Shown here piece after piece: positions 1-64,000 of a stretch of DNA of 64,000 nt. The stretch spans positions 128,001 through 192,000 of the forward strand of contig JAUVNS010000003.1 of assembly GCA_030599585.1 (NCBI GenBank). Direction: 5' to 3'. The stretch comes from Promethearchaeota archaeon. Its GTDB lineage: Archaea > Asgardarchaeota > Lokiarchaeia > Sigyniarchaeales > SOKP01. Made by a program: the position numbers and the translations under genes. Under the pieces are notes generated by a model, which was given only the letters and a program-made list of their open reading frames with translations, ran no database searches and was not told where the DNA came from. How positions within the stretch are numbered: the first letter of the stretch is position 1; the number at the start of each line of letters is the position of its first letter.

Positions 1-942
1 TATATGACCATATTTGTTTGTGAGCCAAAAGAATAAAGGCAATGGCAGAAGTCCCGCTAAGACATAAGGTATTGCTATAAATGATGCTATTCCCGCTTCC
101 ATATTCAACACAAATTGAACGTAGAATAACATAGAAGGTAGGAATAATGAAACAAAAACAGCATTACCAATAGAAAAGGCAATGTATCCAATAAAATTCT
201 TACTTTTAAATCCAATTTTCATAGATTTAAAAAAGTCTTTAAAAAAAGGTTCTTCGTTTTGAGATTTTTGAGTGTTTATAGCGCGGTCAATCATCTTTCT
301 ACTCTCTCTCACTCCCGGAATTGATAAAAGAATGAAAATTAAAGCAATTATACAGAAAATAATTGTTCCAGTTAAATAAGAACTTGGGTTTCCAAAGACT
401 ATAAACATTGGCAAAACTAAAGCAGCAATAGCTCCTCCAAGAGTTGCAAATACAGCTGAATATGTGGCAACTGATGTCCGGTTTTTATCTGAGCGAAATT
501 TATCAGACGCTAAAGCGTAATATGAAACAGTCCAGAAAGAGTTTAAACCATCAAACACTAATAAAGCAATTAAAAACCATAAGAATATACCTATAGTCCC
601 TACTATATTTATATCGGGTGGAGCAAACAAAAAAGGTAAAGCAAAACAGATTGGAATCGATGAGATTATAATCCACGGAAATCTTTTTCCCCATCTCTTT
701 GTAAATCGCGTTATTCTGTCAGTAACACTGCCAGCAATTAAATCGTTAAAAGCATCCCAAAGAGTATATATGGTAATAGCGATTAACATGAAAATAACTG
801 GAAGCCCAATCTCAACTTCATAGAATATTGGAAGTTGTATGAAAAGAATATTTTGCAACAATATAATAGCAAAACTGGTTAGAGAAAAAGATACAATTAT
901 TTTGCCAGAATAACTCCTCTCGTTTTTTTCTTCTTCACTCAT
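1..942 (-). CDS. MFS transporter, GPH/MelB-like (MFS_2); runs off the window start
   Basis: Not in the ORF track. Manual translation from ATG at 942: MSEEEKNERSYSGKIIVSFSL...IYTLWDAFNDLIAGSVTDRITRFTKRWGKRFPWI, which carries the GPH-family D-A-x-N-D-x3-G-x2-D...GR/KRxPW motif. Hydrophobic helices follow. Confidence 0.85.
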   Translation of the reverse strand, partial: MSEEEKNERSYSGKIIVSFSLTSFAIILLQNILFIQLPIFYEVEIGLPVIFMLIAITIYTLWDAFNDLIAGSVTDRITRFTKRWGKRFPWIIISSIPICFALPFLFAPPDINIVGTIGIFLWFLIALLVFDGLNSFWTVSYYALASDKFRSDKNRTSVATYSAVFATLGGAIAALVLPMFIVFGNPSSYLTGTIIFCIIALIFILLSIPGVRESRKMIDRAINTQKSQNEEPFFKDFFKSMKIGFKSKNFIGYIAFSIGNAVFVSLFLPSMLFYVQFVLNMEAGIASFIAIPYVLAGLLPLPLFFWLTNKYGHI

Positions 943-1236
943 TAAAATTCAACTCGTTAATTTCTTTAAGTTTTTTTATTTTTGATTAAATTTTTTTTCA
1001 AAATTTCTATAATGAAAAATTTATTATTAAAAAAATATTCAAGTTAATATTTAACATTTTCTTAATTTTCATATGCAGAACCCATTGTTATGTGCGAAAT
1101 CAATTATAAAATTGAACAAAAAAACAAATCATAGGCATAATTTTATAAATTATAAAAAAACAAATAATCATAATATTTTATTATTTTTTTATGAGTTAGT
1201 TTGTCGAAATTAATTTAAGTTTTTCAATCATCGTTT

Positions 1237-2430
1237 ATGAATGTCATTAATGTTATTAAAAGCGTAAATAAAGAACTATTATATGAGCATATTCTTAGAT
1301 TGGAAGGCACGAAAAATCCAATAGAAACCCCAGATAAATTAGATGAAGCAGCAGATTATATTTTAAACAAATTTAAAGAATACGGGTTACTAATTACTGA
1401 GCATCATTTTAAAATAGAAGGCTCTGATAGAATATTTAGAAATATTGAAGGTTTTATCGGAAATGAAGATTGCTCCGAATTTCTAATCAATTCTCACTAT
1501 GATACTGTTATAAATAGTCCTGGGGCAAATGATAATGGCACGGGAATAGCTGTAATGTTAGAAGCTGCAAGAATTATAACAAAAGAACGTAAGGATAAAA
1601 ATATACGATTTATCTGTTTTTCTTTAGAAGAATCTAATCCTGTAATTGAATTAAAACGTCTCAAAATTGCACAAAAATACCAATTAATAGATAAAAAATA
1701 TAGACCAGTATCGTTAAGAGCTGCCAATTTAATTAAAAGACATCGTACAATATATCGCAATCTTATGGATAAAGGATTAATTTTACCCGACGCTTTAAAG
1801 GAAGCATTGAATGCACTCAAAAGCGAATTAAAGCCTAATGAATTTAATTACTTCCGAGATCTTATCAATATCTACGATATCGTCGATTCTTTTACTGCTA
1901 TGGGAAAAACGGGATCAATGGGAAGTAGTGCTTGGGTTGCTACAAATTTCAAATCTATCAAAAAAATTAATGCCTTAATTAATTTAGATTCAGTAGGGTA
2001 CACTTCAAATCAAAAAAATTCACAACAAATGCCTTATGGTTTAAAATTTAAATCATTTCCTAATTATAAAATCAATGAAAAGGACTCTATAGGGGATTTT
2101 TTAGCAGTAATCGGAGATAATAATTCAAAGAACCTCGCTAATGCATTCTGTAGTCAATGTAGGCTTCCTTCTATCGATTTAAGCTATGTAAACATTCAAC
2201 CAGCTCTGAGTTTTGATCAAATAGCAAAAAACCTTAATATGTTATTGTGGGCCGACCATGCTCCGTTTTGGAAAAATAATGTCCCCGCAATTTTTTTAAC
2301 TGATACTGGAGATCTTCGAACTCCTTACGAGCATACTCCCGCAGATACTATAGATACACTAAATTTTGATTTTTTAGAGAAGGTTACTAAAGCCACGATA
2401 ACTACTATCACCGATATTATAGAAAAATAA
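1237..2430 (+). CDS. M28 family metallopeptidase
   Basis: SHYDT, PGANDNGTG, LEE, NLDSVG, DHAPFW and YEHTPADT motifs. Confidence 0.88.
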   Translation: MNVINVIKSVNKELLYEHILRLEGTKNPIETPDKLDEAADYILNKFKEYGLLITEHHFKIEGSDRIFRNIEGFIGNEDCSEFLINSHYDTVINSPGANDNGTGIAVMLEAARIITKERKDKNIRFICFSLEESNPVIELKRLKIAQKYQLIDKKYRPVSLRAANLIKRHRTIYRNLMDKGLILPDALKEALNALKSELKPNEFNYFRDLINIYDIVDSFTAMGKTGSMGSSAWVATNFKSIKKINALINLDSVGYTSNQKNSQQMPYGLKFKSFPNYKINEKDSIGDFLAVIGDNNSKNLANAFCSQCRLPSIDLSYVNIQPALSFDQIAKNLNMLLWADHAPFWKNNVPAIFLTDTGDLRTPYEHTPADTIDTLNFDFLEKVTKATITTITDIIEK

Positions 2431-2449
2431 AAGATTATTAAAAATAAAA

Positions 2450-4789
2450 TTGGTTAGTGAAAATAATATGAAAGCAATGTCGAATAAAGTTTATGAACGG
2501 GCTGAAAAATTCATTCCATGGAATATTTTTCGTTATATTTATAATAACGAAGCATTTCCATATTGGATTGGAGATCTTGATAGCTTTTGGTATTTAAAAT
2601 GTTCTCGAGATGGGAATAAATTCATCTTTGTAGATGCTAAGCAAAATACAGTTAAACCAGCATTTGATCACGCTAAACTTGCAGAAAACTTATCTAAAGT
2701 GACACATAAAGCTATAGAACCAAATGAAATACCATTTAGAAGCATTGAATACTCTAACGATTTTAAATCAATTAAATTTGATGCTTTTTATACAAAGTGG
2801 ATTTGTGACTTAGATTCTTATAAATGCATAAAGGAAAAACGAGGTAGCTTCATCTCTAAGAATGCGATTATATCACCAAATAAAAATTATGTTGTTTTTA
2901 AGAAGGGTCACAATATCTTTATACGTACCTTAACTGATCGGACGAAATATGCATTAACCGATGATGGAAAACCAAACTACGAATATGGAAGCTCCACAGA
3001 ATGGAATGGTGCTGAAGTATCAGATCGAATAATGGGGCTCAGTAACCCTCCGATTGCGATGTGGTCACCTGACTCAAAAAAAATAATCGTTCATAAGCTC
3101 GATCAAAGAGATGTAAAAGATTTCTACCTACTTCAATCAATACCAAATGATGGGAGTTCACGACCTAAACTTTACTCTTACAAATATCCGTTACCAGGTG
3201 ATAAACACACAGGTACGGCTGAACTAGTCATCTTAGATGTAGAGAATAAAAAAAAGATAGTTGCAGATTATGGGGCTGTATCAGTTCACCTTCGCACTCC
3301 TATTGAAGAAGATCACGTTTGGTGGAGTGAAGATAGTAAATATGTATATTTCATTGACCTTGAATGTGGTTATAAAAAAATGAAGTTATGTGAAGTGGAT
3401 GCGAATACAGGATCTACTCGAGTAATTATTGAAGAAGAGAGCTCGACATTTATTAGTCCTGTCATTATGCTACAGGCAGATCGCAAACCCAACATAAAAA
3501 TCGTGAATGAAGGTAACGAGTTAATTTGGTTCTCAGAAAGAGATGGATGGGCACACCTTTATCTTTACGATGCGAAAACCGGAATTTTAAAAAACCAAAT
3601 TACTTCAGGCGAATGGGTTGTACAAAATATAAAGCACATAGATGAAAAAAAGCGTAGGATCTTCTTTACTGCTGGAGGTAAAGAAGTAGACAGTGATCCA
3701 TATCTAAGTAAACTTTATTGTATTAATTTTGATGGCAAAAATATGAAATTGCTTACTCCAGAAGATGCTAACCATTTCATTAAATTTTCAGGTACAGGTA
3801 ATTATTTTGTTGATGTTTACTCAAAAATTAATACAACTCCAAAGATGGTGCTTCGCGACGCTGATGGACAATTAATTTGTGAAGTAGATGAAGCCAATAT
3901 TGAAGAACTTCTTAATAGGGGGTGGATATTGCCTGAACCCGTTAAAATTAAAGCCCGAGATGGAAAAACGGATATATATGGTAGCATCTTTAGACCAACA
4001 AACTTTAACCCAGCATTAAAATATCCTGTTATTAATGTGGTTTATCCTAACCCTTATGTTATTTTTACATCTAAATCATTACCTTCACATTTCGACCCAA
4101 GTGGAATGTTACTTTATTGGGAATTGCAAGCTCTTGCCGAAGTAGGATTTATCGTAATTACAATTGATGGTTTTGGAACACCATTAAGATCAAAAAGATT
4201 TCATGATTATTCATATGGTAATCTTGGAGATTGTGGCTTAGAAGATAATATTTCTGCTATTAAACAGTTGGCAAATCAATATTCTTATATCGACTTGGAA
4301 CGAATAGGAATATACGGGCATTCTGGGGGAGGGTATGCCTCCGCTAGAGCTATACTTAAATACCCTGATTTTTATAAAGTAGCAGTGGCCTCTGCTGGAA
4401 ACCACGATCAACTAAGTTACATGGCAGATTGGGGTGAACACTTTCAAGGTATGCTGGAAGGAGATAATTACAAGAATCAGGCTAATTCTGAGTTAGCTAA
4501 AAATTTGAAAGGAAAATTACTGCTTGTGTATGGTGAATTAGATGACAATGTCCATCCTTGTATGACAATCCAGTTAATAAACGCTTTAACTAAAGCCAAT
4601 AAAGATTATGACCTTGTAATTCTACCAAATCGAAATCATACTTTAGTTATTGACCCTTATTTTATTCGAAAAAGATGGGATTATTTCGTGCAACACTTAT
4701 TAAACCAAGTTCCACCCTCAGAATACGAAGTAAAAGGAATTGATCCTGAACTCTTAACTCGATTAATGTATTACACCGTAATTAAATAA
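2450..4789 (+). CDS. S9B dipeptidyl peptidase IV-like protein
   Basis: DPPIV beta-propeller (WSPDSKK, SERDGWAHLY), nucleophile GHSGGG, DDNVH and NRNH catalytic Asp/His. Confidence 0.92.
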   Translation: MVSENNMKAMSNKVYERAEKFIPWNIFRYIYNNEAFPYWIGDLDSFWYLKCSRDGNKFIFVDAKQNTVKPAFDHAKLAENLSKVTHKAIEPNEIPFRSIEYSNDFKSIKFDAFYTKWICDLDSYKCIKEKRGSFISKNAIISPNKNYVVFKKGHNIFIRTLTDRTKYALTDDGKPNYEYGSSTEWNGAEVSDRIMGLSNPPIAMWSPDSKKIIVHKLDQRDVKDFYLLQSIPNDGSSRPKLYSYKYPLPGDKHTGTAELVILDVENKKKIVADYGAVSVHLRTPIEEDHVWWSEDSKYVYFIDLECGYKKMKLCEVDANTGSTRVIIEEESSTFISPVIMLQADRKPNIKIVNEGNELIWFSERDGWAHLYLYDAKTGILKNQITSGEWVVQNIKHIDEKKRRIFFTAGGKEVDSDPYLSKLYCINFDGKNMKLLTPEDANHFIKFSGTGNYFVDVYSKINTTPKMVLRDADGQLICEVDEANIEELLNRGWILPEPVKIKARDGKTDIYGSIFRPTNFNPALKYPVINVVYPNPYVIFTSKSLPSHFDPSGMLLYWELQALAEVGFIVITIDGFGTPLRSKRFHDYSYGNLGDCGLEDNISAIKQLANQYSYIDLERIGIYGHSGGGYASARAILKYPDFYKVAVASAGNHDQLSYMADWGEHFQGMLEGDNYKNQANSELAKNLKGKLLLVYGELDDNVHPCMTIQLINALTKANKDYDLVILPNRNHTLVIDPYFIRKRWDYFVQHLLNQVPPSEYEVKGIDPELLTRLMYYTVIK

Positions 4790-4805
4790 ATTAATAAGAA
4801 TAAAA

Positions 4806-5918
4806 GTGAGAAAAATCATGAACTTAGATTTACCTTCGAAAGAAGCAAAATTAATAGTAGATTATAGTGTTAGTGTTCAAAAGGGAGAAACAGTTGTAAT
4901 TTGGGGCTCTACAGAATCAATTCCATTAGTAAAAGAATTATATAGAGAGGTTATTAAAGCAGGTGGACATCCAATTACCAAGTTAGATGTTCCTGGTTTA
5001 CCATATATCATGTACTCTGAGGGAAAAAGTTTTCAATTAAGACATCCTAATCCTCTGCTTTTATATTTAGTTAAAAATGTTGATGTTGCAATAAGAATAC
5101 GTGCACCTTCTAACCCTGAAGAAATATCTAATATCGACACTAAGAAGACATCAAAATATTCGAGATCATTCGCTGAATTCTATCAAACTTTTTTCCAACG
5201 CCAGGCAACCGGGGCACTAAAATGGATAGTGGCACCATACCCTACCGAAGGGGCTGCACAACATGCAAAAATGAGCTATGAAGAATACTGGAATCTGGTT
5301 GAAAAGTCTCTTTTTCTAGACAAAATTGATCCTATCGGAGAATGGAAAGAATTATCTCGTAAACAACAAATTTATTGTGACTTTTTAGACAATGCAGATA
5401 AGATAAGGATAAAAAATAAGGGTACTGATTTGGAATTTTCTGTAAAAGGAAGAAAATGGTTAAATTTTGATGGAAAAAAAGATCTCCCCGATGGAGAGAT
5501 ATTCACAGGACCAATTGAAGATTCTGCTAATGGATATATAACTTTTTCATTTCCTGGAGTTTATCAGGGACAAACTTTAGAAAAAATTTATCTAAAATTT
5601 AAAAACGGACAAGTAATTGAAGCTAAAACTTCTACTAATCAAAATCTGCTAGACGAAATTTTAAGAATACCCGGTTCTGATCGTATTGGTGAATTTGGAA
5701 TAGGTACTAATCCAACCATGGATAAGTATATAAAAAACATCTTATTTGATGAAAAAATTGCTGGTACTATCCACTTAGCATTAGGATTAGGTTACCCCGA
5801 CACAGGAAGCAAAAATAAGGGTGAGATACATTGGGATATTCTTACTGATATGCGGGATGAGGGAGAAATCTATTCGGATGGTAAATTAATTTACCAAAAA
5901 GGAGTTTTTTTGATTTAG
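4806..5918 (+). CDS. M29 aminopeptidase (aminopeptidase T/II type)
   Basis: LPDGEIFTGP, GEFGIGTN, LFDEKIAGTIHLALG and IHWDI motifs. Confidence 0.92.
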   Translation: MRKIMNLDLPSKEAKLIVDYSVSVQKGETVVIWGSTESIPLVKELYREVIKAGGHPITKLDVPGLPYIMYSEGKSFQLRHPNPLLLYLVKNVDVAIRIRAPSNPEEISNIDTKKTSKYSRSFAEFYQTFFQRQATGALKWIVAPYPTEGAAQHAKMSYEEYWNLVEKSLFLDKIDPIGEWKELSRKQQIYCDFLDNADKIRIKNKGTDLEFSVKGRKWLNFDGKKDLPDGEIFTGPIEDSANGYITFSFPGVYQGQTLEKIYLKFKNGQVIEAKTSTNQNLLDEILRIPGSDRIGEFGIGTNPTMDKYIKNILFDEKIAGTIHLALGLGYPDTGSKNKGEIHWDILTDMRDEGEIYSDGKLIYQKGVFLI

Positions 5919-6020
5919 ATAAATTAAAGAATTAAATTTTAAGAAATAAATCTTATCGTAAATTTAATAATAGAAAAATTCTGAAGTTATTATATTAATA
6001 TAAAATCAATACACAATAAG

Positions 6021-7634
6021 TTGACGATAATGGAAATACCAAAATTAGATTATTTATGGCAACATGTTCACCACTGGGCTTCTATCGACCCTGATTTTCC
6101 ATATATTAGGTTTAAATGGAAAAAATATAACGCTAAACAATTTGCTGAAACAATTGATCATTTAGCAGAAGCTTTTTTAAGTTTAGGGGTTGAAAAAGGA
6201 GATACAATCGTCACTATTTTACCTATGATAATGGAATATCCATTGATATATTTAGCGGCTAACTCTATTGGTGCTATGTGTGTTCCGATGGATGTAAAAT
6301 TCAGACCTGCTGAATATCGTCGATTTATTCCTCATGTAAATCCAAAACTTGTGGTTTTAATAGGAAAAGCGAGAGGATATGATATCGCCAATACCATTCA
6401 AGAGCTCAATCCCGGATTTAATCCTAATATAAAATACTTCTTGATAGGAAGAGACGAATTTGGAACACCCTTTGATAGTTTGTTAGAAAAAGACTATGGA
6501 TTATCTGAAGAATTAAAACAAAGAAGAAAGGAATTAAATCCTGATGAAGGCGCTCTTATCATTTTCACAGGAGGAACAACAGGAGTACCGAAAGCAGCAA
6601 TGTTAACCCATAGAAATATTGCACACGCAAGCTACTTAGAAGCAACTTATATCCATGAAAAAGGAATTCCTTTAGGATTAAGACCCAGATTTAAAATGAT
6701 AAACGCATTTCCTCCAAGCCACGCAGGTGGTTCAGTTGAAATTATGGGTACTGCTATAGTTGCGGGATGTGAGATTGTACTCCAAGAACAATGGAATCCC
6801 TATAATATATTGAGAGCAACAAGGAAGTGGAAGTTGCAATTGATAGGTGGAGTGCCAACTATGTATGCTATCACATTAAGCTTGCCAGATTTAGATGAGT
6901 TTGACACTTCTTCGCTTATACTAGCAATTGTAAGCGGAGAGAAACTAAGTATGGATTTACTGACTGGAATGCGAGATAAAATTTGTCCTAATATTCTCAA
7001 TGCATATGGAAGTACTGAATCTGGCCCTGAAGTAACGTTTACAGATATAGGGGATCCTTTAGAAGAATTAGCAAATGGTTACATCGGTCGTTTATTACCA
7101 GAACAAGAAATGAAAATTGTAGATAAAGAAAATAATGAATTACTCCCTGGTGAGATCGGTGAAATGTTATTTAAAGGGACCTTAACTATTCCTGGATATT
7201 ATAAGATGCCAGAAGAGAATAAAGCAACTTTTACTAAGGATGGATGGTGTAGATCTGGAGATCTAGGCTATATTACTAAAGATGGGAAAATCTATATTAA
7301 GGGTAGGTTGAAATTTATCATCCGTGTTGGTAGTTATACCGTTCTCCCCTCTGAAGTTGAAAGCGTAGTGTTAGAGCACCCTAAAGTTGCCATGGCAGCA
7401 GCAGTAGGAGTACCTGACAAGATTTACAATGAAGTAGTGTGGATTGCAATAGTTCCTGAAGCAGGTCAAGATGTTGATGAAAAGGAAATTATTGAGTTAT
7501 GCAATAAAGAGCTCGCTAATTTTAAAGTTCCAAAAAAAGTCGTAATTATGAAAGAATTACCAATTACTAGACTTGCTAAAGTTGATAGACCAACGATTCT
7601 GCAGCAGTTTATAGAGAAATATAACTTAAAGTAG
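6021..7634 (+). CDS. Class I adenylate-forming enzyme (acyl-CoA ligase)
   Basis: FTGGTTGVPK P-loop, YGSTE, GDLG, GRLK and FKVPK; the true start may be the ATG at 6030. Confidence 0.9.
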   Translation: MTIMEIPKLDYLWQHVHHWASIDPDFPYIRFKWKKYNAKQFAETIDHLAEAFLSLGVEKGDTIVTILPMIMEYPLIYLAANSIGAMCVPMDVKFRPAEYRRFIPHVNPKLVVLIGKARGYDIANTIQELNPGFNPNIKYFLIGRDEFGTPFDSLLEKDYGLSEELKQRRKELNPDEGALIIFTGGTTGVPKAAMLTHRNIAHASYLEATYIHEKGIPLGLRPRFKMINAFPPSHAGGSVEIMGTAIVAGCEIVLQEQWNPYNILRATRKWKLQLIGGVPTMYAITLSLPDLDEFDTSSLILAIVSGEKLSMDLLTGMRDKICPNILNAYGSTESGPEVTFTDIGDPLEELANGYIGRLLPEQEMKIVDKENNELLPGEIGEMLFKGTLTIPGYYKMPEENKATFTKDGWCRSGDLGYITKDGKIYIKGRLKFIIRVGSYTVLPSEVESVVLEHPKVAMAAAVGVPDKIYNEVVWIAIVPEAGQDVDEKEIIELCNKELANFKVPKKVVIMKELPITRLAKVDRPTILQQFIEKYNLK

Positions 7635-7651
7635 AATTTTATTGAAAGTGC

Positions 7652-8950
7652 TCAAGATTCTTCTAATTCAATAACCTTTTCTAATTTTTCTTTAATTATT
7701 ACCTGTTTGTCTTTTTCTAACTTACACTTTGTAACTTTCCAAAACCTATATTCGTGATTAAGATACGCGGGACATTTGTTTCTTATATCTTCAGGGCAAT
7801 CTGCTAGTTGCCAGCACTGAAATAATTTATGTGTGAAGTATTTATGAAATTTTTTAGGGAGCTTCTCGAAATCAAATTTGGTTTCTCTAAGATATTTATC
7901 TAAATCGTTCGAATTATAGGTGTTCCAAAATAGAATTTTTTTTGATTTATTTTCCTCTTTTTCCAGAAACTCTAGCATTGCAGCCATTGTCTTCCCGGTA
8001 TAAGTCGTTTCTAATTTGAAGCCTAGCTTTTTTCCCTCTTGTTCGTAAACTAAATCTACCGCTTTTTGTCCCTTAATTGTTTTAACGCCGTAATTAGAAC
8101 CTAAATATCCCTTAATCATATTAAAATCACCTATATTAACTTTGACATCCGGTATAGATTTATCTCTTTTTCTTAAATATTTAATGGATTTATTTGCGAT
8201 TTTGATTAGTTTTTTTGGGTTAACAACAATAGCCCTAGAAACATTTACTGGATACACTTTAGTTTTTAATCCTAAGAGCTTACAACCGGCTGTGAGACCT
8301 GCTGCTGTCCCAGTTGATCCTGCTGCTACAAAAATAATGTCTGGTTCAGGGAGAATCCCTTCATCAATTTGATTTTTTAACTCAAAAATAGCATTAACAA
8401 ATCCTATAGTTCCTAAATGCGTTCCAAATCCAAGGAGAGGTGATCCACCAATTGACATTAAATAATACTTCGGATGAAACAGTCTAAACAACAAGCTTTT
8501 GAGAACACCAAGTTCAAACATCTTAGTAAAGTGTAATTTTGCCCCAAAATAATGATATAAAAGAAGAGAACGCTGAACATGCCAAGATATAGGTTGAAGA
8601 GATAAAAATAATTCACATTTTAAATCCAGTTCTTTGGCTACAATTGCACAGGCAGCCCCATGATTTGTGCCAATGCCCCCTAAAGTTATTATACCCTTCT
8701 TTTTTTTCTTTAGAGCCTCCCCAAAAATAAATTCAAACTTTCTGAGTTTGTTGCCACCATATATTTTATGATCTTTGTCATCACGCTTAATATATATCTC
8801 GCCATCAGTTAAATTCAAGTAATTTTCTAATTCTGTTAACCTATCAACATCGGAAGGTACTCTCGTTAATATTGAGATCCAAGGAACTTTCCCCTCCAAA
8901 TTTGGAAATACTTCGAACAAAATTGGCTTTTTACTTTCCATAAGGATCAA
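7652..8950 (-). CDS. PLP-dependent D-cysteine desulfhydrase/ACC deaminase family protein with a Cys-rich C-terminal extension
   Basis: KRDD...GGNKLRKFEF, TNHG, GSTGT and ETTYTGK; tail CWQLADC...CPAY...FWKVTKC. Confidence 0.85.
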   Translation of the reverse strand: MILMESKKPILFEVFPNLEGKVPWISILTRVPSDVDRLTELENYLNLTDGEIYIKRDDKDHKIYGGNKLRKFEFIFGEALKKKKKGIITLGGIGTNHGAACAIVAKELDLKCELFLSLQPISWHVQRSLLLYHYFGAKLHFTKMFELGVLKSLLFRLFHPKYYLMSIGGSPLLGFGTHLGTIGFVNAIFELKNQIDEGILPEPDIIFVAAGSTGTAAGLTAGCKLLGLKTKVYPVNVSRAIVVNPKKLIKIANKSIKYLRKRDKSIPDVKVNIGDFNMIKGYLGSNYGVKTIKGQKAVDLVYEQEGKKLGFKLETTYTGKTMAAMLEFLEKEENKSKKILFWNTYNSNDLDKYLRETKFDFEKLPKKFHKYFTHKLFQCWQLADCPEDIRNKCPAYLNHEYRFWKVTKCKLEKDKQVIIKEKLEKVIELEES

Positions 8951-9074
8951 AAATTGTTATTACAAAAAAAAGCTTTTAAAATAGGAAAAGTTAATCAAAA
9001 ATTTTTAAATAATTCTTTCAAATAAGATATCATTGAAATTAGATTTTTAAGACTTTTATTAAGGTTTATTAGAA

Positions 9075-10274
9075 ATGGATTTTGCGATTAAAGATTATTC
9101 TTTATTGGATGATATCGGACCTGAAAAAATTATAATATTAAATAACCCTTCATCAGACCTAAACGCTGCTTTGGTTATAGATAATTCTGTGTATGGGATT
9201 CCCGCTGGTGGTGTAAGACTTGCTCCCGATATCTCTCTTGACGAGATGATTCGATTATCACGAGCAATGTCGCTGAAATTTTGCGCTTATAGATTAAAAC
9301 TTGGGGGTGCTAAAGCTGGTATAAGGGGTGATCCCCGTGATAAAGAGAAAAAAGAAATGTTACTAACAAGTTTTGCAAAAGCAACAGAGGCTTTTATTAA
9401 AAATGACATGTATTATCCTGGTCCAGATATGGGAACTGATGACGATGATCTTTTAAAAATATTTAGTGTAATGGGCGTTCCGAACTTGGCACCAAAAACA
9501 ATTGGGATGGTAAAGCTTGGAGTACCTGTTGAAGAACTATTTACAGGTTATGGTGTAATATATTGCTTAGAAGTAATCTATAATAATTTAGAGAAGCTTA
9601 CTAAGAAAAAGTATGATACATCTAAAAAGCCGAAAATTATATTGGAGGGCTTTGGTAAAGTAGGGACTGCTATTGCAATGAGCTTAAAAGAGTTAGGTTT
9701 TACCCTAACTGGTGTTTCAACAATAAAAGGTGCTATTTTTGATGAGGATGGCCTGGATATTGAAGAATTAATAAAATTAAAGTTAGCATACGGAGACGAT
9801 TTAATCAACCAATATAATAGTAAAAATCTCATACGAATTCCGAAAGAAAAACTCTTCGAATTGTCGTCTGAGTACCCCACAGATTTTATCATACCAGGAG
9901 CTCGACCCGATGTAATTAATAAAAAGAATGTTGATAAGATCAACGCAATAGCCTTGGTTCCTGCTGCAAATATACCATACGAGAAGGGTTCTACTGATAT
10001 TTTAGAAGAGAAAGGAATCATAGCATTCCCCGATTTCATAGCAAATGCGGGCGAAGTTCTCGCAATCTTAGTTAATAAAGTTGCCAAAAACGCTGAGGAA
10101 ATATTTGAATATATTAAATCGAAAATTTCAGGAAAAACATTTGAAGTGATTCAAGGTGCTGCGGAAAAAAAAATTTCATCGTATGATTATGCTGTTGCTG
10201 ATTCGCTACATGAACTAACAAAAAAAATTAAACGTCAAACAAACTCACTCGAAAAATTGAACAGAAGATACTAA
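9075..10274 (+). CDS. Glu/Leu/Phe/Val dehydrogenase
   Basis: GGVR, MSLKF, GGAKAG, PGPDMGT, GFGKVG and PDFIANAG. Confidence 0.88.
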   Translation: MDFAIKDYSLLDDIGPEKIIILNNPSSDLNAALVIDNSVYGIPAGGVRLAPDISLDEMIRLSRAMSLKFCAYRLKLGGAKAGIRGDPRDKEKKEMLLTSFAKATEAFIKNDMYYPGPDMGTDDDDLLKIFSVMGVPNLAPKTIGMVKLGVPVEELFTGYGVIYCLEVIYNNLEKLTKKKYDTSKKPKIILEGFGKVGTAIAMSLKELGFTLTGVSTIKGAIFDEDGLDIEELIKLKLAYGDDLINQYNSKNLIRIPKEKLFELSSEYPTDFIIPGARPDVINKKNVDKINAIALVPAANIPYEKGSTDILEEKGIIAFPDFIANAGEVLAILVNKVAKNAEEIFEYIKSKISGKTFEVIQGAAEKKISSYDYAVADSLHELTKKIKRQTNSLEKLNRRY

Positions 10275-10433
10275 ATTTCGATTTATTTCAACTTTATTAA
10301 ACATTTATATATTTTCCAACCAAGAAATAAAGTAATTTAAAATTTTATTAAAAAAACTCTTAATAATTAAAAAATTAGACAAATTTGTGAAATATATATG
10401 AAATGTTAATTGGTAGGGAATAATTATAATTAG

Positions 10434-10985
10434 TTATTGAGAAGAGATATAACTATTATTTAATTCTAATAGCCAATACCAGCCTAACTTTTCTAAAGAA
10501 TCAATAAATTCATTCGAACTTATTTTATTAACATCACAGAGATCAAACATAAATTCCTCAAAAAAATTATGAAGATAATCATTAACAGGATTTTCTAATC
10601 TTTCAAAATCAGTGCTTGGATTTAAGAAAAAAGTTACAGTGAATTTTTCAAAATAAAATATGATATGTAGTTTAATATTTGACCCATTTATTTCAATTCT
10701 GGGTAAATCCCGAACATTTAAAGCCTCCGAATATAATTTTAATGCACTAGTAAACATGGGAATTAGATCTAATTCAAAAGAATCACCATTCTCATTATCT
10801 TTATGCAAAAATTGTTTGATTGCATTATTAAATATTTCAAATGTAGCAATACTGATACCATTCTTTTTAGAAATCAAGCATCCTATGACCGGAGGTATTT
10901 GATCCACTTCCAACTCCTCTATCCTGTTATCTAAATAAGTGTCCATTAAATAATACGAAGATTTTGATATAACCAAAAAACACAC
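10434..10985 (-). CDS. Hypothetical protein, probable longin/roadblock-like fold
   Basis: Pattern of beta-beta (GCLISKKNGISI), helix (LIPMFTSALKLYSEAL), beta x3 and helix, resembling 24510..24890; the start may be a downstream ATG. Confidence 0.5.
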   Translation of the reverse strand: MCFLVISKSSYYLMDTYLDNRIEELEVDQIPPVIGCLISKKNGISIATFEIFNNAIKQFLHKDNENGDSFELDLIPMFTSALKLYSEALNVRDLPRIEINGSNIKLHIIFYFEKFTVTFFLNPSTDFERLENPVNDYLHNFFEEFMFDLCDVNKISSNEFIDSLEKLGWYWLLELNNSYISSQ

Positions 10986-11191
10986 CTTTTACTTTTTTAA
11001 TTAGAAATATAAAATTAAACAATAAAAACGATAACAAAAAAAGAAATAGTTCATGATTTGACACATAATGAGATCAAATTTAGAAAATTTTACACACAAA
11101 AAATTGTAAGGTTAAGATAAGAAGAATGATGACTAAATTTAACCTAAAATTATCCTTTCAATAAATAATAACATCGGTTAGGAGAGTCCAT

Positions 11192-12097
11192 TTAAGATAA
11201 CATATAACCCTTTTTCTCTTCCATAATTACATCAGCATTTTGAAACTTTTCTATATGCTTTTTAATCATCAGGAGTTCAGCAATAACTTCAAAATCTTTA
11301 AATGCTGTATATTTTCTATAAATAATGTTCCTATTTTTAAAATCATTTAGTTTGATTGCTCTACTTCTTTCAGAGAAGAAAGCGAGAATTCTTTCGTCCC
11401 GTCCTTGCAAAATTGACTTGTACTTTTCAATTTCCTCATTAATTTTATTCTTCCCTTCAATTATACCCCTATGTCCAGTAACCACAATATTTACGTCCAA
11501 ACTTTTAATTTTAGCTATTGATTCTTCAAATTCAATTAAATTGGCGTCAAGATTTCCATAATAGGGATGTCTCGTAAGATCAATATCGCCAAGAAAAGCT
11601 ATCTTTGAATTTAGTTCATAAAATGCACAATGTCCTGCTGTGTGACCGGGTGTAAAAAGGACTTTTAATTTCAACTGATTACCAATATCAACAATATCGT
11701 TATCTTCAATTAAAGCGTCTATTTTAATGTTTTGCATCCTTAGAAGTTTGATTAGACTAATTAGTTCCTCCTCAACAGGAGTATTCCTAACATTGTAGAG
11801 TGGAATCATTTTTTCGACATTTTCAATCGGTAGTTTATCCTTGGAATGGCTGTAGAACTTCACATTATTTAATAGATAATTTCCGGAAATGTGATCTTCG
11901 TGCCAATGAGTAAACAATACATGGTTTATGGGAAATGCTCTTTTTAATTTTCGGAGATGGTTGGGAGAGATTCCCGTATCGATGAGGTGATCCCCAATCA
12001 AAAGTGAATTGGAATAGGGATACCTCGCATTATTTTTTCCTTTGATAAATAAAATGTCAGGAAAATCATCACTTAACGGTTGTATGAAATCATCCAT
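11192..12097 (-). CDS. Metallo-beta-lactamase-fold hydrolase
   Basis: THWHEDH, TPGHTAGH, GD and TGH. Confidence 0.88.
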   Translation of the reverse strand: MDDFIQPLSDDFPDILFIKGKNNARYPYSNSLLIGDHLIDTGISPNHLRKLKRAFPINHVLFTHWHEDHISGNYLLNNVKFYSHSKDKLPIENVEKMIPLYNVRNTPVEEELISLIKLLRMQNIKIDALIEDNDIVDIGNQLKLKVLFTPGHTAGHCAFYELNSKIAFLGDIDLTRHPYYGNLDANLIEFEESIAKIKSLDVNIVVTGHRGIIEGKNKINEEIEKYKSILQGRDERILAFFSERSRAIKLNDFKNRNIIYRKYTAFKDFEVIAELLMIKKHIEKFQNADVIMEEKKGYMLS

Positions 12098-12283
12098 GAA
12101 AAAACCTATCTATTTAACAATTGTTAATATGAATATTAAAAAAAAATTAAAGATTCTCTAATTGAAAAATTTTAATCTTATTCCAATCGGTTTTATATAA
12201 CTCGAATAACATCATAAATCTAAGAAAAGCTCTTAGATAAGCATAAAACATTTTCTATAAACAAAATAATATAAAGTGATGAA

Positions 12284-12577
12284 ATGAGAGAAGAAGATTT
12301 AATGAGATTGTTAGGGGGTTTAGGTGGAGCAATTACATTAATTGAAACGGTATTAAGTATTAACGAGAGGAATGTTGATGCTTCTAAAGTAATTTCAATC
12401 GTAGTTTCAATTACTCTAGCAGTAATTATCTTACTCAGTGTTCTCAGACCTGGTGATCCTGTACCTATGAATTGGCTATTATTTGTAGGATTAGGTATAG
12501 TAATAATAATATTTAGTAGCTTAGCTGGAGGAATACTAATTTTAGTTGCTGGATTTATTGGATATACAGTAAAATAA
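12284..12577 (+). CDS. Small membrane protein
   Basis: 97 aa with 3-4 Gly-rich hydrophobic segments. Confidence 0.7.
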   Translation: MREEDLMRLLGGLGGAITLIETVLSINERNVDASKVISIVVSITLAVIILLSVLRPGDPVPMNWLLFVGLGIVIIIFSSLAGGILILVAGFIGYTVK

Positions 12578-12615
12578 AATAATAAATAAAATTTAGAGAA
12601 AAAAACAGTTAGAAA

Positions 12616-12792
12616 TTATTTTAAGGCGTAATAACAGCGTTTAGGAGAATATACTTTACCTTCTTCTCGAAGCTCCTTGATAAATTTCGATACTTCCTTT
12701 GATTCAATTCCTGTTTCTTTAGCTATATCTCCCGGTCTTAACGGGTTTTCTGAGGATTTAAACATATTTAATACTTTTTCTTTTTCCGACAT
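12616..12792 (-). CDS. Small winged-helix DNA-binding protein (58 aa)
   Basis: Below the ORF-track cutoff. Manual translation MSEKEKVLNMFKSSENPLRPGDIAKETGIESKEVSKFIKELREEGKVYSPKRCYYALK gives a clean wHTH pattern, 40 bp downstream of proS. Confidence 0.8.
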   Translation of the reverse strand: MSEKEKVLNMFKSSENPLRPGDIAKETGIESKEVSKFIKELREEGKVYSPKRCYYALK

Positions 12793-12831
12793 TATATAAC
12801 ACTTCTATTAAATTGATTCTTTTAATGAAAT

Positions 12832-14307
12832 TTAATAACTTTTTGCTAGATAAACGGTGCATGAAGCGGGTTTCCCGCAAATTATGCAAGTAGCGAACTC
12901 GTGTTTCTCTTCATCAACTCTTTTACCTCTAACTTCCGCGCCAATATCCTTTTCAACAATTTCAGCGCAGCGTTCACCATCTAAATCTATAGAACAAAAG
13001 CCACAAGCTACTATTTTTCCGTTTTTTATTGCTTCTATTGCTGCGTCCTTCTCATAAGTCAATTCAATCTGCGATTCGAAGTCGATCAGAGACTTTTCTT
13101 TAATTTCTCTAGTATAGTTTTGAGCAATTTCGTCTATGACTTTTTCTAGATCGGGATCCTTTACAAATATCTTCTTTCCATCGTGTCTTTTTACTAAAAC
13201 CATTTGGTCTTTTTCTAAGTCTCGTGGTCCGATTTCAATTCTTATCGGGACTCCTTTTAATTCCCATGTATAAAATTTACTTCCTGGCGACTCGTCAGAA
13301 TCGTCAATTTTAACCGTATACTTGCTTTTTAGCCTTTCGTATATTTCTTTTGCTTTAGTTAGAACAATTTCCTCTTTTTCTTTGAAGAGTATTGGTACAA
13401 TTACGATTTGAATTGGTGCTAAATCAAAAGGTAAGATTAGTCCCTTGTCATCCCCGAGATATGCAATCATAGCCCCATAATTCCTACTTTGAGAAGGACC
13501 ATAACACGTCTGATAACCGTATTTCTCTTCTCCATCTGTATCTACATATTTTACATCAAATGGTTTTGAGAAATTCTGGCCTAGCAAATGTGTTGAGGGC
13601 AACTGCAGAACTTTTCCGGAACCCATTAACGCATCAGCAGCATAAGTATGAACGGCTCCTGCAAATTTATCCCACTCGGGTCTTTGAAAAAAGATTAACG
13701 GGATACAACACTCATCCTGAAGAATCTGATAAGTTGATTCCATATCTTCTTTAACTTGCTCCATTGCGCCCTCCATTGTGGCAAAAACATTGTGTGCTTC
13801 AATCCAATGAAATTCCCTGCCTCTTAGAAACGGTCTTGTCATTTTTCCCTCATATCTCCAGACTTGGCATGAAAGGTATCTTTTATAGGGTAAATCCTTA
13901 TAACTTCTTATCCACATTGAATACATTTTATATAACGCTGTTTCACTAGTCGGACGTAGTGCCAAACGTTCTGCTAATTTACCGGAATTCCCTGCTTCAG
14001 TTACCCAAAATAATTCTGGAGCAAAACCCTCAACGTGATCTGCTTCTAATAAAAAATTCGATTCTGGGATAAGAGAAGGCATTGTCAGGGGAAGATGACC
14101 TTTTTCTTCTAACAAATCTTCGGTTTTTTTATACATTTTTCTAATTGTGATGGTTGCCCACTCTCGATAAACGACAAATCCCTTAATATTATATCGAATA
14201 TCAGCTAACTCTGCTTTAGTTATTAGCTCCGTATACCAACCGGAAAAATCTTCTTCTTTCGATACTGTGATTCCCGTTAAAGGAGCTTCCTTTTTCTTTT
14301 TAGCCAT
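12832..14307 (-). CDS. proS: Proline--tRNA ligase, archaeal/eukaryotic type
   Basis: FSGWYTE, LALRPTSET, WRYEGKMTRPFLRGREFHWIEAH, GQNFSKPF, KGVPIRIEIGPRD, and a Zn-binding C-terminus ending AKSY. Confidence 0.96.
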   Translation of the reverse strand: MAKKKKEAPLTGITVSKEEDFSGWYTELITKAELADIRYNIKGFVVYREWATITIRKMYKKTEDLLEEKGHLPLTMPSLIPESNFLLEADHVEGFAPELFWVTEAGNSGKLAERLALRPTSETALYKMYSMWIRSYKDLPYKRYLSCQVWRYEGKMTRPFLRGREFHWIEAHNVFATMEGAMEQVKEDMESTYQILQDECCIPLIFFQRPEWDKFAGAVHTYAADALMGSGKVLQLPSTHLLGQNFSKPFDVKYVDTDGEEKYGYQTCYGPSQSRNYGAMIAYLGDDKGLILPFDLAPIQIVIVPILFKEKEEIVLTKAKEIYERLKSKYTVKIDDSDESPGSKFYTWELKGVPIRIEIGPRDLEKDQMVLVKRHDGKKIFVKDPDLEKVIDEIAQNYTREIKEKSLIDFESQIELTYEKDAAIEAIKNGKIVACGFCSIDLDGERCAEIVEKDIGAEVRGKRVDEEKHEFATCIICGKPASCTVYLAKSY

Positions 14308-14399
14308 AAACTATCTAAATAATAAATACATTAAAAGTTAAATATTTTATGAGTAAACCTCTAATCACATTGAACTTAATAGCTTTATCAGATTAATTC

Positions 14400-15203
14400 T
14401 TACCTAAACTGACTATCTCGATCCGGCACTAATTTTGCATTCGTAATAACCGATCCTGTTAAATAATCTCGATCAGTTGAATAATCAGAGATTTCAAGAA
14501 GGAGGATGATCGCTTCATAACCCTTGGAAATGAGATATTTTTTTAATTCTCTACCAATGGTTTTCAATAATTCTTCGTCTGTCGAAAAAACTGAATAATA
14601 AATAAATGCCTTTGGATTATCAATAAACTCTGACCTTTTTATCATTTCTTCGTCATCAATTATCGTCACCGAGTCGGCACCGGCATTTCTGGCAATTTTC
14701 TTAAGTTCTTCTTCTAGGGAGCCGAAAGTAAAGAATTGTTTGCTCCCCAATTCGATTTTTTCTGCAAGGACTCGCTCTAATTCTTCACGCGTAGTTCTAT
14801 CGTAAAAGACAGTTAACTCATGAGTACTAATTTCTGTGTATTTTCCTGATATTAAATTTTCTTTCTCCTCGATGAAATCTATAATAGTTTCGTAATATTG
14901 ATCGTCTAATTTTTGAAATTCCTCAATGCACCTTATATAATGAGTTAACTTGTCAATTAAATCGTAGTAAAATTTCAACCTCGACTTAATCTTTAACTTA
15001 TCGTCAATTTGTTTGATTTCTGGATAATATTTCTTTAAAATAAGGTTAACATTTTTCGTACAGAGAGCACATAACTTTGCTATTTTATCTGAAAATGAGA
15101 TTGATTTATGGGTCAAAAGTTGAAGAATGTCCTGCTCTATTGCAGATAGATCTCCAAAAACTTCCGTAATTTTATTACGATATTTTTTCTCGATATAAGA
15201 CAT
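14400..15203 (-). CDS. Hypothetical protein
   Basis: 267-aa ORF co-oriented with proS; no motif recognised. Confidence 0.7.
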   Translation of the reverse strand: MSYIEKKYRNKITEVFGDLSAIEQDILQLLTHKSISFSDKIAKLCALCTKNVNLILKKYYPEIKQIDDKLKIKSRLKFYYDLIDKLTHYIRCIEEFQKLDDQYYETIIDFIEEKENLISGKYTEISTHELTVFYDRTTREELERVLAEKIELGSKQFFTFGSLEEELKKIARNAGADSVTIIDDEEMIKRSEFIDNPKAFIYYSVFSTDEELLKTIGRELKKYLISKGYEAIILLLEISDYSTDRDYLTGSVITNAKLVPDRDSQFR

Positions 15204-15395
15204 ATATAGCGTATCATCCGAATATTCGTTTTGTAATAAGGTAAATAATATTTCCCACCTATTTAAAGATCAACGGCTAAATCAAATAATAGTTATTTGA
15301 ATTATAAGAAAAGAAAAAAATCAGAGAATAATATTTATATGAATAAGGTAGTAGTAATAATACGATAGAATTTTAGCTTATATTGTATAAAAAAG

Positions 15396-15836
15396 ATGAA
15401 TAAAATGGTAAAAGAGATAATAGAGAGATTGATAAATGACGATATGGTAACACGGATGGCTGCAAAATACGAATTTTTAGGAAAAGGTGAAGCAGCTGTG
15501 CCCGTGTTGTTAACCGTGCTTGAAGAAGACCAAAGAGAAGTAGTGCGGTATTGGGTTTTTGATGTATTTGGAGGATTGAAAACACAAGCGAAAGATGCGG
15601 TTCCTAAAGTATTAAAATCTTTAATAGAAGATGATTCTGAAAGGGTTCGTGCCATATCACCAGGTGTTTTACTTGAAATATCCGAAAATTTTGAAGATTT
15701 AGTCCCAGTATTACTAACAGCAAAGAACAAGGAAAAGAGTGACCGAGTACAAAGATCTCTAGATATGGTGTTATACAAAATAGCTGGAAAATTGGGATAT
15801 GCCAGTATTGAAGAGTTAACAAAGGCATTTGAATAG
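15396..15836 (+). CDS. Small HEAT/PBS-lyase repeat protein
   Basis: Repeated AVPxL...D...VR units (AVPVLLTVLEEDQREVVR, AVPKVLKSLIEDDSERVR, LVPVLLTAKNKEKSDRVQ). Confidence 0.8.
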   Translation: MNKMVKEIIERLINDDMVTRMAAKYEFLGKGEAAVPVLLTVLEEDQREVVRYWVFDVFGGLKTQAKDAVPKVLKSLIEDDSERVRAISPGVLLEISENFEDLVPVLLTAKNKEKSDRVQRSLDMVLYKIAGKLGYASIEELTKAFE

Positions 15837-15991
15837 TTGTAAATAATATTATTTTTTTGATTTATATTGGTAAATAAATATTAAAGCTCGGTAAGCAAAG
15901 ATATATATTTTTACATCTAATAATTAGCGCCACTGGTCTTTCAATTCGATTTAAAATCAAAATTATGTAGATTAGGTAAAAAGTATTTCAA

Positions 15992-16174
15992 ATGAGATCA
16001 AATGATTGTGTTACCGGTACCAAATATTGTCCTAAATGTAGTGCTGAACTTGATTCCAGAGCGAAAATATGTAAATTTTGCCATTTCAACTTAGAAATAA
16101 AGCTTAAGAGAAAATATTTCTCTTTGAGAAAAAAATCGACATTAAAATATAAAAGAAAAAAAATCGAAAATTAA
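15992..16174 (+). CDS. Small zinc-ribbon protein with a basic tail
   Basis: CPKC...CKFC followed by a K/R-rich tail. Confidence 0.55.
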   Translation: MRSNDCVTGTKYCPKCSAELDSRAKICKFCHFNLEIKLKRKYFSLRKKSTLKYKRKKIEN

Positions 16175-16195
16175 AAAACCCCAAATTCTACTCTA

Positions 16196-17410
16196 TTAAA
16201 CTCCAAATACTCGTGCTACAGTCATGATAGAACCACTAATTAAAGAAACTGTAAAATTATCGTTTAACTGAAATGAAAATAACTCCACTAAGGGTGCGCT
16301 GATTCCTCCTATTATGAGGATAAATAATGGAATATTTAGAGTAGTATAGAGGATGTATCCACAAATAAACATGCATCCGAAATATGCTAATGTACCCTCA
16401 AGGGTTTTATGAAATATTTTGTGTTTGCCAAATGCTAACCCGAATATTTTGCTGAAAATATCACCAAAAATTAGAAAAACTAACGCAGTGATAGCGATTG
16501 CCTTCTCAAATAATAGGATTGAAATGAATGTAGCTACCAAGAATATCGTCATAGAGGAAAACTTTTTGGCTTCATTTTTTCTAAAAATTGACTTAATCTT
16601 TACAGTAAACAGTTCATTTGTTTGTTTGTGGAGAAATCTTGTAATATCAAGAGTAATAAAAATTATCGCAACACTACCTATGATCGTTAGAGCAACTGTT
16701 TTGGTGTAGATAATATAAAAAATGACGAAAAGTAAGGCAAACGGCCTAGTTGCCACTCGCCACCAGTGAGAGTTAAAATTTTCATTATCTATTTTGATTA
16801 CTTTCCCCTTTATCATATCGTAAAAGGATACAGAAGCATCGTAAGCGATCACAATCCAGAAAAAGAGATTGTATGGATTTGTAGGATAATAAATGAAAGC
16901 AGCGTATCCAATTAAGGCCAGAACAAATATAATAACGATAATTCCTGTCCTCGTAATATAAACAAAAATCGCAATGACAAAGATTAGATAGAAGAAAATA
17001 AAAAAAAGCATTTCGGGACCTGTGAGGAGATAATTCAGTAAATAAGCAAGCAGGATTCCCGATGTACAAGCCATACCCTGACCTCCACGAAATTTAATAT
17101 AAAAAGGAAATACATGCCCCACGATAGCAGCAAGACCGCTTATTTGCGCAAAAACAAAATCCGCACCTAAAATTAAGGCTAAATAAATTACTATTATACC
17201 TTTGAAAAAATCAAAAATACCTGTCGGTATTGCATATTTAATGCCTAAACTATTGTAAGTGTTCACTGTCCCGGCTATACCATCACCTTTATCTCTTATG
17301 TCAAAATTTTTGAATCTACCAAAAATATAAGCAGGATTTATTGAACCAATGAAGTAACCAAGCACAATTACAAGTATATTTATTAGAATTGTAATTTCTC
17401 CCATTTTCAT
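16196..17410 (-). CDS. PlsY-like glycerol-3-phosphate acyltransferase domain fused to a dolichol/phytol/DGK1-type CTP-dependent lipid kinase domain
   Basis: N-half GYFIGSIN...DIRDKGDG, FDFFKG, GHVFPFYIKFRGGQG; C-half FGDIFSKIFGLAFGKHKIFHKTLEG...ELFS..NDNF. Confidence 0.82.
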   Translation of the reverse strand: MKMGEITILINILVIVLGYFIGSINPAYIFGRFKNFDIRDKGDGIAGTVNTYNSLGIKYAIPTGIFDFFKGIIVIYLALILGADFVFAQISGLAAIVGHVFPFYIKFRGGQGMACTSGILLAYLLNYLLTGPEMLFFIFFYLIFVIAIFVYITRTGIIVIIFVLALIGYAAFIYYPTNPYNLFFWIVIAYDASVSFYDMIKGKVIKIDNENFNSHWWRVATRPFALLFVIFYIIYTKTVALTIIGSVAIIFITLDITRFLHKQTNELFTVKIKSIFRKNEAKKFSSMTIFLVATFISILLFEKAIAITALVFLIFGDIFSKIFGLAFGKHKIFHKTLEGTLAYFGCMFICGYILYTTLNIPLFILIIGGISAPLVELFSFQLNDNFTVSLISGSIMTVARVFGV

Positions 17411-17582
17411 TCACACTATGCGATTGAATTTAACAAAATTGTAAGTAACATTCCTATTATTATTCGCTTCTATATATAAATATGTGCAAGATCAACATTC
17501 AAAAAATACAAAACCGAAAATTTTGAGGATACTCTGTTAAATCAATACTTATAACGAATATACCATATGGTAATAAAAGAGA

Positions 17583-19313
17583 TTACTGATGGAGATACAT
17601 AAAACGCTCCATATAAAACAAAAATATTTGATTATAATGACCAGAAAAATAAAAATCGCTCGTGTGTCCTCCTAAAAGCATCCAAATAATGGCACAGTTA
17701 ACATTTCCTTTAGCTAGATAGGTAGCCCTGAAATTTCGACTAATACCAAAATAAGTTAGGACATCGTGCGTACCTTGAAAAATTAAACAAGGTGGGCTTT
17801 CAGGTCCAATTAATTTTTCAGGATTTGTGAATTCTTCCCTCCCGTCTATTCCAAAATGGACCATTTGACCATTTGAAGGATAGAATGGGATTATTCCTTT
17901 TATTGTAATATTCTGACTAAATAGATTTGAATAGTTTCCGCTTGATAAAGCTAGTCCTGCTGCACTAGCAAGATGTCCTCCGGAAGAACTACCACTAATA
18001 AAGACAGAATCTACATTAGCGCCATATAATTGGGCATTTTCACTTAAATACTTCGTGAATTCACCGATGTGCCTTACCATATCATCGATATTAAAATCTC
18101 CTTTATTGTAGCTAGGCGTACTAAGATCCAAAGCAGCGATAGGCGAATCGTATAGCCCGTATTGAATGTCAAATACGATATATCCTTGAGCTGCAAAATA
18201 CTTATTCATTTGTGCCATATTCGATCCACCCTTATCACCCGAAACCCAACCGCCACCATGAATTCGAATCAGTGTGGAATTCTGCCCTGGTAGGCCTTCA
18301 CCTCTCTTTAATGGCATATATACATCAAAATACAATTTGATACTTTCATTATCATAAAATAAGACATTTTCTATAACACTACAATCTTTAGGAGGAACTC
18401 CTAAATAATATCCAGCTGTCGAAAACGAAGTTTGTAAAAAGTAGTCATTAGTTTCTGTAGGAATTTCTGATTGCCAATTTAGACCAAAAGTTTCTGCAAA
18501 ATTGGCTTCAGCACTTATTGCATTAATATTACTTATAAAAAAAGGTGTGAGTAATGAAATTGAAATTAATAACCCTGTAAGCGATACTCTACGAAACTTT
18601 TTTCTGTTCCATTTTCCTTTTTTTAGCTTTAATAGAATGATAGTATTTGCTAAAAAAATAAACGACAAAAACACTCCATACTGAGAGGAGAAAAAAGCAA
18701 TTTGGGTAGTTACAAACTCAAACACACCAAAAAGTGTTATGAAAGCACAAAACGCACCAATGAATAAACCAATCCAAGCTAGAACGATTATAATTTTCTT
18801 AATTCTTCCTTTAAATCTTATAATTTTTATGTATTTACGGCCTTCTCTTCTAGTTTCTCTGCCCCAAAACCCTAAATTTTTGCGAGATAGGAAATCAACC
18901 ACTACCAAAATAGTTCCAAATGTTAAAATACCAAAGTAGGATAGATGGTTCAATGCGTATCCTCCTAAAAAAGAGTTAGAAATTGTAGTAGAGCTTAATA
19001 AATTGCCTTGCATCATTCCCCACATCCCCAAAATAATAAAGACTAAAAAAACATAGCAGAATATTTGAAATCTATATCCAAATTTGCTCTTTTTATTAAC
19101 ATTCACCAAATTTAAGTAGATTAATAACAAATTTTCAAAAAGAGTAATTGTTAATACTATCCCAAATATGTCCCAAAGTGGCAAATATTCAGGCATAGCT
19201 AAATATAAAATGCCCGATATAATACAAAACAAGTTTAAAAAAAATAAGGAATAACTAACGCTCTTGATTGTAATAAATCCTTTAAATTTCCGCACAATAT
19301 ACTTTATGTTCAA
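17583..19313 (-). CDS. Membrane-anchored alpha/beta hydrolase (HSL-like esterase)
   Basis: About 7 N-terminal TM helices, then IHGGGW, GSSSGG, QGTHD and GGH. Confidence 0.85.
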   Translation of the reverse strand: MNIKYIVRKFKGFITIKSVSYSLFFLNLFCIISGILYLAMPEYLPLWDIFGIVLTITLFENLLLIYLNLVNVNKKSKFGYRFQIFCYVFLVFIILGMWGMMQGNLLSSTTISNSFLGGYALNHLSYFGILTFGTILVVVDFLSRKNLGFWGRETRREGRKYIKIIRFKGRIKKIIIVLAWIGLFIGAFCAFITLFGVFEFVTTQIAFFSSQYGVFLSFIFLANTIILLKLKKGKWNRKKFRRVSLTGLLISISLLTPFFISNINAISAEANFAETFGLNWQSEIPTETNDYFLQTSFSTAGYYLGVPPKDCSVIENVLFYDNESIKLYFDVYMPLKRGEGLPGQNSTLIRIHGGGWVSGDKGGSNMAQMNKYFAAQGYIVFDIQYGLYDSPIAALDLSTPSYNKGDFNIDDMVRHIGEFTKYLSENAQLYGANVDSVFISGSSSGGHLASAAGLALSSGNYSNLFSQNITIKGIIPFYPSNGQMVHFGIDGREEFTNPEKLIGPESPPCLIFQGTHDVLTYFGISRNFRATYLAKGNVNCAIIWMLLGGHTSDFYFSGHYNQIFLFYMERFMYLHQ

Positions 19314-19630
19314 TACAACCGCTTTACCGTGATGCTCTTTTAGCTACGATTTTTGTTCTGTTTAAACCAATCTTAAATTAATATCAGAAAATATTGATTT
19401 AAACCCAGTTATTAAATAGGAAAAGAAATTACCGTAAATTAAGGAGAGTTAAAAATCATCTAATTTGTCGCATATCAGAAAATAAAGCAAAAACACTTAA
19501 ATTTTTATATGATCAATAAAGCACTTAACCGCAGTCTGAAGCCTTTAATAAACAAACCTTATTTAGACATAAAAAGAGTTAGGATTGTTTGAAAAAATAA
19601 ATAAAAAAATAGAAAATTAAAAAAAATTAC

Positions 19631-19644
19631 TCTGGTTGACCAGA
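19631..19644 (-). terminator. Short hairpin plus U-tract downstream of tfb
   Basis: TCTGG-TTGA-CCAGA inverted repeat next to A-runs (U-tract on the minus strand). Confidence 0.35.
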
Positions 19645-19658
19645 TTTGCAAAACTTCT

Positions 19659-20594
19659 TTAAACCAACTTCATTCTTATCTGTTTGGAGCGACTCCTGAG
19701 GGTTACCTCAGTAACTTTAGCTACGGCACTTACTTCGGCTTGCGTCTTCCGGCAATTACTTGATTTGGCCGCCATATAAATTACGCTTGCCGCTAAGCCC
19801 TTTGGGTCTTTCCCGGTTCTTAATAGTCCGTGTCTTGAAGCTACTGAGAGCATGTCGATTGCCTTCTTTTGGACTTCCATCGGTAAACCTAAATCGTTTC
19901 CGAATCGGAATACTAACTGTTCTGCAGTGATCGGTTTATATCGTAAATTTAATTCAGGGAGCACTTCTTTTACAATCATTCCTAAGCTTCTATGGACGGT
20001 TCTTCGTGGAGTCATGGATGCATCGCACACTTCTTCCAGTAATCGTGGAAACTCGTGAACTCTAATTGCAGCATAAAGGGAAGCCGCAATAAACCCATCG
20101 ATTGATCGACCCATAGTTAATTTTTTCCGAGCTACAACACTATAAATTTTCCAGGCAGTTTCTTTAATATATTCTGGAATATTTAGTTTGGATGTAAGCA
20201 TCTTTAATTTTGGTTTTGCTTCCCAGAAATTTCTTTCTATACTGGAAATTAAGGAATTTTGAATTTTAGATAGTCGAGAGAACAAGGTCTTTCCTTTTGC
20301 GTTAATTAATCGACCCTTTGAATCAATTTTACTGTTTGGGAGCATAGTGCGAGGTCCAAATTCCCTCCATCGAGGTTCTGTTCGACGACGCTTGTTCACT
20401 TCTTCCACAGTGTAAGCACGTCTCTCGTTCCCAACCATATTACGACTTTGAATCATTCCACAATTTAAACAGACAACATCGCCATCTTTTGACTCAACAG
20501 AAGGATTTTCACAGCATTCTCCAGTCGGAGTTTCCTCAATTGAACTATCTTTCGTTGAGCGTAGGCGGTCTCGGTATGACATTTTTTTTTTCAC
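19659..20594 (-). CDS. tfb: Transcription initiation factor IIB (TFB)
   Basis: Zn ribbon CC...CLNCG, ERRAY B-reader, two cyclin repeats (GRSIDGFIAASLY; GKDPKGLAASVIY...TQAEVS...VTEVTLR). Confidence 0.94.
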   Translation of the reverse strand: MKKKMSYRDRLRSTKDSSIEETPTGECCENPSVESKDGDVVCLNCGMIQSRNMVGNERRAYTVEEVNKRRRTEPRWREFGPRTMLPNSKIDSKGRLINAKGKTLFSRLSKIQNSLISSIERNFWEAKPKLKMLTSKLNIPEYIKETAWKIYSVVARKKLTMGRSIDGFIAASLYAAIRVHEFPRLLEEVCDASMTPRRTVHRSLGMIVKEVLPELNLRYKPITAEQLVFRFGNDLGLPMEVQKKAIDMLSVASRHGLLRTGKDPKGLAASVIYMAAKSSNCRKTQAEVSAVAKVTEVTLRSRSKQIRMKLV

Positions 20595-21000
20595 TTTTTT
20601 GTTACAAATTTGTTTTAATAATGATTATTCAATATTACTATAAACACAAATTTTTGAACTTAATCTTAATCATTTTGAAATATAAGTTTTAGTAAAAATT
20701 TTTTGAATTTTTTTAATATTTTACTACAAATAATCTATTATTATTATATTAGTATAAATAATGTAACGCCACTATTTAAAAATGTTTTTGTCTACGCTTG
20801 TTATATGTCCCAGAACAAAATTTCTACGCTTTTTGCGGGCAAGTTATGGGAAAAAGGCAATTTATTTTTTATAAGTTTATGTTTTGGAATTTTGCTGTAC
20901 GCAATTATTTAAGATCTCTTTTACGGTATTATCAATAATTAGATTATTGCATAAAAATATCGCTTATTTGTAAGGAATAATCCATAAATTCTCTGTAATT

Positions 21001-22053
21001 TTATTCCTCAATTTTATCAAAAAGTAGTAATTTTCTTGCTATTTTATGGAAAACTTTCTCTACATTATAGCCAGTTAAAGCAGATATTTCAAGGTATTCA
21101 AGGTCTAAAGCGTATGAGAGCCTTTTCGCATCAATCTCGGTGACAATTCTTTTTTTAGTTAAATCGTTCTTATTACCAATGAGATAACCCTTTAGGGCTC
21201 TATTATTTTTCATATAATTTTTTATATCTTGATGCCATTTTGATACATTTGCAAAAGACATTGGATTCGTCAAATCAAAAACTACTAGTATGATGCTCGC
21301 GCTCTCGTAAAATTTCTTTCTTATGACTTCAAACTTGGTTTGCCCTCCAATATCCCACAACACTAATTCTACAACGATAGAATCTATGTTAAAGATTTTT
21401 TGGGTAATATTTAGCCCCATCGTTGGAATATATGCCCTAAGAAATACATTATCAGTAAATCTTAGGATTGTAGAAGTCTTACCTACCTTCGGGTCTCCTA
21501 GAACTACGACTTTAAATTTCCTTTTCTCTCCTTGTTTATCTTCAAAGATCTTTCGAGATGGTTCTTCTTTCTTTGCTACATATTGGCTTTTAGAAGCCAA
21601 ATATGCCGTTATGTTGCATAAAATCAGGTGCAACTTCACAATTTCTTCGTATATCAATTCGTCTATAGTCCCATTTTTCTCTAAGGTGAGTATAGCGTTA
21701 ACAGCTTTACTAAAATACGAATCGATATAACTCATATATCGGTAGTATATCTGATCGTTTTCTTCAGCAAATACAAAGATTATTGCAGACTTGGAAATTC
21801 CTTCTTCAGTAGTAGAATCCTCTCTTTTAAAATATTTAATTAGAACTTTAATTTTTAGATGGGTAATAGGAAAAATTAAGAGAACTTCCGGGATGAAAGT
21901 TGGATCTGCAGATATAATCGAAACACACTCCTCAACGATCTCTCTCTGGTATTTTTCTGGTAAATTATAAGGATACCAAAATTTAATCATTGGAGCATCG
22001 TTATCTATATCAAGATAAATGATTGCGTTTGTTGAATCCATTTCACTCGACAA
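21001..22053 (-). CDS. Rab-like small GTPase with an N-terminal longin/uDENN-like domain
   Basis: G1 GDPKVGKT, G2 PTMG, G3 WDIGGQ, G4 NKND and G5 SAL; extra N-terminal region of about 170 aa. Confidence 0.88.
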   Translation of the reverse strand: MSSEMDSTNAIIYLDIDNDAPMIKFWYPYNLPEKYQREIVEECVSIISADPTFIPEVLLIFPITHLKIKVLIKYFKREDSTTEEGISKSAIIFVFAEENDQIYYRYMSYIDSYFSKAVNAILTLEKNGTIDELIYEEIVKLHLILCNITAYLASKSQYVAKKEEPSRKIFEDKQGEKRKFKVVVLGDPKVGKTSTILRFTDNVFLRAYIPTMGLNITQKIFNIDSIVVELVLWDIGGQTKFEVIRKKFYESASIILVVFDLTNPMSFANVSKWHQDIKNYMKNNRALKGYLIGNKNDLTKKRIVTEIDAKRLSYALDLEYLEISALTGYNVEKVFHKIARKLLLFDKIEE

Positions 22054-22087
22054 TTCTTATATAAAATTACTAATTCATCGATTTAAA

Positions 22088-23368
22088 TTATAGGTTTATT
22101 AATGGAAGAATCTGTGGTCCATTAGGCAAAATCAGTATGCTGGCCTCTTGCCCATGTTTAAGTAAAGAATTCTTAATTGCATTTTCTACAGTGTCAGCAT
22201 ACTTTAAACCAATATTTCCGATTTCCTCTTCTTTCATACTAGATACAAGGTATATTTCTGACTTCATTAATATTCGGGTTAATACTTGGATTTGCCATTG
22301 ATCAGGCACAACTATTTCTTTCTGTAGGATTTTATTATAGATATCCTGCGGATTCTTTTCAGAAAATATTAGTTCTTTAAATTTATCTTGTCCTTTGCCA
22401 ACTCCTTCGCTGCACTCATTTACTGAAATAATGGTGCCTCCTCGTTTTACAACCATTTCTCCAATTGCCATGCTTTTTACAGCCTGATAGAGGTTGAGAT
22501 CTAAAGGGAATCCCCCATTCCCACAAACCACAATATCGAATGGTTCTTGAATTTCCTTGAAAAGATGTTTGTTTTGATAATCAACTAATCTCTCATGAAC
22601 CAGTTCTACATCACCAGCAGCAATTTGGGTGATTTCGTGATTTTTGTTAATACAGACATTAATAATGAAATCTACACCAGCTATTTTTGCAAGTCTAGAT
22701 GAATGTTCAAGTAGAGGATTATTTTCTTGGATTCCGAATCTAGCATACGGAGAAGCTATTCTTTCGGCGGAGTGATTTGCTAATATAGTTTCAGCACCTG
22801 CTAAACCAGGAATAATGGATTTATAACCTCCAGAAAAGCCGAAGAAGAAGTGAGGTTCAACGTATCCAGTTAAAATTTTTAGATCGCTTTCATAATAGTA
22901 CTTATTGATATAAATAGGAACTTCATCATCGGGATTATGTAAAGATATAAGAGATTTCTTATCGGTTGCGATATGGTTAATGATTTTAACATCGCCTGTT
23001 GAAATTACACCTAGAATTCTATTTAGTTCCTCCTTTCGGGACGGACGATGCAATCCCGTAGCAATTAAGACTCCCATATACTTTTCTTTAATCCCATAAT
23101 CATTTAATTCTCTCAAAAGCCCTTCTAGAATAAGATGAGTTGGAACTGGTCGCGTTGCATCTGAAACTACAATACAAACAGATTTGATCCTTTCTCTATT
23201 TTTTATAATAGCCTTTAAGGAGAGATTTCCCACAGGATTTTTAATAGAATCCCTGATCGCGTTGATTGGATTTTCAATTGGAAATTGCTCATCAGGTTGA
23301 ATAATTTTCGTGTTCCATTTAGGATCAATCTCTAACTCAATTCCATTTTTTCCGTAGTCTAATTTCAT
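22088..23368 (-). CDS. larA: LarA-family nickel-pincer racemase/epimerase
   Basis: SDATRPVP, ATGLHR, EPHFFFGFSGGYKSIIPG, DLNLYQAVK and DQWQ. Confidence 0.88.
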   Translation of the reverse strand: MKLDYGKNGIELEIDPKWNTKIIQPDEQFPIENPINAIRDSIKNPVGNLSLKAIIKNRERIKSVCIVVSDATRPVPTHLILEGLLRELNDYGIKEKYMGVLIATGLHRPSRKEELNRILGVISTGDVKIINHIATDKKSLISLHNPDDEVPIYINKYYYESDLKILTGYVEPHFFFGFSGGYKSIIPGLAGAETILANHSAERIASPYARFGIQENNPLLEHSSRLAKIAGVDFIINVCINKNHEITQIAAGDVELVHERLVDYQNKHLFKEIQEPFDIVVCGNGGFPLDLNLYQAVKSMAIGEMVVKRGGTIISVNECSEGVGKGQDKFKELIFSEKNPQDIYNKILQKEIVVPDQWQIQVLTRILMKSEIYLVSSMKEEEIGNIGLKYADTVENAIKNSLLKHGQEASILILPNGPQILPLINL

Positions 23369-23423
23369 TAATATTGTTTGTAAGTTTATATTTTCAATAT
23401 CTATTACAAAACTCGTAATCTTT

Positions 23424-24326
23424 TTATATTTGCTTCTTCAAATTTGATAATGTGTTAAATGTGGTACCCCTAAAACCCCAATTTTGCAGAATTTGTTCTG
23501 AAGTATTAATTAGTCTATCGATAAATGTTTTTAGTGGTACAATTTCTTCAATGTGGCCAATAGCCATTGAAGCAATTGGTGAATCTTTCAATTCCAGGTG
23601 AAATATCTTTTTATAATATTTTTCATCGAATATATCTTGATTTAAAATCTGTTCTTTCCAACTTTTTGAAGCCAGGCTTTCTGTAGTCGCTATAATTGAA
23701 CTACCTAAGCATACAGCGTCTGCCCCCATAGCTATTGTTCCAAGAAAACCCCTAGCATCCCCAATACCTCCTGCTGCGATTAGTGGAAGGCTTATTAATC
23801 TCCGCGCCATTGTTATGTTAACTAAAGTTGTGTTTTGTACGGGATTTTTGAACCCAGTTCCCTCTAGCCCAACAAGCGTAATCGCATCAGCACCTGCATT
23901 TTCAGCAGCTTTAGCGTGTTTTATAGTAACACATTTGTGAAACCAATAACAATCTGCTTCTTTGATTCGGGTTCCAAGCTTTGGAGCTCTGTAAGCTGAA
24001 GTCGTAAAAACTTTTACTCCCAGATCAATTGCTAACTTTAGGAAATCGTAATAAGATTCTTCAGTTCTACCCCTCCTTTTTTTTATGAGATATGGTGGTG
24101 TTATCGTGAAGTTAATTCCAAACGGTTTATCCGTTAACAGAAGCATCTTCTCAAGTTCAGTACGAAAATCTTCAATTTTAGGATAATTAATAGCAGTAAT
24201 AATACCTAATCCTCCAGCGTTAGAAAAAGCACTTGCAAATTCTGCCCTTCCTATTACTGCAAAGGCCCCCATTATTAATGGGAATTTCATACCAGCCATC
24301 TGAGTTATTTTAGTTTCCCATTTCAT
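23424..24326 (-). CDS. Nitronate monooxygenase/FabK-like FMN enzyme
   Basis: SNAGGLG, TDKPFGIN and PLIAAGGIGDARG. Confidence 0.85.
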   Translation of the reverse strand: MKWETKITQMAGMKFPLIMGAFAVIGRAEFASAFSNAGGLGIITAINYPKIEDFRTELEKMLLLTDKPFGINFTITPPYLIKKRRGRTEESYYDFLKLAIDLGVKVFTTSAYRAPKLGTRIKEADCYWFHKCVTIKHAKAAENAGADAITLVGLEGTGFKNPVQNTTLVNITMARRLISLPLIAAGGIGDARGFLGTIAMGADAVCLGSSIIATTESLASKSWKEQILNQDIFDEKYYKKIFHLELKDSPIASMAIGHIEEIVPLKTFIDRLINTSEQILQNWGFRGTTFNTLSNLKKQI

Positions 24327-24509
24327 ATAAAATTAAACTCCTTTTCATAATGTATTTTTTTCAATTAGAGATAAAACAGAAATTTTTATTTTTTTAAGTA
24401 TTTTTACTTTAGTACAATTAGCATAATTAACCAAAAAAGATTTTTTAAATATTTGAATCGCTCATTTAAACTAACGATGGGATAATAACATATAATAATA
24501 CATGGTACA

Positions 24510-24890
24510 ATGCCTAGGATACTAATAGATTTTTGGGTTTTAACAGATAACGGAATCGTTTTATACTCAAAGGCATCAGATCAAAAGGTAAATCCACAAC
24601 TCTTTGGGGCTCTAATGAGTGCTTTAAATAAATTCGCTGAAAAGTTGACAGACGGCGGGATTTCAAACTTTGAAATGGCTGACCTTAGATTCGTAATAAT
24701 AAAGCGAAGAAGTATCCTTTTCATTGGAAGTTCCTCGTATAAAACCAAAGAGAAGAAAGTAATTGATGATCTCTTGCAAATTTCTGATAAATTTTTTCAA
24801 CTTTATACGGAAGCTTTAACAAATTGGGATAATAATGTAGAAACCTTTTCTGATTTTGGAGAACATATTGAGCAATTTTTAGAGAAATAG
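24510..24890 (+). CDS. Stand-alone longin-domain protein
   Basis: FWVLTDNGIVLYS / PQLFGALMSALNKFA / beta x3 / KFFQLY...W....ETFSDF, the typical Asgard longin pattern. Confidence 0.72.
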   Translation: MPRILIDFWVLTDNGIVLYSKASDQKVNPQLFGALMSALNKFAEKLTDGGISNFEMADLRFVIIKRRSILFIGSSSYKTKEKKVIDDLLQISDKFFQLYTEALTNWDNNVETFSDFGEHIEQFLEK

Positions 24891-25009
24891 CATCTTGTAA
24901 AGCTAAATTAAATTATATCACCATATTGACTTTTATTGAAAATAATCGTAAAAGATTTAAGATTGAAATTATATACGAATAATGAACAATAAAATTGGTT
25001 AACAAGTAA

Positions 25010-25342
25010 ATGAACGATACGAATAAAAGTATTGAAAAAGAACCAAAAAAGGCTCGTGTTATAAAAAATTATGAGGATGTTCTAAACGGTAGTAAATTAC
25101 GCTTTTTTCCTTCTATGAATTATAACAAACAACTTAAACGCTTGAATAATCCCAAATTTCTTGGTTCCTATCACCTTAAAGAAGAAAACACTCCGAGATA
25201 TAATGCTTTCAAAACACTCATAAAAGGAGATCTTGACGTTAAATACGCAAAAGCTTTAAGAAGCACTATAGTTAACCCCGTAACCATCGCCCTCATTATT
25301 ATCGCATTATTATTCAATATTTTGTGGTTCTTTTTTATCTAA
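25010..25342 (+). CDS. Hypothetical tail-anchored membrane protein
   Basis: Soluble N-terminus with a single C-terminal TM (PVTIALIIIALLFNILWFFFI). Confidence 0.7.
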   Translation: MNDTNKSIEKEPKKARVIKNYEDVLNGSKLRFFPSMNYNKQLKRLNNPKFLGSYHLKEENTPRYNAFKTLIKGDLDVKYAKALRSTIVNPVTIALIIIALLFNILWFFFI

Positions 25343-25499
25343 TTTTAAAATTGGAAAATTTTTGCTTTTCTATGTTTTTCCCTATTAATGAACATTATCA
25401 GTTAGAAAACCTTAATGTTCCAAATAAATTTTAAAGAGATAACTTGCTTTATTACATAAGCTTTTTAATTTACTCTTTAAAACTAACGAGGTATATCCT

Positions 25500-26969
25500 T
25501 TGATCTACGATGTAATTATTATAGGTGGTGGGGTAACTGGTTGCTGTATCGCGCGAAATCTTTCAAAATACGATTTGAAGATCGCTTTACTGGAAAAAGA
25601 AGCTGATATAGCATCAGGTACTACTAAAGCGAATTCTGGTGTAGTTCACGCAGGATTTGCTTCCCCAAGAGAATATGTAAAGCGGGATATGTGTATCAAA
25701 AGTAATAAATTATATACTCAAGCGTTTGAGGAACTAAACTTTTCTTTTCAAAGAATAGGTTCTTTTGTAGTAGCTTTGGAAGATAACCAAATTAAAAAAT
25801 TAGAAGAACAGAGGAGACAAGGCACACAAGATGGAGTTCCGGGGTTAGAAGTTATCCTCGACAAGAAAAAAATAAAATATATGGAACCAAATTTAACAGA
25901 CGACGTTGTAGGCGTGTTACACGCCCCAACTGCAGGAATTGTAAGTCCTTATGGTATGACTTACGCGCTAGCTGAGAATGCTGCTATGAATGGTGTAAAA
26001 TTCTTTCGAAATCAGAAAGTAAGAAGAATTAAACACCAAAATTACACTTTTATTATTAAAACTAAGGATAAAGAATTTAAAGCAACTAATGTGATTAACG
26101 CGGCGGGGGTTTACGGGGCGAAGATATCAAAAATGGTTGGTTTAGACTACTTCAATATCATGCCAAGAAAAGGTGAATATATTCTCTTTGATAGAAACGC
26201 TATGCATTTAAACAAAATATTATTTCCGACTCCAACAAAAGTCTCTAAAGGTATTTTAGTATGTCCGACCGTGAGTGGAAATACTTTTGTTGGACCTAAC
26301 GCACAAAATATTACCGATAAGAAAGATATCTCTACTACGGAAGCAGGGTTAAAAGAAATTTTAGAAGGTGGAAGACATTTGGTACCAAATTTACCCTTAA
26401 GAGCTTCTATCAGGAATTTTGCAGGTCTAAGGGCAGTTCCAGACACGTACGATTTTATTATTGATAACACAGATGTTTTTGGATTTATTAATGTAGTTGG
26501 TATTTTATCCCCCGGATTAACTTCATGTTATGCCATTGCAGAACGAGTTACTGAATTTCTAGAACTACTAGGGGCAAATATGACGGTTAAGGAGGATTAC
26601 AATCCTATTCGACCAAAACTTGATAAATTCAAAGATTTCAGTAAAATAGAATTAGATAAGAAAATAAAAGAAGATCCCGCTTGGGGAAGAATTATCTGTC
26701 GTTGCGAGACAATTCCAGAAAAAGAAATACTAAACGCTATCCATTCCCCCGTTGGAGCAACAACAACAGATGGAATAAAATTTCGATGCCGACCCGGAAT
26801 GGGAAGGTGTCAGGGTGGTTTTTGTAGACCAAGGCTAATCGAGATTCTTTCAAGAGAATTGAATATTCCCTATGAAGATGTAGTGAAAACTGGTGAAGAA
26901 ACTAATTTTCTTGTGGCGAAAACAAAAGAAATTGTGCTTCGAAGCTTAGAAGGAGGTAGTGAAGAGTGA
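25500..26969 (+). CDS. FAD-dependent oxidoreductase with a BFD-like [2Fe-2S] domain (glycerol-3-phosphate dehydrogenase/LhgO-like)
   Basis: GGGVTG, TTKANSGVVHAG, SPGLT and C-terminal CRCE...GMGRCQGGFC. Confidence 0.88.
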   Translation: MIYDVIIIGGGVTGCCIARNLSKYDLKIALLEKEADIASGTTKANSGVVHAGFASPREYVKRDMCIKSNKLYTQAFEELNFSFQRIGSFVVALEDNQIKKLEEQRRQGTQDGVPGLEVILDKKKIKYMEPNLTDDVVGVLHAPTAGIVSPYGMTYALAENAAMNGVKFFRNQKVRRIKHQNYTFIIKTKDKEFKATNVINAAGVYGAKISKMVGLDYFNIMPRKGEYILFDRNAMHLNKILFPTPTKVSKGILVCPTVSGNTFVGPNAQNITDKKDISTTEAGLKEILEGGRHLVPNLPLRASIRNFAGLRAVPDTYDFIIDNTDVFGFINVVGILSPGLTSCYAIAERVTEFLELLGANMTVKEDYNPIRPKLDKFKDFSKIELDKKIKEDPAWGRIICRCETIPEKEILNAIHSPVGATTTDGIKFRCRPGMGRCQGGFCRPRLIEILSRELNIPYEDVVKTGEETNFLVAKTKEIVLRSLEGGSEE

Positions 26970-28264
26970 AAAAATACAAATCCGATGTGGTTGTTATTGG
27001 TGCCGGAGCAGGAGGATTAGCAGCAGCTATTGAAGTAAAGAAGGCTGGACTTGAAGTTTTACTCATTGAAAGGGATAAAGAGCTAGGTGGGATAACGCTG
27101 CAATGTATTCACAATGGATTCGGATTAAAAGAATTTGAAGAAGAATTAACTGGTCCTGAATATGCTCAAAGATTCATAAACCAAGTAAAAGAATTGAAAA
27201 TCCCTTACTTATTGGATTCTATGGTAATTGAAATTACAAAAGAAAAATTGGTCTATGCCGTTAATAGAAACGAAGGTTTAATTGAAATAAAAGCAAAAGC
27301 GATTATTTTGGCTATGGGTTGTCGTGAAAAAACCAGAGGGGCTATAAACATACCTGGTTTTCGCCCTGCAGGCATCTATACCGCTGGACAGGCTCAAAGA
27401 TTCGTTAATATTGAAGGGTATCTACCGGGAAATACCTATGTAATCCTTGGAAGTGGAGATATTGGGATGATAATGGCTCGAAGATTGACATGGGAAGGCT
27501 GTAAAGTAAAGGCTGTAGTTGAAATACAATCTTACGTTAGCGGTCTGCTTCGAAATCAAGTCCAATGCTTAGAAGATTACGATATCCCCCTTATCACTGG
27601 TTTTACAGTTACTAAAATACACGGACGTGAACGAATTAAAGGAGTAACGATATCTAAAGTAAGTAGAAATTTCGATCGAATAATAGGCTCAGATAAATTT
27701 ATTGAATGCGACACGCTGCTATTATCTGTAGGTTTAATCCCTGAAAACGAATTAACACTCGAAGCTGGAGCGAAAATATCACAAAATGGTGGTCCTCTTG
27801 TTGACGAAAATTTGGAAACTACTATAGATGGAATATTTGCTTGTGGGAATGTTTTACAAGTTCACGATTTGGTTGATATGGTAACTGCTGAAGCTAAAAG
27901 AGCTGGTAAAAACGCAATAGAATATCTCGATACGAGATACGGCAAAGAACTGAAGAAGCAAAAAAAATTTAAGTGCATCTCTGGGGAAAATGTTGGTTAT
28001 GTAAAGCCAGATGTAATAAATAAAACTGATATATCAAAAGACATATATTTTACTTTCAGAGTTAAATACCCCGCGAGAAGAGTTTTAATCCAATTCAAAG
28101 ACGAAAATAATAACATAATTTATAGTAGAAAAAAGATATATGTAATTCCGAGCGAGATGATCGAATTGAACCTAAACTTAGAAGAAGCAAATGTGAATCC
28201 AAATAGCAAATCTATTACAATAGAAGTTATTCCTCGACCAGAGGTATTAATAGAGGAGGATTAA
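26966..28264 (+). CDS. NAD(P)/FAD-dependent oxidoreductase, partner of the upstream dehydrogenase
   Basis: GAGAGG, QCIHNGFG, ELTGPEY, GSGDIG and GNVLQVHDLVD; 4-bp GTGA overlap with the upstream gene. Confidence 0.88.
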   Translation: MKKYKSDVVVIGAGAGGLAAAIEVKKAGLEVLLIERDKELGGITLQCIHNGFGLKEFEEELTGPEYAQRFINQVKELKIPYLLDSMVIEITKEKLVYAVNRNEGLIEIKAKAIILAMGCREKTRGAINIPGFRPAGIYTAGQAQRFVNIEGYLPGNTYVILGSGDIGMIMARRLTWEGCKVKAVVEIQSYVSGLLRNQVQCLEDYDIPLITGFTVTKIHGRERIKGVTISKVSRNFDRIIGSDKFIECDTLLLSVGLIPENELTLEAGAKISQNGGPLVDENLETTIDGIFACGNVLQVHDLVDMVTAEAKRAGKNAIEYLDTRYGKELKKQKKFKCISGENVGYVKPDVINKTDISKDIYFTFRVKYPARRVLIQFKDENNNIIYSRKKIYVIPSEMIELNLNLEEANVNPNSKSITIEVIPRPEVLIEED

Positions 28265-28285
28265 TTAATAGAGGAGAAGAGAAGA

Positions 28286-28666
28286 ATGAGTGAAAGTAGT
28301 GCGAGTGTAGTAAAAGTAATAAGGTGTATAGTATGTCCTACTGGTTGCCAAATACAAGCCATTTCAAAGGGTTCCGATATAGTATTTGAAGGATATACTT
28401 GTGAAAGAGGATTGGAATACGCAAAACAGGAATTTTACGAGCCTAAAAGAATTCTTACAACTACCATTAGAGTTGAGGATGGATTTTTACCCTTGATTCC
28501 TGTAAGAACAGATAAGCCAATCCTTAAAGATAAGTTAAGAGAAGCACTAAACGAGATTGCTAAAACTGTGGTAAAAGCCCCAGTAAAAATGGGAGATATT
28601 TTGATCGAAAACATCCTCGAATTAGATTCAAATCTTATAGCTAGTAGAGATTTGCCCAAAAAATAA
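28286..28666 (+). CDS. DUF1667 Cys-motif protein (third gene of the cluster)
   Basis: CIVCPTGC...CERG..YA..E...PKR..TTT; AGAGGAG SD upstream. Confidence 0.85.
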   Translation: MSESSASVVKVIRCIVCPTGCQIQAISKGSDIVFEGYTCERGLEYAKQEFYEPKRILTTTIRVEDGFLPLIPVRTDKPILKDKLREALNEIAKTVVKAPVKMGDILIENILELDSNLIASRDLPKK

Positions 28667-28699
28667 TCTTAATAAATACGTAGAGAACCTTAGGATATA

Positions 28700-29149
28700 A
28701 TGGTAGAATTGGATCAAATCTATTTGGTGCATGAAAATTTATATATTGGTGCATATTGGCCAAGACTAAACTTTGAGAAATTTAAAGAGATAGGTATTTC
28801 CGCTATTGTGAATTTAATGGAAGAAAATTACTATGATCCTACAGATCAAGGATTTAATTATCTTTTTAAAGGATTCCCTGACGAATGGTATCCTCCACAT
28901 AGCTCCATTAGTGAGATTTTAGATTTTATAGATAATAACATTGAACATGGAAAAGTCTTGGTCCATTGCGCAATGGGTATTTCCAGAAGTGGAGGTCTTA
29001 TTGTAGCTTGGTTGTTAAAGAATAATCCAAATTGGAGTTGGAATGATGCAATGAATTATATAAATAAATCAAGATTGATTTTTCCTGCCATCGAAATAAG
29101 AGAGTCGGTACTCGATTATTTTGAATCTATTGATGGATTTAGAAGATAG
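28700..29149 (+). CDS. Dual-specificity protein phosphatase
   Basis: VHCAMGISRS P-loop and FPD acid loop. Confidence 0.9.
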   Translation: MVELDQIYLVHENLYIGAYWPRLNFEKFKEIGISAIVNLMEENYYDPTDQGFNYLFKGFPDEWYPPHSSISEILDFIDNNIEHGKVLVHCAMGISRSGGLIVAWLLKNNPNWSWNDAMNYINKSRLIFPAIEIRESVLDYFESIDGFRR

Positions 29150-29244
29150 GTTTGTTCTTTTTTTATCTATTTTGCTTTAACACAAATTTATATTAATATT
29201 CTAAAATTATTTTATTAGTATTTATTCCTATTAATGAACATATT

Positions 29245-29532
29245 ATGCCTGGTCAACATAAAAATCTTAAATCTGAGAGAATTCAAATATATTTTGACTG
29301 TATTTGTGGTTCCGTATGCTCAATATCAGCTCTTATTGGTATATTCTTTTTTACACAACAAGAGGGGATTCTATACCCCGCTTCATTCACATTAGGCCTT
29401 ATTTTTTGGGTTGGTTATTTAGGATTATCTGTATTCATAATAGGATTAGGAATATATACGTATTACCGAGAAAAGAGTTTTAACCCTGACGCAATTCCTA
29501 AAAAGAAGTTAAGAGCACCTATAGTAGGATAA
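29245..29532 (+). CDS. Small two-TM membrane protein
   Basis: Two hydrophobic helices in 95 aa. Confidence 0.65.
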   Translation: MPGQHKNLKSERIQIYFDCICGSVCSISALIGIFFFTQQEGILYPASFTLGLIFWVGYLGLSVFIIGLGIYTYYREKSFNPDAIPKKKLRAPIVG

Positions 29533-29667
29533 TCTTCAAAATTCCTATTTTAACGCTCTTTCAAATTATTCTGAATTTCTATTTTTTACATATATTTTTA
29601 TTATCTTGCTTAGATCATTTAATAAATTATATTATTTCCAGATAATAAAGAACGAGGAAAAATTAAA

Positions 29668-30003
29668 TTGACTGAATTCGAGAAAGATATTTTAAGTCTA
29701 CTCAGAAAAATTGACGAAAAATTAGATAAACTTTTAGGTACTAGCAGTTTAGAAGCAGAATCGGCTAAAACCGCAACTCCACAAGAGGATGAATATGTAA
29801 AACCCTCTGCTGTTGTTGAAAAACAGGATGAAGAAGAAAAAGCATTGATCAAACCTCCCGTTGAAGGACGAAGAATTTGTCCTGCATGTGGAGGAATAAC
29901 ATTCAACGCAGAAGAAGATAAATCTCAAGTATTATTTCAGCAAGGTGGAATGAAAATTTTCGCTAAACGGTATATTTGTAAAAATTGTGGAACAGAAGCC
30001 TAA
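29668..30003 (+). CDS. Small protein with an N-terminal coiled helix and a C-terminal Zn-ribbon
   Basis: EGRRICPACG...DKS...KRYICKNCG; GAGG SD upstream of the TTG start. Confidence 0.8.
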   Translation: MTEFEKDILSLLRKIDEKLDKLLGTSSLEAESAKTATPQEDEYVKPSAVVEKQDEEEKALIKPPVEGRRICPACGGITFNAEEDKSQVLFQQGGMKIFAKRYICKNCGTEA

Positions 30004-30045
30004 TACAAAACAGCAAAAAATTAATTTCAATAAGTACTTCCAAAG

Positions 30046-30079
30046 AATCGTTGTAATTAACGATGAATTTACAACGATT
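30046..30079. repeat. Perfect 11-bp inverted repeat
   Basis: AATCGTTGTAA (30046-56) / TTACAACGATT (30069-79) with a 12-nt spacer. Confidence 0.7.
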
Positions 30080-30257
30080 AGGAAATTATTTTCATTAACT
30101 TCATCTAAATTAAGTATCTCAAGATACGTAATAGGAATGCCAAAGTAACTCAATATAATACTTTCTGGTTTAACTATACAAATCCAATTGGAAGTTGTTA
30201 ATTACCAATAATAAAATTTAATTTTAATCTTACTTTTCTCTTTGTAGTGATTGATTT

Positions 30258-30896
30258 ATGGCTAACGAAGAAATAATTATCCAAATTATGTTTATTACTC
30301 TAGCAATGGTTGGTTTAAGCGAGATTCTCAACAGAGTTTTCGGTTTAAATATGGACACTGCAAGAGAAATGAAAGAAAATTCAAGGAACCTACAAGAACG
30401 AATGAAAACTGCCAGACTTACAGGAAATCCTCAAGAAATGGCTGAACTTCAACAAGAATCAATAGCATTGACGAAAGTAATGATGAAAAAGCAAATGATC
30501 CCCTCATGTGTAAGATGTGCTATTTTCATGGGGATATTTGGGTTGATAGGTGGTATTTACATAGCTTACGGAAAGGATTTGCTTCCGTTTCCAATTTTGT
30601 TCTTTGGTACTGGTTGGTTTGCTGTATACTTCTTGTTCTCAATCAGTTTTAGTCTTATTCTCTATGGATTAAAAAGACTTTATAGAAAACTAACTGGCAA
30701 AGAAGACAAGCGAAAAAAAGCATCAAAAGAAATTTTAGGCATGCTATCTCCAGATTCAGGAAGTCAGGGAGGTAATCTCCAGCTAACAAGACCAATTCCT
30801 AATAGATCCTTACCTGAATATGACGCTGATGGTGAGAAAGAGGATAGCGATGGACAACCTAAGAGCGATTCATGGAAAGATCGATTAAAAAGCTAA
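30258..30896 (+). CDS. EMC3/TMCO1/DUF106 (Oxa1-superfamily) membrane insertase-like protein
   Basis: TM1, Met-rich coiled coil, TM2, LPFP...GWFAVYFLFS TM3. Confidence 0.8.
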   Translation: MANEEIIIQIMFITLAMVGLSEILNRVFGLNMDTAREMKENSRNLQERMKTARLTGNPQEMAELQQESIALTKVMMKKQMIPSCVRCAIFMGIFGLIGGIYIAYGKDLLPFPILFFGTGWFAVYFLFSISFSLILYGLKRLYRKLTGKEDKRKKASKEILGMLSPDSGSQGGNLQLTRPIPNRSLPEYDADGEKEDSDGQPKSDSWKDRLKS

Positions 30897-30928
30897 TTAC
30901 ATCAAAAACTAAATTCATCTGATTACAA

Positions 30929-31408
30929 ATGGCAGAAAATAATGTTATGAAGAAACAGATGATCCTCTATTTTATTTTTGCGGCGTGTATGATCCTCTTA
31001 AATTATATCATACAAAAAATTAATGAACTTGTTATTTCTCCCTTCATCTGTTCTGTATTCGGAGGAAATGATTTTATTCAAACTTTATATTGTTCTACAA
31101 ACCCGATAAATATGCCCGAACTAATAGGTTCTATCGTGGCAGTCGGAATAACTTATGTTATTAAGTTTTTCTTAGATAAGTACCTGGTCTTCAAAAAAAC
31201 CAGTTTAAAGATCAAAGAAACTTCACAAGAGTTTTTCAAATACTTTGGATTTGCTATTTTAACGACGATTGAAAATATTGGCATCCAATTTATCTTAACC
31301 AACCTTTTTAATGCTCCGATAGAGCTAAGCATTATCGTCGCATTGTCTATTGGTTATGTAACTAAATTTTTTTTAGACAGAAAATATGTATTCACCAAGG
31401 AATACTGA
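30929..31408 (+). CDS. GtrA family protein
   Basis: Duplicated KFFLD(K/R)xxVF motif, 4 TM. Confidence 0.85.
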   Translation: MAENNVMKKQMILYFIFAACMILLNYIIQKINELVISPFICSVFGGNDFIQTLYCSTNPINMPELIGSIVAVGITYVIKFFLDKYLVFKKTSLKIKETSQEFFKYFGFAILTTIENIGIQFILTNLFNAPIELSIIVALSIGYVTKFFLDRKYVFTKEY

Positions 31409-31497
31409 GTTTATTATAAAGTAGGCTGATAGGTTTAAAATTAGCAGAATCTTACTCCATTAATTTTTAATACTATAAATTTCTTATTTTTAATATT

Positions 31498-32775
31498 ATG
31501 CCAGACGAACAGCGGGATCAAAAGGAAGAAGACTCATCGATGGTAGATGCGTTAAGTTCCCTTGGATGGATAGAAGAGAGGGAGGAAGAACATGAACCCC
31601 CCATTTCCGATGAAGAAGCGTTAAAAGAACAGCTAAATATCTTTAGAGAACAGAACAAACAACTAACTGAAGAAATAAATAATCTTAAGGAAGAAAATGA
31701 AAGCCTCAAAGCAGTAACAGGTTCTTTTCAACACGATAAGGAAAAAACCATTCAAATATCAAAAGAAAACAATGAGACAATAGAAAATTTACTGCAAACA
31801 GTTGTTCAAAAAGACGATCTAATAAAAGATCTCGAATCAAAAATCGACTTCTTAAATGAAACTCAAGTAAATGATTCAGAGAGTAGCTTATCAATTCAAA
31901 ATAAAGAAAAGGAAATCGAAGCGCTAAAATCTCAGTTAGAGGATAAAAATAATAACATTTTAGAATTCAAAACCTCCAACAAAGAGAAAGAACAGGTGAT
32001 CCAGGATCAAACTCTAGAGCTTGAGAGATTAAATAATATAGTTGCAGATCAAACACAAAAAATTCAAGCTGCATCATCTGACACAGAAAAACTAAGATCA
32101 GAACAACAGCAGAGTAAAGAAATAGCTGAGAAATTGGGCGAGAAAGAAAATAAGATAAAAGAATTACTGGAACAAATTCAATATTTAGAGAACGACACAA
32201 TTCAAAAATCAAAATTCGAGAAGCAACAGATATTGCTTGAAAAAAAAGATGAGATTATCACAGAAAAAGAGAAAGAACTTTTCGATTTTGAAAACACGCA
32301 ACAAGCTGCAAACAAAGCAATAAAGGACTTACGGCAGAAGTTAGAAACTTTTAGTCTCGTAAAAAAAGACGTGGAAAAAAAAGAAAAACGCATCAAAAAC
32401 TTGGTTTTAGACATTGAGAAATTAACTCAAAAAAATTTAACGAATGAAGATTTTATTAACCAAATTCAAGCTCGATTGGAAGAATCGCAAGAAAAATCTG
32501 GCAACATAACAGGAAAATTTGAATTAGAAATAATGAATTTAAGAAATGTCATTGACGAGCAAATAGCAGAAATCAAAGACATAAGAGAGAATGATAAAGC
32601 TCTGAAAAATAAACTAGAAGAGTCTGATCAAATTGAAGACCGAATTCTAACGGAAATGCAAAAAGTCAAGGATGAGAAACTCAAAGTTGAGTCTGCACTT
32701 GAAAACCAAGAGAAGGAACTAATCGAGTTAAAGAAAAAAATCAAAATTATGCGTAGAGATATTAATAAATCGTAA
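31498..32775 (+). CDS. Long coiled-coil protein
   Basis: Continuous E/K/Q/L heptads over about 380 aa after an acidic head. Confidence 0.8.
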   Translation: MPDEQRDQKEEDSSMVDALSSLGWIEEREEEHEPPISDEEALKEQLNIFREQNKQLTEEINNLKEENESLKAVTGSFQHDKEKTIQISKENNETIENLLQTVVQKDDLIKDLESKIDFLNETQVNDSESSLSIQNKEKEIEALKSQLEDKNNNILEFKTSNKEKEQVIQDQTLELERLNNIVADQTQKIQAASSDTEKLRSEQQQSKEIAEKLGEKENKIKELLEQIQYLENDTIQKSKFEKQQILLEKKDEIITEKEKELFDFENTQQAANKAIKDLRQKLETFSLVKKDVEKKEKRIKNLVLDIEKLTQKNLTNEDFINQIQARLEESQEKSGNITGKFELEIMNLRNVIDEQIAEIKDIRENDKALKNKLEESDQIEDRILTEMQKVKDEKLKVESALENQEKELIELKKKIKIMRRDINKS

Positions 32776-32841
32776 TAATCTTTAGTTTTAGCTTTATTTT
32801 AAAAAAAGATAAAAAATATTTGTTTAATTTTTATTTAGGAG

Positions 32842-33858
32842 TTATTTCTCCCTCCATTCGATACCACATTGCCCACACTTATATTTTTTTCCATAAATAC
32901 GTGGATAATCGAGGATTATGTTACTTTTATCAATACTCTCATGGATCATATGTTTGTCTTCTACGGCACATTTAGGACATCTTCTTCGGCCTTCAGGTTT
33001 ATCGACAGTTAAGAGTGAGTCGTCTTTAGAACCGGGAATTCCTGGACCTGCACTTGAGGCACTTGATTCCTTAAGTTGAGCAATATCTGCTTTTATTTCG
33101 TCCACAGCTGCCTCTCCAACCTCTGATTTAAATTCAGGTTGGATTTCCGCAGCTTTTCTATCTGCTTCAGTTTCAGGTTCTAATTCGGATTCAGCTCTTA
33201 ATTGAACTGCATCAGATTCCTTATAATCTTTGCCACGTTCTAATGCTGTTAAGAATTCAGCGTCGTCTCCCTCTTCGAAAATTTTCTCGTTTTGAGACCC
33301 TGCTCTCTCTGCGTCAATATTACGCGCCCATTGACCGGCTTTGACTTTCTCTTTAACATTACACGTTTTTCCTTGCCATATATATACTTTATTGCCTAAA
33401 TCAGCAACATAGCAATCTTCAGAGTCTAACGAGTCTTTGGAAAAAGGTACTTGAACCATTTTCATGGAATTAATACCATCAAATTCTTCGGCTGAAACGC
33501 GGTAAAGAATATTGCTCCATTCTTCAAATCCCGCCCAATCTCCTGTAGATACATCTTTTAACAGTGTCTTTGCGTAATTCTTTTCCACAACCTTCATCGC
33601 ACCCATCGAACTAATAACTTTCATGAAACCAGGGGTTTCTTGGTTTTCATCAACCGTAATTATTTTAGCTGCCCCTCCTCTTTGCTGGTCTAAAGTTCGG
33701 GCTTGAGCAGCTCCCGCTGTCTTTTCATCTACGCTACATTTACTCCCAATCCATACAAATATTGTGTTGCCATCATCAACAACGTAAACGTCTCCCATAG
33801 AAAATATAGGTTTTGAAATCTCTTTCAGGTTACCTTGATCAACTAAAAATAGTTTCAT
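32842..33858 (-). CDS. Two-domain gelsolin (2DGel-type) with a C-terminal Zn-ribbon
   Basis: GDVYVVDDGNTIFVWIGSKCSVDEK...DENQETPGF and DSEDCYVADLGNKVYIWQGKTCNVKEK...EEGDDAEF; tail CPKC...CGQCG. Confidence 0.9.
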   Translation of the reverse strand: MKLFLVDQGNLKEISKPIFSMGDVYVVDDGNTIFVWIGSKCSVDEKTAGAAQARTLDQQRGGAAKIITVDENQETPGFMKVISSMGAMKVVEKNYAKTLLKDVSTGDWAGFEEWSNILYRVSAEEFDGINSMKMVQVPFSKDSLDSEDCYVADLGNKVYIWQGKTCNVKEKVKAGQWARNIDAERAGSQNEKIFEEGDDAEFLTALERGKDYKESDAVQLRAESELEPETEADRKAAEIQPEFKSEVGEAAVDEIKADIAQLKESSASSAGPGIPGSKDDSLLTVDKPEGRRRCPKCAVEDKHMIHESIDKSNIILDYPRIYGKKYKCGQCGIEWREK

Positions 33859-33990
33859 TTGAAATTTTCCTCAAATAGATTTGTTTTAAAAATTTATATA
33901 TTAAAAATATTATAAAAATTAGTCTTTTTAATTTCATGCAAAAACAAATATAAGAAAATGTGGTAATTTATAGGAAATAGAAGAATTAAA

Positions 33991-35370
33991 TTAAAAATCT
34001 CTTAATGCTTGATCAATTCTCCTTACGAACTCTGGAATCTTTCTTATGTCGATCGAGCAATAAGCGATTCTAATTCCATTAATGTTATCGTGTTGTTTTT
34101 CAATAGGAATTACGCCTACTTTATATTTTTTTAATAGGTGATCCGCAAAGTCATTCGCTTTGATTACTTTTGGGTTTAAGTTAACAAATATAAAGAAACC
34201 TCCGGCGTTTGGATCCACCGATATGTTTTTATTTTTTATTTTCCTAAACTCAGCGTTGATTTTCTCATACCTTTCTTTAAGTAGATGGATAACTTTTTCT
34301 CGTTTTTGGATCAAGCCATCCATTCCGATGTCGTCAAAGAGCTTAAGGATTAAACTCTGGTAAAAATGATTAGCGTTTGAGATCGTAGTCCTAAGTAAGC
34401 CAGAAAGTTTATTGTCAAGTTCAGCTTTCAGAGTTGTTAATTCTTGCGAGTTTTTAACCCAGTGAGGTTTTATTCCAATTGTAATGAATCCAATACGCCC
34501 CCCATAAAGTAATAGCTCCTTAGTAATTCCATCTAACTTAATTGGAATTATGTCCTCCTCTAGTTCGTGCAATGCGTAGAAAATCGAGCGATTAATAACA
34601 TCCTTAGAAAAAATATAGGGTTCGTACGCGTCGTCTACTAAAATTATGATTGGTTTAGAAATAGTTTTTTGGGCTTCTTTTAAAGTATTTAGAATCTCTT
34701 CCAATTCTTCCTGATTTGGGATATAACCTGTAGGATTATTAGGAAATCCCAGAATAAGAATAATTTTTTCTTGCACTTTTGATATTTCGTAAATAGCGTT
34801 TTTCATTCCATTAACATTGAAATTTTTATCTGAAAAAAAATCAAACGATTTAATTTTGCCCCCGATTAATTTCTCAACGATGTTATCGTAATTTCCCCAT
34901 CTCTTATTAGGCGATATTATAAAATCTCCCGGATCTAGAAGGAGCGAACAGCACAAGAATATCCCATTTGTTACTCCCGCTGTCACGATTGGTGTAGTAG
35001 TGAAGTTTTCAAGTCTATTTAGCTTCTCTTGTTCAGAATCTGTTTTATAACATGATTTTTTAAGTATCCAATTTTTCCATAAGTTCTTTAAATCCACCAG
35101 GCCAGAAATCTTAGAATACGTTACAACATCGTTCACATTAAACTTGGTGTAGTTTTTTATATCTTCGAGATACAATGGAACCCATTCGGGAGAGCCTCCC
35201 TCAATAAAATCTTCCTCGAAACCAAAAGCAGATCCGAGAGTGCCCATAATTTCTGCTTCTTTTTTTGCTCTTCCAGACCAATGAAAAACGCCCTGGGGCA
35301 AATAAATGCGTTTTCCTAGCTCTGATAAGGCATTATAGAGAGGGATTTTTTTTATAATTTCAAACTCCAT
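33991..35370 (-). CDS. Class I/II PLP-dependent aminotransferase
   Basis: FPNNPTGY, DDAY, DGITKE...GGRIGF and GIRIAY. Confidence 0.87.
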   Translation of the reverse strand: MEFEIIKKIPLYNALSELGKRIYLPQGVFHWSGRAKKEAEIMGTLGSAFGFEEDFIEGGSPEWVPLYLEDIKNYTKFNVNDVVTYSKISGLVDLKNLWKNWILKKSCYKTDSEQEKLNRLENFTTTPIVTAGVTNGIFLCCSLLLDPGDFIISPNKRWGNYDNIVEKLIGGKIKSFDFFSDKNFNVNGMKNAIYEISKVQEKIILILGFPNNPTGYIPNQEELEEILNTLKEAQKTISKPIIILVDDAYEPYIFSKDVINRSIFYALHELEEDIIPIKLDGITKELLLYGGRIGFITIGIKPHWVKNSQELTTLKAELDNKLSGLLRTTISNANHFYQSLILKLFDDIGMDGLIQKREKVIHLLKERYEKINAEFRKIKNKNISVDPNAGGFFIFVNLNPKVIKANDFADHLLKKYKVGVIPIEKQHDNINGIRIAYCSIDIRKIPEFVRRIDQALRDF

Positions 35371-35563
35371 GTTGTTTGATGTAATTATTTCTCCAATAAA
35401 AGTTTTTAAGCTGAATGCTATATGTTTTTATTAACCATTTAAGAATTTGGAGTATTGTGAATAATAATCTTAAAGAACGACCTAAATAGTGAATTTAAAT
35501 AGAACTGAAGATATATAATCTAATAATAAATAATCAAAATAATATGAGAAGTCGCGTCTAAAA

Positions 35564-36148
35564 ATGTCTGATAAAGAAAATTCTGAACAGAATAAAGTTA
35601 AAGAAAATATCGTAGTCAAAGGTTGGAACGAATTTGTTTCAAACATAACAGAGGGATACAATAATTTCCAAAAAAGTATTGAAGAAAGCACTAAGAAAAA
35701 TACAGAATTGTGGAATCAGAACCAAGAAAAGATTAGTAAATTTTTTGAAGGTGCTAAGGAAAATTGGGATGCCACTATGAAAGAATGGGGAAGCGAAATA
35801 GCAAAGACACATAAAGAAAATGTAGATTCGTGGGATGTTAATCTTAACAAAGCTAAAGAATTTTTTGAAAATAATCAACTATCTTGGGAAAATAAGCTAA
35901 AAGAATGGAGTGCTGACTTTGAAAAAAGACAAACTGAGACTAAGGAACAATGGGAAGCAAGAAAGAAGAAGATTGGTGAAGATATAAAGAATTGGCAAGA
36001 TGATACGAAAAGGGATTGGGAAAAAGGATTGAAATCTTTTAGGCGCGAAATGATAAAGGGTTCTTATATGTTTTTAGTTTTTATGATTCCAATCTTAGTT
36101 GTGGTTTTTGTTATTGTTGCGTTAATTACTCGATTATTAGATTATTAA
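35564..36148 (+). CDS. Trp-repeat amphipathic helical, tail-anchored protein
   Basis: Internal repeats of about 40 aa (W....KxxxFFExxxxxWxxxxKEW) and a C-terminal TM. Confidence 0.75.
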   Translation: MSDKENSEQNKVKENIVVKGWNEFVSNITEGYNNFQKSIEESTKKNTELWNQNQEKISKFFEGAKENWDATMKEWGSEIAKTHKENVDSWDVNLNKAKEFFENNQLSWENKLKEWSADFEKRQTETKEQWEARKKKIGEDIKNWQDDTKRDWEKGLKSFRREMIKGSYMFLVFMIPILVVVFVIVALITRLLDY

Positions 36149-36174
36149 TCTCTCAGTTAAAGCTTGTTTAAAAC

Positions 36175-36834
36175 ATGTTAGAGATATTTATCGTTTCCTT
36201 TCTTGTTGCTCTTACTGGAGCGTTATCTCCAGGGCCACTTTTGACATTTACAATTTATAAATCACTAAAACAAAAGAGAGGGTATTTGGCAGCAATTTAC
36301 ATTCTTTTAGGACACGCTACAATCGAGTTTACTTTAATAATAGCTTTACTTGCTGGAGCTTCCTTGATTTTTCAAAATATTATCTTCCTAACTTTAGTTG
36401 GATTTATAGGAGGAATGTTCTTGGTTATCTATGGAGTATTTGCAATAAGGGGAGTTTTAAAAACTGATTTTGAAACCAATTTCACACTCGAAGAGAATAT
36501 AGTAAAAGGATATAAAGGGAATAGTTATGTAGGCGGGATTTTAGTTAGTTTGTCGAACCCTTTTTGGACGTTTTGGTGGGCCGTCATAGGGCTCTCGTTG
36601 ATGGTGAGTTTTGATATCACGCTTTTAATGCCTATAGAGATGCTATTATTCTTTATAGGACATGAGTTAGGAGATATTGTCTGGTATTTACCTCTTTCTA
36701 TATTCGTGTACTACGGTGGAAAATCCTTAAATCCAAAAATATACAAATATGTACTGATAGTTTGTGGTGTTTTTATGATTGTTTTGGGCATTTTCCTTAC
36801 TTTTAACATAGTTTTCAACCCGCCTACAATTTGA
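36175..36834 (+). CDS. LysE family transporter
   Basis: GALSPGPL, GH...E and SNPFW..WW. Confidence 0.87.
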   Translation: MLEIFIVSFLVALTGALSPGPLLTFTIYKSLKQKRGYLAAIYILLGHATIEFTLIIALLAGASLIFQNIIFLTLVGFIGGMFLVIYGVFAIRGVLKTDFETNFTLEENIVKGYKGNSYVGGILVSLSNPFWTFWWAVIGLSLMVSFDITLLMPIEMLLFFIGHELGDIVWYLPLSIFVYYGGKSLNPKIYKYVLIVCGVFMIVLGIFLTFNIVFNPPTI

Positions 36835-37068
36835 AAACCGTAGTTTTTCAAATTCAAATTTAACAACCAAAAATATCCTAGTATCACATATATATAATAA
36901 TTCTCTAGAATCTTCTTACTCATAGAATATTAGATTTCGAGATTTCTTGGAAATAAAAAGTAAGAGCTCAGATAAATAAAGAATTTCCAAATTTAAAAAA
37001 GCTGCTTTACTTACCATAGCTTTTTGATGATTAATATTTAAATTATAAGAGTAACCACCAGATAAATT

Positions 37069-37935
37069 ATGAGCGATAAAGAAATGATCAACTGTCCTGT
37101 GTGTAAGATGAAATTTATCCCTAGAACATTTTACCCAGATGAAGCTATATTTTCTACTCACGATAGAAAAAAACTATCAGGATTTAATGGATACATTAGT
37201 TCGAGGACAGTAAAACCTCCAGAAGTGATCGTAAGCTCTTGGGTAACTTACTGCCCTTCATGTAATTACATACTACGCTTTGTCAAAGAAATTGTAAGAA
37301 AAGAAAAAATCGTTACTCATAACTCGAGTCCATCGGATCTTAACGAAAAATATAATAGCTACTACTATGGATTTCCATACGGAGACTATTCCCAACACTT
37401 AAGGGAAATTATCACTAAAGTAAAAGACAAAATAGAGGTCGAATTTCAAGATTTGAATTTTAGCATATGGGAAGACCTATACGCAATTGACGATAATTTT
37501 AAGTTCCTCGTGCGGTTTTTTGCTAGTTTAGAAAATTATTGCGACGGTAAATTGGGAATGGGAAACGACAAAAACATGGCCAATAAAATAAAGAAGTTAA
37601 ATTTACCGAAAGATATAGAGATACCCATGCTACAGCTTAACAATATCAAAGATGGTATTGTGAAGGGAGATTATGAATTATCGAGTGATGATGAAGATAA
37701 TATTGATAACATTTTAGTACTATTTGTTTTACATCTCATTAAAAAACATATCCAACCACTTATCGATAAAGGTCAATTGGAAAAGGGATATAAATTCATA
37801 AAATTTGAAGATTTTGAACATCAAATCAAATCTTACTTAGGTAACTACCTCTATACCAATTTCAATAACGACCCTACCTCAACTAAACAAATTCGCATGT
37901 TTTTGAGCGATCTTTATAAGGAAGCTATTGCTTAA
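37069..37935 (+). CDS. Hypothetical protein with an N-terminal Zn-binding motif
   Basis: CPVC ... CPSC followed by a helical C-terminal region. Confidence 0.7.
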   Translation: MSDKEMINCPVCKMKFIPRTFYPDEAIFSTHDRKKLSGFNGYISSRTVKPPEVIVSSWVTYCPSCNYILRFVKEIVRKEKIVTHNSSPSDLNEKYNSYYYGFPYGDYSQHLREIITKVKDKIEVEFQDLNFSIWEDLYAIDDNFKFLVRFFASLENYCDGKLGMGNDKNMANKIKKLNLPKDIEIPMLQLNNIKDGIVKGDYELSSDDEDNIDNILVLFVLHLIKKHIQPLIDKGQLEKGYKFIKFEDFEHQIKSYLGNYLYTNFNNDPTSTKQIRMFLSDLYKEAIA

Positions 37936-38064
37936 TCTTATTCAATTCCCGAAACACTCTTTAATTTTATATGTTGATTCAGATATGTCAGTTCGATGTC
38001 AAGGAGTATCTGGTTTTATCAAACTCGAAGAAAACTAGAGTTAAAACTAAGAATCGAATCTAAA

Positions 38065-40092
38065 TTATTCAGTTTCGAAAAGTCCGATATTAGGATCTAA
38101 AAAAGTGTTTTGACACATGGGACAAGAATTGTACTTAAAAAGCCAGTCTGCTACGCACAAATAATGATAAGTCGAGCTGCAAAAAGGGCACGTAATTAGT
38201 TTATCTTTTACGAAATTTATATTTTTATGACAAACCGTACACTGAACGTTAGATGTTGAGACCCCTTGCCTTATTTTAACTTTATTAGTTAAAATTTCTT
38301 CTAACTTCGAACGCTCGAGTTCATATAGCCCTAAACTTGAAGTAATTTGATTTATTTTTGAGGTAATCTCAGTTATTCTTTCTTTCAGTTCATCTTCTGA
38401 TAATCTGTCAGCTAAAAAGGATGATAACGCAAAGTTAAAGGGTAATCCTTCGAAATTTTCAGTCTGCTTAGTTATTTCTGTTATTTCTGCAAATAAAATA
38501 GATTCTGTATCTATCAGGTCCTTGAAGCTTTTAAAAATTTTATTCATTAAGACAGTCAATAAAAAGGAAAGCTGGTTTTTCTTGCGATTAAAGTTATTTT
38601 CCCAATGTTTTATCGTGGCATAAATATCAACGTTATTCTCTTTATACGCATCTAACTTGTTGTACACTTCAGTTTTGATTTCGTCTATTTTTAATTTATA
38701 ATTATTTAGAAGGTCTCTAATTTGTTTTAGTTGCGGTAATTCTTCTTTAATTATCAAGGAAGTCTCATTTTCGTAAGAGGTGATCATTTTATTTACCTCA
38801 GCAATCTTGGTGTCAACGAAACTTCTTACATCTACCCGAAAACTCTCATCTTTAATGTTATTCAAATAATTTACATAATCTTCTTTACGCCGAAATACCT
38901 CAGAAACGATATTTGCTAGCGTTTTCTTCAGATTTACGGTAATGCTCGTATAGGGTTTTATAATCGTATCAAATTTCATTATCCAAGTGTCGATTTCGTC
39001 TATTTTTAATGCGAAATCATCAACTTTTTTGTAATTTAAATTAATTATTTTTACAAATTCCTCGGGATCGCTTATGTTATTTGTCCCCACTTGAAATTGT
39101 TTATCCAAACCCTTAAAGTATAAATCAACTATTTTAGGGAGAATTTCACTGAATTTCTGAGACAATAAACTCTCTAAATTTAATTTTCCAATTCCTTGAC
39201 CACTTAAATCGTATTTTTGATCTAATTCTTCGATTTCCTGTAAAATTTCTCCTAATATATCTTTAATTAACTCGAGAACAACTGGACGCATTTTTTTCTT
39301 TAAATTTTCAACCGTTTCTTTCCTTTCCAAGATGTTTACAAACTTGTCCCCTTCGTAATCTTCAAATATCCCATTATTATATAACAAATATATGAAATCG
39401 TCGTATATAGCAGTCTTATAGTCTGATTTACTTAAGAAAAAGCTATTTAACTCGTTAAAATGAAACGATAACAAAATTTCTTTACGGGATTTAATTCTTT
39501 TAACGGATTTGGCTTCGACTAAGCTCCGTAAATATGCTTCCAGTTCTTGTAGTTCATCCCATTTTCCTAAATTGCTCGGAATATCATTTAATTTGAAAGA
39601 CAAATCTTTAATTTTACTTGCCTCAATCCAACAGAGTGTATTGTTGTTGTAGAATTTCTCTACCTTTTGTAATTTTTTTTCCAGAAGAGGAGTAAATTCA
39701 TTAATGTTATTTAGTAATTCTTTGCTAATCTTTAAAAAATGATCTAGAACTTTGTTATTCTTTATGATTCGTTTAATGTTCCTCCCATTAGAATTTAAAC
39801 TCGTTAAATTACTTGAGACCAACTTCAACTCGCTTATAATTTCTAGTTTCAACGAGAAATATTCCTTATCTGAGCTGGGATATAAGTAAGATTCGCTAAA
39901 TTTCTTAATTTCGGTATAATACTCCGAATACGAATTAAAAACATCAATTTTAAACTCAGATTTAAGAAATTCATCTATGCTGTCCGAGTCTATTTGCTCA
40001 GATTTAATAGTTGTTAGTTTTTTTTTCACGTTTAAAATTTCGTCTTTACTGTATCTTTTTACCTCTCTGTAACCGTTATTAAACAACCGCAA
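38065..40092 (-). CDS. Coiled-coil/helical protein with a C-terminal C4HC3 RING-type finger (putative E3 ligase)
   Basis: CTVC-x13-CPFC-x4-H-x2-C-VADW-x6-CPMC. Confidence 0.8.
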   Translation of the reverse strand: MRLFNNGYREVKRYSKDEILNVKKKLTTIKSEQIDSDSIDEFLKSEFKIDVFNSYSEYYTEIKKFSESYLYPSSDKEYFSLKLEIISELKLVSSNLTSLNSNGRNIKRIIKNNKVLDHFLKISKELLNNINEFTPLLEKKLQKVEKFYNNNTLCWIEASKIKDLSFKLNDIPSNLGKWDELQELEAYLRSLVEAKSVKRIKSRKEILLSFHFNELNSFFLSKSDYKTAIYDDFIYLLYNNGIFEDYEGDKFVNILERKETVENLKKKMRPVVLELIKDILGEILQEIEELDQKYDLSGQGIGKLNLESLLSQKFSEILPKIVDLYFKGLDKQFQVGTNNISDPEEFVKIINLNYKKVDDFALKIDEIDTWIMKFDTIIKPYTSITVNLKKTLANIVSEVFRRKEDYVNYLNNIKDESFRVDVRSFVDTKIAEVNKMITSYENETSLIIKEELPQLKQIRDLLNNYKLKIDEIKTEVYNKLDAYKENNVDIYATIKHWENNFNRKKNQLSFLLTVLMNKIFKSFKDLIDTESILFAEITEITKQTENFEGLPFNFALSSFLADRLSEDELKERITEITSKINQITSSLGLYELERSKLEEILTNKVKIRQGVSTSNVQCTVCHKNINFVKDKLITCPFCSSTYHYLCVADWLFKYNSCPMCQNTFLDPNIGLFETE

Positions 40093-40195
40093 ACGAAATT
40101 CACCTTAATCAAATATTGAACAACGAATGCAAAAATATGCCATTGCATAAAATTTTTAGCAAAAATGAGTGTAAAAAGAATTCTTATATTAGGGT

Positions 40196-40813
40196 TTATT
40201 CTCCTAATTCCTTAATTTCTATGCGTTTTTCTTCGGAGCCATCTTTTGTTATGATGAGCAAATCAATTCCATTCCCAGACATAGCGTCTCTCTTTATTGA
40301 ATTTCTTATTGCCTTTTCAACAAGTTTTACTCCATCTTCAATAGACATATCTGGCTTGTAATCCGCTTCCAAAATACCCATTGAAAGTAACATTCCTGTT
40401 CCTGTAGCTCCAAATTCTTCAGGAATCAAAGAACCAAGCGCATCTAAGGTATAAACTTTAGGACCTTCCTTGTCTACTCCTGCGATTATTAAATTTGTGT
40501 ATAAGGGAGCCATCTTTCGAGAATATAACATGTTAGAAACCATTTTAGCAATGCTTTTTGTACTAATTTTATCGTTGGCTTCTAATTCATATAACGCAGC
40601 TTGAGCTTTCAATACTCTTGAAACAAATTGAAAATCTCCAATTAAACCATACGCAGCCATACCGATATTATCAGTAATCTTGAATAGCTTTTGAGTGGTT
40701 TTATTAGTAACTGTGTAACCCCATGTCGCTCTGCGATCGTTTCCTAACACTACACCGTCTTTACACTTAATTCCTACTGCTGTTGCTCCTGGAACGCTAA
40801 TTTGTTGAGACAT
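40196..40813 (-). CDS. psmB: 20S proteasome beta subunit, non-catalytic type
   Basis: PG-ATAVGIKCKDGVVLGNDRRAT...QKL, GLIGD and RDAMSG; Thr1 replaced by Ala. Confidence 0.93.
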   Translation of the reverse strand: MSQQISVPGATAVGIKCKDGVVLGNDRRATWGYTVTNKTTQKLFKITDNIGMAAYGLIGDFQFVSRVLKAQAALYELEANDKISTKSIAKMVSNMLYSRKMAPLYTNLIIAGVDKEGPKVYTLDALGSLIPEEFGATGTGMLLSMGILEADYKPDMSIEDGVKLVEKAIRNSIKRDAMSGNGIDLLIITKDGSEEKRIEIKELGE

Positions 40814-41025
40814 ATTTTTACCTTTTTCTAAAATATAAGTTTAAGATACAATTAATTGTTCTTTCTTATAACTATAGAAAAACTCAGAATTAATTAAAAT
40901 TTTCGTTTTAAATTATAACATTTTATTGAAATTTACTAAAATTAAAGGGTTATTATCCTTGAAAACAATTTATTGAATTTTCATATTAGATTTAATCTTG
41001 GAATTTATCATTTGGAACTTATTTT

Positions 41026-41243
41026 TACTAATTAGGTCGATTATGACTTAATTAGTATGATCATTGAAAATTTACCATAACATTCATTGAGGATGATGGG
41101 ATTCAATTCAAAATTTTTTAGTAACTCATTCAAGGATAATAAAACCAAAATAAAACGTTAATGAGTCGATTTTGATATTTGAATTATTTTGTTTCTAAAA
41201 AAGTTAATTCAAATTTTTCGACTGATCAACCATCGAATGATCA
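41026..41243. other. Intergenic nested inverted repeats (candidate structured RNA or DNA element)
   Basis: 13-bp hairpin at 41026-57; TGATCATT/AATGATCA, GATGG/CCATC, ACTCATT/AATGAGT and ATTTGAATTA/TAATTCAAAT pairings. Confidence 0.4.
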
Positions 41244-41439
41244 CACAATCTAACAGTTATATTGAAACCAAGTTTTTTTGTCGTGATTTTTTATCCACTA
41301 AATTCTTGAAGTTCTTCTCATATTGCCAAAAGATTTAAATAACTCTTCGGATATATTACTATCTAAGAAACTTTAATTATAAACTTAAAAAAAATTAAAA
41401 ATTTAAAAGTTAAAAATTTCAATAGTGGAGGAATAAAAA

Positions 41440-41658
41440 ATGGCTAAAAAGAAACATAGCTTTGCCTGGTCGCCTATTCGGAGATTAATGAAACAACAGG
41501 GCGCAAGCATCGTAGCTAGAAACGCAGTAGATCTTTTAATTGATCATCTCGAAAAGACTGCTACTTCTTTAACTGAACAAGCTCGAGCTTTTACCATGCA
41601 TGCTAACCGAAAGAAAATCACAAAGAACGACTTATTACTCTCAATTAAGTATTTATAG
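41440..41658 (+). CDS. Archaeal histone (HMf-like)
   Basis: PIRRLMK..GA..V...A...L...HANRKKITKND histone fold; GGAGG SD; T-rich terminator near 41692-41710. Confidence 0.93.
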   Translation: MAKKKHSFAWSPIRRLMKQQGASIVARNAVDLLIDHLEKTATSLTEQARAFTMHANRKKITKNDLLLSIKYL

Positions 41659-41763
41659 AGAGAATTTTTCGTATCAGACTTAGATTAAATCTTTTTTTTT
41701 ATTTTTTTCTTATTATTTGTTAATACTTAATAATAAAAGCGATTTATATTTTTATCGTAGAAC

Positions 41764-42078
41764 ATGAGTGATAATACTAGCACCGAAGAAACTGGATTAA
41801 TAAAAGCACCGTTATGGGACTTAATGCTATTTACAAACGATTGCTATCCTGGTTGTAGTTGTGACGACGATTTTTTTGATATGACCGTAGATCGTGTAAA
41901 AAAGTGGGTGTTAACCCACGACGAATCAGAAGTAATTCAACAAATTGACCAACTATTATCGAACGATGATACTGATGTTGGAAACATCCAGATTCAAACG
42001 AATATTCCATTTCAATCAGAAGAGGAATTTAAAGAATGGTTATTAGAGTGGAAAAAACTCATTAAAGAATCACAATAG
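41764..42078 (+). CDS. Small acidic hypothetical protein
   Basis: 104-aa ORF with a paralog 1.4 kb downstream. Confidence 0.75.
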   Translation: MSDNTSTEETGLIKAPLWDLMLFTNDCYPGCSCDDDFFDMTVDRVKKWVLTHDESEVIQQIDQLLSNDDTDVGNIQIQTNIPFQSEEEFKEWLLEWKKLIKESQ

Positions 42079-42113
42079 GTGTGTCATATTAAAGAATTAA
42101 AAGAAACAAAAGT

Positions 42114-43079
42114 TCAATCGAAATCTAAATCGTGTCGGATCATAGGATTTTTATCCATGCATTCAACTCCAAATTGACATAGCTCACAACCCACAGGAAA
42201 ATTATGCGCTTTGATTTTCCAATTAATTCGACGACTGTAAGCTTTAAGAATTGGTTTAAGGCGTGGAACCATCTCTCTTGCGACTTTATTACGATATTTA
42301 TTGCATTTTGTTTTATTATAGCCTTTTTCAGTAATCGCATTAGCGGGACAATTTTTTGCACATTCTCTACAAGTAGCTTTAGCATAATATAAACAATTTG
42401 CATAAGGTTCATCACTTCTTCTCGGGGTAACTTTAAGCGGTGCATTTGTAATCACCGAAGCTAATCGAATATTACACCCTAAATCAGTAATCAAGCCTTC
42501 ATGTAATCCAAAGGTCCCTAATCCCGCGGCAAAAGCAACATGGTTTTCAGACCATGTAGAATAAAAATCTTTTTTTGCAACTAAAGTATAAGCCTCGCTA
42601 AGTTTTCCCGAAATAGCGTTATACCCTTTTTTTTGTAAAAATTCAACGGTTTGCTCCATTATATAATTTCTAAAGTCCTTAGCAAAATTCCTGGCAATAG
42701 AGTAAATCTCTGCTGGTAAAGTTATCTTTGCTAATTTAATTGGAGTAATACTTTTCTTTCTAATCTCATCAGTAAACGGAAATACTATAGAGATAATATA
42801 AAGATCTGATGCTGGTAATTGTTTTTGGCCACTCGCTAACCACATTTCCAAGGGTGTATAATGTTCATATCCTACAGACTCTTTAAATTTTAAAAAAATA
42901 GGGTCATTACCTTGAGCAACACCAATTAAAGGTTGAGAGAAAATGTTTCCACTCCCATATTTCTCAGGAAGACGGTTAAGTTCACTACTTTCAAATTTTT
43001 CTTTTAAATTTTCCATTAATATATCTTTCATGATTAATCTCAAAACATAATTATATTTACTCTTGTACAATATCGTCAA
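42114..43079 (-). CDS. QueG/RdhA-like 2x[4Fe-4S] protein (epoxyqueuosine reductase-like)
   Basis: WSENHVAFAAGLGTFG, RLASVIT, C..C..CPANAI...C and GCELCQFGVEC. Confidence 0.8.
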   Translation of the reverse strand: MTILYKSKYNYVLRLIMKDILMENLKEKFESSELNRLPEKYGSGNIFSQPLIGVAQGNDPIFLKFKESVGYEHYTPLEMWLASGQKQLPASDLYIISIVFPFTDEIRKKSITPIKLAKITLPAEIYSIARNFAKDFRNYIMEQTVEFLQKKGYNAISGKLSEAYTLVAKKDFYSTWSENHVAFAAGLGTFGLHEGLITDLGCNIRLASVITNAPLKVTPRRSDEPYANCLYYAKATCRECAKNCPANAITEKGYNKTKCNKYRNKVAREMVPRLKPILKAYSRRINWKIKAHNFPVGCELCQFGVECMDKNPMIRHDLDFD

Positions 43080-43163
43080 TTTTTTATTTATTTTTAACTC
43101 TTTAATGAAAAATCTCTACAACTTTCGAAACTTTTTAATCAATTCTACCTTATATCTTAAATT

Positions 43164-43409
43164 ATGAATTTTGAACATAATTCCGAAAAATATAACATAA
43201 TTAAATCTCCATTATGGGATTTAATGTTATCCATAAACGATTGTTATCCTGGTTGCGGTTGTGACGAAGATTATTTTGATATGACCTTAGAGCGTATAAA
43301 AAAGTGGGTGATAACCCACGACGAATTAGAGGCAATTCAACAAATTGACCAACTATTATCGAACGATAATATTGATGTTGGAGACATCCAGATGATGATC
43401 TTTTATTAG
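43164..43409 (+). pseudogene. C-terminally truncated paralog of 41764..42078
   Basis: High DNA similarity to about 41801-41993, ending at ACATCCAGAT (43393) and followed by MIFY-stop; the last ~28 aa of the paralog are missing. Confidence 0.6.
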
Positions 43410-43487
43410 TATACTTTTATATATTTACTTTTTAGTCGAATGTTTAGCTAGCTTTAAAGATTATTTTTTGAGAAATTTATGTCAAGT

Positions 43488-44024
43488 TCATGCTTCAAAA
43501 GATTTTGAATTTATTTTATTTAAGCCTCTTTTAGTTAATATTCCAATAATTGCTCCAACAATAGATAATGCTGCACCAATAAATGGAGTAATCATCCCAA
43601 AATGAAAATTGTATACTCTCCAAAAATCGTGTTCAGGATAACTAATACTTTGAGTAAATGTATAAAATATAATCTCTATTGCAACTATATAAATAATTGC
43701 AGTACATAATTCGAAAACTCCCGCTATTATCCATAAAATCTCAGCACTTAATTGAGCTTTTTTCTCTCTGACAACAAATAAGGTAGAAATTATAATTGCA
43801 ATTGAGCTGCTTAATATTAAAATAGTCGTTATAAGACCAGGGATTAATAATTCGGCATGTAAAAAGTCAAATTCACCAACTGTAATTCGTTCAATTAACC
43901 CCCACATCCAAATATTCTCGTCATATACGGATATACTATACCATGTTGGAATAAAAATGCCAATAATAGACAGAATTCCTCCAATTAAAGGTAATAACCA
44001 ATAATATTTTTTGATTATTGTCAA
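43488..44024 (-). CDS. Four-TM membrane protein
   Basis: 4 TM segments with a W-rich first loop (PTW...IWMWGL). Confidence 0.75.
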   Translation of the reverse strand: MTIIKKYYWLLPLIGGILSIIGIFIPTWYSISVYDENIWMWGLIERITVGEFDFLHAELLIPGLITTILILSSSIAIIISTLFVVREKKAQLSAEILWIIAGVFELCTAIIYIVAIEIIFYTFTQSISYPEHDFWRVYNFHFGMITPFIGAALSIVGAIIGILTKRGLNKINSKSFEA

Positions 44025-44201
44025 AATTTTATCACTCTAATTATTTGTCTATTAAATAATATTAGAACGGATACTTAAGAATTGATCCCTTGATAAGTGG
44101 CTTTTACAAAGTCTAGGGTTGAACTTACCCTAACCAAAATGTATTTTTTAAATCGATGCTTCTTTATATTATATCTACAAAAACAAGATTTTTGATTTGA
44201 T

Positions 44202-44849
44202 ATGGCTGATAAAATTAGTAATGAACAGAAGCTTAACGGAAAAGAAAGAGAGATTTTATTTCAATCTATGGATGTGATCCTTGGAAATCTTCAAGACAAT
44301 ATGGAACATTTAAGCAAACCCAAACATTTTTCACATACTCAGAAATTTATCGATCTGGTCTATGATGGGTTAATAAAGAAGAGAAAATTCTTCTTATTAG
44401 CAAGTGGGCGCTCTGCTTTTATTTTACAGTGCTTTGCGACAAGACTAGTCCACCTTGGAGCAAATGTTTATATGGTTACTAATCTGGGGTCAATACCTGC
44501 ACTAACAAATGAGGATGTTTTAATAGTTCTTTCTGGATCGGGAACAACATCGATCGTGGTAAGTCTTCTCAAAAATTACGTGAATACCGCTAAACCTTTT
44601 GGTATAATTTCAATTACATCCCATCCTGAGACTATTATAGGGAGAGTAGCTGATATTACTATAAAGCTGAAGGGCCGTACTAAAAGAGATAAGATTGATC
44701 TTCACGACGATACCGCAATTCTTACCCCTGAAGGAACTATGTTTGAAATAGCTGCTTTCGTATATTTGGATGCTATAATCGCTGAGCTTGCAATTAAAAT
44801 GGGAAAAACTAACGAAGACATGCTAAGGAAGCACTCAGAGACTATTTAA
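44202..44849 (+). CDS. hxlB: SIS-domain protein, 6-phospho-3-hexuloisomerase-like
   Basis: SGRS...FATRLVHLG, SGSGTT, PEGTMFE and a C-terminal H. Confidence 0.8.
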   Translation: MADKISNEQKLNGKEREILFQSMDVILGNLQDNMEHLSKPKHFSHTQKFIDLVYDGLIKKRKFFLLASGRSAFILQCFATRLVHLGANVYMVTNLGSIPALTNEDVLIVLSGSGTTSIVVSLLKNYVNTAKPFGIISITSHPETIIGRVADITIKLKGRTKRDKIDLHDDTAILTPEGTMFEIAAFVYLDAIIAELAIKMGKTNEDMLRKHSETI

Positions 44850-44872
44850 ACTACCTTTACTATACATTCTTT

Positions 44873-44945
44873 GTGCCCATTATAGTGTATTTACGAGAGT
44901 AGTCTTAGGACTAAAAATCGATGAGTAAATATCTCCCATGGGCAC
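44873..44945 (+). ncRNA. Candidate structured small RNA with H/ACA-like architecture
   Basis: Three stacked stems GTGCCCAT/ATGGGCAC, GTATTTAC/GTAAATAT and TAGTC/GACTA; internal pocket TATAGT and CTCCC; GA-rich K-turn-like loop. Confidence 0.45.
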
Positions 44946-44972
44946 GCTTTATCTTAAATCTAATTGTTTTTT

Positions 44973-45857
44973 CTAGTTGTTGTTGAAAAGTAGAGCACCA
45001 ATAGCCCCACAATATTCTGAATTTTTTAAAAAAATAGCTTTTTTCCTTTTGATTTTACAGAGTAATGATAGAATCTGTTTTAATGGTTTATTCTCTAATA
45101 GAAATCCTCCACAAAAAACGATATTTTTCAGGTTATAATTTTCAGCCGTAAGAGTAGCAATCGTACCAATATTTTCTCCAATAATTCCAATCAGTGAACT
45201 AATTAAATCTTCTTCTTTTAACGATTTGATATCAAAATCTTTTTTAATCTTGCCTAAAGAAGCTGCTGTATATTCTCTAAATAATTTATCAACTCTGGTA
45301 TCTTCAATATCGTAAATGTCAGCTACTTTTAAATCAATGCTAAATCGATTTCCCTTACGAACTAGTTCAATAGCATCAAAATATTCACCCATATTAAATA
45401 ATAGTTTAATTAGTCCCATAAAGAAACCTCCTCCCATTGCAGATCCCCCCAAATGTTCAATCTTGTCCCCTTTCATGACCAATGAAGTCCCTGTACCTAA
45501 CGTGACAATAAGCGATGGAGGTAATGCTTTCTTCTTGTAAGATTCATGAAGAAATTCTAGCCCTACTATATTTGCTTCAAATTCGTTGATTAAGTTAGTA
45601 TTAATGCTGTTTGAATATTTTTTATAAAGCTTATAAGCTTTTCCACCGGTAAAATTAATCATATTAAATTTACTTTTATTTTCGTCAAGAAAATCCTCTA
45701 TTCCCTTAAAATTGGTCTCTCCTATTTTAAGGATAATTTCGTTATGTTTAAGATAAGAAATCTTCGTGAGACTTTGACCAATATCAATTCCAATTGTATC
45801 AGAGGGGATATTAAATTGCGTTTGTTCTAAGAGTATTTTTGTAGTGTTTTTCTCCAA
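44973..45857 (-). CDS. Type II pantothenate kinase (CoaW/eukaryotic PanK family)
   Basis: DIGQSLTK, TGG, NEFEA...G, LGTGTS, GGSAMGGG and G....DLKVADIY...AASLGK. Confidence 0.85.
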   Translation of the reverse strand: MEKNTTKILLEQTQFNIPSDTIGIDIGQSLTKISYLKHNEIILKIGETNFKGIEDFLDENKSKFNMINFTGGKAYKLYKKYSNSINTNLINEFEANIVGLEFLHESYKKKALPPSLIVTLGTGTSLVMKGDKIEHLGGSAMGGGFFMGLIKLLFNMGEYFDAIELVRKGNRFSIDLKVADIYDIEDTRVDKLFREYTAASLGKIKKDFDIKSLKEEDLISSLIGIIGENIGTIATLTAENYNLKNIVFCGGFLLENKPLKQILSLLCKIKRKKAIFLKNSEYCGAIGALLFNNN

Positions 45858-45922
45858 ATTCTAAAACAACTCCTAATATTTTAATAAAGATTTATTTGAT
45901 TATTTAATTTTAATATTTAGTA

Positions 45923-47356
45923 ATGATTGAGAACTCTAAAGTTAATAGCACTGAAGTTGCTATAACCAAAAACGATAGTCCGGCTAAGGCTATAAACGAT
46001 GGAATTAAATTACTTGGTGGGATTTCAAGGTTTATTGGAAAAGAAGATAGTATTTTTATCAAAATTAATTTAAGAGCACCTAACGGCTTTCCTATTAATG
46101 TCAATATGGATTCCCTAAGAACATTAATTATATTGTGTAAGGATGCAGGAGCAAAAAAAATATATGTTGGGGGGTTTCCAGATTACGGTGTAAAAACCAG
46201 CACGCTTAATGACACATTAGGGCTCAAATCTTATTTAGAAAACCTTGGAGCAGTATTTATATCCTTGGATGATCCAGCAACATCTCACTTTAGTAGCATC
46301 GAAGTAAACGGAAAAAATATCGAATATCCAACAAGAGTGCTTGAATCGGATAAATTAATTATACTCAATCAAGTAAGCGTTGACCCCTTATTCAAATGCA
46401 CGCTTTCACTATTGAATTGTTATTCCTTAGCATCTTCTAATTCTCAGAAAATTGATAAGTTAGTTAGGAGTGGGAAAGATTATTTGTTATTAGATCAATA
46501 CAAGCAAGATTTATTATCAAATATTCTCGATGTTTTCACGATTAAAAAACCTTGTTTAGTTATAAACGACATGTTCTATTTCTTAGAAAGCGCCGGTCCC
46601 TTTATTTACAAGGATTCAAACTTAATTCGCACAGGCTTAGTAGTTAGTGGATTTGATGCGGTAGCAGTGGACTTAATCACAATAAATCTATTAAAAATTG
46701 ATTTATTAGATTGTGATATCCTCTTAGAAGCTAGAAATAGAAAATTAGGAATAACTAATGTTTCTAAAATTAATTTAAAAGGCGAAAGTCTTGATGATAA
46801 TAAGTTATCAGTTAATTTCACGGTTAATAAATTGAATGAAATTACGATTAATAACACATATCTGCAAACGGGAAGAATTTGTTCTGGATGCTTCAAAGAG
46901 GCGTATCATCTATTGAATTTTATGAAAACTCACATGACAAAAGATTTAAAGTACATAAGAAAACAGTCAGTGCTGATCGGTGAGAATCCTCTTGAACCCG
47001 ATACCGTCGAAAATATTATAGTTTTTGGAGACTGTGCAGTAAAAACTACAAAGAATAGTGATTTTCGACATATTCAAGTGCTAAAAAAAGATACCATCAT
47101 AACAACCGTAGGAGATAAAGTAAAGAAGGAGAAATCTTCTAAAAAACCCCCTATCGTGAAAGAGAAAATAAACAAATCCGTCATTGAACTTCCGGGATGT
47201 CCACCAGATATGCATACGAGCTTAAATTCTATCCTTAAATATTATGGAAAAACGCAAGCTCCGAATCTTTCCTTCTACAATGCTCTATTAAGTCAATTTA
47301 TCATTAAAAAATCGGAAAAACTTATTACAAAAAAGGGAGCCACCGGCGATGTTTAA
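45923..47356 (+). CDS. DUF362 family Fe-S protein
   Basis: LLGGISRFI...IFIKIN, DAVAVD, CSGC, FGDC and PGCPP. Confidence 0.78.
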   Translation: MIENSKVNSTEVAITKNDSPAKAINDGIKLLGGISRFIGKEDSIFIKINLRAPNGFPINVNMDSLRTLIILCKDAGAKKIYVGGFPDYGVKTSTLNDTLGLKSYLENLGAVFISLDDPATSHFSSIEVNGKNIEYPTRVLESDKLIILNQVSVDPLFKCTLSLLNCYSLASSNSQKIDKLVRSGKDYLLLDQYKQDLLSNILDVFTIKKPCLVINDMFYFLESAGPFIYKDSNLIRTGLVVSGFDAVAVDLITINLLKIDLLDCDILLEARNRKLGITNVSKINLKGESLDDNKLSVNFTVNKLNEITINNTYLQTGRICSGCFKEAYHLLNFMKTHMTKDLKYIRKQSVLIGENPLEPDTVENIIVFGDCAVKTTKNSDFRHIQVLKKDTIITTVGDKVKKEKSSKKPPIVKEKINKSVIELPGCPPDMHTSLNSILKYYGKTQAPNLSFYNALLSQFIIKKSEKLITKKGATGDV

Positions 47357-48908
47357 CGAAGATTTAGAGAAAAACAGGCTTAACATCTTAAATTTTAATT
47401 CAAAGGTAAGCATAGTTGAAAATCCTGGAAAATTGGATGAGAAAGTTAGAATTCCTTTAACTCCCATTCAGATTGACGCTTTTTTATTATATAATTTATA
47501 TACCGTTCTTTACCCTCGGTTCATAAGTGAACAACAGAATAATCTTGATATTGTCGTGTCCGATTTCGATATTGACAATATTGTATTTGGCGTCTATTTG
47601 TATAAGACTAATAAACCAGGAGTTCATGAAACTGTCGAAATTTTACCAAACGACTTAGTTAGAATTAAACAAGAGAATTTAGGTGATATAAACAAAGTAT
47701 TCAATAAATTTCAATCATCGATCTTAAAAAATCACGGCGTTAAGGTTAATAATATCAGAATAATAAAAAAAAGAGGTTTAGATTTAATAAATAGTCATTA
47801 TGAAAAGTTTAGTAATTCTACCAATTCAGACATATTCCGAAATTTTTTGGATTTAATGCAAATATCTCTTAATGACAATTTAATAATCGTGTATCCTGAG
47901 CCAAACATTTTCAAATTTTTAAGAAATAATTTAAGTCTTCTTGAAGGTATCAGATTGTCATCAATCTTTGCTTTTATTGAAGATTTAATTCCTTCGTTTA
48001 ATGTTTTGGTGGCAGTAGTATCTAATCAGTTATCATTTGGCATAAATCTGAAGAAAACCGAGAGTAATAAGATAAAATCTGATATTGAAGTTAAATTACT
48101 ACCGATAGAAACGGAAGATTACGATTTAAATTCTTATGGGTTACTTACAGATGTTAAGGTAGCTCAGCAGACCTTCATGGGGGAAAATGTATACAACATT
48201 AACTTCAACGTCATCTTAGAATTCCTCTCAGAATTATTTGAGAATGAAATACCGTTTAATAAGGAGATTTTGAGATTATTCTTTCAAAAGTTTTTGTATG
48301 GAATAAGAGCATATGATTTACATTGGAGTATGTACCCCAAACCTAAAACCTTTAGTCCGTTAAGTAGATTTTTAATAAGACTTTTAGGCATAGATTTGAA
48401 TTTACAAAAACTTTCACACTGGGCTATTCCTGACCATATTTTCGGGTTATTCGATACATTTGTGGGGTTAAACGCAAAAATTTTACTCATTCTCACTTCC
48501 AATAAGAAAAAAAACGATGTTAATAACCAAACACCAATTACGATACTACTTGAAATAGAAAACGGAACTCTCACGAAACTGAAAAATGTAACTGAAAAAG
48601 AACTCCTCCCTGGGATTGACCCCGAATCTTTGGATTCAATAAGGTTTACCTATTCTGAGAGGTTTGGTTTTATAACTAATATTATAATCCTTAATAAAAA
48701 CCTTATAGAAACGATTTTAAATACATTTATCTTCAAGTTCCATAAAATATCTTGGTTTTCAATCTTGAAAGTTCTGAAAATGATGAAAAAACCTCAAAAT
48801 TTTCAGATTTATCCCGAAATACCTCCATATTCTCTCTTAAAGAAAAAAAATAGTTTCTTTTTTATGAAGAATTTGCTCAAGATTGCGATAGATATGCACA
48901 ACTTCTAA
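47349..48908 (+). CDS. Hypothetical protein
   Basis: 519-aa ORF overlapping the upstream stop by 8 bp. Confidence 0.75.
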   Translation: MFNEDLEKNRLNILNFNSKVSIVENPGKLDEKVRIPLTPIQIDAFLLYNLYTVLYPRFISEQQNNLDIVVSDFDIDNIVFGVYLYKTNKPGVHETVEILPNDLVRIKQENLGDINKVFNKFQSSILKNHGVKVNNIRIIKKRGLDLINSHYEKFSNSTNSDIFRNFLDLMQISLNDNLIIVYPEPNIFKFLRNNLSLLEGIRLSSIFAFIEDLIPSFNVLVAVVSNQLSFGINLKKTESNKIKSDIEVKLLPIETEDYDLNSYGLLTDVKVAQQTFMGENVYNINFNVILEFLSELFENEIPFNKEILRLFFQKFLYGIRAYDLHWSMYPKPKTFSPLSRFLIRLLGIDLNLQKLSHWAIPDHIFGLFDTFVGLNAKILLILTSNKKKNDVNNQTPITILLEIENGTLTKLKNVTEKELLPGIDPESLDSIRFTYSERFGFITNIIILNKNLIETILNTFIFKFHKISWFSILKVLKMMKKPQNFQIYPEIPPYSLLKKKNSFFFMKNLLKIAIDMHNF

Positions 48909-48915
48909 TTTAAAA

Positions 48916-50010
48916 TTATTTTATGAATCCCTTGGCTTTCAGTAATTCTGCATTTAATATTGCTCCGCCCGCTGCGCCTCTAACGGTATTATGGCTTAAC
49001 GCCACAAATTTGTAATCTAAAATTGTGTCCTTCCTTAAACGACCAATAGTAACCGCCATACCTTTGTCGTTATCTCTGTCTTTTTTAGGTTGAGGGCGAT
49101 CTAAATTATCTAGGTATATAATTGGTTGCTTTGGAGCAAAGGGTAGATTAAGTTCTTGAGGGATCGATCTGAATTCTCTCCAAATTTTAATAATGTCTTC
49201 TTTACTCGGAATTTGATTTTTAAATTTAATATTAACAGAAGCAGTATGACCATCCGTAACAGGTACCCTAATGCAAGTTGCACTTATTTGAATCGAATTA
49301 TCGTTAACAATTCCATTCCCGTTAACATGTCCTAAAATTTTGAGTGGTTCTTTCTCAGATTTTTCTTCTTCTCCTCCTATGTAAGGGACAATGTTATCCA
49401 ACATATCTAAGGAGGGAACTCCGGGATAACCTGCTCCAGAAACAGCTTGAAGAGTCGTTACTATCAATTTTTCAACTTTATATCCTTTTCTTTCCAAAGC
49501 AAAAATAGGAGCCATGTAGCTTTGAATAGAACAGTTTGGTTTAACTGTCACAAAACCACTCGACAAATTTCTATTTTTTTGCTGGATGGGGATTACATCT
49601 ATATGATCGTAGTTAATTTCAGGTATTATCATAGGCACGTCGGGAGTCCATCTATTTGCTGAGCTATTGCTTATAACAGGAATACCCTTTTTAGCGTACG
49701 CAAACTCAATTTCTTTCGTATCTTCCTTCTTAGGTAAATCCATTGCAGAAAACACAAAACTAACTTCATTTTTAAGAGAATTAAAATCTTGGACGTCCCG
49801 GACCATTAAATTTCTAACTTCTGAAGGAATATCCATAGACATTTGCCATCTTCCTTTGACAGCTTCTCTATATGGTTTTCCTGCTGATCTGGGTGATGCT
49901 GCAACATCTACAATTTCAAACCATGGATGTCCAATCAATAGACTAATATAATTTTGACCAACGATCCCAGTCGCTCCTAAAATACCAACCTTAATTTTTT
50001 CAGAAGACAT
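48916..50010 (-). CDS. asd: Aspartate-semialdehyde dehydrogenase (archaeal/fungal type)
   Basis: GATGIVGQ, PNCS, QAVSGAGYPGV and HNTVRGAAGG. Confidence 0.95.
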   Translation of the reverse strand: MSSEKIKVGILGATGIVGQNYISLLIGHPWFEIVDVAASPRSAGKPYREAVKGRWQMSMDIPSEVRNLMVRDVQDFNSLKNEVSFVFSAMDLPKKEDTKEIEFAYAKKGIPVISNSSANRWTPDVPMIIPEINYDHIDVIPIQQKNRNLSSGFVTVKPNCSIQSYMAPIFALERKGYKVEKLIVTTLQAVSGAGYPGVPSLDMLDNIVPYIGGEEEKSEKEPLKILGHVNGNGIVNDNSIQISATCIRVPVTDGHTASVNIKFKNQIPSKEDIIKIWREFRSIPQELNLPFAPKQPIIYLDNLDRPQPKKDRDNDKGMAVTIGRLRKDTILDYKFVALSHNTVRGAAGGAILNAELLKAKGFIK

Positions 50011-50123
50011 AATAATTCGAGTTTATATTATATTTTTAACCTCTACAATGAGCGTTTATTGAATAATTTTATTAAATTTTATTTGTTATTTTATTATAGT
50101 AAAGAAAAACTAAGCGATAAAAG

Positions 50124-51485
50124 ATGTTAAATAGAGAAACAGATTTATTGAAAGAAGCAGAAAAGTTGGAAAATCAATCGAAAATCGCTGAGGGGGATAA
50201 AAATTACGAATTAGCGATTTCAGTTTTAATGCAAGTAAAAGATAATTACACTAAATTAGGATTAACTGGACAAGTTTCAATAATTATAAAAGAAATTGTT
50301 AGGTTGAAACGTTTAATAGGAGACGAAAGAAAGTCCATACAAAGTTATGGGAGAAATCAAGAAAAGATAAATTCTAAATCTCAGTTTAATTCAAGCTTAG
50401 AAAAATTAAAAGAAATAAAATCCGAGAACACTCAAATTTCGGAAGCAAACGGTAATGTTATTCTAGAAAAGGCTCGAAATTTAGCTCTTGAAGATAAATA
50501 CGAAGACTCATTAAAATTATATAACGAAGCTTATAGCTTATTTAAACATCTCGAATATAAATATGAGTGTAAACAAATTTTATGGCAAATTAATGAGATA
50601 AAAGATTATCAACGCATGGCAGAATTCCGAAAATCTAAAGGAGTTCCTATAAATTTAAAAGATATTATAGCCTTAGCTTCCGCTGAGAGAAGAAGGCAAA
50701 GAATACAACAAGGTTTAGGTGCTAAAACTCGACCTGTTGAGATCGATGAATACAAATATAAAAAAAGAAATGATTCAAATTTAACTCGTCCTAAAGGTCA
50801 TAAATTACTTGAACAGATGAAATTAAGTGAGAAACGAAATGAAACGCTTAAGAATACATCACAATCTAATGTAAAAGAGCAAGAAAAGAACTTCGAGAGT
50901 AAATGGAAAGATAAACAGAATAAACTTCATAAATTACGAGAGGAAAAAAAGCAAAAGGATGAATTAATTGCTAAAGGACAAGATCTATTAGAAAAAGGAA
51001 ACCAGAAACTTAAACGAAAAGAATACGAAGAGGCAAAAGTCCTTTATACTCAAGCTATTGAATTGTTTACTCAGCTTGGCTGGCATAACCAGATAGGCAT
51101 CCTTGAAAAAGAACTCTGGAATATTGATTTGCATAAAAAAGAAGAAGAAAAGAAAGGAGAAATGGCAAAAATATCTAAACTAAAGCAGGAGCAAGAATTT
51201 CAAAGCAGAGTTTCAAAAGTAATGAGCGAGAAAGAAAGATACAACAAGAAACTACAACAACATCAGACCGCTTTATCTCCAGATATTAGGAGTAAGATTG
51301 AAAAAATAAAACTGGTTCAATTAAAGGCTGAAAAAGACGAAAGTTCAAATAATCTCTCAAGAGCTTTGGCAAGATATCAGTACATCCTTGAATTATACCA
51401 ATCAATTCCTAAAGAAAGCATCGATTTATCAAATGAAATTAATAAAATAGAAGAAAAAATTTTAGATTTAAACGCGAAATCATAA
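50124..51485 (+). CDS. Helical-repeat protein with four TPR/MIT-like modules
   Basis: Four A..D/E..Y..A...Y......Y/F units separated by charged linkers. Confidence 0.7.
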   Translation: MLNRETDLLKEAEKLENQSKIAEGDKNYELAISVLMQVKDNYTKLGLTGQVSIIIKEIVRLKRLIGDERKSIQSYGRNQEKINSKSQFNSSLEKLKEIKSENTQISEANGNVILEKARNLALEDKYEDSLKLYNEAYSLFKHLEYKYECKQILWQINEIKDYQRMAEFRKSKGVPINLKDIIALASAERRRQRIQQGLGAKTRPVEIDEYKYKKRNDSNLTRPKGHKLLEQMKLSEKRNETLKNTSQSNVKEQEKNFESKWKDKQNKLHKLREEKKQKDELIAKGQDLLEKGNQKLKRKEYEEAKVLYTQAIELFTQLGWHNQIGILEKELWNIDLHKKEEEKKGEMAKISKLKQEQEFQSRVSKVMSEKERYNKKLQQHQTALSPDIRSKIEKIKLVQLKAEKDESSNNLSRALARYQYILELYQSIPKESIDLSNEINKIEEKILDLNAKS

Positions 51486-51539
51486 TATTTTTGGCTTAGG
51501 CTTCTTTTATGTAACTAATAAATTTAATTTTGAACTTCG

Positions 51540-52580
51540 ATGAAGAATCCTTTTTTAGAATTTTATCACGTCCCTAATTCAAAAGAACTCTTAGATATAG
51601 CTTTTAGTAGAGCTATGAAAAGTAGTGCCCAGGTCTCTAAAAATGCACCTATTCTCCTCAAGGCGAAAAAAAAGGAATCTAAACGGATCAAAGTGGCCAT
51701 TGAAGAATTACTAGATCGGATAATGACCATTATTAAGAGAGTTCCGATGATCGAAGAATTACCCGATTTTTACAAAGAGTTAGCTTCACTTTTAGTTGAT
51801 GTTGACGTTCTTAAATTAACTCTGGGTAAATTGAACGGAATCTTACCATTGTTGAGAAAACTACAAAGGGTGCACTCAAAGAAATTAAGCCAAATTGAAA
51901 CTCCTAAAGATGCCGACCGAATACGAAGGGCTGCGTTTGGAAGAATATCTTCAGTTATTAATAAACAGAATCCTAATCTGGAATATTTAAACAAAATTAG
52001 AGGTCGCTTAAAAGAAATCCCTTCCCTCGATTACACACTTCGCAGTATAGTTGTTGCAGGTTATCCTAATGTAGGAAAAAGTAGTTTTGTTAAGCAGATA
52101 TCTACAAACAAGAGAATTGAAGTGAAAGAATACCCTTTTACTACAAAAAAGATAATAATGGGGCATTTCGATATCGAAAAAAGGTATAGTCAAATCAAGT
52201 TACAATTTTTAGACACACCAGGAATTTTGGATCGCCCTATGTCTAAAAGAAACAATATTGAACTTCAAGCCATTCTAGCGCTTCGCTTAATATCAGATTT
52301 AATTATTTTTATGTTTGATCCCACACCCTCATGTGGCTATTCAATTGATTCGCAATTAGATTTATACCATGAAATCAAAAATAATTTTACAAAAGAAGGA
52401 AAAATCGAAATAGTAATTGTATTCAATAAAATGGATTTAGCCAGCTCAGAAGAAATTGAATCTCTTAGAAAAAGATTAAATGTGGAAGAAAAAGATTACT
52501 TTTTAATTAACGCCTTATCTGGAGAAAATTTAGATTTGGTAAAAGAAATGTTAAGAAAGCGTTATAGTAGTAATGAATGA
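51540..52580 (+). CDS. NOG1 family GTPase
   Basis: GYPNVGKSS, YPFTTK, DTPGILDRP...RNNIE and NKMD. Confidence 0.93.
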   Translation: MKNPFLEFYHVPNSKELLDIAFSRAMKSSAQVSKNAPILLKAKKKESKRIKVAIEELLDRIMTIIKRVPMIEELPDFYKELASLLVDVDVLKLTLGKLNGILPLLRKLQRVHSKKLSQIETPKDADRIRRAAFGRISSVINKQNPNLEYLNKIRGRLKEIPSLDYTLRSIVVAGYPNVGKSSFVKQISTNKRIEVKEYPFTTKKIIMGHFDIEKRYSQIKLQFLDTPGILDRPMSKRNNIELQAILALRLISDLIIFMFDPTPSCGYSIDSQLDLYHEIKNNFTKEGKIEIVIVFNKMDLASSEEIESLRKRLNVEEKDYFLINALSGENLDLVKEMLRKRYSSNE

Positions 52581-52706
52581 AATTCAAACTTCTTTGTTAC
52601 TTTAGGCTACTAATTTTTATCAAATACAAACTTTAGTAATTATTTTACACGATTATTTTATTAAAAATTAGAAATTTTTATATGCTTAGCCGAAGAAAAA
52701 TAATAT

Positions 52707-53177
52707 ATGGAAGAATTTAAGATTAATTTTGCTAATTTAAAAGTTGCTCAGCTAGGATTTGTGTATAAAGATATTGAAAAACAGGCTAAGATTTTTGAAA
52801 CACTCTTCAACGTACCTAAATTTGCGGTTTTACCAGAAACTACGGACATCGTTAAATATAGAGGGAAAGACGGAGAAGTTAACACCAAAATTGCTATAAG
52901 CAGACAATTTGGTTCACAAATTGAATTGATACAGCATATAAGTGGAGATTGCATCTACAAAGAATTTTTAGATCAAGGGAGGGAAGGATTTCATCACATC
53001 AGTCTATTCATTGAAAATATTGAAGCTTATATCGAGTATTTTGAAAAACAAGGATACGAGATGATTTATTATGGCGAGATCGGAAAACAAGTTTATGCTT
53101 ACTTTGATACTGAAGAAATGCTAGGAATGCTCCTTGAAGTTCAAGAAACAAGAAAAAGAAGAAAAAAAAAGTCTTAA
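52707..53177 (+). CDS. VOC/glyoxalase family protein
   Basis: QLGFVYKD, QIELIQ, EGFHHI and YFDT...GMLLE. Confidence 0.85.
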   Translation: MEEFKINFANLKVAQLGFVYKDIEKQAKIFETLFNVPKFAVLPETTDIVKYRGKDGEVNTKIAISRQFGSQIELIQHISGDCIYKEFLDQGREGFHHISLFIENIEAYIEYFEKQGYEMIYYGEIGKQVYAYFDTEEMLGMLLEVQETRKRRKKKS

Positions 53178-53226
53178 AACCTTAAATTTTCATTTTTTCT
53201 ATTCTTACCCATGATTTTTTATTCGA

Positions 53227-54333
53227 ATGTTTCAATTATTTAAGTATACAGCCATGAAAGCTAAATATATATTAGGGCTCGATATTGGAGGAGCAAATAC
53301 TAAGGCTGCTTTACTTCAAATCGAAAACGATAACATACATAAAAGTTTTACTTATATTGAATATTTTCCTTTCTGGGAGAAAACCTTGCATGACATTCCT
53401 GCTATGTTCTCGAGGGTTGTAGAAAAGTTAATTATACAAAATAATTTAGTATTAAGAGATGTAACCTTTATTTCAATAACAATTACTGCTGAACTTTCAG
53501 ATGCTTTTCAAACTAAGCGAGAAGGAATTTTAACGATTATAAGCGCTTTAGGACAAATTTTTGAAAGGGAAAAATTATTTTTTATTAATAATAGAAATAA
53601 ATTCTGCAGCTTTGATCAGGTTAAATTAGATCCTATTTCAGTAGCGGCAGCAAATTGGATATCAACTTCGTTATTTTTAGGTAAATTTGTTCCCAAATGC
53701 ATTCTTATTGATGCTGGGTCGACTACTATTGATGTAATTCCAATTTTAAATTCAGTTCCTGTTTCAAGAGGAAAGAATGATGTAGAAAGATTAATGAATC
53801 GCGAATTGATTTACACCGGGGGTTTAAGAGCAACAATTCCATCAATTACGCATTTTTTACCTTATAAGGATAAGATGATTAGAATTTCGTTCGAAAAATT
53901 CGCCCTCGTCTCAGATGTACATAGGATACTAAAAAATATTTCTGAAACAGAATATATTAACGACACTGCCGATAATCGCTCAAAAACCTTAAAGGATTGC
54001 TATGCGCGATTAGCAAGAATGATATGCATGGATCTTGAATCAATTACACTAAAAGAATTGGATAAAATAGCGAAATATATTTATAACAAGCAAATTAAGA
54101 TGATTTCATCTGATATCAAAGAGTTTATGGACAACCTAAATCAACAACAGCTTGAGTATGATCAAGATTCAATATTTGTAATTACTGGCTTATCTGCAGA
54201 GTTTTTGATAAAAGAAGTGTTAAGAAGAATGGGATATGGCAATATTAAAAGCTTTGAACAAATAACTGGGATGCCTGATCAAATTAGTTCCTCTGCATAT
54301 GCAGTTGCGGGAGCTTTTTATTTTCAATTATAA
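53227..54333 (+). CDS. mfnF: Methanofuran biosynthesis protein MfnF (hydantoinase A-like)
   Basis: GLDIGGANTK, YFPFW, TAELSDAF..KREG, AAANW, DAGSTTID, ELIYTG and RLARMIC. Confidence 0.83.
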   Translation: MFQLFKYTAMKAKYILGLDIGGANTKAALLQIENDNIHKSFTYIEYFPFWEKTLHDIPAMFSRVVEKLIIQNNLVLRDVTFISITITAELSDAFQTKREGILTIISALGQIFEREKLFFINNRNKFCSFDQVKLDPISVAAANWISTSLFLGKFVPKCILIDAGSTTIDVIPILNSVPVSRGKNDVERLMNRELIYTGGLRATIPSITHFLPYKDKMIRISFEKFALVSDVHRILKNISETEYINDTADNRSKTLKDCYARLARMICMDLESITLKELDKIAKYIYNKQIKMISSDIKEFMDNLNQQQLEYDQDSIFVITGLSAEFLIKEVLRRMGYGNIKSFEQITGMPDQISSSAYAVAGAFYFQL

Positions 54334-54348
54334 AACAAATTAATCAAT

Positions 54349-55086
54349 ATGAAGTATAAAGAAGCGGTCTTCAAAATTGGTGGAAAAATTTTAGAAAACT
54401 CAAACAATATTAAATCAACTTTCTCCCAACTGACTCAATTATTCGAAGAAAAAATTCTTCAGAAAATCATTATTATCCCCGGTGGGGGATCTTTGGCTAA
54501 TTTTGTTAGAAGCTTGGATGACGCTTTACAAATAGGAGACGACCTAGCTCATTGGAGTGCGATTTATTCCATGAATTATAACGGAATAATGTTAAATAAA
54601 AAATATCCGAATTTGGAAAGTATAGAAAAATTAAAGAATTTTCAAGATGCTAAACAAATGTTTTGTATCTTCTTACCATATAGTTTTCTCCGTGAAGACG
54701 ATACTCTACCACATAATTGGGATGTCACTTCGGACTCTATAGCACTCTATGTTGCTAATAAGCTAAAATTAAGGCAATGTTTCTTAATCAAAAATATAGA
54801 TGGAATTTTCAATATCGATAAGGAACTAATTAAGTCTATATCTACTTTCAAATATAACGAGTTAAAAAATAGTAATCAATTAGATAATATAATAGAAGTC
54901 GATAGTAATATTAAGAAATCGAAACCTATAGATTCACATTTATTGAAATTAATAGAAAAGTACAATACTCCTTGTTATATCTTAAATGGAGGACCTAGTA
55001 ATCAAAGGATAATTGAATTTTTTACTACTGACATACCTGATGAGAAAAAAATATATACTAAACTCATCAGTCAAAAAGAACTCTAA
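54349..55086 (+). CDS. mfnE: Amino-acid-kinase-family protein, MfnE-like
   Basis: KIGG, PGGG..ANFVR, AHW.AI and LPHNWDVTSDSIA; adjacent to mfnF. Confidence 0.8.
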   Translation: MKYKEAVFKIGGKILENSNNIKSTFSQLTQLFEEKILQKIIIIPGGGSLANFVRSLDDALQIGDDLAHWSAIYSMNYNGIMLNKKYPNLESIEKLKNFQDAKQMFCIFLPYSFLREDDTLPHNWDVTSDSIALYVANKLKLRQCFLIKNIDGIFNIDKELIKSISTFKYNELKNSNQLDNIIEVDSNIKKSKPIDSHLLKLIEKYNTPCYILNGGPSNQRIIEFFTTDIPDEKKIYTKLISQKEL

Positions 55087-55179
55087 AGTTATGAATAACC
55101 TCAAATATTAGGTTAATTTAAACAAAATTAAACTAGTTAAATTATTAAATGTGAATATAAAATATGAAGTGAAATCATT

Positions 55180-55680
55180 ATGGATATCGAAGAAATGAAA
55201 AAAAATGCCGAATTTTTAATAAAAAATGTTAAGGGAGTAGAAATTCCTGGAGCTGCTAAAGTTAACGTTAGATATAAAACTTTAGTGAACTTTGCAAAAG
55301 TATATGGAATAACTGACCCGAAATACATTGGTTCTGAAGAAGATGGTATAATAGCCTGCCATGCGTTTGCCAACCATTTCACGATCAAAGCAGTTTACAA
55401 ATTACTCTTAGGTTTTAATGTAGTTCAGGACGGTAATACACGGGGAATAATGCTAGATCCTGGTAAATTATTACACACCGGAAATATCTACAATTGGGAA
55501 GGTTGTGTTGATGTCAAACCTGGTGATAAATTAAATGTTAGTGGTTCATGTGAAGATGTGTGGTTAAATGAGAAAAATATGATATTATTTTATAAATTCT
55601 TAGTTAATGTTAAAAATCAAAATGAAGAACCCGTTTGCGATGTGGTAATTACTGCAGGGGTTAGGAAAGGAGGGTATTAA
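55180..55680 (+). CDS. Hot-dog fold MaoC-like subunit (non-catalytic type)
   Basis: FAKVYGITDPKY, LLHTG..Y.W and VKPGD; 1 bp from the next gene. Confidence 0.75.
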   Translation: MDIEEMKKNAEFLIKNVKGVEIPGAAKVNVRYKTLVNFAKVYGITDPKYIGSEEDGIIACHAFANHFTIKAVYKLLLGFNVVQDGNTRGIMLDPGKLLHTGNIYNWEGCVDVKPGDKLNVSGSCEDVWLNEKNMILFYKFLVNVKNQNEEPVCDVVITAGVRKGGY

Positions 55681-55681
55681 A

Positions 55682-56230
55682 ATGGTAAAGATATCAGATT
55701 ATAGTGTAGGGTATGTAGTAAAAGATCAGTTTGAGGGCGTTACTAGGGATTTATTGAGGCAATACGCAAAAGCATCCGGTGATACTAACCCAATCCACAC
55801 CAATGATGCTATTGCTGAACGAGCAGGGTTAAAAGGAATAATAGCACATGGTTTATTTTCTACCGGCTTAATCACAAAATTATTTGAGGACCATTTGGAA
55901 TATGAGAAGTCAGGAAAGTTAATAGAAGTCAATATAGAAATGCGGGGAATGGTAAGGTGTGGAGATCTAATTATTACTGAAGCTACAGTCAAAAAAATTG
56001 AAGGAAAGAGGGTGTTTTTTGAAGTTGAACAACGGACGATAACAAATGTAGACATTAAAGATACAAATGGAAATCTTGTGAAGCAATTCGAAGCAGGCGA
56101 GAGAGGTTATATTTCTGAAAAAGATATTGAAAGAGGACTTGTTAAAACCAAGGATACTCCAGAAGGAATTCTTACGTATAGGGAGAGGATTGCTACTCCT
56201 GGAACTGCAATTATAGAGTTATTCGAGTGA
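55682..56230 (+). CDS. MaoC family (R)-enoyl-CoA hydratase/dehydratase
   Basis: YAKASGDTNPIH...IIAHG motif. Confidence 0.88.
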   Translation: MVKISDYSVGYVVKDQFEGVTRDLLRQYAKASGDTNPIHTNDAIAERAGLKGIIAHGLFSTGLITKLFEDHLEYEKSGKLIEVNIEMRGMVRCGDLIITEATVKKIEGKRVFFEVEQRTITNVDIKDTNGNLVKQFEAGERGYISEKDIERGLVKTKDTPEGILTYRERIATPGTAIIELFE

Positions 56231-56391
56231 TTATTTATCTGATAAATTATAATTATTTTACCTAATTTTTTTTGTATCTCATCTCATTAATTATAAAAAT
56301 TCTAATTTTATTGTTTTATTGAAAAACATTTTTAAAGTTTAACATCAAAAGAATAATTGGTTTAATACTAGAATTATTAACTTGTAGACTC

Positions 56392-59301
56392 TTGACGATT
56401 CAGAATTTAGATGTAAAAAAGGTTGAAGATCTAATTTTAAGTGGTAGCTACGAAAAAGCAGCTGATGAGCTGTTTAAAGTAATTGAAAATTCTGCAATTT
56501 CTGACAAAGAACTAATCTATGACAGCTTAACGTTATTAAATAAAATATGTGACAAATCTCCAACAATTTCCTTAAGAACAGTTAGAAATTTAAACAACAC
56601 CATAAACGACATGAATTCTTGGGTTAGGTTAGTGTCATTAGAAATACTTTACCAAATAACTATGTATCGACCGAATCTACTGATTGATCTAATCGATAAG
56701 ATTCGATCCCGGTTATTTGACCAAGAATCATCAATTCGACGCTTAGCTGTAAAAATTATGGGAAATTTAATTCTTTCGTTACATATCGATAGGGAGCAAC
56801 TACAAACAATAATTGAGGAATTTCTCGAAAAATTGATGGATACGGATTGGAAAGTGAAGCTTCAAGTATTTAAAACGCTGAAAAAAATTCTGAACCAAGA
56901 TTATACAAAGATTCGAGAATTCGAACCTTTACTATCTATTGTTATAGTAAATTTGAGAGACGAAGATGATGATGTTGCCAGATCAGCGGCAGAGTTGTTA
57001 AAAATACTTGGTACTTATTTTCTCTCAAAAGAAAAAATTACTTTTGTCCTACTTAACCTACTCTATAACGAAAAACCAAGAGTAAAAGAGTTAATCATAT
57101 GGCTTTTCGGAGAAATAGGAAAAGAAAAATCGTCCGAAATCATCCCTATTATTCCTAAGCTTATAAATTTATTAAAAGAGAATAATTATCGAATTCAATT
57201 AAGAGTAATTGATTCACTAGTAACAATAGCGGAGAATAATTTTGATCAAATTTGGGCTAATTTAATAACCGCACTCTATACCGGAGATTCTGAGTTTAGA
57301 AATGTGGTTATAAACGCATTATATCATCTATGTCAAAACAATATCACGGAAATTTTTAGTTATATATTTGAGGAATTTGAAAATCCATCAGAAAACGTTC
57401 GGGATGGCGTTTCGCTGGTTTTTAAACGTTTATACGAAGAATTTTTAGTCGAAATAGAAAACGAGATTACAAAAATACTTTATACTTTAGAATCAAAATA
57501 CTGGCGAGAGAGAAAAAAAACAATAATCCTATTACAAAATATCTGCAATATTTTGCAAAGTAAGAAAATAGCAGTCTGGCTTTTTATCGAGCTGGAGAAA
57601 AATTTAAAAACTGAAACTGATCCGGATGTAAATGAAGAGATTCTTTACACGATTAAAAACATTAAAACGACATTTCACGATATGGACGAAACAATTCAAG
57701 AAGTTAATGAAGATTTAGATATGTTTCGTAAAAAAATTAGTGAATTTCAGAAGATTCCCGCTCAATTCCGGGAAAAGATGAGTTCTTACATAAAAGAATT
57801 CAAATTTCAGCAAACAGAATTAGAATTAGATAAAATCTATCGTAAAATATTAAATAAAATTAAGAAGTTTAATAAAAGATTAAACAAGTTCGAGTACAAA
57901 AGGCTAGCGTTCAATTTAATTGAAGACTGGGAAGAAACTAAAGTAACCATCATTGACGAACTAAGCATTATTAAAGGATTCATTTCCGAGGTCTTTGTAG
58001 AAAAGAAGAAGGAATTTACATTAGATTTAAAATCGAAGATTAAGCTTTTAGAAGATCGTATCAATATATTAAAAGCCCAGTATGAATATGCTAGAAATTC
58101 TAAATTTTTGGAAACACTCGATGAACAAAGCTTAGAGAATATTGGAAATTCGGATGTCGAAGAAAAATTTACTGAAATCACGCAGTTTCGAAATTATATG
58201 TTTAAATTGGATGACGACATTCGGGAAATTCTCGTACATAACGTTGAATTTAACGAAATTTTTAAGTCTTTGCTAAGCAAATGGGTCGGATTGAAAATTG
58301 AACTACAAGAATTTTTAAGCGAGCTAGATCGAAAAATAAAAAGCTTGAAAGATAGAATCTTAATAGAAATTCAAAAATCTGATGGAAATCACGAAGAACA
58401 AAAATTAAATCTCATTTCATCTGTATTATTTCAAGGTCACATTCAATCAATAATTTCGCAAGGTATTGAAGGATTAAAGAAGTTCAATACTAATTTTGAT
58501 GGTTTAAAAACTAAGTTGGATACTTTATTAAAAAAAAGTGAGTTTTCTGACGCAAAAAAACTTATAGAAATGAACACGAACCAAATTCAAAATTTTATTG
58601 TAGAATACGAGAATCAGATTGATAATATAATAGGGAAACTCACTGAAGATAATGATATTTTTAACCTGTGGGCAAGGCCAACCGTAACTAAATTTGTTTC
58701 GTTTAAAGAAGTTCTTATAAACAAATTGAAAAACTTTAATCAGAAGAGTAATGACGAACTTACTCTGAGTCAAATAAAATATTATCTTGATGTGATGAAC
58801 CCTATCAAATTAGAAAGTCTCGCTTCTTATATTGATGCGGACATTGATGTGTTAAAGGAAAAGATTGTAAAATTTGTTAATAAGAATAAACTTAATGCTC
58901 GAATTATAAAAGATGACCTCTATTCACCAAAAATAGAAGATATTATCGAACCAAAAGATATTCTTTTGTTTAAGAATTTAAAAACAATTGGGAATAAGCT
59001 CTATTTTAACTTTAAATTAAATAATCCTACAAATTTACTTTTTTCGGATTTACAAATATCTCTTAAGACCCCTGATTATTTAACTTTTCTTCGAAGCGAA
59101 AGTTTTCCTAAATATCTTTATCTCAGCAAATTAAAGCCAGGAAATGTTTTTAAGTTTAATTATGTCTTAAAATTACAGCATGATATCAAAAAAAACATAG
59201 CAGATCCATCAGTTGACGAAGTAGATCTTAATATTTATTATAAAGATCCATTCGACATCACACGAAAAATTACAAAAAAAATGTCACTCCTTTTACCTTA
59301 A
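56392..59301 (+). CDS. HEAT-repeat protein with coiled coil, PCI-like winged helix and C-terminal beta-sandwich
   Basis: About 9 HEAT units (D...VR/VK), a helical middle, PIKLESLASY...LNARI, and a beta-rich C-terminus. Confidence 0.8.
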   Translation: MTIQNLDVKKVEDLILSGSYEKAADELFKVIENSAISDKELIYDSLTLLNKICDKSPTISLRTVRNLNNTINDMNSWVRLVSLEILYQITMYRPNLLIDLIDKIRSRLFDQESSIRRLAVKIMGNLILSLHIDREQLQTIIEEFLEKLMDTDWKVKLQVFKTLKKILNQDYTKIREFEPLLSIVIVNLRDEDDDVARSAAELLKILGTYFLSKEKITFVLLNLLYNEKPRVKELIIWLFGEIGKEKSSEIIPIIPKLINLLKENNYRIQLRVIDSLVTIAENNFDQIWANLITALYTGDSEFRNVVINALYHLCQNNITEIFSYIFEEFENPSENVRDGVSLVFKRLYEEFLVEIENEITKILYTLESKYWRERKKTIILLQNICNILQSKKIAVWLFIELEKNLKTETDPDVNEEILYTIKNIKTTFHDMDETIQEVNEDLDMFRKKISEFQKIPAQFREKMSSYIKEFKFQQTELELDKIYRKILNKIKKFNKRLNKFEYKRLAFNLIEDWEETKVTIIDELSIIKGFISEVFVEKKKEFTLDLKSKIKLLEDRINILKAQYEYARNSKFLETLDEQSLENIGNSDVEEKFTEITQFRNYMFKLDDDIREILVHNVEFNEIFKSLLSKWVGLKIELQEFLSELDRKIKSLKDRILIEIQKSDGNHEEQKLNLISSVLFQGHIQSIISQGIEGLKKFNTNFDGLKTKLDTLLKKSEFSDAKKLIEMNTNQIQNFIVEYENQIDNIIGKLTEDNDIFNLWARPTVTKFVSFKEVLINKLKNFNQKSNDELTLSQIKYYLDVMNPIKLESLASYIDADIDVLKEKIVKFVNKNKLNARIIKDDLYSPKIEDIIEPKDILLFKNLKTIGNKLYFNFKLNNPTNLLFSDLQISLKTPDYLTFLRSESFPKYLYLSKLKPGNVFKFNYVLKLQHDIKKNIADPSVDEVDLNIYYKDPFDITRKITKKMSLLLP

Positions 59302-59433
59302 TATTTTATACGATTTTTTGTCTGGACAGATAAAAAACCCACCTTACTTATCGAAAAAATTTATAAAAATTAGCGATTAAATTAATAACTAAAAAATTCA
59401 CAATAATAATAAGTAATAATAAGTAAAAAATTC

Positions 59434-59443
59434 GTGAGGTGAA
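59434..59443 (+). promoter_or_regulatory. Shine-Dalgarno site of selD1
   Basis: GTGAGGTGAA directly before ATG 59444; the same motif precedes selD2. Confidence 0.7.
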
Positions 59444-60481
59444 ATGTTACAAGAAGAAGAGAGTTATCGACTGACGCTCCAAACGAAATTATTCGGATGA
59501 AACTGTAAATTAGACTCCAAAAAGTTAAATGAACTTCTAAATAACGCTGGTTTAATTGGAGATATAGAGGATTCAGCAATAATACCTGTTCCAGGCACCG
59601 ACTTAGCAATGGTAAAAAATATTGATGTCTTTACCCCAATTATCGACGAGCCAGAAATAATGGGGGAAATCGCCGCAGCAAATGTAACCAATGATGTATT
59701 TGCGTTAAATGTTCCAGAAATCTCAGGTATGCTTGTATTTCTCGGGATCAAAAAAAATACGCCTATGTACATCGCAGAAGGGATATTAGTAGGAATTCGA
59801 AACTTTATCGAAAATAAAGTAGACTCAAAAGTACTTGGTGGTCATACAATCTACTCAGGATGGCCTCTTATTGGCGGAGAAGCTTCTGGATTTGTTAACA
59901 AAGACAAAATAATTAAAAAGAATTACGTAGAAGATGGGGATACATTAATACTAACCAAACCCGTAGGAAATCAAGCAATCATGGCAGCATATCGACTACA
60001 GAAAAACAACCCTGACCTTTTAAAGGCTTTTTCTAAAGAAGAAATTGATAAATCAATAGATTTAGCCGTAGAATATATGACTATGCCTCTCCAAAGCGTT
60101 GTTAAAGCTATCCACACTTATGAAGATGTATCTTTCGTACATTCAATGACAGATGTTTCTGGATTTGGACTCTCAGGACATTTAAAAGAGATGCTTCAAA
60201 ATTCAAAGCTATCAGCTGAAATCAAGAAGGTTCCTATATTTAAACTAACTAAGGAGTTAGCATACGAATTTGGATACAAATTTGACGAGTGTGAAATGCC
60301 TGAAACTGCGGGTGGAATGCTATTATCCGTGGATCATGAATATGCTGAAGAGTTTTCTGAACGACTCGACAACGAATTTCACGTGTCTAATTGGATTGTT
60401 GGATCAATCGATAACAAAGATGACCCTCGGCGTGTCCGCGTTTCAAAAAACGTTGAACATGTCGAAATAACTGAAATATAA
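59444..60481 (+). CDS. selD: Selenophosphate synthetase 1, selenoprotein (345 aa, Sec19 = TGA 59498-59500)
   Basis: In-frame extension of track ORF 59609: MLQEEESYRLTLQTKLFG-U-NCKLD...EDSA..., then IDVFTP, AANVTND, GGHT, LTKP, TDVSGFGLSGH and ETAGGML. Confidence 0.92.
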
Positions 60482-60553
60482 CGATGTTAATGAAATAAGC
60501 TAAAACACGCTAAGTGGCTGCTTATTGAAAATTTCCGTTGCAAGACGGCATCG
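60482..60553 (+). promoter_or_regulatory. Eukaryote-like SECIS element (3' UTR of selD1)
   Basis: AUGA (60490-93)...GA (60527-28) core, helix AUAAGC/GCUUAU, apical AAAA plus CAC/GUG mini-stem; conserved after selD2. Confidence 0.85.
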
Positions 60554-60937
60554 ATAATATCATCTGTTTTTATTTTAAAAATTATTAATTTTTCTTAAGT
60601 TTAGAATTGGATAAATTTCTATCCTTCCATTCTTTTAAGTACCATTTCAAAAAATTAGTTGAAACACCTATAGAATTTCTTTTATGATAAAAGAAATCTT
60701 CAATTTTTTTTTGTTTTACCCGGAAATTAAACATAAAATAAATTTACTTAAGGTATTCTTAGTTACTCCCAACAACTAATTTTAAATTAAAGATACTATA
60801 ACATGGGTGTAACATTTATCTTAAAATTGAATGTGTCTGTTTATCAAAAAAATTGATAAATAATATCGAAAATTTTAATAAATCGCAATTATTGATTGAA
60901 TTACCTTTAAAATAGAAAATGCTTATGGTAAAAAAAA

Positions 60938-62230
60938 ATGATTGGAGAAAAACCGGATTGGTATCCAATGTGGAGAGAGTTGGGAATAGATATTGAAAAG
61001 CATGACCAATTACTAGCAGTACTTCCTGATGCGTTTAAAACAATATATATTGACTCGCAAATAAATAGACCGAAAAATATGGCATTTTGGGATTTCGTAG
61101 TTGGAGATATTCACGGGTTGCGTGTAAGTGAATTGAAGAAAGCAAAAGAAGAAGGAAAGAAGGTAATCGGTACTTTTTGCCTTTATATACCTGATGAAAT
61201 AATCGTTGCTTTGGATGCAATCGGAATTGGATTATGTGGTGGTACGAATTTTTCAAATTTTGCATCAGAAAATCTTTTACCAACGAATATTTGTGCTTTA
61301 ATTAAATCAGCATTAGGTTTTGGTATTGGAAATGTCTGTCCGTATTTTGCAATAACCGATTTGTTAATTGGAGAAACTACATGTGATGGTAAGAAAAAAG
61401 CGTGGGAGATTTTAAATGACTATAAACCCGTATATATCGTGGAAACTCCACAGTGCAAAACAAGACCACAAGCGCGAGCGCATTTTATTGAGGAACTTAA
61501 AGCACTTATCATAAAACTTGAAGAAGTCACTGGAAATATACTTACTGCTGAAAAATTAAAAAAAGCTATGGAAAAAATTTCTAAAAAGAGAAAACAATTA
61601 AAGCGAGTCTATAATACTCGAAAATTTGATCCTGTTCCAATTTCAGGAAAAGATGGATTATTGGTTTCGCAAATAGCTTTTTATGATGACCCCGATAGAC
61701 AAATTGAAATGATTGGAAAGTTAGCTGATGAGTTAGAACAACGAGTTAAAAATGGGGAAGGAATTACTGATAAAGATACAAAAAGAATTTTATTAAGTGG
61801 GACACCTATGGCAATTCCTAATTGGAAAATCCATCACTTAGTTGAGACCAAGGGAGCCGTAATTGTTGCTGAAGAAACATGTACAGGGACAAGATATTTT
61901 CAATCAGAATTTGAAGAAAAATTGGGAGAAACCATCGCTGATCTTATTGAGCAATTAGCCGATCGATATTTAGGAATCAATTGTGCCTGTTTTACTCCAA
62001 ATATCGGACGAAAAGAAGATATTTTAAGACTTGCAAAAGAATACAAAGCAGATGGGATAATTCTTTATACATTAAATTTCTGCCAACCATACGATATTGA
62101 GGCAGTTATATTAGAAAAAGAGTTAAAAAAAGCTGGATTTCCTGTTCTTTCAATTAATACTGATTATTCTTCAGATGACGAAGGACCGCTTAACACAAGA
62201 ATTGAAGCATTCCTTGAAATGCTAAAATAA
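60938..62230 (+). CDS. Double-cubane-cluster reductase / 2-hydroxyacyl-CoA dehydratase (HgdB/YjiM) family protein
   Basis: GTFCLY, GLCGG, NICALIKS, CPYF, ETTCDGKKK, EETCTG, CAC, FCQPY and TRIEAFLEML. Confidence 0.87.
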   Translation: MIGEKPDWYPMWRELGIDIEKHDQLLAVLPDAFKTIYIDSQINRPKNMAFWDFVVGDIHGLRVSELKKAKEEGKKVIGTFCLYIPDEIIVALDAIGIGLCGGTNFSNFASENLLPTNICALIKSALGFGIGNVCPYFAITDLLIGETTCDGKKKAWEILNDYKPVYIVETPQCKTRPQARAHFIEELKALIIKLEEVTGNILTAEKLKKAMEKISKKRKQLKRVYNTRKFDPVPISGKDGLLVSQIAFYDDPDRQIEMIGKLADELEQRVKNGEGITDKDTKRILLSGTPMAIPNWKIHHLVETKGAVIVAEETCTGTRYFQSEFEEKLGETIADLIEQLADRYLGINCACFTPNIGRKEDILRLAKEYKADGIILYTLNFCQPYDIEAVILEKELKKAGFPVLSINTDYSSDDEGPLNTRIEAFLEMLK

Positions 62231-62348
62231 ATAGATTTTTCATAGCTAATTCAAACTATTAGAATTATAATGTAATTATTATATTTGATGTATATACTAA
62301 AAATTAAATTTTTCCAAGATTTTAATAGATATTAATAAAGCATTTAAA

Positions 62349-62359
62349 GTGAGGTGAAA
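62349..62359 (+). promoter_or_regulatory. Shine-Dalgarno site of selD2
   Basis: GTGAGGTGAAA directly before ATG 62360. Confidence 0.7.
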
Positions 62360-63388
62360 ATGAAAAAAATACCAGAATATCGATTGACAAAGCAAGTTAA
62401 AATCTATGGATGATCGTGCAAACTTGGTGCAAATCAATTAGACGAATTACTAGAGAAAACTGGCTTAAAGGGATTTATTGAAGATGCTGCTATTGTGCCT
62501 GTTCCAAATTCCGACATGGTTCAAGTGAAAAGTATAGATATCTTTACTCCGCTTGTAGATGAACCAGAAATAATGGGCGAAATCTCTGCATGTAACGTTA
62601 CAAATGATATATTTGCGATGAATGTTCCAGAAGTTTCAGGAATGCTTGTATTTTTAGCGATCAATAAAAACACTCCAATGAAAATCGCAGAAGGAATTCT
62701 TAGGGGAATTAGCAGGTTTATGGAACAAAAAATAAATTCCAAAGTGGTGGGAGGTCATACGATTTATAGCGAGTGGCCTCTTATTGGTGGAGAAGCGTCT
62801 GGTTTTGTGGATAAAAACAAATTAATCCGGAAACACGGTGTGAAAAAAGGCGATAAATTACTCTTAACAAAACCTATTGGATTACAACCAATTATGGCAG
62901 CGTATAGGATACAGAAAGATTTTCCGGATATGCTGGAGGAATTTTCATCGAATGAGCTCAATAAATCGATTGAGTTAGCTATAAATCTTATGACAACATC
63001 TAATCAAGGCGTAGTAAAGACGATTTATACGTATGATGATTTCTCTTTTATTCATGCTATGACCGATGTTACCGGTTTCGGATTATCTGGCCATTTAAAG
63101 GAAATGCTTCAAAATTCTGGATTATCTGCAGTTATTGAGACTGTTCCTTCAATTAAGTTCTCAAAAAAACTCTCTGAGGAATATGGATACAGTTTTAACG
63201 ATTGTTCCTGCTCCGAAACAGCCGGAGGTATGCTACTAGCTATCGATCCGAGCAAAGTAGAAGACTTTTCTAACGCGCTCTCCAGTAATGACATTTCTAA
63301 TTGGATTGTTGGTACTATTGATACCAAAGAAGATGAACTTGTAAGGATATCGAAAGAAGTTAAACAGATTGAAATAACTAAAATATAA
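62360..63388 (+). CDS. selD: Selenophosphate synthetase 2, selenoprotein (342 aa, Sec18 = TGA 62411-62413)
   Basis: In-frame extension of track ORF 62495: MKKIPEYRLTKQVKIYG-U-SCKLG...EDAA..., then IDIFTP, CNVTND, GGHT, TDVTGFGLSGH and ETAGGML. Confidence 0.92.
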
Positions 63389-63458
63389 TGATGTCAATGA
63401 AATAAGCTAAAACACATATGTGGGTGCTTATCGAGAATACCGTTGCTCCACGGCATCA
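63389..63458 (+). promoter_or_regulatory. Eukaryote-like SECIS element (3' UTR of selD2)
   Basis: AUGA (63397-400)...GA (63433-34), AUAAGC/GCUUAU, AAAA, CAC/GUG; same architecture as 60482-60553. Confidence 0.85.
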
Positions 63459-63656
63459 ATTTTTTACCAAATTATCTTTTTCTCTCTTTTTACTCGTAAT
63501 AGGAAAAAAACCTTCCCAAATTAATTTTTTAAAAAGAAATGTGTGAATACACCTTTAGATTTAAAATTATAAGTGGAAATATTCGATATTAACTCGAACT
63601 TAAGTTTATATTTCCTCATTTTCTTCTTACTACAAAAGGAAAGAAAAATATCTAAA

Positions 63657-64000
63657 ATGGCAAAGAATAAGGATTACTATAAAATTCTCGAAATAGAAGA
63701 AGATGCTTCTGAAGAAGAAATTAAACTAGCTTATCGGAGATTAGCGAAAAAATTTCATCCTGACCTTAATAAAACCGATTCCCATGCCAAAGAGAAATTT
63801 ATAGAACTACATGAAGCTTATGACACGTTAGTAAATCCTATAAGAAGAAAAATCTACGATCAAGCAGGGTATAATCCAAGAAATATAGATCTAAGTGATT
63901 TGTTTTGGCGAAACAATTTTAGGGGATTTAAGGATATATTAAGGCAAATCTACGCGTCTAACAGTAGAATACCCAAAGTAAAACCTCCACCTGAAGGAAT
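63657..64000 (+). CDS. J-domain (DnaJ-domain) protein; runs off the window end
   Basis: Manual translation [38 protein letters not shown]...[18 protein letters not shown], with the HPD motif. Confidence 0.9.

Follow-up and report, generated by a model that had tools for sequence, protein, structure and literature searches.

The question raised by this locus, which lies in a stretch of 64,000 nucleotides (the window), is why a Promethearchaeota/Lokiarchaeia genome should hold two genes for Sec-type selenophosphate synthetase, both of which have a UGA in frame where the catalytic residue is encoded. The genes are selD-A (59444..60481, +; 345 aa, with U19 encoded by TGA 59498-59500 in the motif GUNCK) and selD-B (62360..63388, +; 342 aa, with U18 encoded by TGA 62411-62413 in the motif GUSCK). 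Plain open reading frame calls begin at 59609 and 62495, and an earlier note on this DNA had observed that they lack the SelD N-terminus and that a TGA lies upstream in frame. This was borne out by translation with TGA read as U, which gave the two full-length proteins, each with one internal TGA and a terminal TAA. The shared Shine-Dalgarno sequence reported in the note, GTGAGGTGAA, was located before both ATGs, at 59434..59443 (+), where it is kept in relatives, and at 62349..62358 (+). The NCBI record of selD-A is a truncated form of 290 aa; truncated products of either gene would be devoid of U19 and K22. The TIGR00476 selD profile (cut-off 125) matched full-length A with 178 bits and B with 198 bits, from residues 8-9 onwards, i.e., upstream of the UGA; both proteins contain PF00586 (AIRS) and PF02769 (AIRS_C) domains, and with the archaeal equivalog NF010705 they scored 267 and 277 bits, just under the cut-off of 291. 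The gene of a HEAT-repeat protein (56392..59301, +; Pfam HEAT), which directly precedes selD both across the family and among order-level outgroups, is the ancestral upstream neighbour and serves as a syntenic anchor, outside the mechanism proposed below.

The earlier note had also proposed that both paralogs are translated by UGA recoding. The codon at the catalytic position was TGA in 51/51 homologues, and the 12 codons preceding it were under purifying selection (dN/dS 0.074 in A and 0.078 in B), as was the sequence after it (0.105-0.116). Each gene is followed by its own type II lokiSECIS, an element that the note had lacked, as it had the significance of the intervening gene: that of selD-A is at 60482..60555 (+), with AUGA at 60490, its GA partner, an AAA bulge, an apical mini-stem and an extra 3′ hairpin, and that of selD-B is at 63389..63459 (+), with AUGA at 63397. 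The stop-adjacent AUGA..GA core, the short stem, the AAA bulge and the mini-stem are all present in both. For the element of selD-A, 96.7% of aligned cells were paired and 17/19 pairs had changed on both sides, and the SECIS covariation exceeded 500/500 shuffles and every slid control; the Rfam search returned no family matching these elements. No convincing structure was found right after the UGA (z of -0.2 and -0.6), which argues against a bacterial-type SECIS.

Concerning the Sec machinery, the genome encodes SecS (above the family cut-off), a PSTK-like protein (E 5e-45; 155 versus a family cut-off of 290) and, near secS, a SelB/EFSec-like protein (232 versus a family cut-off of 242). The tRNA-Sec was missed by Rfam RF01852 and by ARAGORN on the unspliced genome, and relaxed ARAGORN gave only noise; it was located with the genes of relatives as queries, two introns having hidden it, and after their removal tRNA-Sec(UCA) was recognized by ARAGORN. 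Other selenoproteins of the genome (HdrA, MvhD, Prx-like) have type I SECIS. The three outcomes that the earlier note had named as refuting were all absent: the Sec machinery is encoded, the codons preceding the UGA are under purifying selection, and the pair recurs in 26 other genomes. As judged from these sequence data, it is strongly supported that A and B are UGA-recoded selenoproteins, translated full-length; EFSec and Sec-tRNA(Sec) would insert selenocysteine at the UGA, guided by the 3′ type II SECIS of each gene. Residues placed by alignment to PDB 3U0O, 2YYE and 3FD5 as catalytic, metal-binding or ATP-binding are kept in both proteins (U19, K22, D43, D61, N80, D84, GHT 133-135, D237 and E287). 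Since these residues are intact, A and B most likely both make selenophosphate from selenide and ATP.

The idea that this arrangement is unusual did not hold. GUSCK occurs in 13/14 order-level outgroups and, in the published Asgard SelD alignment (PMC11227280), it appears 193 times and GUNCK 54 times; GUSCK is the normal Asgard form, and the idea that it is unusual was discarded. Multi-copy Sec selD is already described, at least two selD genes being counted in 51 Loki-/Thorarchaeia organisms (Huang, Xiao and Zhang 2024, PMC11227280).

In a sample of 251 genomes, two selD copies were confined to two genera of one family. The pair was present in 27 genomes (26 besides this one), with the same order and spacing; 27 loci carried A and B, 15 continuous loci of the same two genera carried B only, and none carried A only, kin being non-independent in these as in all other locus and genome counts. 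A was lost about eight independent times and B never, so that A can be described as a derived, dispensable paralog and B as the ancestral-like one. The tree with homologs placed A in a single clade (support 100/100) with a long stem branch (0.30); in the larger paralog tree, obtained with FastTree, the root of the B lineages was not settled. Unique changes were more numerous in A than in B in 21/21 comparisons with family-level rows (p<0.05 in 16), not all of which may predate the duplication, and the faster rate of A was mostly not significant versus distant outgroups. Eight residues are fixed in A (N20, S44, A79, N176, L216, S234, S239 and M285), including a change of S to N beside Sec and of T to S in the TDVTG motif. 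At position 216, 28/28 A proteins have L in place of the N that is present in 19/19 outgroups and aligned with an N of the E. coli and human enzymes; N216L always occurs together with L176N, a combination seen in no other row. The pair goes back to an old tandem duplication, a single event in the common ancestor of two genera within one family of Lokiarchaeia. After the split, A would have changed faster and then frozen as an optional second enzyme, while B would be the conserved core copy.

Between the copies lies a gene (60938..62230, +) for a double-cubane cluster protein (DCCP; 430 aa), which matched NF040772 with 461 bits (cut-off 350). Its seven Cys (81, 100, 119, 149, 315, 349 and 382) are spaced 18/18/29/165/33/32, two spacers being one residue under the published pattern. 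In 6 loci, and in one more as a remnant, a DCCP gene is the immediate upstream neighbour of selD-B. No activase gene adjoins it, and three TIGR00241 genes occur elsewhere in the genome. We know of no natural substrate for double-cubane proteins.

A putative LysR-type operator plus a BRE/TATA-like segment, with ATC-N9-[G/A/T]AT half-sites, was found before selD-A (59346..59389, +; 21.2 bits) and before the DCCP gene (60839..60882, +; 43.7 bits, the top score genome-wide), the box of A being the weaker. With the matrix, built from the selD promoters of relatives, only three matches above 17 bits were obtained in 4.85 Mb: before DCCP, before a dsrE-tusA pair (opposite lysR) and before A. The operator pattern gave 2 matches in the window and 0 in 100 shuffles; among five matrices with permuted columns, one scored 21.7 bits somewhere in the genome, to be compared with the 21 bits of the box before A. 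In 36 other genomes, 33/35 exact matches were at selD, DCCP or lysR/dsrE/tusA promoters. The box was also found upstream of split yedE-like genes, a T-N11-A palindromic site was present at target promoters and beside the regulator gene, and in genome G178 lysR, dsrE, tusA and selD are adjacent. In relatives without a DCCP gene, the DCCP-type box stands directly before selD-B. Before A, the first box reads ATC..AAT in most cases (18/24), and before B it is usually ATC..GAT (21/31); the sites used for these counts had been chosen with the first matrix, so that the second one is not independent. As B also carries a box in many relatives, regulation is not a clean divider of A and B. In genome G013, deletion of A fuses the two boxes, so the loss of A can have mechanical help.

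The LysR beside dsrE-tusA, encoded on contig C9 at 99961-100863, is the sole match to NF040786 in the genome (222 bits versus a cut-off of 250; E 7.5e-66), and NF040786 is by far its best family. A sigma-70 promoter scan stayed at chance level, the model being unsuited to archaea. From the observed motif, A, the DCCP gene with B behind it and the unlinked dsrE-tusA pair would have one common operator, most likely bound by a single LysR_Se/HrsM-like regulator. Given this putative operator, the locus is probably a selenium-responsive unit. A would provide additional capacity for making selenophosphate, tuned independently of B and most plausibly used at low selenium supply, a direction suggested by analogy with Methanococcus.

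The reading that we consider best, and probable, is that of a core copy B plus an accessory copy A in a selenium regulon. Of the two explanations offered in the earlier note, subfunctionalisation or dosage, divergence of roles fits better, because of the one-sided losses, the fixed substitutions of A and the differing operators. Pure dosage, with A and B interchangeable and kept for selenophosphate flux in large selenoproteomes, is unlikely: the full catalytic set and similar dN/dS of both copies, the occurrence of both under the same box and the selenoproteomes of Lokiarchaeia, the largest in archaea (PMC11227280), agree with it, but the roughly eight losses all hit A, when a SECIS-to-SECIS deletion could equally remove B, eight positions are fixed in A, and the MvhD-family mean was 12.6 in two-copy genomes versus 13.6 (Sec and Cys forms pooled). 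That A has acquired a new activity or product (such as a preference for another chalcogen, or a part as donor in something other than Sec-tRNA synthesis), as a Sec-retaining analogue of SPS1, seems quite unlikely. The long stem branch, the substitution of an outgroup-invariant N216 and the changes beside Sec and in TDVTG could be so interpreted; on the other hand, the coupling of N216L to L176N looks like structural compensation, Sec and every metal/ATP ligand are kept in A, and the portion of PMC11227280 considered reports no other selenium pathway in Asgard genomes. An SPS1-like loss of catalysis was excluded, as both copies keep UGA, SECIS and catalytic set.

Two further explanations concern the neighbourhood and the reality of the pair. 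A might exist to supply the DCCP encoded between the copies, as the A-DCCP-B sandwich with a shared box in G000, G003, G004 and G205 could suggest, together with the finding that 955/970 high-scoring NF040772 proteins come from SelD genomes (bioRxiv 10.1101/2022.07.06.499078). However, DCCP is absent from most A-carrying genomes searched, many DCCP-carrying genomes of the family give a single selD match, and G233 holds DCCP and B without A; this co-occurrence pattern largely refutes a copy dedicated to DCCP, which is very improbable. As to the idea that one copy has decayed into a pseudogene or was duplicated by the assembly, or that translation really ends at the UGA and short N-truncated products are made, an assembly contamination of 8.9% and the truncated products in databases might be invoked, but A and B share 62.7% amino-acid identity with dS about 1.6, their arrangement is repeated in 26 other genomes, selection acts before the UGA and each gene has one SECIS. 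The pair is not an artefact, given its presence in 27 genomes of two genera and a dN/dS of about 0.1 before as well as after the UGA, and the probability of this explanation is negligible. A more ambitious proposal, speculative and unlikely, is that the locus is a selenium-acquisition unit, with a direct selenium role of DCCP and with SelD-A kinetically distinct, for low selenium. DCCP may then either reduce a selenium compound to selenide, which DsrE/TusA carriers would pass to SelD, or carry a selenium-bridged double cubane made from selenophosphate. If true, this would assign a physiological role to a double-cubane enzyme for the first time.

For this lineage, the core observation is ordinary: two gene calls that had been truncated are put right, and the pattern itself has been published before. 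What is added here is modest, namely the A and B clades, the one-sided loss of A and the conserved box common to A, DCCP and dsrE-tusA. The two clades, the losses and the diagnostic residues define A and B proteins for comparison, and bear on why Lokiarchaeia keep several selD genes, a question left by the 2024 survey in the part considered (PMC11227280). Double-cubane proteins had been tied to selenium by co-occurrence only; here DCCP adjoins selD and has a promoter box in common with selD, dsrE-tusA and yedE-like genes, even when it lies elsewhere in the genome, so that the selenium link becomes directly testable.

In comparison with known systems, the genes resemble the SPS selenoprotein of Lokiarchaeota and the type II 'SPS lokiSECIS' described for it (Mariotti et al. 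2016, PMC4989117) in the catalytic in-frame UGA, the stop-adjacent AUGA/GA SECIS with apical mini-stem, the archaeal PSTK/SecS/EFSec set and a tRNA-Sec that lies close to EFSec and has an intron in its T-loop. A single SPS copy was found there, against two in the present genome, whose tRNA-Sec also contains a second intron, in the anticodon loop. Multi-copy Sec selD with GxNCK (54) and GxSCK (193) forms, some labelled second copies, is shared with the survey of PMC11227280, the considered part of which describes neither the A and B clades nor the losses confined to A, and neither the operator nor the double-cubane neighbour. LysR_Se/HrsM regulators have been described with YedE, YedF (SirA and DsrE domains) and neighbours (Lin et al. 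2015, PMC5322559; M. maripaludis, PMC11097638), HrsM being a repressor of Cys-isoenzyme hydrogenase genes (PMC11097638); in STRING, the top partner of LysR_Se in Slackia is a 2-hydroxyglutaryl-CoA dehydratase-family gene. A LysR, here NF040786-like, beside DsrE-like and SirA/TusA-like genes and the tie to selD and yedE are the same here, while a binding site for LysR_Se, not given by Lin et al. (PMC5322559), is now proposed as a conserved putative operator with selD, DCCP, dsrE-tusA and yedE-like genes as targets. DCCP agrees with the NF040772 proteins (bioRxiv 10.1101/2022.07.06.499078) in its score above cut-off, 7-Cys pattern and SelD genome; the link described there is a phylogenetic profile in bacteria, whereas here DCCP adjoins selD and shares its promoter box. 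Finally, the analogy with metazoan SPS1/SPS2 drawn in the earlier note is weak: a duplicated selenophosphate synthetase with asymmetric divergence is common to both, but SPS1 is defined by the loss of Sec/Cys (bioRxiv 10.1101/2020.01.28.922716), and in this duplication, local to one archaeal family, both copies keep Sec, the metal/ATP ligands, SECIS and the catalytic set.

The genes selD-A (59444-60481, plus strand; copy A) and selD-B (62360-63388, plus strand; copy B) are read as 345 and 342 aa, with TGA read as Sec at U19 in GUNCK and U18 in GUSCK, respectively, and with TAA as the stop in both. The earlier note had described them as paralogs hidden from ORF calls by an in-frame UGA and preceded by the same SD, and coordinates, upstream reading and model match agreed with this. 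Plain ORF calls start late (59609 for A and 62495 for B), the NCBI entry for copy A is a truncated form of 290 aa, and GTGAGGTGAA precedes both start codons. Both extended proteins pass the selD model, the match beginning 5′ of the UGA, and are alignable with solved SelD/SPS structures. They are 62.7% identical (dS ~1.6), are encoded by the only two selD genes of the assembly, and conserve intact the catalytic set U, K22, D43, D61, N80, D84, GHT, D237 and E287.

The codon at the Sec position was TGA in 51/51 homologues. Selection on the codons before it, on which the earlier note made recoding depend, was purifying: pooled dN/dS, from pairwise counts among kin that are not independent, was 0.074 (A) and 0.078 (B) over the 12 codons 5′ of the TGA, and 0.105 (A) and 0.116 (B) 3′ of it. 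Each stop is followed directly by an AUGA..GA element built of a short stem, an AAA bulge and a mini-stem. Among 70 such elements, pairing holds in 96.7% of cells, 17 of the 19 pairs vary on both sides, and the covariation exceeds all shuffles and all slid controls; those behind A and B are the type II SPS lokiSECIS of PMC4989117. Both also contain a further 3′ hairpin (60534-60551 and 63440-63455), placed between GA core and lower stem so as to form a three-way junction, with changes on both sides in 5/5 pairs.

The Sec machinery, also called for by the earlier note, was found: SecS, PSTK-like and EFSec-like genes (the latter ~4 kb from secS) and, just before secS, a tRNA-Sec gene of ~150 nt (contig C28, from 16776). 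The tRNA gene carries one intron of 28 nt in its anticodon loop and another of 30 nt in its T-loop; in this form it escaped Rfam and ARAGORN, and ARAGORN called it tRNA-SeC(UCA) after removal of both. For the tRNA-Sec of PMC4989117 a T-loop intron alone is described. Several near-complete relatives gave no RF01852 match, and introns may hide their tRNA-Sec likewise. The genome also has HdrA, MvhD and Prx-like selenoprotein genes, which carry type I elements. Since the TGA is invariant and selection, SECIS, Sec machinery and further selenoprotein genes are all present, Sec insertion at both UGAs appears well supported by comparison. It is almost certain, judging from sequence, that each mRNA would recode its UGA through its own SECIS, and very probable that both would yield active selenophosphate synthetases.

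Some variants are worth recording. In one relative selD-A has GUDCK instead of GUNCK (G205, L090 3757-4791, minus-strand reading), and GUSVK or GUACK occurs in some Asgard outgroups. In another (G090, L086 ~4016-4046), a 31-nt insertion one base past the Sec codon of selD-A breaks the frame; it folds into a 4-bp helix with a 3-nt bulge and, instead of a lesion, may represent an mRNA intron of tRNA type.

Concerning the duplication, 251 genomes sampled evenly across the phylum showed two selD copies in two genera only. In 27 genomes of these genera the pair keeps its order and its place behind a HEAT-repeat gene. In the tree with Asgard homologs proposed by the earlier note, A is a single clade (100/100, stem 0.30), and the sequence of B resembles the single selD of other genera. 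Unique changes were more numerous in A than in B in 21/21 comparisons with family-level rows, an excess mostly not significant against distant outgroups. GUSCK is the ancestral motif and GUNCK the signature of A. Residues fixed in A include N216L paired with L176N (28/28 A sequences), a coupling probably reflecting compensation, not damage. Among continuous loci of the two genera, 15 have B alone and none A alone, and the tree requires ~8 losses of A. In the relative G013, deletion of A fuses the two promoter boxes (putative LysR-type operators), and A is therefore easily removable; two SECIS repeats could equally delete B, yet its loss was never seen. In the flanks, Hydantoinase_A-family and amino-acid-kinase-family genes followed by two MaoC-like dehydratase genes (53227-56230) precede the HEAT gene, the MaoC-like pair being syntenic in relatives, while a short J-domain-only (DnaJ) gene of ~115 aa (63657-64000) follows selD-B in the closest relatives only.

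The gene between the copies (60938-62230) encodes a double-cubane cluster protein (DCCP; NF040772, 461 bits). It lies directly 5′ of selD-B in six loci from both genera, plus one remnant, and has orthologs in 17 of 71 family genomes. In a preprint, 955 of 970 DCCP proteins above 400 bits came from SelD genomes, and a selenium-processing role or selenium-bridged cluster was raised (bioRxiv 10.1101/2022.07.06.499078).

Upstream of the selD genes, at ~95-115 nt from the start, lies a common 44-nt element formed by an ATC-N9-GAT-type palindrome and then a BRE/TATA-like segment. A matrix of the box trained without the studied genome gave, in a scan of its 4.85 Mb, three matches above the 17-bit threshold: before A (59346), before the DCCP gene (60839) and before dsrE-tusA on contig C9, between dsrE and a divergent LysR_Se-like gene (all three genes within 99166-100863). 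No other gene of the genome matches the selenium-associated LysR model, which gives this one 222 bits against a cut-off of 250, and the tusA-like and dsrE-like genes together resemble a split YedF. With a fixed pattern, 33 of 35 exact matches in 36 other genomes fell at selD, DCCP or lysR/dsrE/tusA promoters; the box also precedes DCCP genes distant from selD and split yedE-like genes. In two relatives (G007, L048 823-3947; G214, L104 667-3888) a split yedE-like transporter and DsrE/TusC-like genes stand between operator and selD-B. In one genus of the family, lysR, dsrE, tusA and selD adjoin (G178, L182 ~4690-7416), and the matrix found no box in this cluster. The best box of copy B itself reached only 6 bits in the studied genome; B may be transcribed by read-through from the DCCP promoter or from a separate one. 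Ties of these families to selenium metabolism are described by Lin et al. (PMC5322559), HrsM being the archaeal LysR_Se, and in M. maripaludis yedE is up under selenium starvation (PMC11097638). We infer both LysR binding to the box and the direction of its action.

We consider it fairly probable that B would be the core enzyme and A an optional, separately tuned one, in a LysR-controlled selenium unit holding A, sulfur/selenium carriers and DCCP. Pure dosage as the reason for the pair seems unlikely, and a new activity of A slightly more so. That A serves DCCP is quite improbable, as DCCP presence does not track with copy A in the genomes and loci compared. An artefact is scarcely credible in view of the divergence between the copies and of the recurrence of their order.

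The observation of the earlier note is real and correctly read, and is largely known. Sec-type selD and its SECIS were published for Lokiarchaeia (PMC4989117); so were multiple selD copies, in PMC11227280, whose alignment contains both GUNCK and GUSCK. That the pair or its motifs are unusual is thus not supported, GUSCK being ancestral. The value of the locus lies chiefly in the link that the putative regulon makes to the double-cubane protein; a search reaching few subscription journals gave no paper that treats, for Asgard archaea, either the operator or a linkage of DCCP and selD. A and B show every testable feature of SelD/SPS2 membership and would work like SelD/SPS2. The suggested likeness to SPS1/SPS2 duplications is weak, and the pair is not of SPS1 type: SPS1 is defined by Sec/Cys loss, and both copies keep U and the catalytic residues.

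What the first reader, a model, noticed from the sequence alone, without database searches (positions are those of the whole stretch)
60482..63458. Eukaryote-like SECIS in both selD 3' UTRs, with an extra conserved 3' hairpin and a compensatory base pair
Seen: each element begins directly after the stop codon, about 990 nt downstream of the UGA. Copy 1: CGAUG-UUA-AUGA-A-AUAAGC-U-AAAA-CAC(GCUAA)GUG-GCU-GCUUAU-U-GA-AAAUUU-CCGU(UGCAAG)ACGG-CAUCG. Copy 2: UGAUG-UCA-AUGA-A-AUAAGC-U-AAAA-CAC(AUAU)GUG-GGU-GCUUAU-C-GA-GAAUA-CCGU(UGCUCC)ACGG-CAUCA. The stems are identical while the loops differ, and the outermost pair co-varies (C-G versus U-A). Known: the AUGA/GA K-turn core, apical As and mini-stem define the eukaryotic type II SECIS, and eukaryote-like 3' SECIS elements are described for Lokiarchaeota. 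Inference: the upper helix is only 6-7 bp (eukaryotes ~11-13), and the CCGU/ACGG hairpin creates a three-way junction absent from the canonical SECIS model. It could be a binding site for an Asgard recoding factor or a selD-specific regulatory module.
Basis: partly seen in the sequence, partly recalled or inferred. Interest (0 to 1): 0.85.

Follow-up and report, generated by a model that had tools for sequence, protein, structure and literature searches.

The report
Three-armed Asgard selenocysteine insertion signal
The two RNA folds behind the selD genes of this Asgard archaeon are the known eukaryote-like signal for reading UGA as selenocysteine, but they carry a conserved third arm, found on nearly all such Asgard signals I sampled and not described in the papers I could read, that may be where a still unidentified helper binds.

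Summary
Both elements are as described, starting at the first base after the stop codons of two Sec-selD genes in a Promethearchaeota (Loki) genome. The core (AUGA/GA, short helix, apical As, mini-stem) is the SPS lokiSECIS published in 2016. The side hairpin is real: in 106 selD 3' UTRs three of its pairs switch type 6-9 times each on the SelD tree (slid controls 0-2), and its loop G is as invariant as the k-turn core. It is not selD-specific: it follows SECIS cores of mvhD, vhuU, prxL and two uncatalogued UGA gene families, and occurs in other Asgard classes. It makes the base a standard k-turn on a 2-bp stub opening into a three-way junction, not a k-junction. The third arm is absent from the texts I could read; their figures were not visible. 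My best reading, inferred and untested, is that it is a second docking site for the recoding machinery. The scan found this architecture before in other Asgard genomes. Verdict: new variant of a known kind, interest 0.55.

The parts
59444..60481 (+). selD paralogue A, selenophosphate synthetase, 345 aa, Sec at in-frame UGA 59498-59500
60482..60553 (+). SECIS copy 1, whole three-armed element
   Evidence: E 7e-16; this copy is in the model's training set
60482..60486 (+). P1 5' strand (pairs with 60549-60553), starts at the first base after the stop codon
60487..60488 (+). 2-bp C-helix stub, 5' side (UU pairs with AA at 60529-60530; -2 and -1 positions of the k-turn)
   Evidence: -1 pair 106/106, -2 pair 101/106 paired; 8 and 4 switches on the tree
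60489..60494 (+). 3-nt bulge AAU plus G-A of the k-turn core (partner GA at 60527-60528)
   Evidence: sequence; G11, A12, A47 invariant in 52 homologues
60495..60525 (+). 6-bp upper helix, unpaired UAAAA (60501-60505), 3-bp mini-stem (60506-08 with 60514-16)
   Evidence: matches the SPS lokiSECIS text
60535..60548 (+). third arm (side hairpin P3), loop G at 60540; abuts the P1 3' strand with no linker
60938..62230 (+). intervening gene, 2-hydroxyacyl-CoA dehydratase D-component family (PF06050); not part of the element
62354..63388 (+). selD paralogue B, 344 aa, Sec at in-frame UGA 62411-62413
63389..63458 (+). SECIS copy 2: P1 63389-93/63454-58; stub UC 63394-95 with GA 63435-36; bulge 63396-98; GA 63399-400 and 63433-34; upper helix 63402-07/63426-31; third arm 63440-53

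Best explanation
Each element is the 3' UTR SECIS that lets the ribosome read the selD UGA, about 990 nt upstream, as selenocysteine. Shown by covariation: the full element has three arms. A closing helix P1 continues into a 2-bp stub; a standard k-turn (3-nt bulge, tandem G-A pairs) kinks off the known short upper hairpin with its unpaired As; a side hairpin P3 is inserted in the 3' strand and abuts P1. Inferred: an L7Ae-family protein folds and binds the k-turn (the role of SBP2's L7Ae domain in eukaryotes), the apical As meet EFSec, and P3 holds an invariant G in a Y-G-Y loop 11-12 nt from the k-turn as a further specific contact for the recoding machinery (EFSec, an unidentified Asgard factor or the ribosome). 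My confidence is about 0.97 that it is a SECIS, about 0.9 that the third arm is an integral general part of it, and about 0.6 that its loop is a recognition site.
For: All 29 hits of the covariance model in 150 Asgard genomes lie just 3' of a selD match, none elsewhere (partly training sequences). In the own genome 4/4 UGA-containing mvhD have a SECIS core and 0/7 UGA-free mvhD do. P3 pairs 2-4 switch between Watson-Crick types 6, 9 and 9 times on the SelD tree, the -1 pair 8 times, slid controls 0-2. The loop G is one of six invariant columns in a plain MAFFT alignment, the others being k-turn G/A/A and two apical As; it follows a pyrimidine in 103/105 and sits 11-12 nt after the 3' GA in 104/105. 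The arm follows non-selD cores: own genome 11 cores (7 pass a -2 kcal cut, 0.6 expected), distant mvhD 20/23 (4.5 expected), distant selD 42/51 (12.2 expected), two uncatalogued families 32/32 (3.1 expected). The stem flips (CCC/GGG versus GGA/UCC) while the loop keeps G-Y, and only 63/106 loops fit GNRA. The genome encodes an EFSec-like protein without SelB winged-helix hits and two short L7Ae-family proteins. No SBP2 is reported in Asgard.
Against: No binding or read-through data exist here. A 3-nt motif cannot identify its partner. No loop position co-changes with any other position after 108 tests, so no tertiary contact is shown. The nearest-neighbour model scores the 2-bp stub worse than leaving it open (-10.9 vs -15.5 kcal/mol); it does not model k-turns, so the stub rests on covariation alone. 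Genomes are related, and the shuffle expectations overstate significance. Methanogen SelB does not bind its SECIS. tRNA-Sec was not found above cut-off in this assembly (the Loki gene carries an intron).
Confidence: 0.6

Rival explanations
1. The third arm is only a scaffold. P3 stacks on P1, props up the 2-bp stub and helps the element refold after each terminating ribosome melts its 5' side; its loop is conserved for stability or an internal contact, not for a partner.
For: P1 starts 0 nt after the stop in 92/105 selD UTRs and lies inside the coding sequence in family f12, so ribosomes should unfold the 5' side (inference). No linker between P3 and P1. Many loops are GCAA/GCGA, i.e. GNRA-like.
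Against: The loop G is invariant and the next base is always C/U, where GNRA allows any base; the GNRA-defining last A is only 62/105. The arm persists where an upstream P1 strand is hard to see. No internal covariation found.
Confidence: 0.27
2. The arm is a transcript 3'-end feature (protection from the exosome, or part of a terminator) that travels with the SECIS but does not act in recoding.
For: U-rich runs follow both copies and many homologues.
Against: It is enclosed by P1 together with the SECIS core and keeps a fixed distance to the k-turn; the terminator scan did not flag it (a bacterial-type scan); a protective hairpin needs no invariant loop G.
Confidence: 0.07
3. A selD-specific regulatory module, for example feedback on selenophosphate supply.
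For: The CCGU/ACGG spelling, the GAUG/CAUC helix and the type II top are specific to selD of this family; the selD model hits nothing else.
Against: The same arm with the same loop motif follows mvhD, vhuU, prxL and other UGA genes; eight selD genes carry a type I top with the same arm.
Confidence: 0.03

Closest known systems
SPS lokiSECIS (Mariotti et al. 2016, PMC4989117, Fig. 5) = Asgard type II eSECIS-like structure (Huang, Xiao and Zhang 2024, PMC11227280)
   Same: AUGA before and GA after a short main stem, unpaired As, apical mini-stem, position just 3' of Sec-selD; Huang notes family-specific lower-stem pairs for selD and frhA and two or more selD genes in 51 genomes.
   Different: The texts describe no side hairpin, no three-way junction, no -1/-2 stub; Huang reports no highly conserved bases around the core. 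Figures and RNAz supplements could not be seen, so a drawing of the arm there is not excluded.
Eukaryotic type II SECIS
   Same: 3' UTR position, AUGA/GA k-turn core, unpaired As, mini-stem.
   Different: Upper helix 6 bp plus one variable pair; lower part is a three-way junction rather than one helix; no SBP2 reported in Asgard.
Standard k-turn (Huang and Lilley 2016, PMC5061560)
   Same: 3-nt bulge followed by G-A and A-G pairs, Watson-Crick -1b/-1n pair.
   Different: The C helix is only about 2 bp before it meets a three-way junction.
k-junction (Wang et al. 2014, PMC4005666; Li et al. 2023, PMC10573300)
   Same: k-turn core plus a third helix on the non-bulged strand side.
   Different: In k-junctions the third helix is inserted opposite the loop, straight after A1n and a connector; here A1n is followed by two bases that pair with the bulged strand, and only then the third helix.
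Bacterial SECIS apical loop (model in PMC13188914)
   Same: Small hairpin with a G among the first two loop positions.
   Different: Not next to the UGA, G-C rather than G-G/G-U, and the Asgard EFSec shows no SelB winged-helix Pfam hit. A resemblance only.

Membership tests
SPS lokiSECIS / Asgard type II eSECIS-like | AUGA before and GA after the main stem | tested here: met
   Both copies; AUGA 93/106 and GA 101/106 in homologues
SPS lokiSECIS / Asgard type II eSECIS-like | Short main stem, unpaired As, apical mini-stem | tested here: met
   6 bp, UAAAA, 3-bp mini-stem, all with two-sided changes
SPS lokiSECIS / Asgard type II eSECIS-like | Directly 3' of a UGA-containing selD in an Asgard genome with Sec machinery | tested here: met
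   tRNA-Sec not located
SPS lokiSECIS / Asgard type II eSECIS-like | Directs Sec insertion | not testable with these tools
   Only association: 4/4 UGA mvhD with, 0/7 UGA-free mvhD without a core
Eukaryotic type II SECIS | Long upper helix (about 11-13 bp, own knowledge) over a single lower helix | tested here: not met
   6 bp plus one variable pair; three-way junction below
Eukaryotic type II SECIS | Read by SBP2 | tested here: inconclusive
   PF01248 finds only two 134-aa frames in this genome; papers report no SBP2; one genome and one profile do not prove absence
Standard k-turn | 3-nt bulge then tandem G-A/A-G, with paired -1b/-1n | tested here: met
   -1 pair 106/106 in family f1, all four Watson-Crick types in 85 other cores, 77 paired
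Standard k-turn | Kinked geometry and L7Ae binding | not testable with these tools
   needs FRET, probing or structure
k-junction | [quoted passage not shown] | tested here: not met
   The two bases after A1n covary with -1b/-2b (8 and 4 switches); definition
Methanogen (euryarchaeal) SECIS | GAA/A bulge between two stems with consecutive S-S pairs | tested here: not met
   By inspection: no lone A opposite; the GAA in copy 1 is the k-turn GA plus a paired base and reads GAG in copy 2
Bacterial SECIS | Inside the coding sequence 16-37 nt after the UGA | tested here: not met
   about 1 kb downstream, in the 3' UTR

The most novel reading that the evidence does not exclude
The third arm is an RNA stand-in for the parts of SBP2 that Asgard archaea lack: it anchors the SECIS to the ribosome or to EFSec while plain L7Ae/L30e binds the k-turn, and it was lost on the line to eukaryotes when SBP2 took over and the upper helix lengthened. 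The published lokiSECIS would then be a truncated element, one possible reason why a Loki SECIS was inactive in the M. maripaludis reporter.
Probability: 0.25. Interest if true: 0.8.

Novelty: new variant of a known kind. Interest (0 to 1): 0.55.

Why it matters
How archaea link a 3' UTR SECIS to the ribosome without SBP2 is open, and Asgard SECIS elements are the proposed bridge to the eukaryotic system. If the functional unit is a three-armed RNA of about 70-80 nt rather than the roughly 40-nt hairpin, binding and reporter tests need the whole element, and the invariant loop G gives a precise mutation to test. The one published test (SLoki, inactive in M. maripaludis) lists a folding energy of -6.9 kcal/mol, close to a core-only vhuU SECIS of this genome (-6.2 to -8.0) and far from its full element (-22.9); the construct's sequence was not in the text, so truncation is an inference, and host incompatibility explains that result equally well. 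The arm also sharpens searches for unlisted Asgard selenoproteins.

Tried and rejected
Rfam at E up to 10 over 59300-64000: no SECIS or other relevant family. Single-sequence folding: not better than shuffles. RNAalifold recovers P1, upper helix, mini-stem and P3 but not the 2-bp stub. The exact CCGU/ACGG motif occurs about 50 times in the genome and is not a marker. Alternative pairing of the -2 base with the last G of P3 (a 6-bp P1): 97/106 paired, 1 coupled change and 3 switches, against 101/106, 5 and 4 for the stub, so the stub is preferred but only modestly at this position. k-junction reading: tested, not met. Tertiary covariation of the P3 loop: best p 0.004 of 108 tests, not significant. 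The selD model finds nothing outside family f1; distant elements were parsed from fetched loci instead, with some automatic mis-parses that lower the counts. tRNA-Sec not found above cut-off. Hilal et al. 2022 (selenosome structure) not held; its content is cited through PMC11881835. Mariotti supplements not held. Searches for a paper describing a three-way Asgard SECIS found none. First parser run had a register bug, fixed.

Full report
Observation. The window is contig C34 of a 4.85-Mb genome whose SelD relatives at 60-94% identity come mostly from records labelled Promethearchaeota/Promethearchaeia, the Loki group of Asgard archaea. Two selD genes, 59444-60481 and 62354-63388, each read through one UGA near the N-terminus (AIRS and AIRS_C). 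Folded alone neither copy beats its shuffles and Rfam has no match, so the case had to be comparative.

Homologues. I collected 113 distinct selD 3' ends from the same group and parsed 106 of the type II form into fixed segments. Pairing: P1 inner four pairs 102-106/106, outer pair 84/106; upper helix 102-106/106; side hairpin 101-105/106 with C-G/U-A (85/19), G-C/A-U (54/44) and U-A/C-G (50/48) at pairs 2-4. On an independent MAFFT alignment of 52 sequences all 20 pairs show two-sided changes; 96.9% of cells pair, against 84.9% in shuffles and 26-41% with slid partners. Because kin share changes, I counted switches on a SelD protein tree: 6, 9 and 9 for side-hairpin pairs 2-4, 14 for the outer P1 pair, 0-2 for slid controls. 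RNAalifold finds the three arms unaided.

A correction to the drawing. The first two of these bases pair with the two bases after the 3' GA: U-A and U-A in copy 1, U-A and C-G in copy 2. The -1 pair holds in 106/106 (C-G 79, U-A 23, U-G 4) with 8 switches on the tree; the -2 pair in 101/106 with 4. In 85 other cores the -1 pair takes all four Watson-Crick forms, which also accounts for the 'GAC' noted in type I elements. This leaves a 3-nt bulge before the tandem G-A pairs, the definition of a standard k-turn. The junction is therefore P1, a 2-bp stub under the k-turn, a linker of usually 3 nt (97/106), and the side hairpin, which abuts P1 with no linker. It is not a k-junction, where the third helix sits opposite the loop directly after A1n. 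The energy model disfavours the stub, but it does not model k-turns.

Is it a SECIS? A covariance model of the element hits only these two places in the own genome, and all 29 hits in 150 Asgard genomes lie just 3' of a selD match (partly training sequences). In this genome 4/4 mvhD with UGA codons have a lokiSECIS core and 0/7 without do. The genome has an EFSec-like protein of 480 aa with the archaeal domain III and no winged-helix hit and two short L7Ae-family proteins. tRNA-Sec was not located.

Is the arm selD-specific? No. Eleven type I cores in the own genome, behind hdrA-mvhD, vhuU, prxL and other UGA frames, are followed by a hairpin with G-C or G-U in or at its loop (7 pass a -2 kcal cut, 0.6 expected). 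So are 20/23 mvhD cores and 42/51 selD cores from other families of the class and from five unnamed families outside it (4.5 and 12.2 expected), and 32/32 cores behind two uncatalogued UGA gene families (3.1 expected). In family f12, which by its GUGA core resembles the Thorarchaeia description (inference), P1 lies inside the coding sequence and the UGA of the core is the stop codon. The stem sequence is free, even reversed, but the loop is not: its G is one of six invariant columns, preceded by a pyrimidine in 103/105 and followed by C (85) or U (20) (the G-Y anchor was used for that profile), 11-12 nt after the 3' GA in 104/105. Only 63/106 loops fit GNRA. No loop position co-changes with the rest of the element.

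Why the two copies share their stems. On the tree, paralogue A carries a CCGU/CUGU-type arm and most paralogue B genes a CCAC-type arm, but the B clade holding copy 2, and a few scattered B genes, carry the A type. Exchange between the tandem paralogues is the likeliest reason (inference), so the identity seen in the window is not by itself evidence of selection.

Mechanism. Shown: three-armed secondary structure, tie to UGA genes, generality, invariant loop G. From the literature: eukaryotic SECIS elements are bound at one conserved feature by SBP2 and at the other by eEFSec, no SBP2 is known in archaea, and a linking factor must exist; SBP2's L7Ae motif binds the k-turn and is related to L30; L7Ae folds k-turns that ions alone do not. 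Inferred: L7Ae or L30e binds the k-turn, EFSec reads the apical As, and the third arm offers a further specific contact (0.6). Rivals: pure scaffold and refolding aid, since the terminating ribosome should melt P1 (0.27); 3'-end feature (0.07); selD-specific regulation (0.03).

What is known. Huang 2024 models only core, upper stem and apical part, notes family-specific lower-stem pairs and finds no highly conserved bases in the surroundings; a 2026 review repeats that model. None of these texts mentions a side hairpin or three-way junction, and searches found no such paper, but I could not see figures or the 2016 supplements; I put the chance that the arm is drawn there at about one in four. 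A Loki vhuU SECIS was inactive in a methanogen reporter; its listed energy (-6.9) resembles a core-only fragment, which is suggestive only. Earlier notes of this scan reached the same architecture in other genomes; they are not independent support, and I retested the claims here.

Verdict. A genuine, known type of Asgard SECIS, with a conserved third arm and k-turn stub that extend the published model and apply to Asgard SECIS elements generally. New variant of a known kind; interest 0.55.

Noticed in passing
L194:535 onward (G000 C40, SECIS at L194:1002); homologues L228-L247: A frame with tandem UGA-UGA (HAD-U-U-ADN or VGC-U-U-EKV) conserved on both sides, each of 20 homologues with a three-armed type I SECIS about 130-143 nt on. 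No Pfam hit; not among the seven families of Huang 2024. Candidate Sec-Sec selenoprotein; earlier scan notes report it.
   Followed up: partly
L193:587-790 (G000 C34); homologues L248-L259: Small membrane-like frame with GGG-U-P-x-x-C; the UGA is kept in all 20 matches and 12/12 loci examined have a three-armed SECIS. Candidate uncatalogued selenoprotein; an earlier scan note reports a similar family.
   Followed up: partly
L190:1258 and L191:1255 (G000 C21, C26): Two further three-armed type I SECIS elements behind short UGA frames that I did not identify.
   Followed up: no
L020, L051, L069, L072, L074, L080, L082, L094 (3' of selD): Eight selD genes carry a type I top instead of the selD type II top, still with the side hairpin: whole-SECIS replacement has happened several times.
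   Followed up: partly
window 63440-63453; L055, L062, L063, L030, L058: Paralogue B genes with the paralogue A type of side hairpin, suggesting repeated exchange between the tandem selD copies.
   Followed up: partly
window 59444-63388: The selD duplication is old: A and B form separate clades across two genera (about 61% identity); the spacer between them varies, and here holds a 2-hydroxyacyl-CoA dehydratase D-component gene (60938-62230, PF06050).
   Followed up: partly
L141-L177 (family f12): P1 lies in the last codons of selD and the UGA of the RUGA core doubles as the stop codon.
   Followed up: partly
L150, L155-L161 (families f13, f24): selD matches with an extra internal TAA besides the Sec UGA: possibly small introns or frameshifts.
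   Followed up: no
window 56272-59301: About 1000-aa HEAT-repeat plus coiled-coil protein just upstream of selD A.
   Followed up: no
window 63573-64000: DnaJ-like frame (HPD motif) running off the window end.
   Followed up: no
L099; L046, L047, L055, L061, L068: Records labelled Nanopelagicaceae, Hodarchaeota, Hermodarchaeota, Thorarchaeota or Odinarchaeota hold Loki-type selD at 67-75% identity: labels or bins are probably wrong.
   Followed up: no
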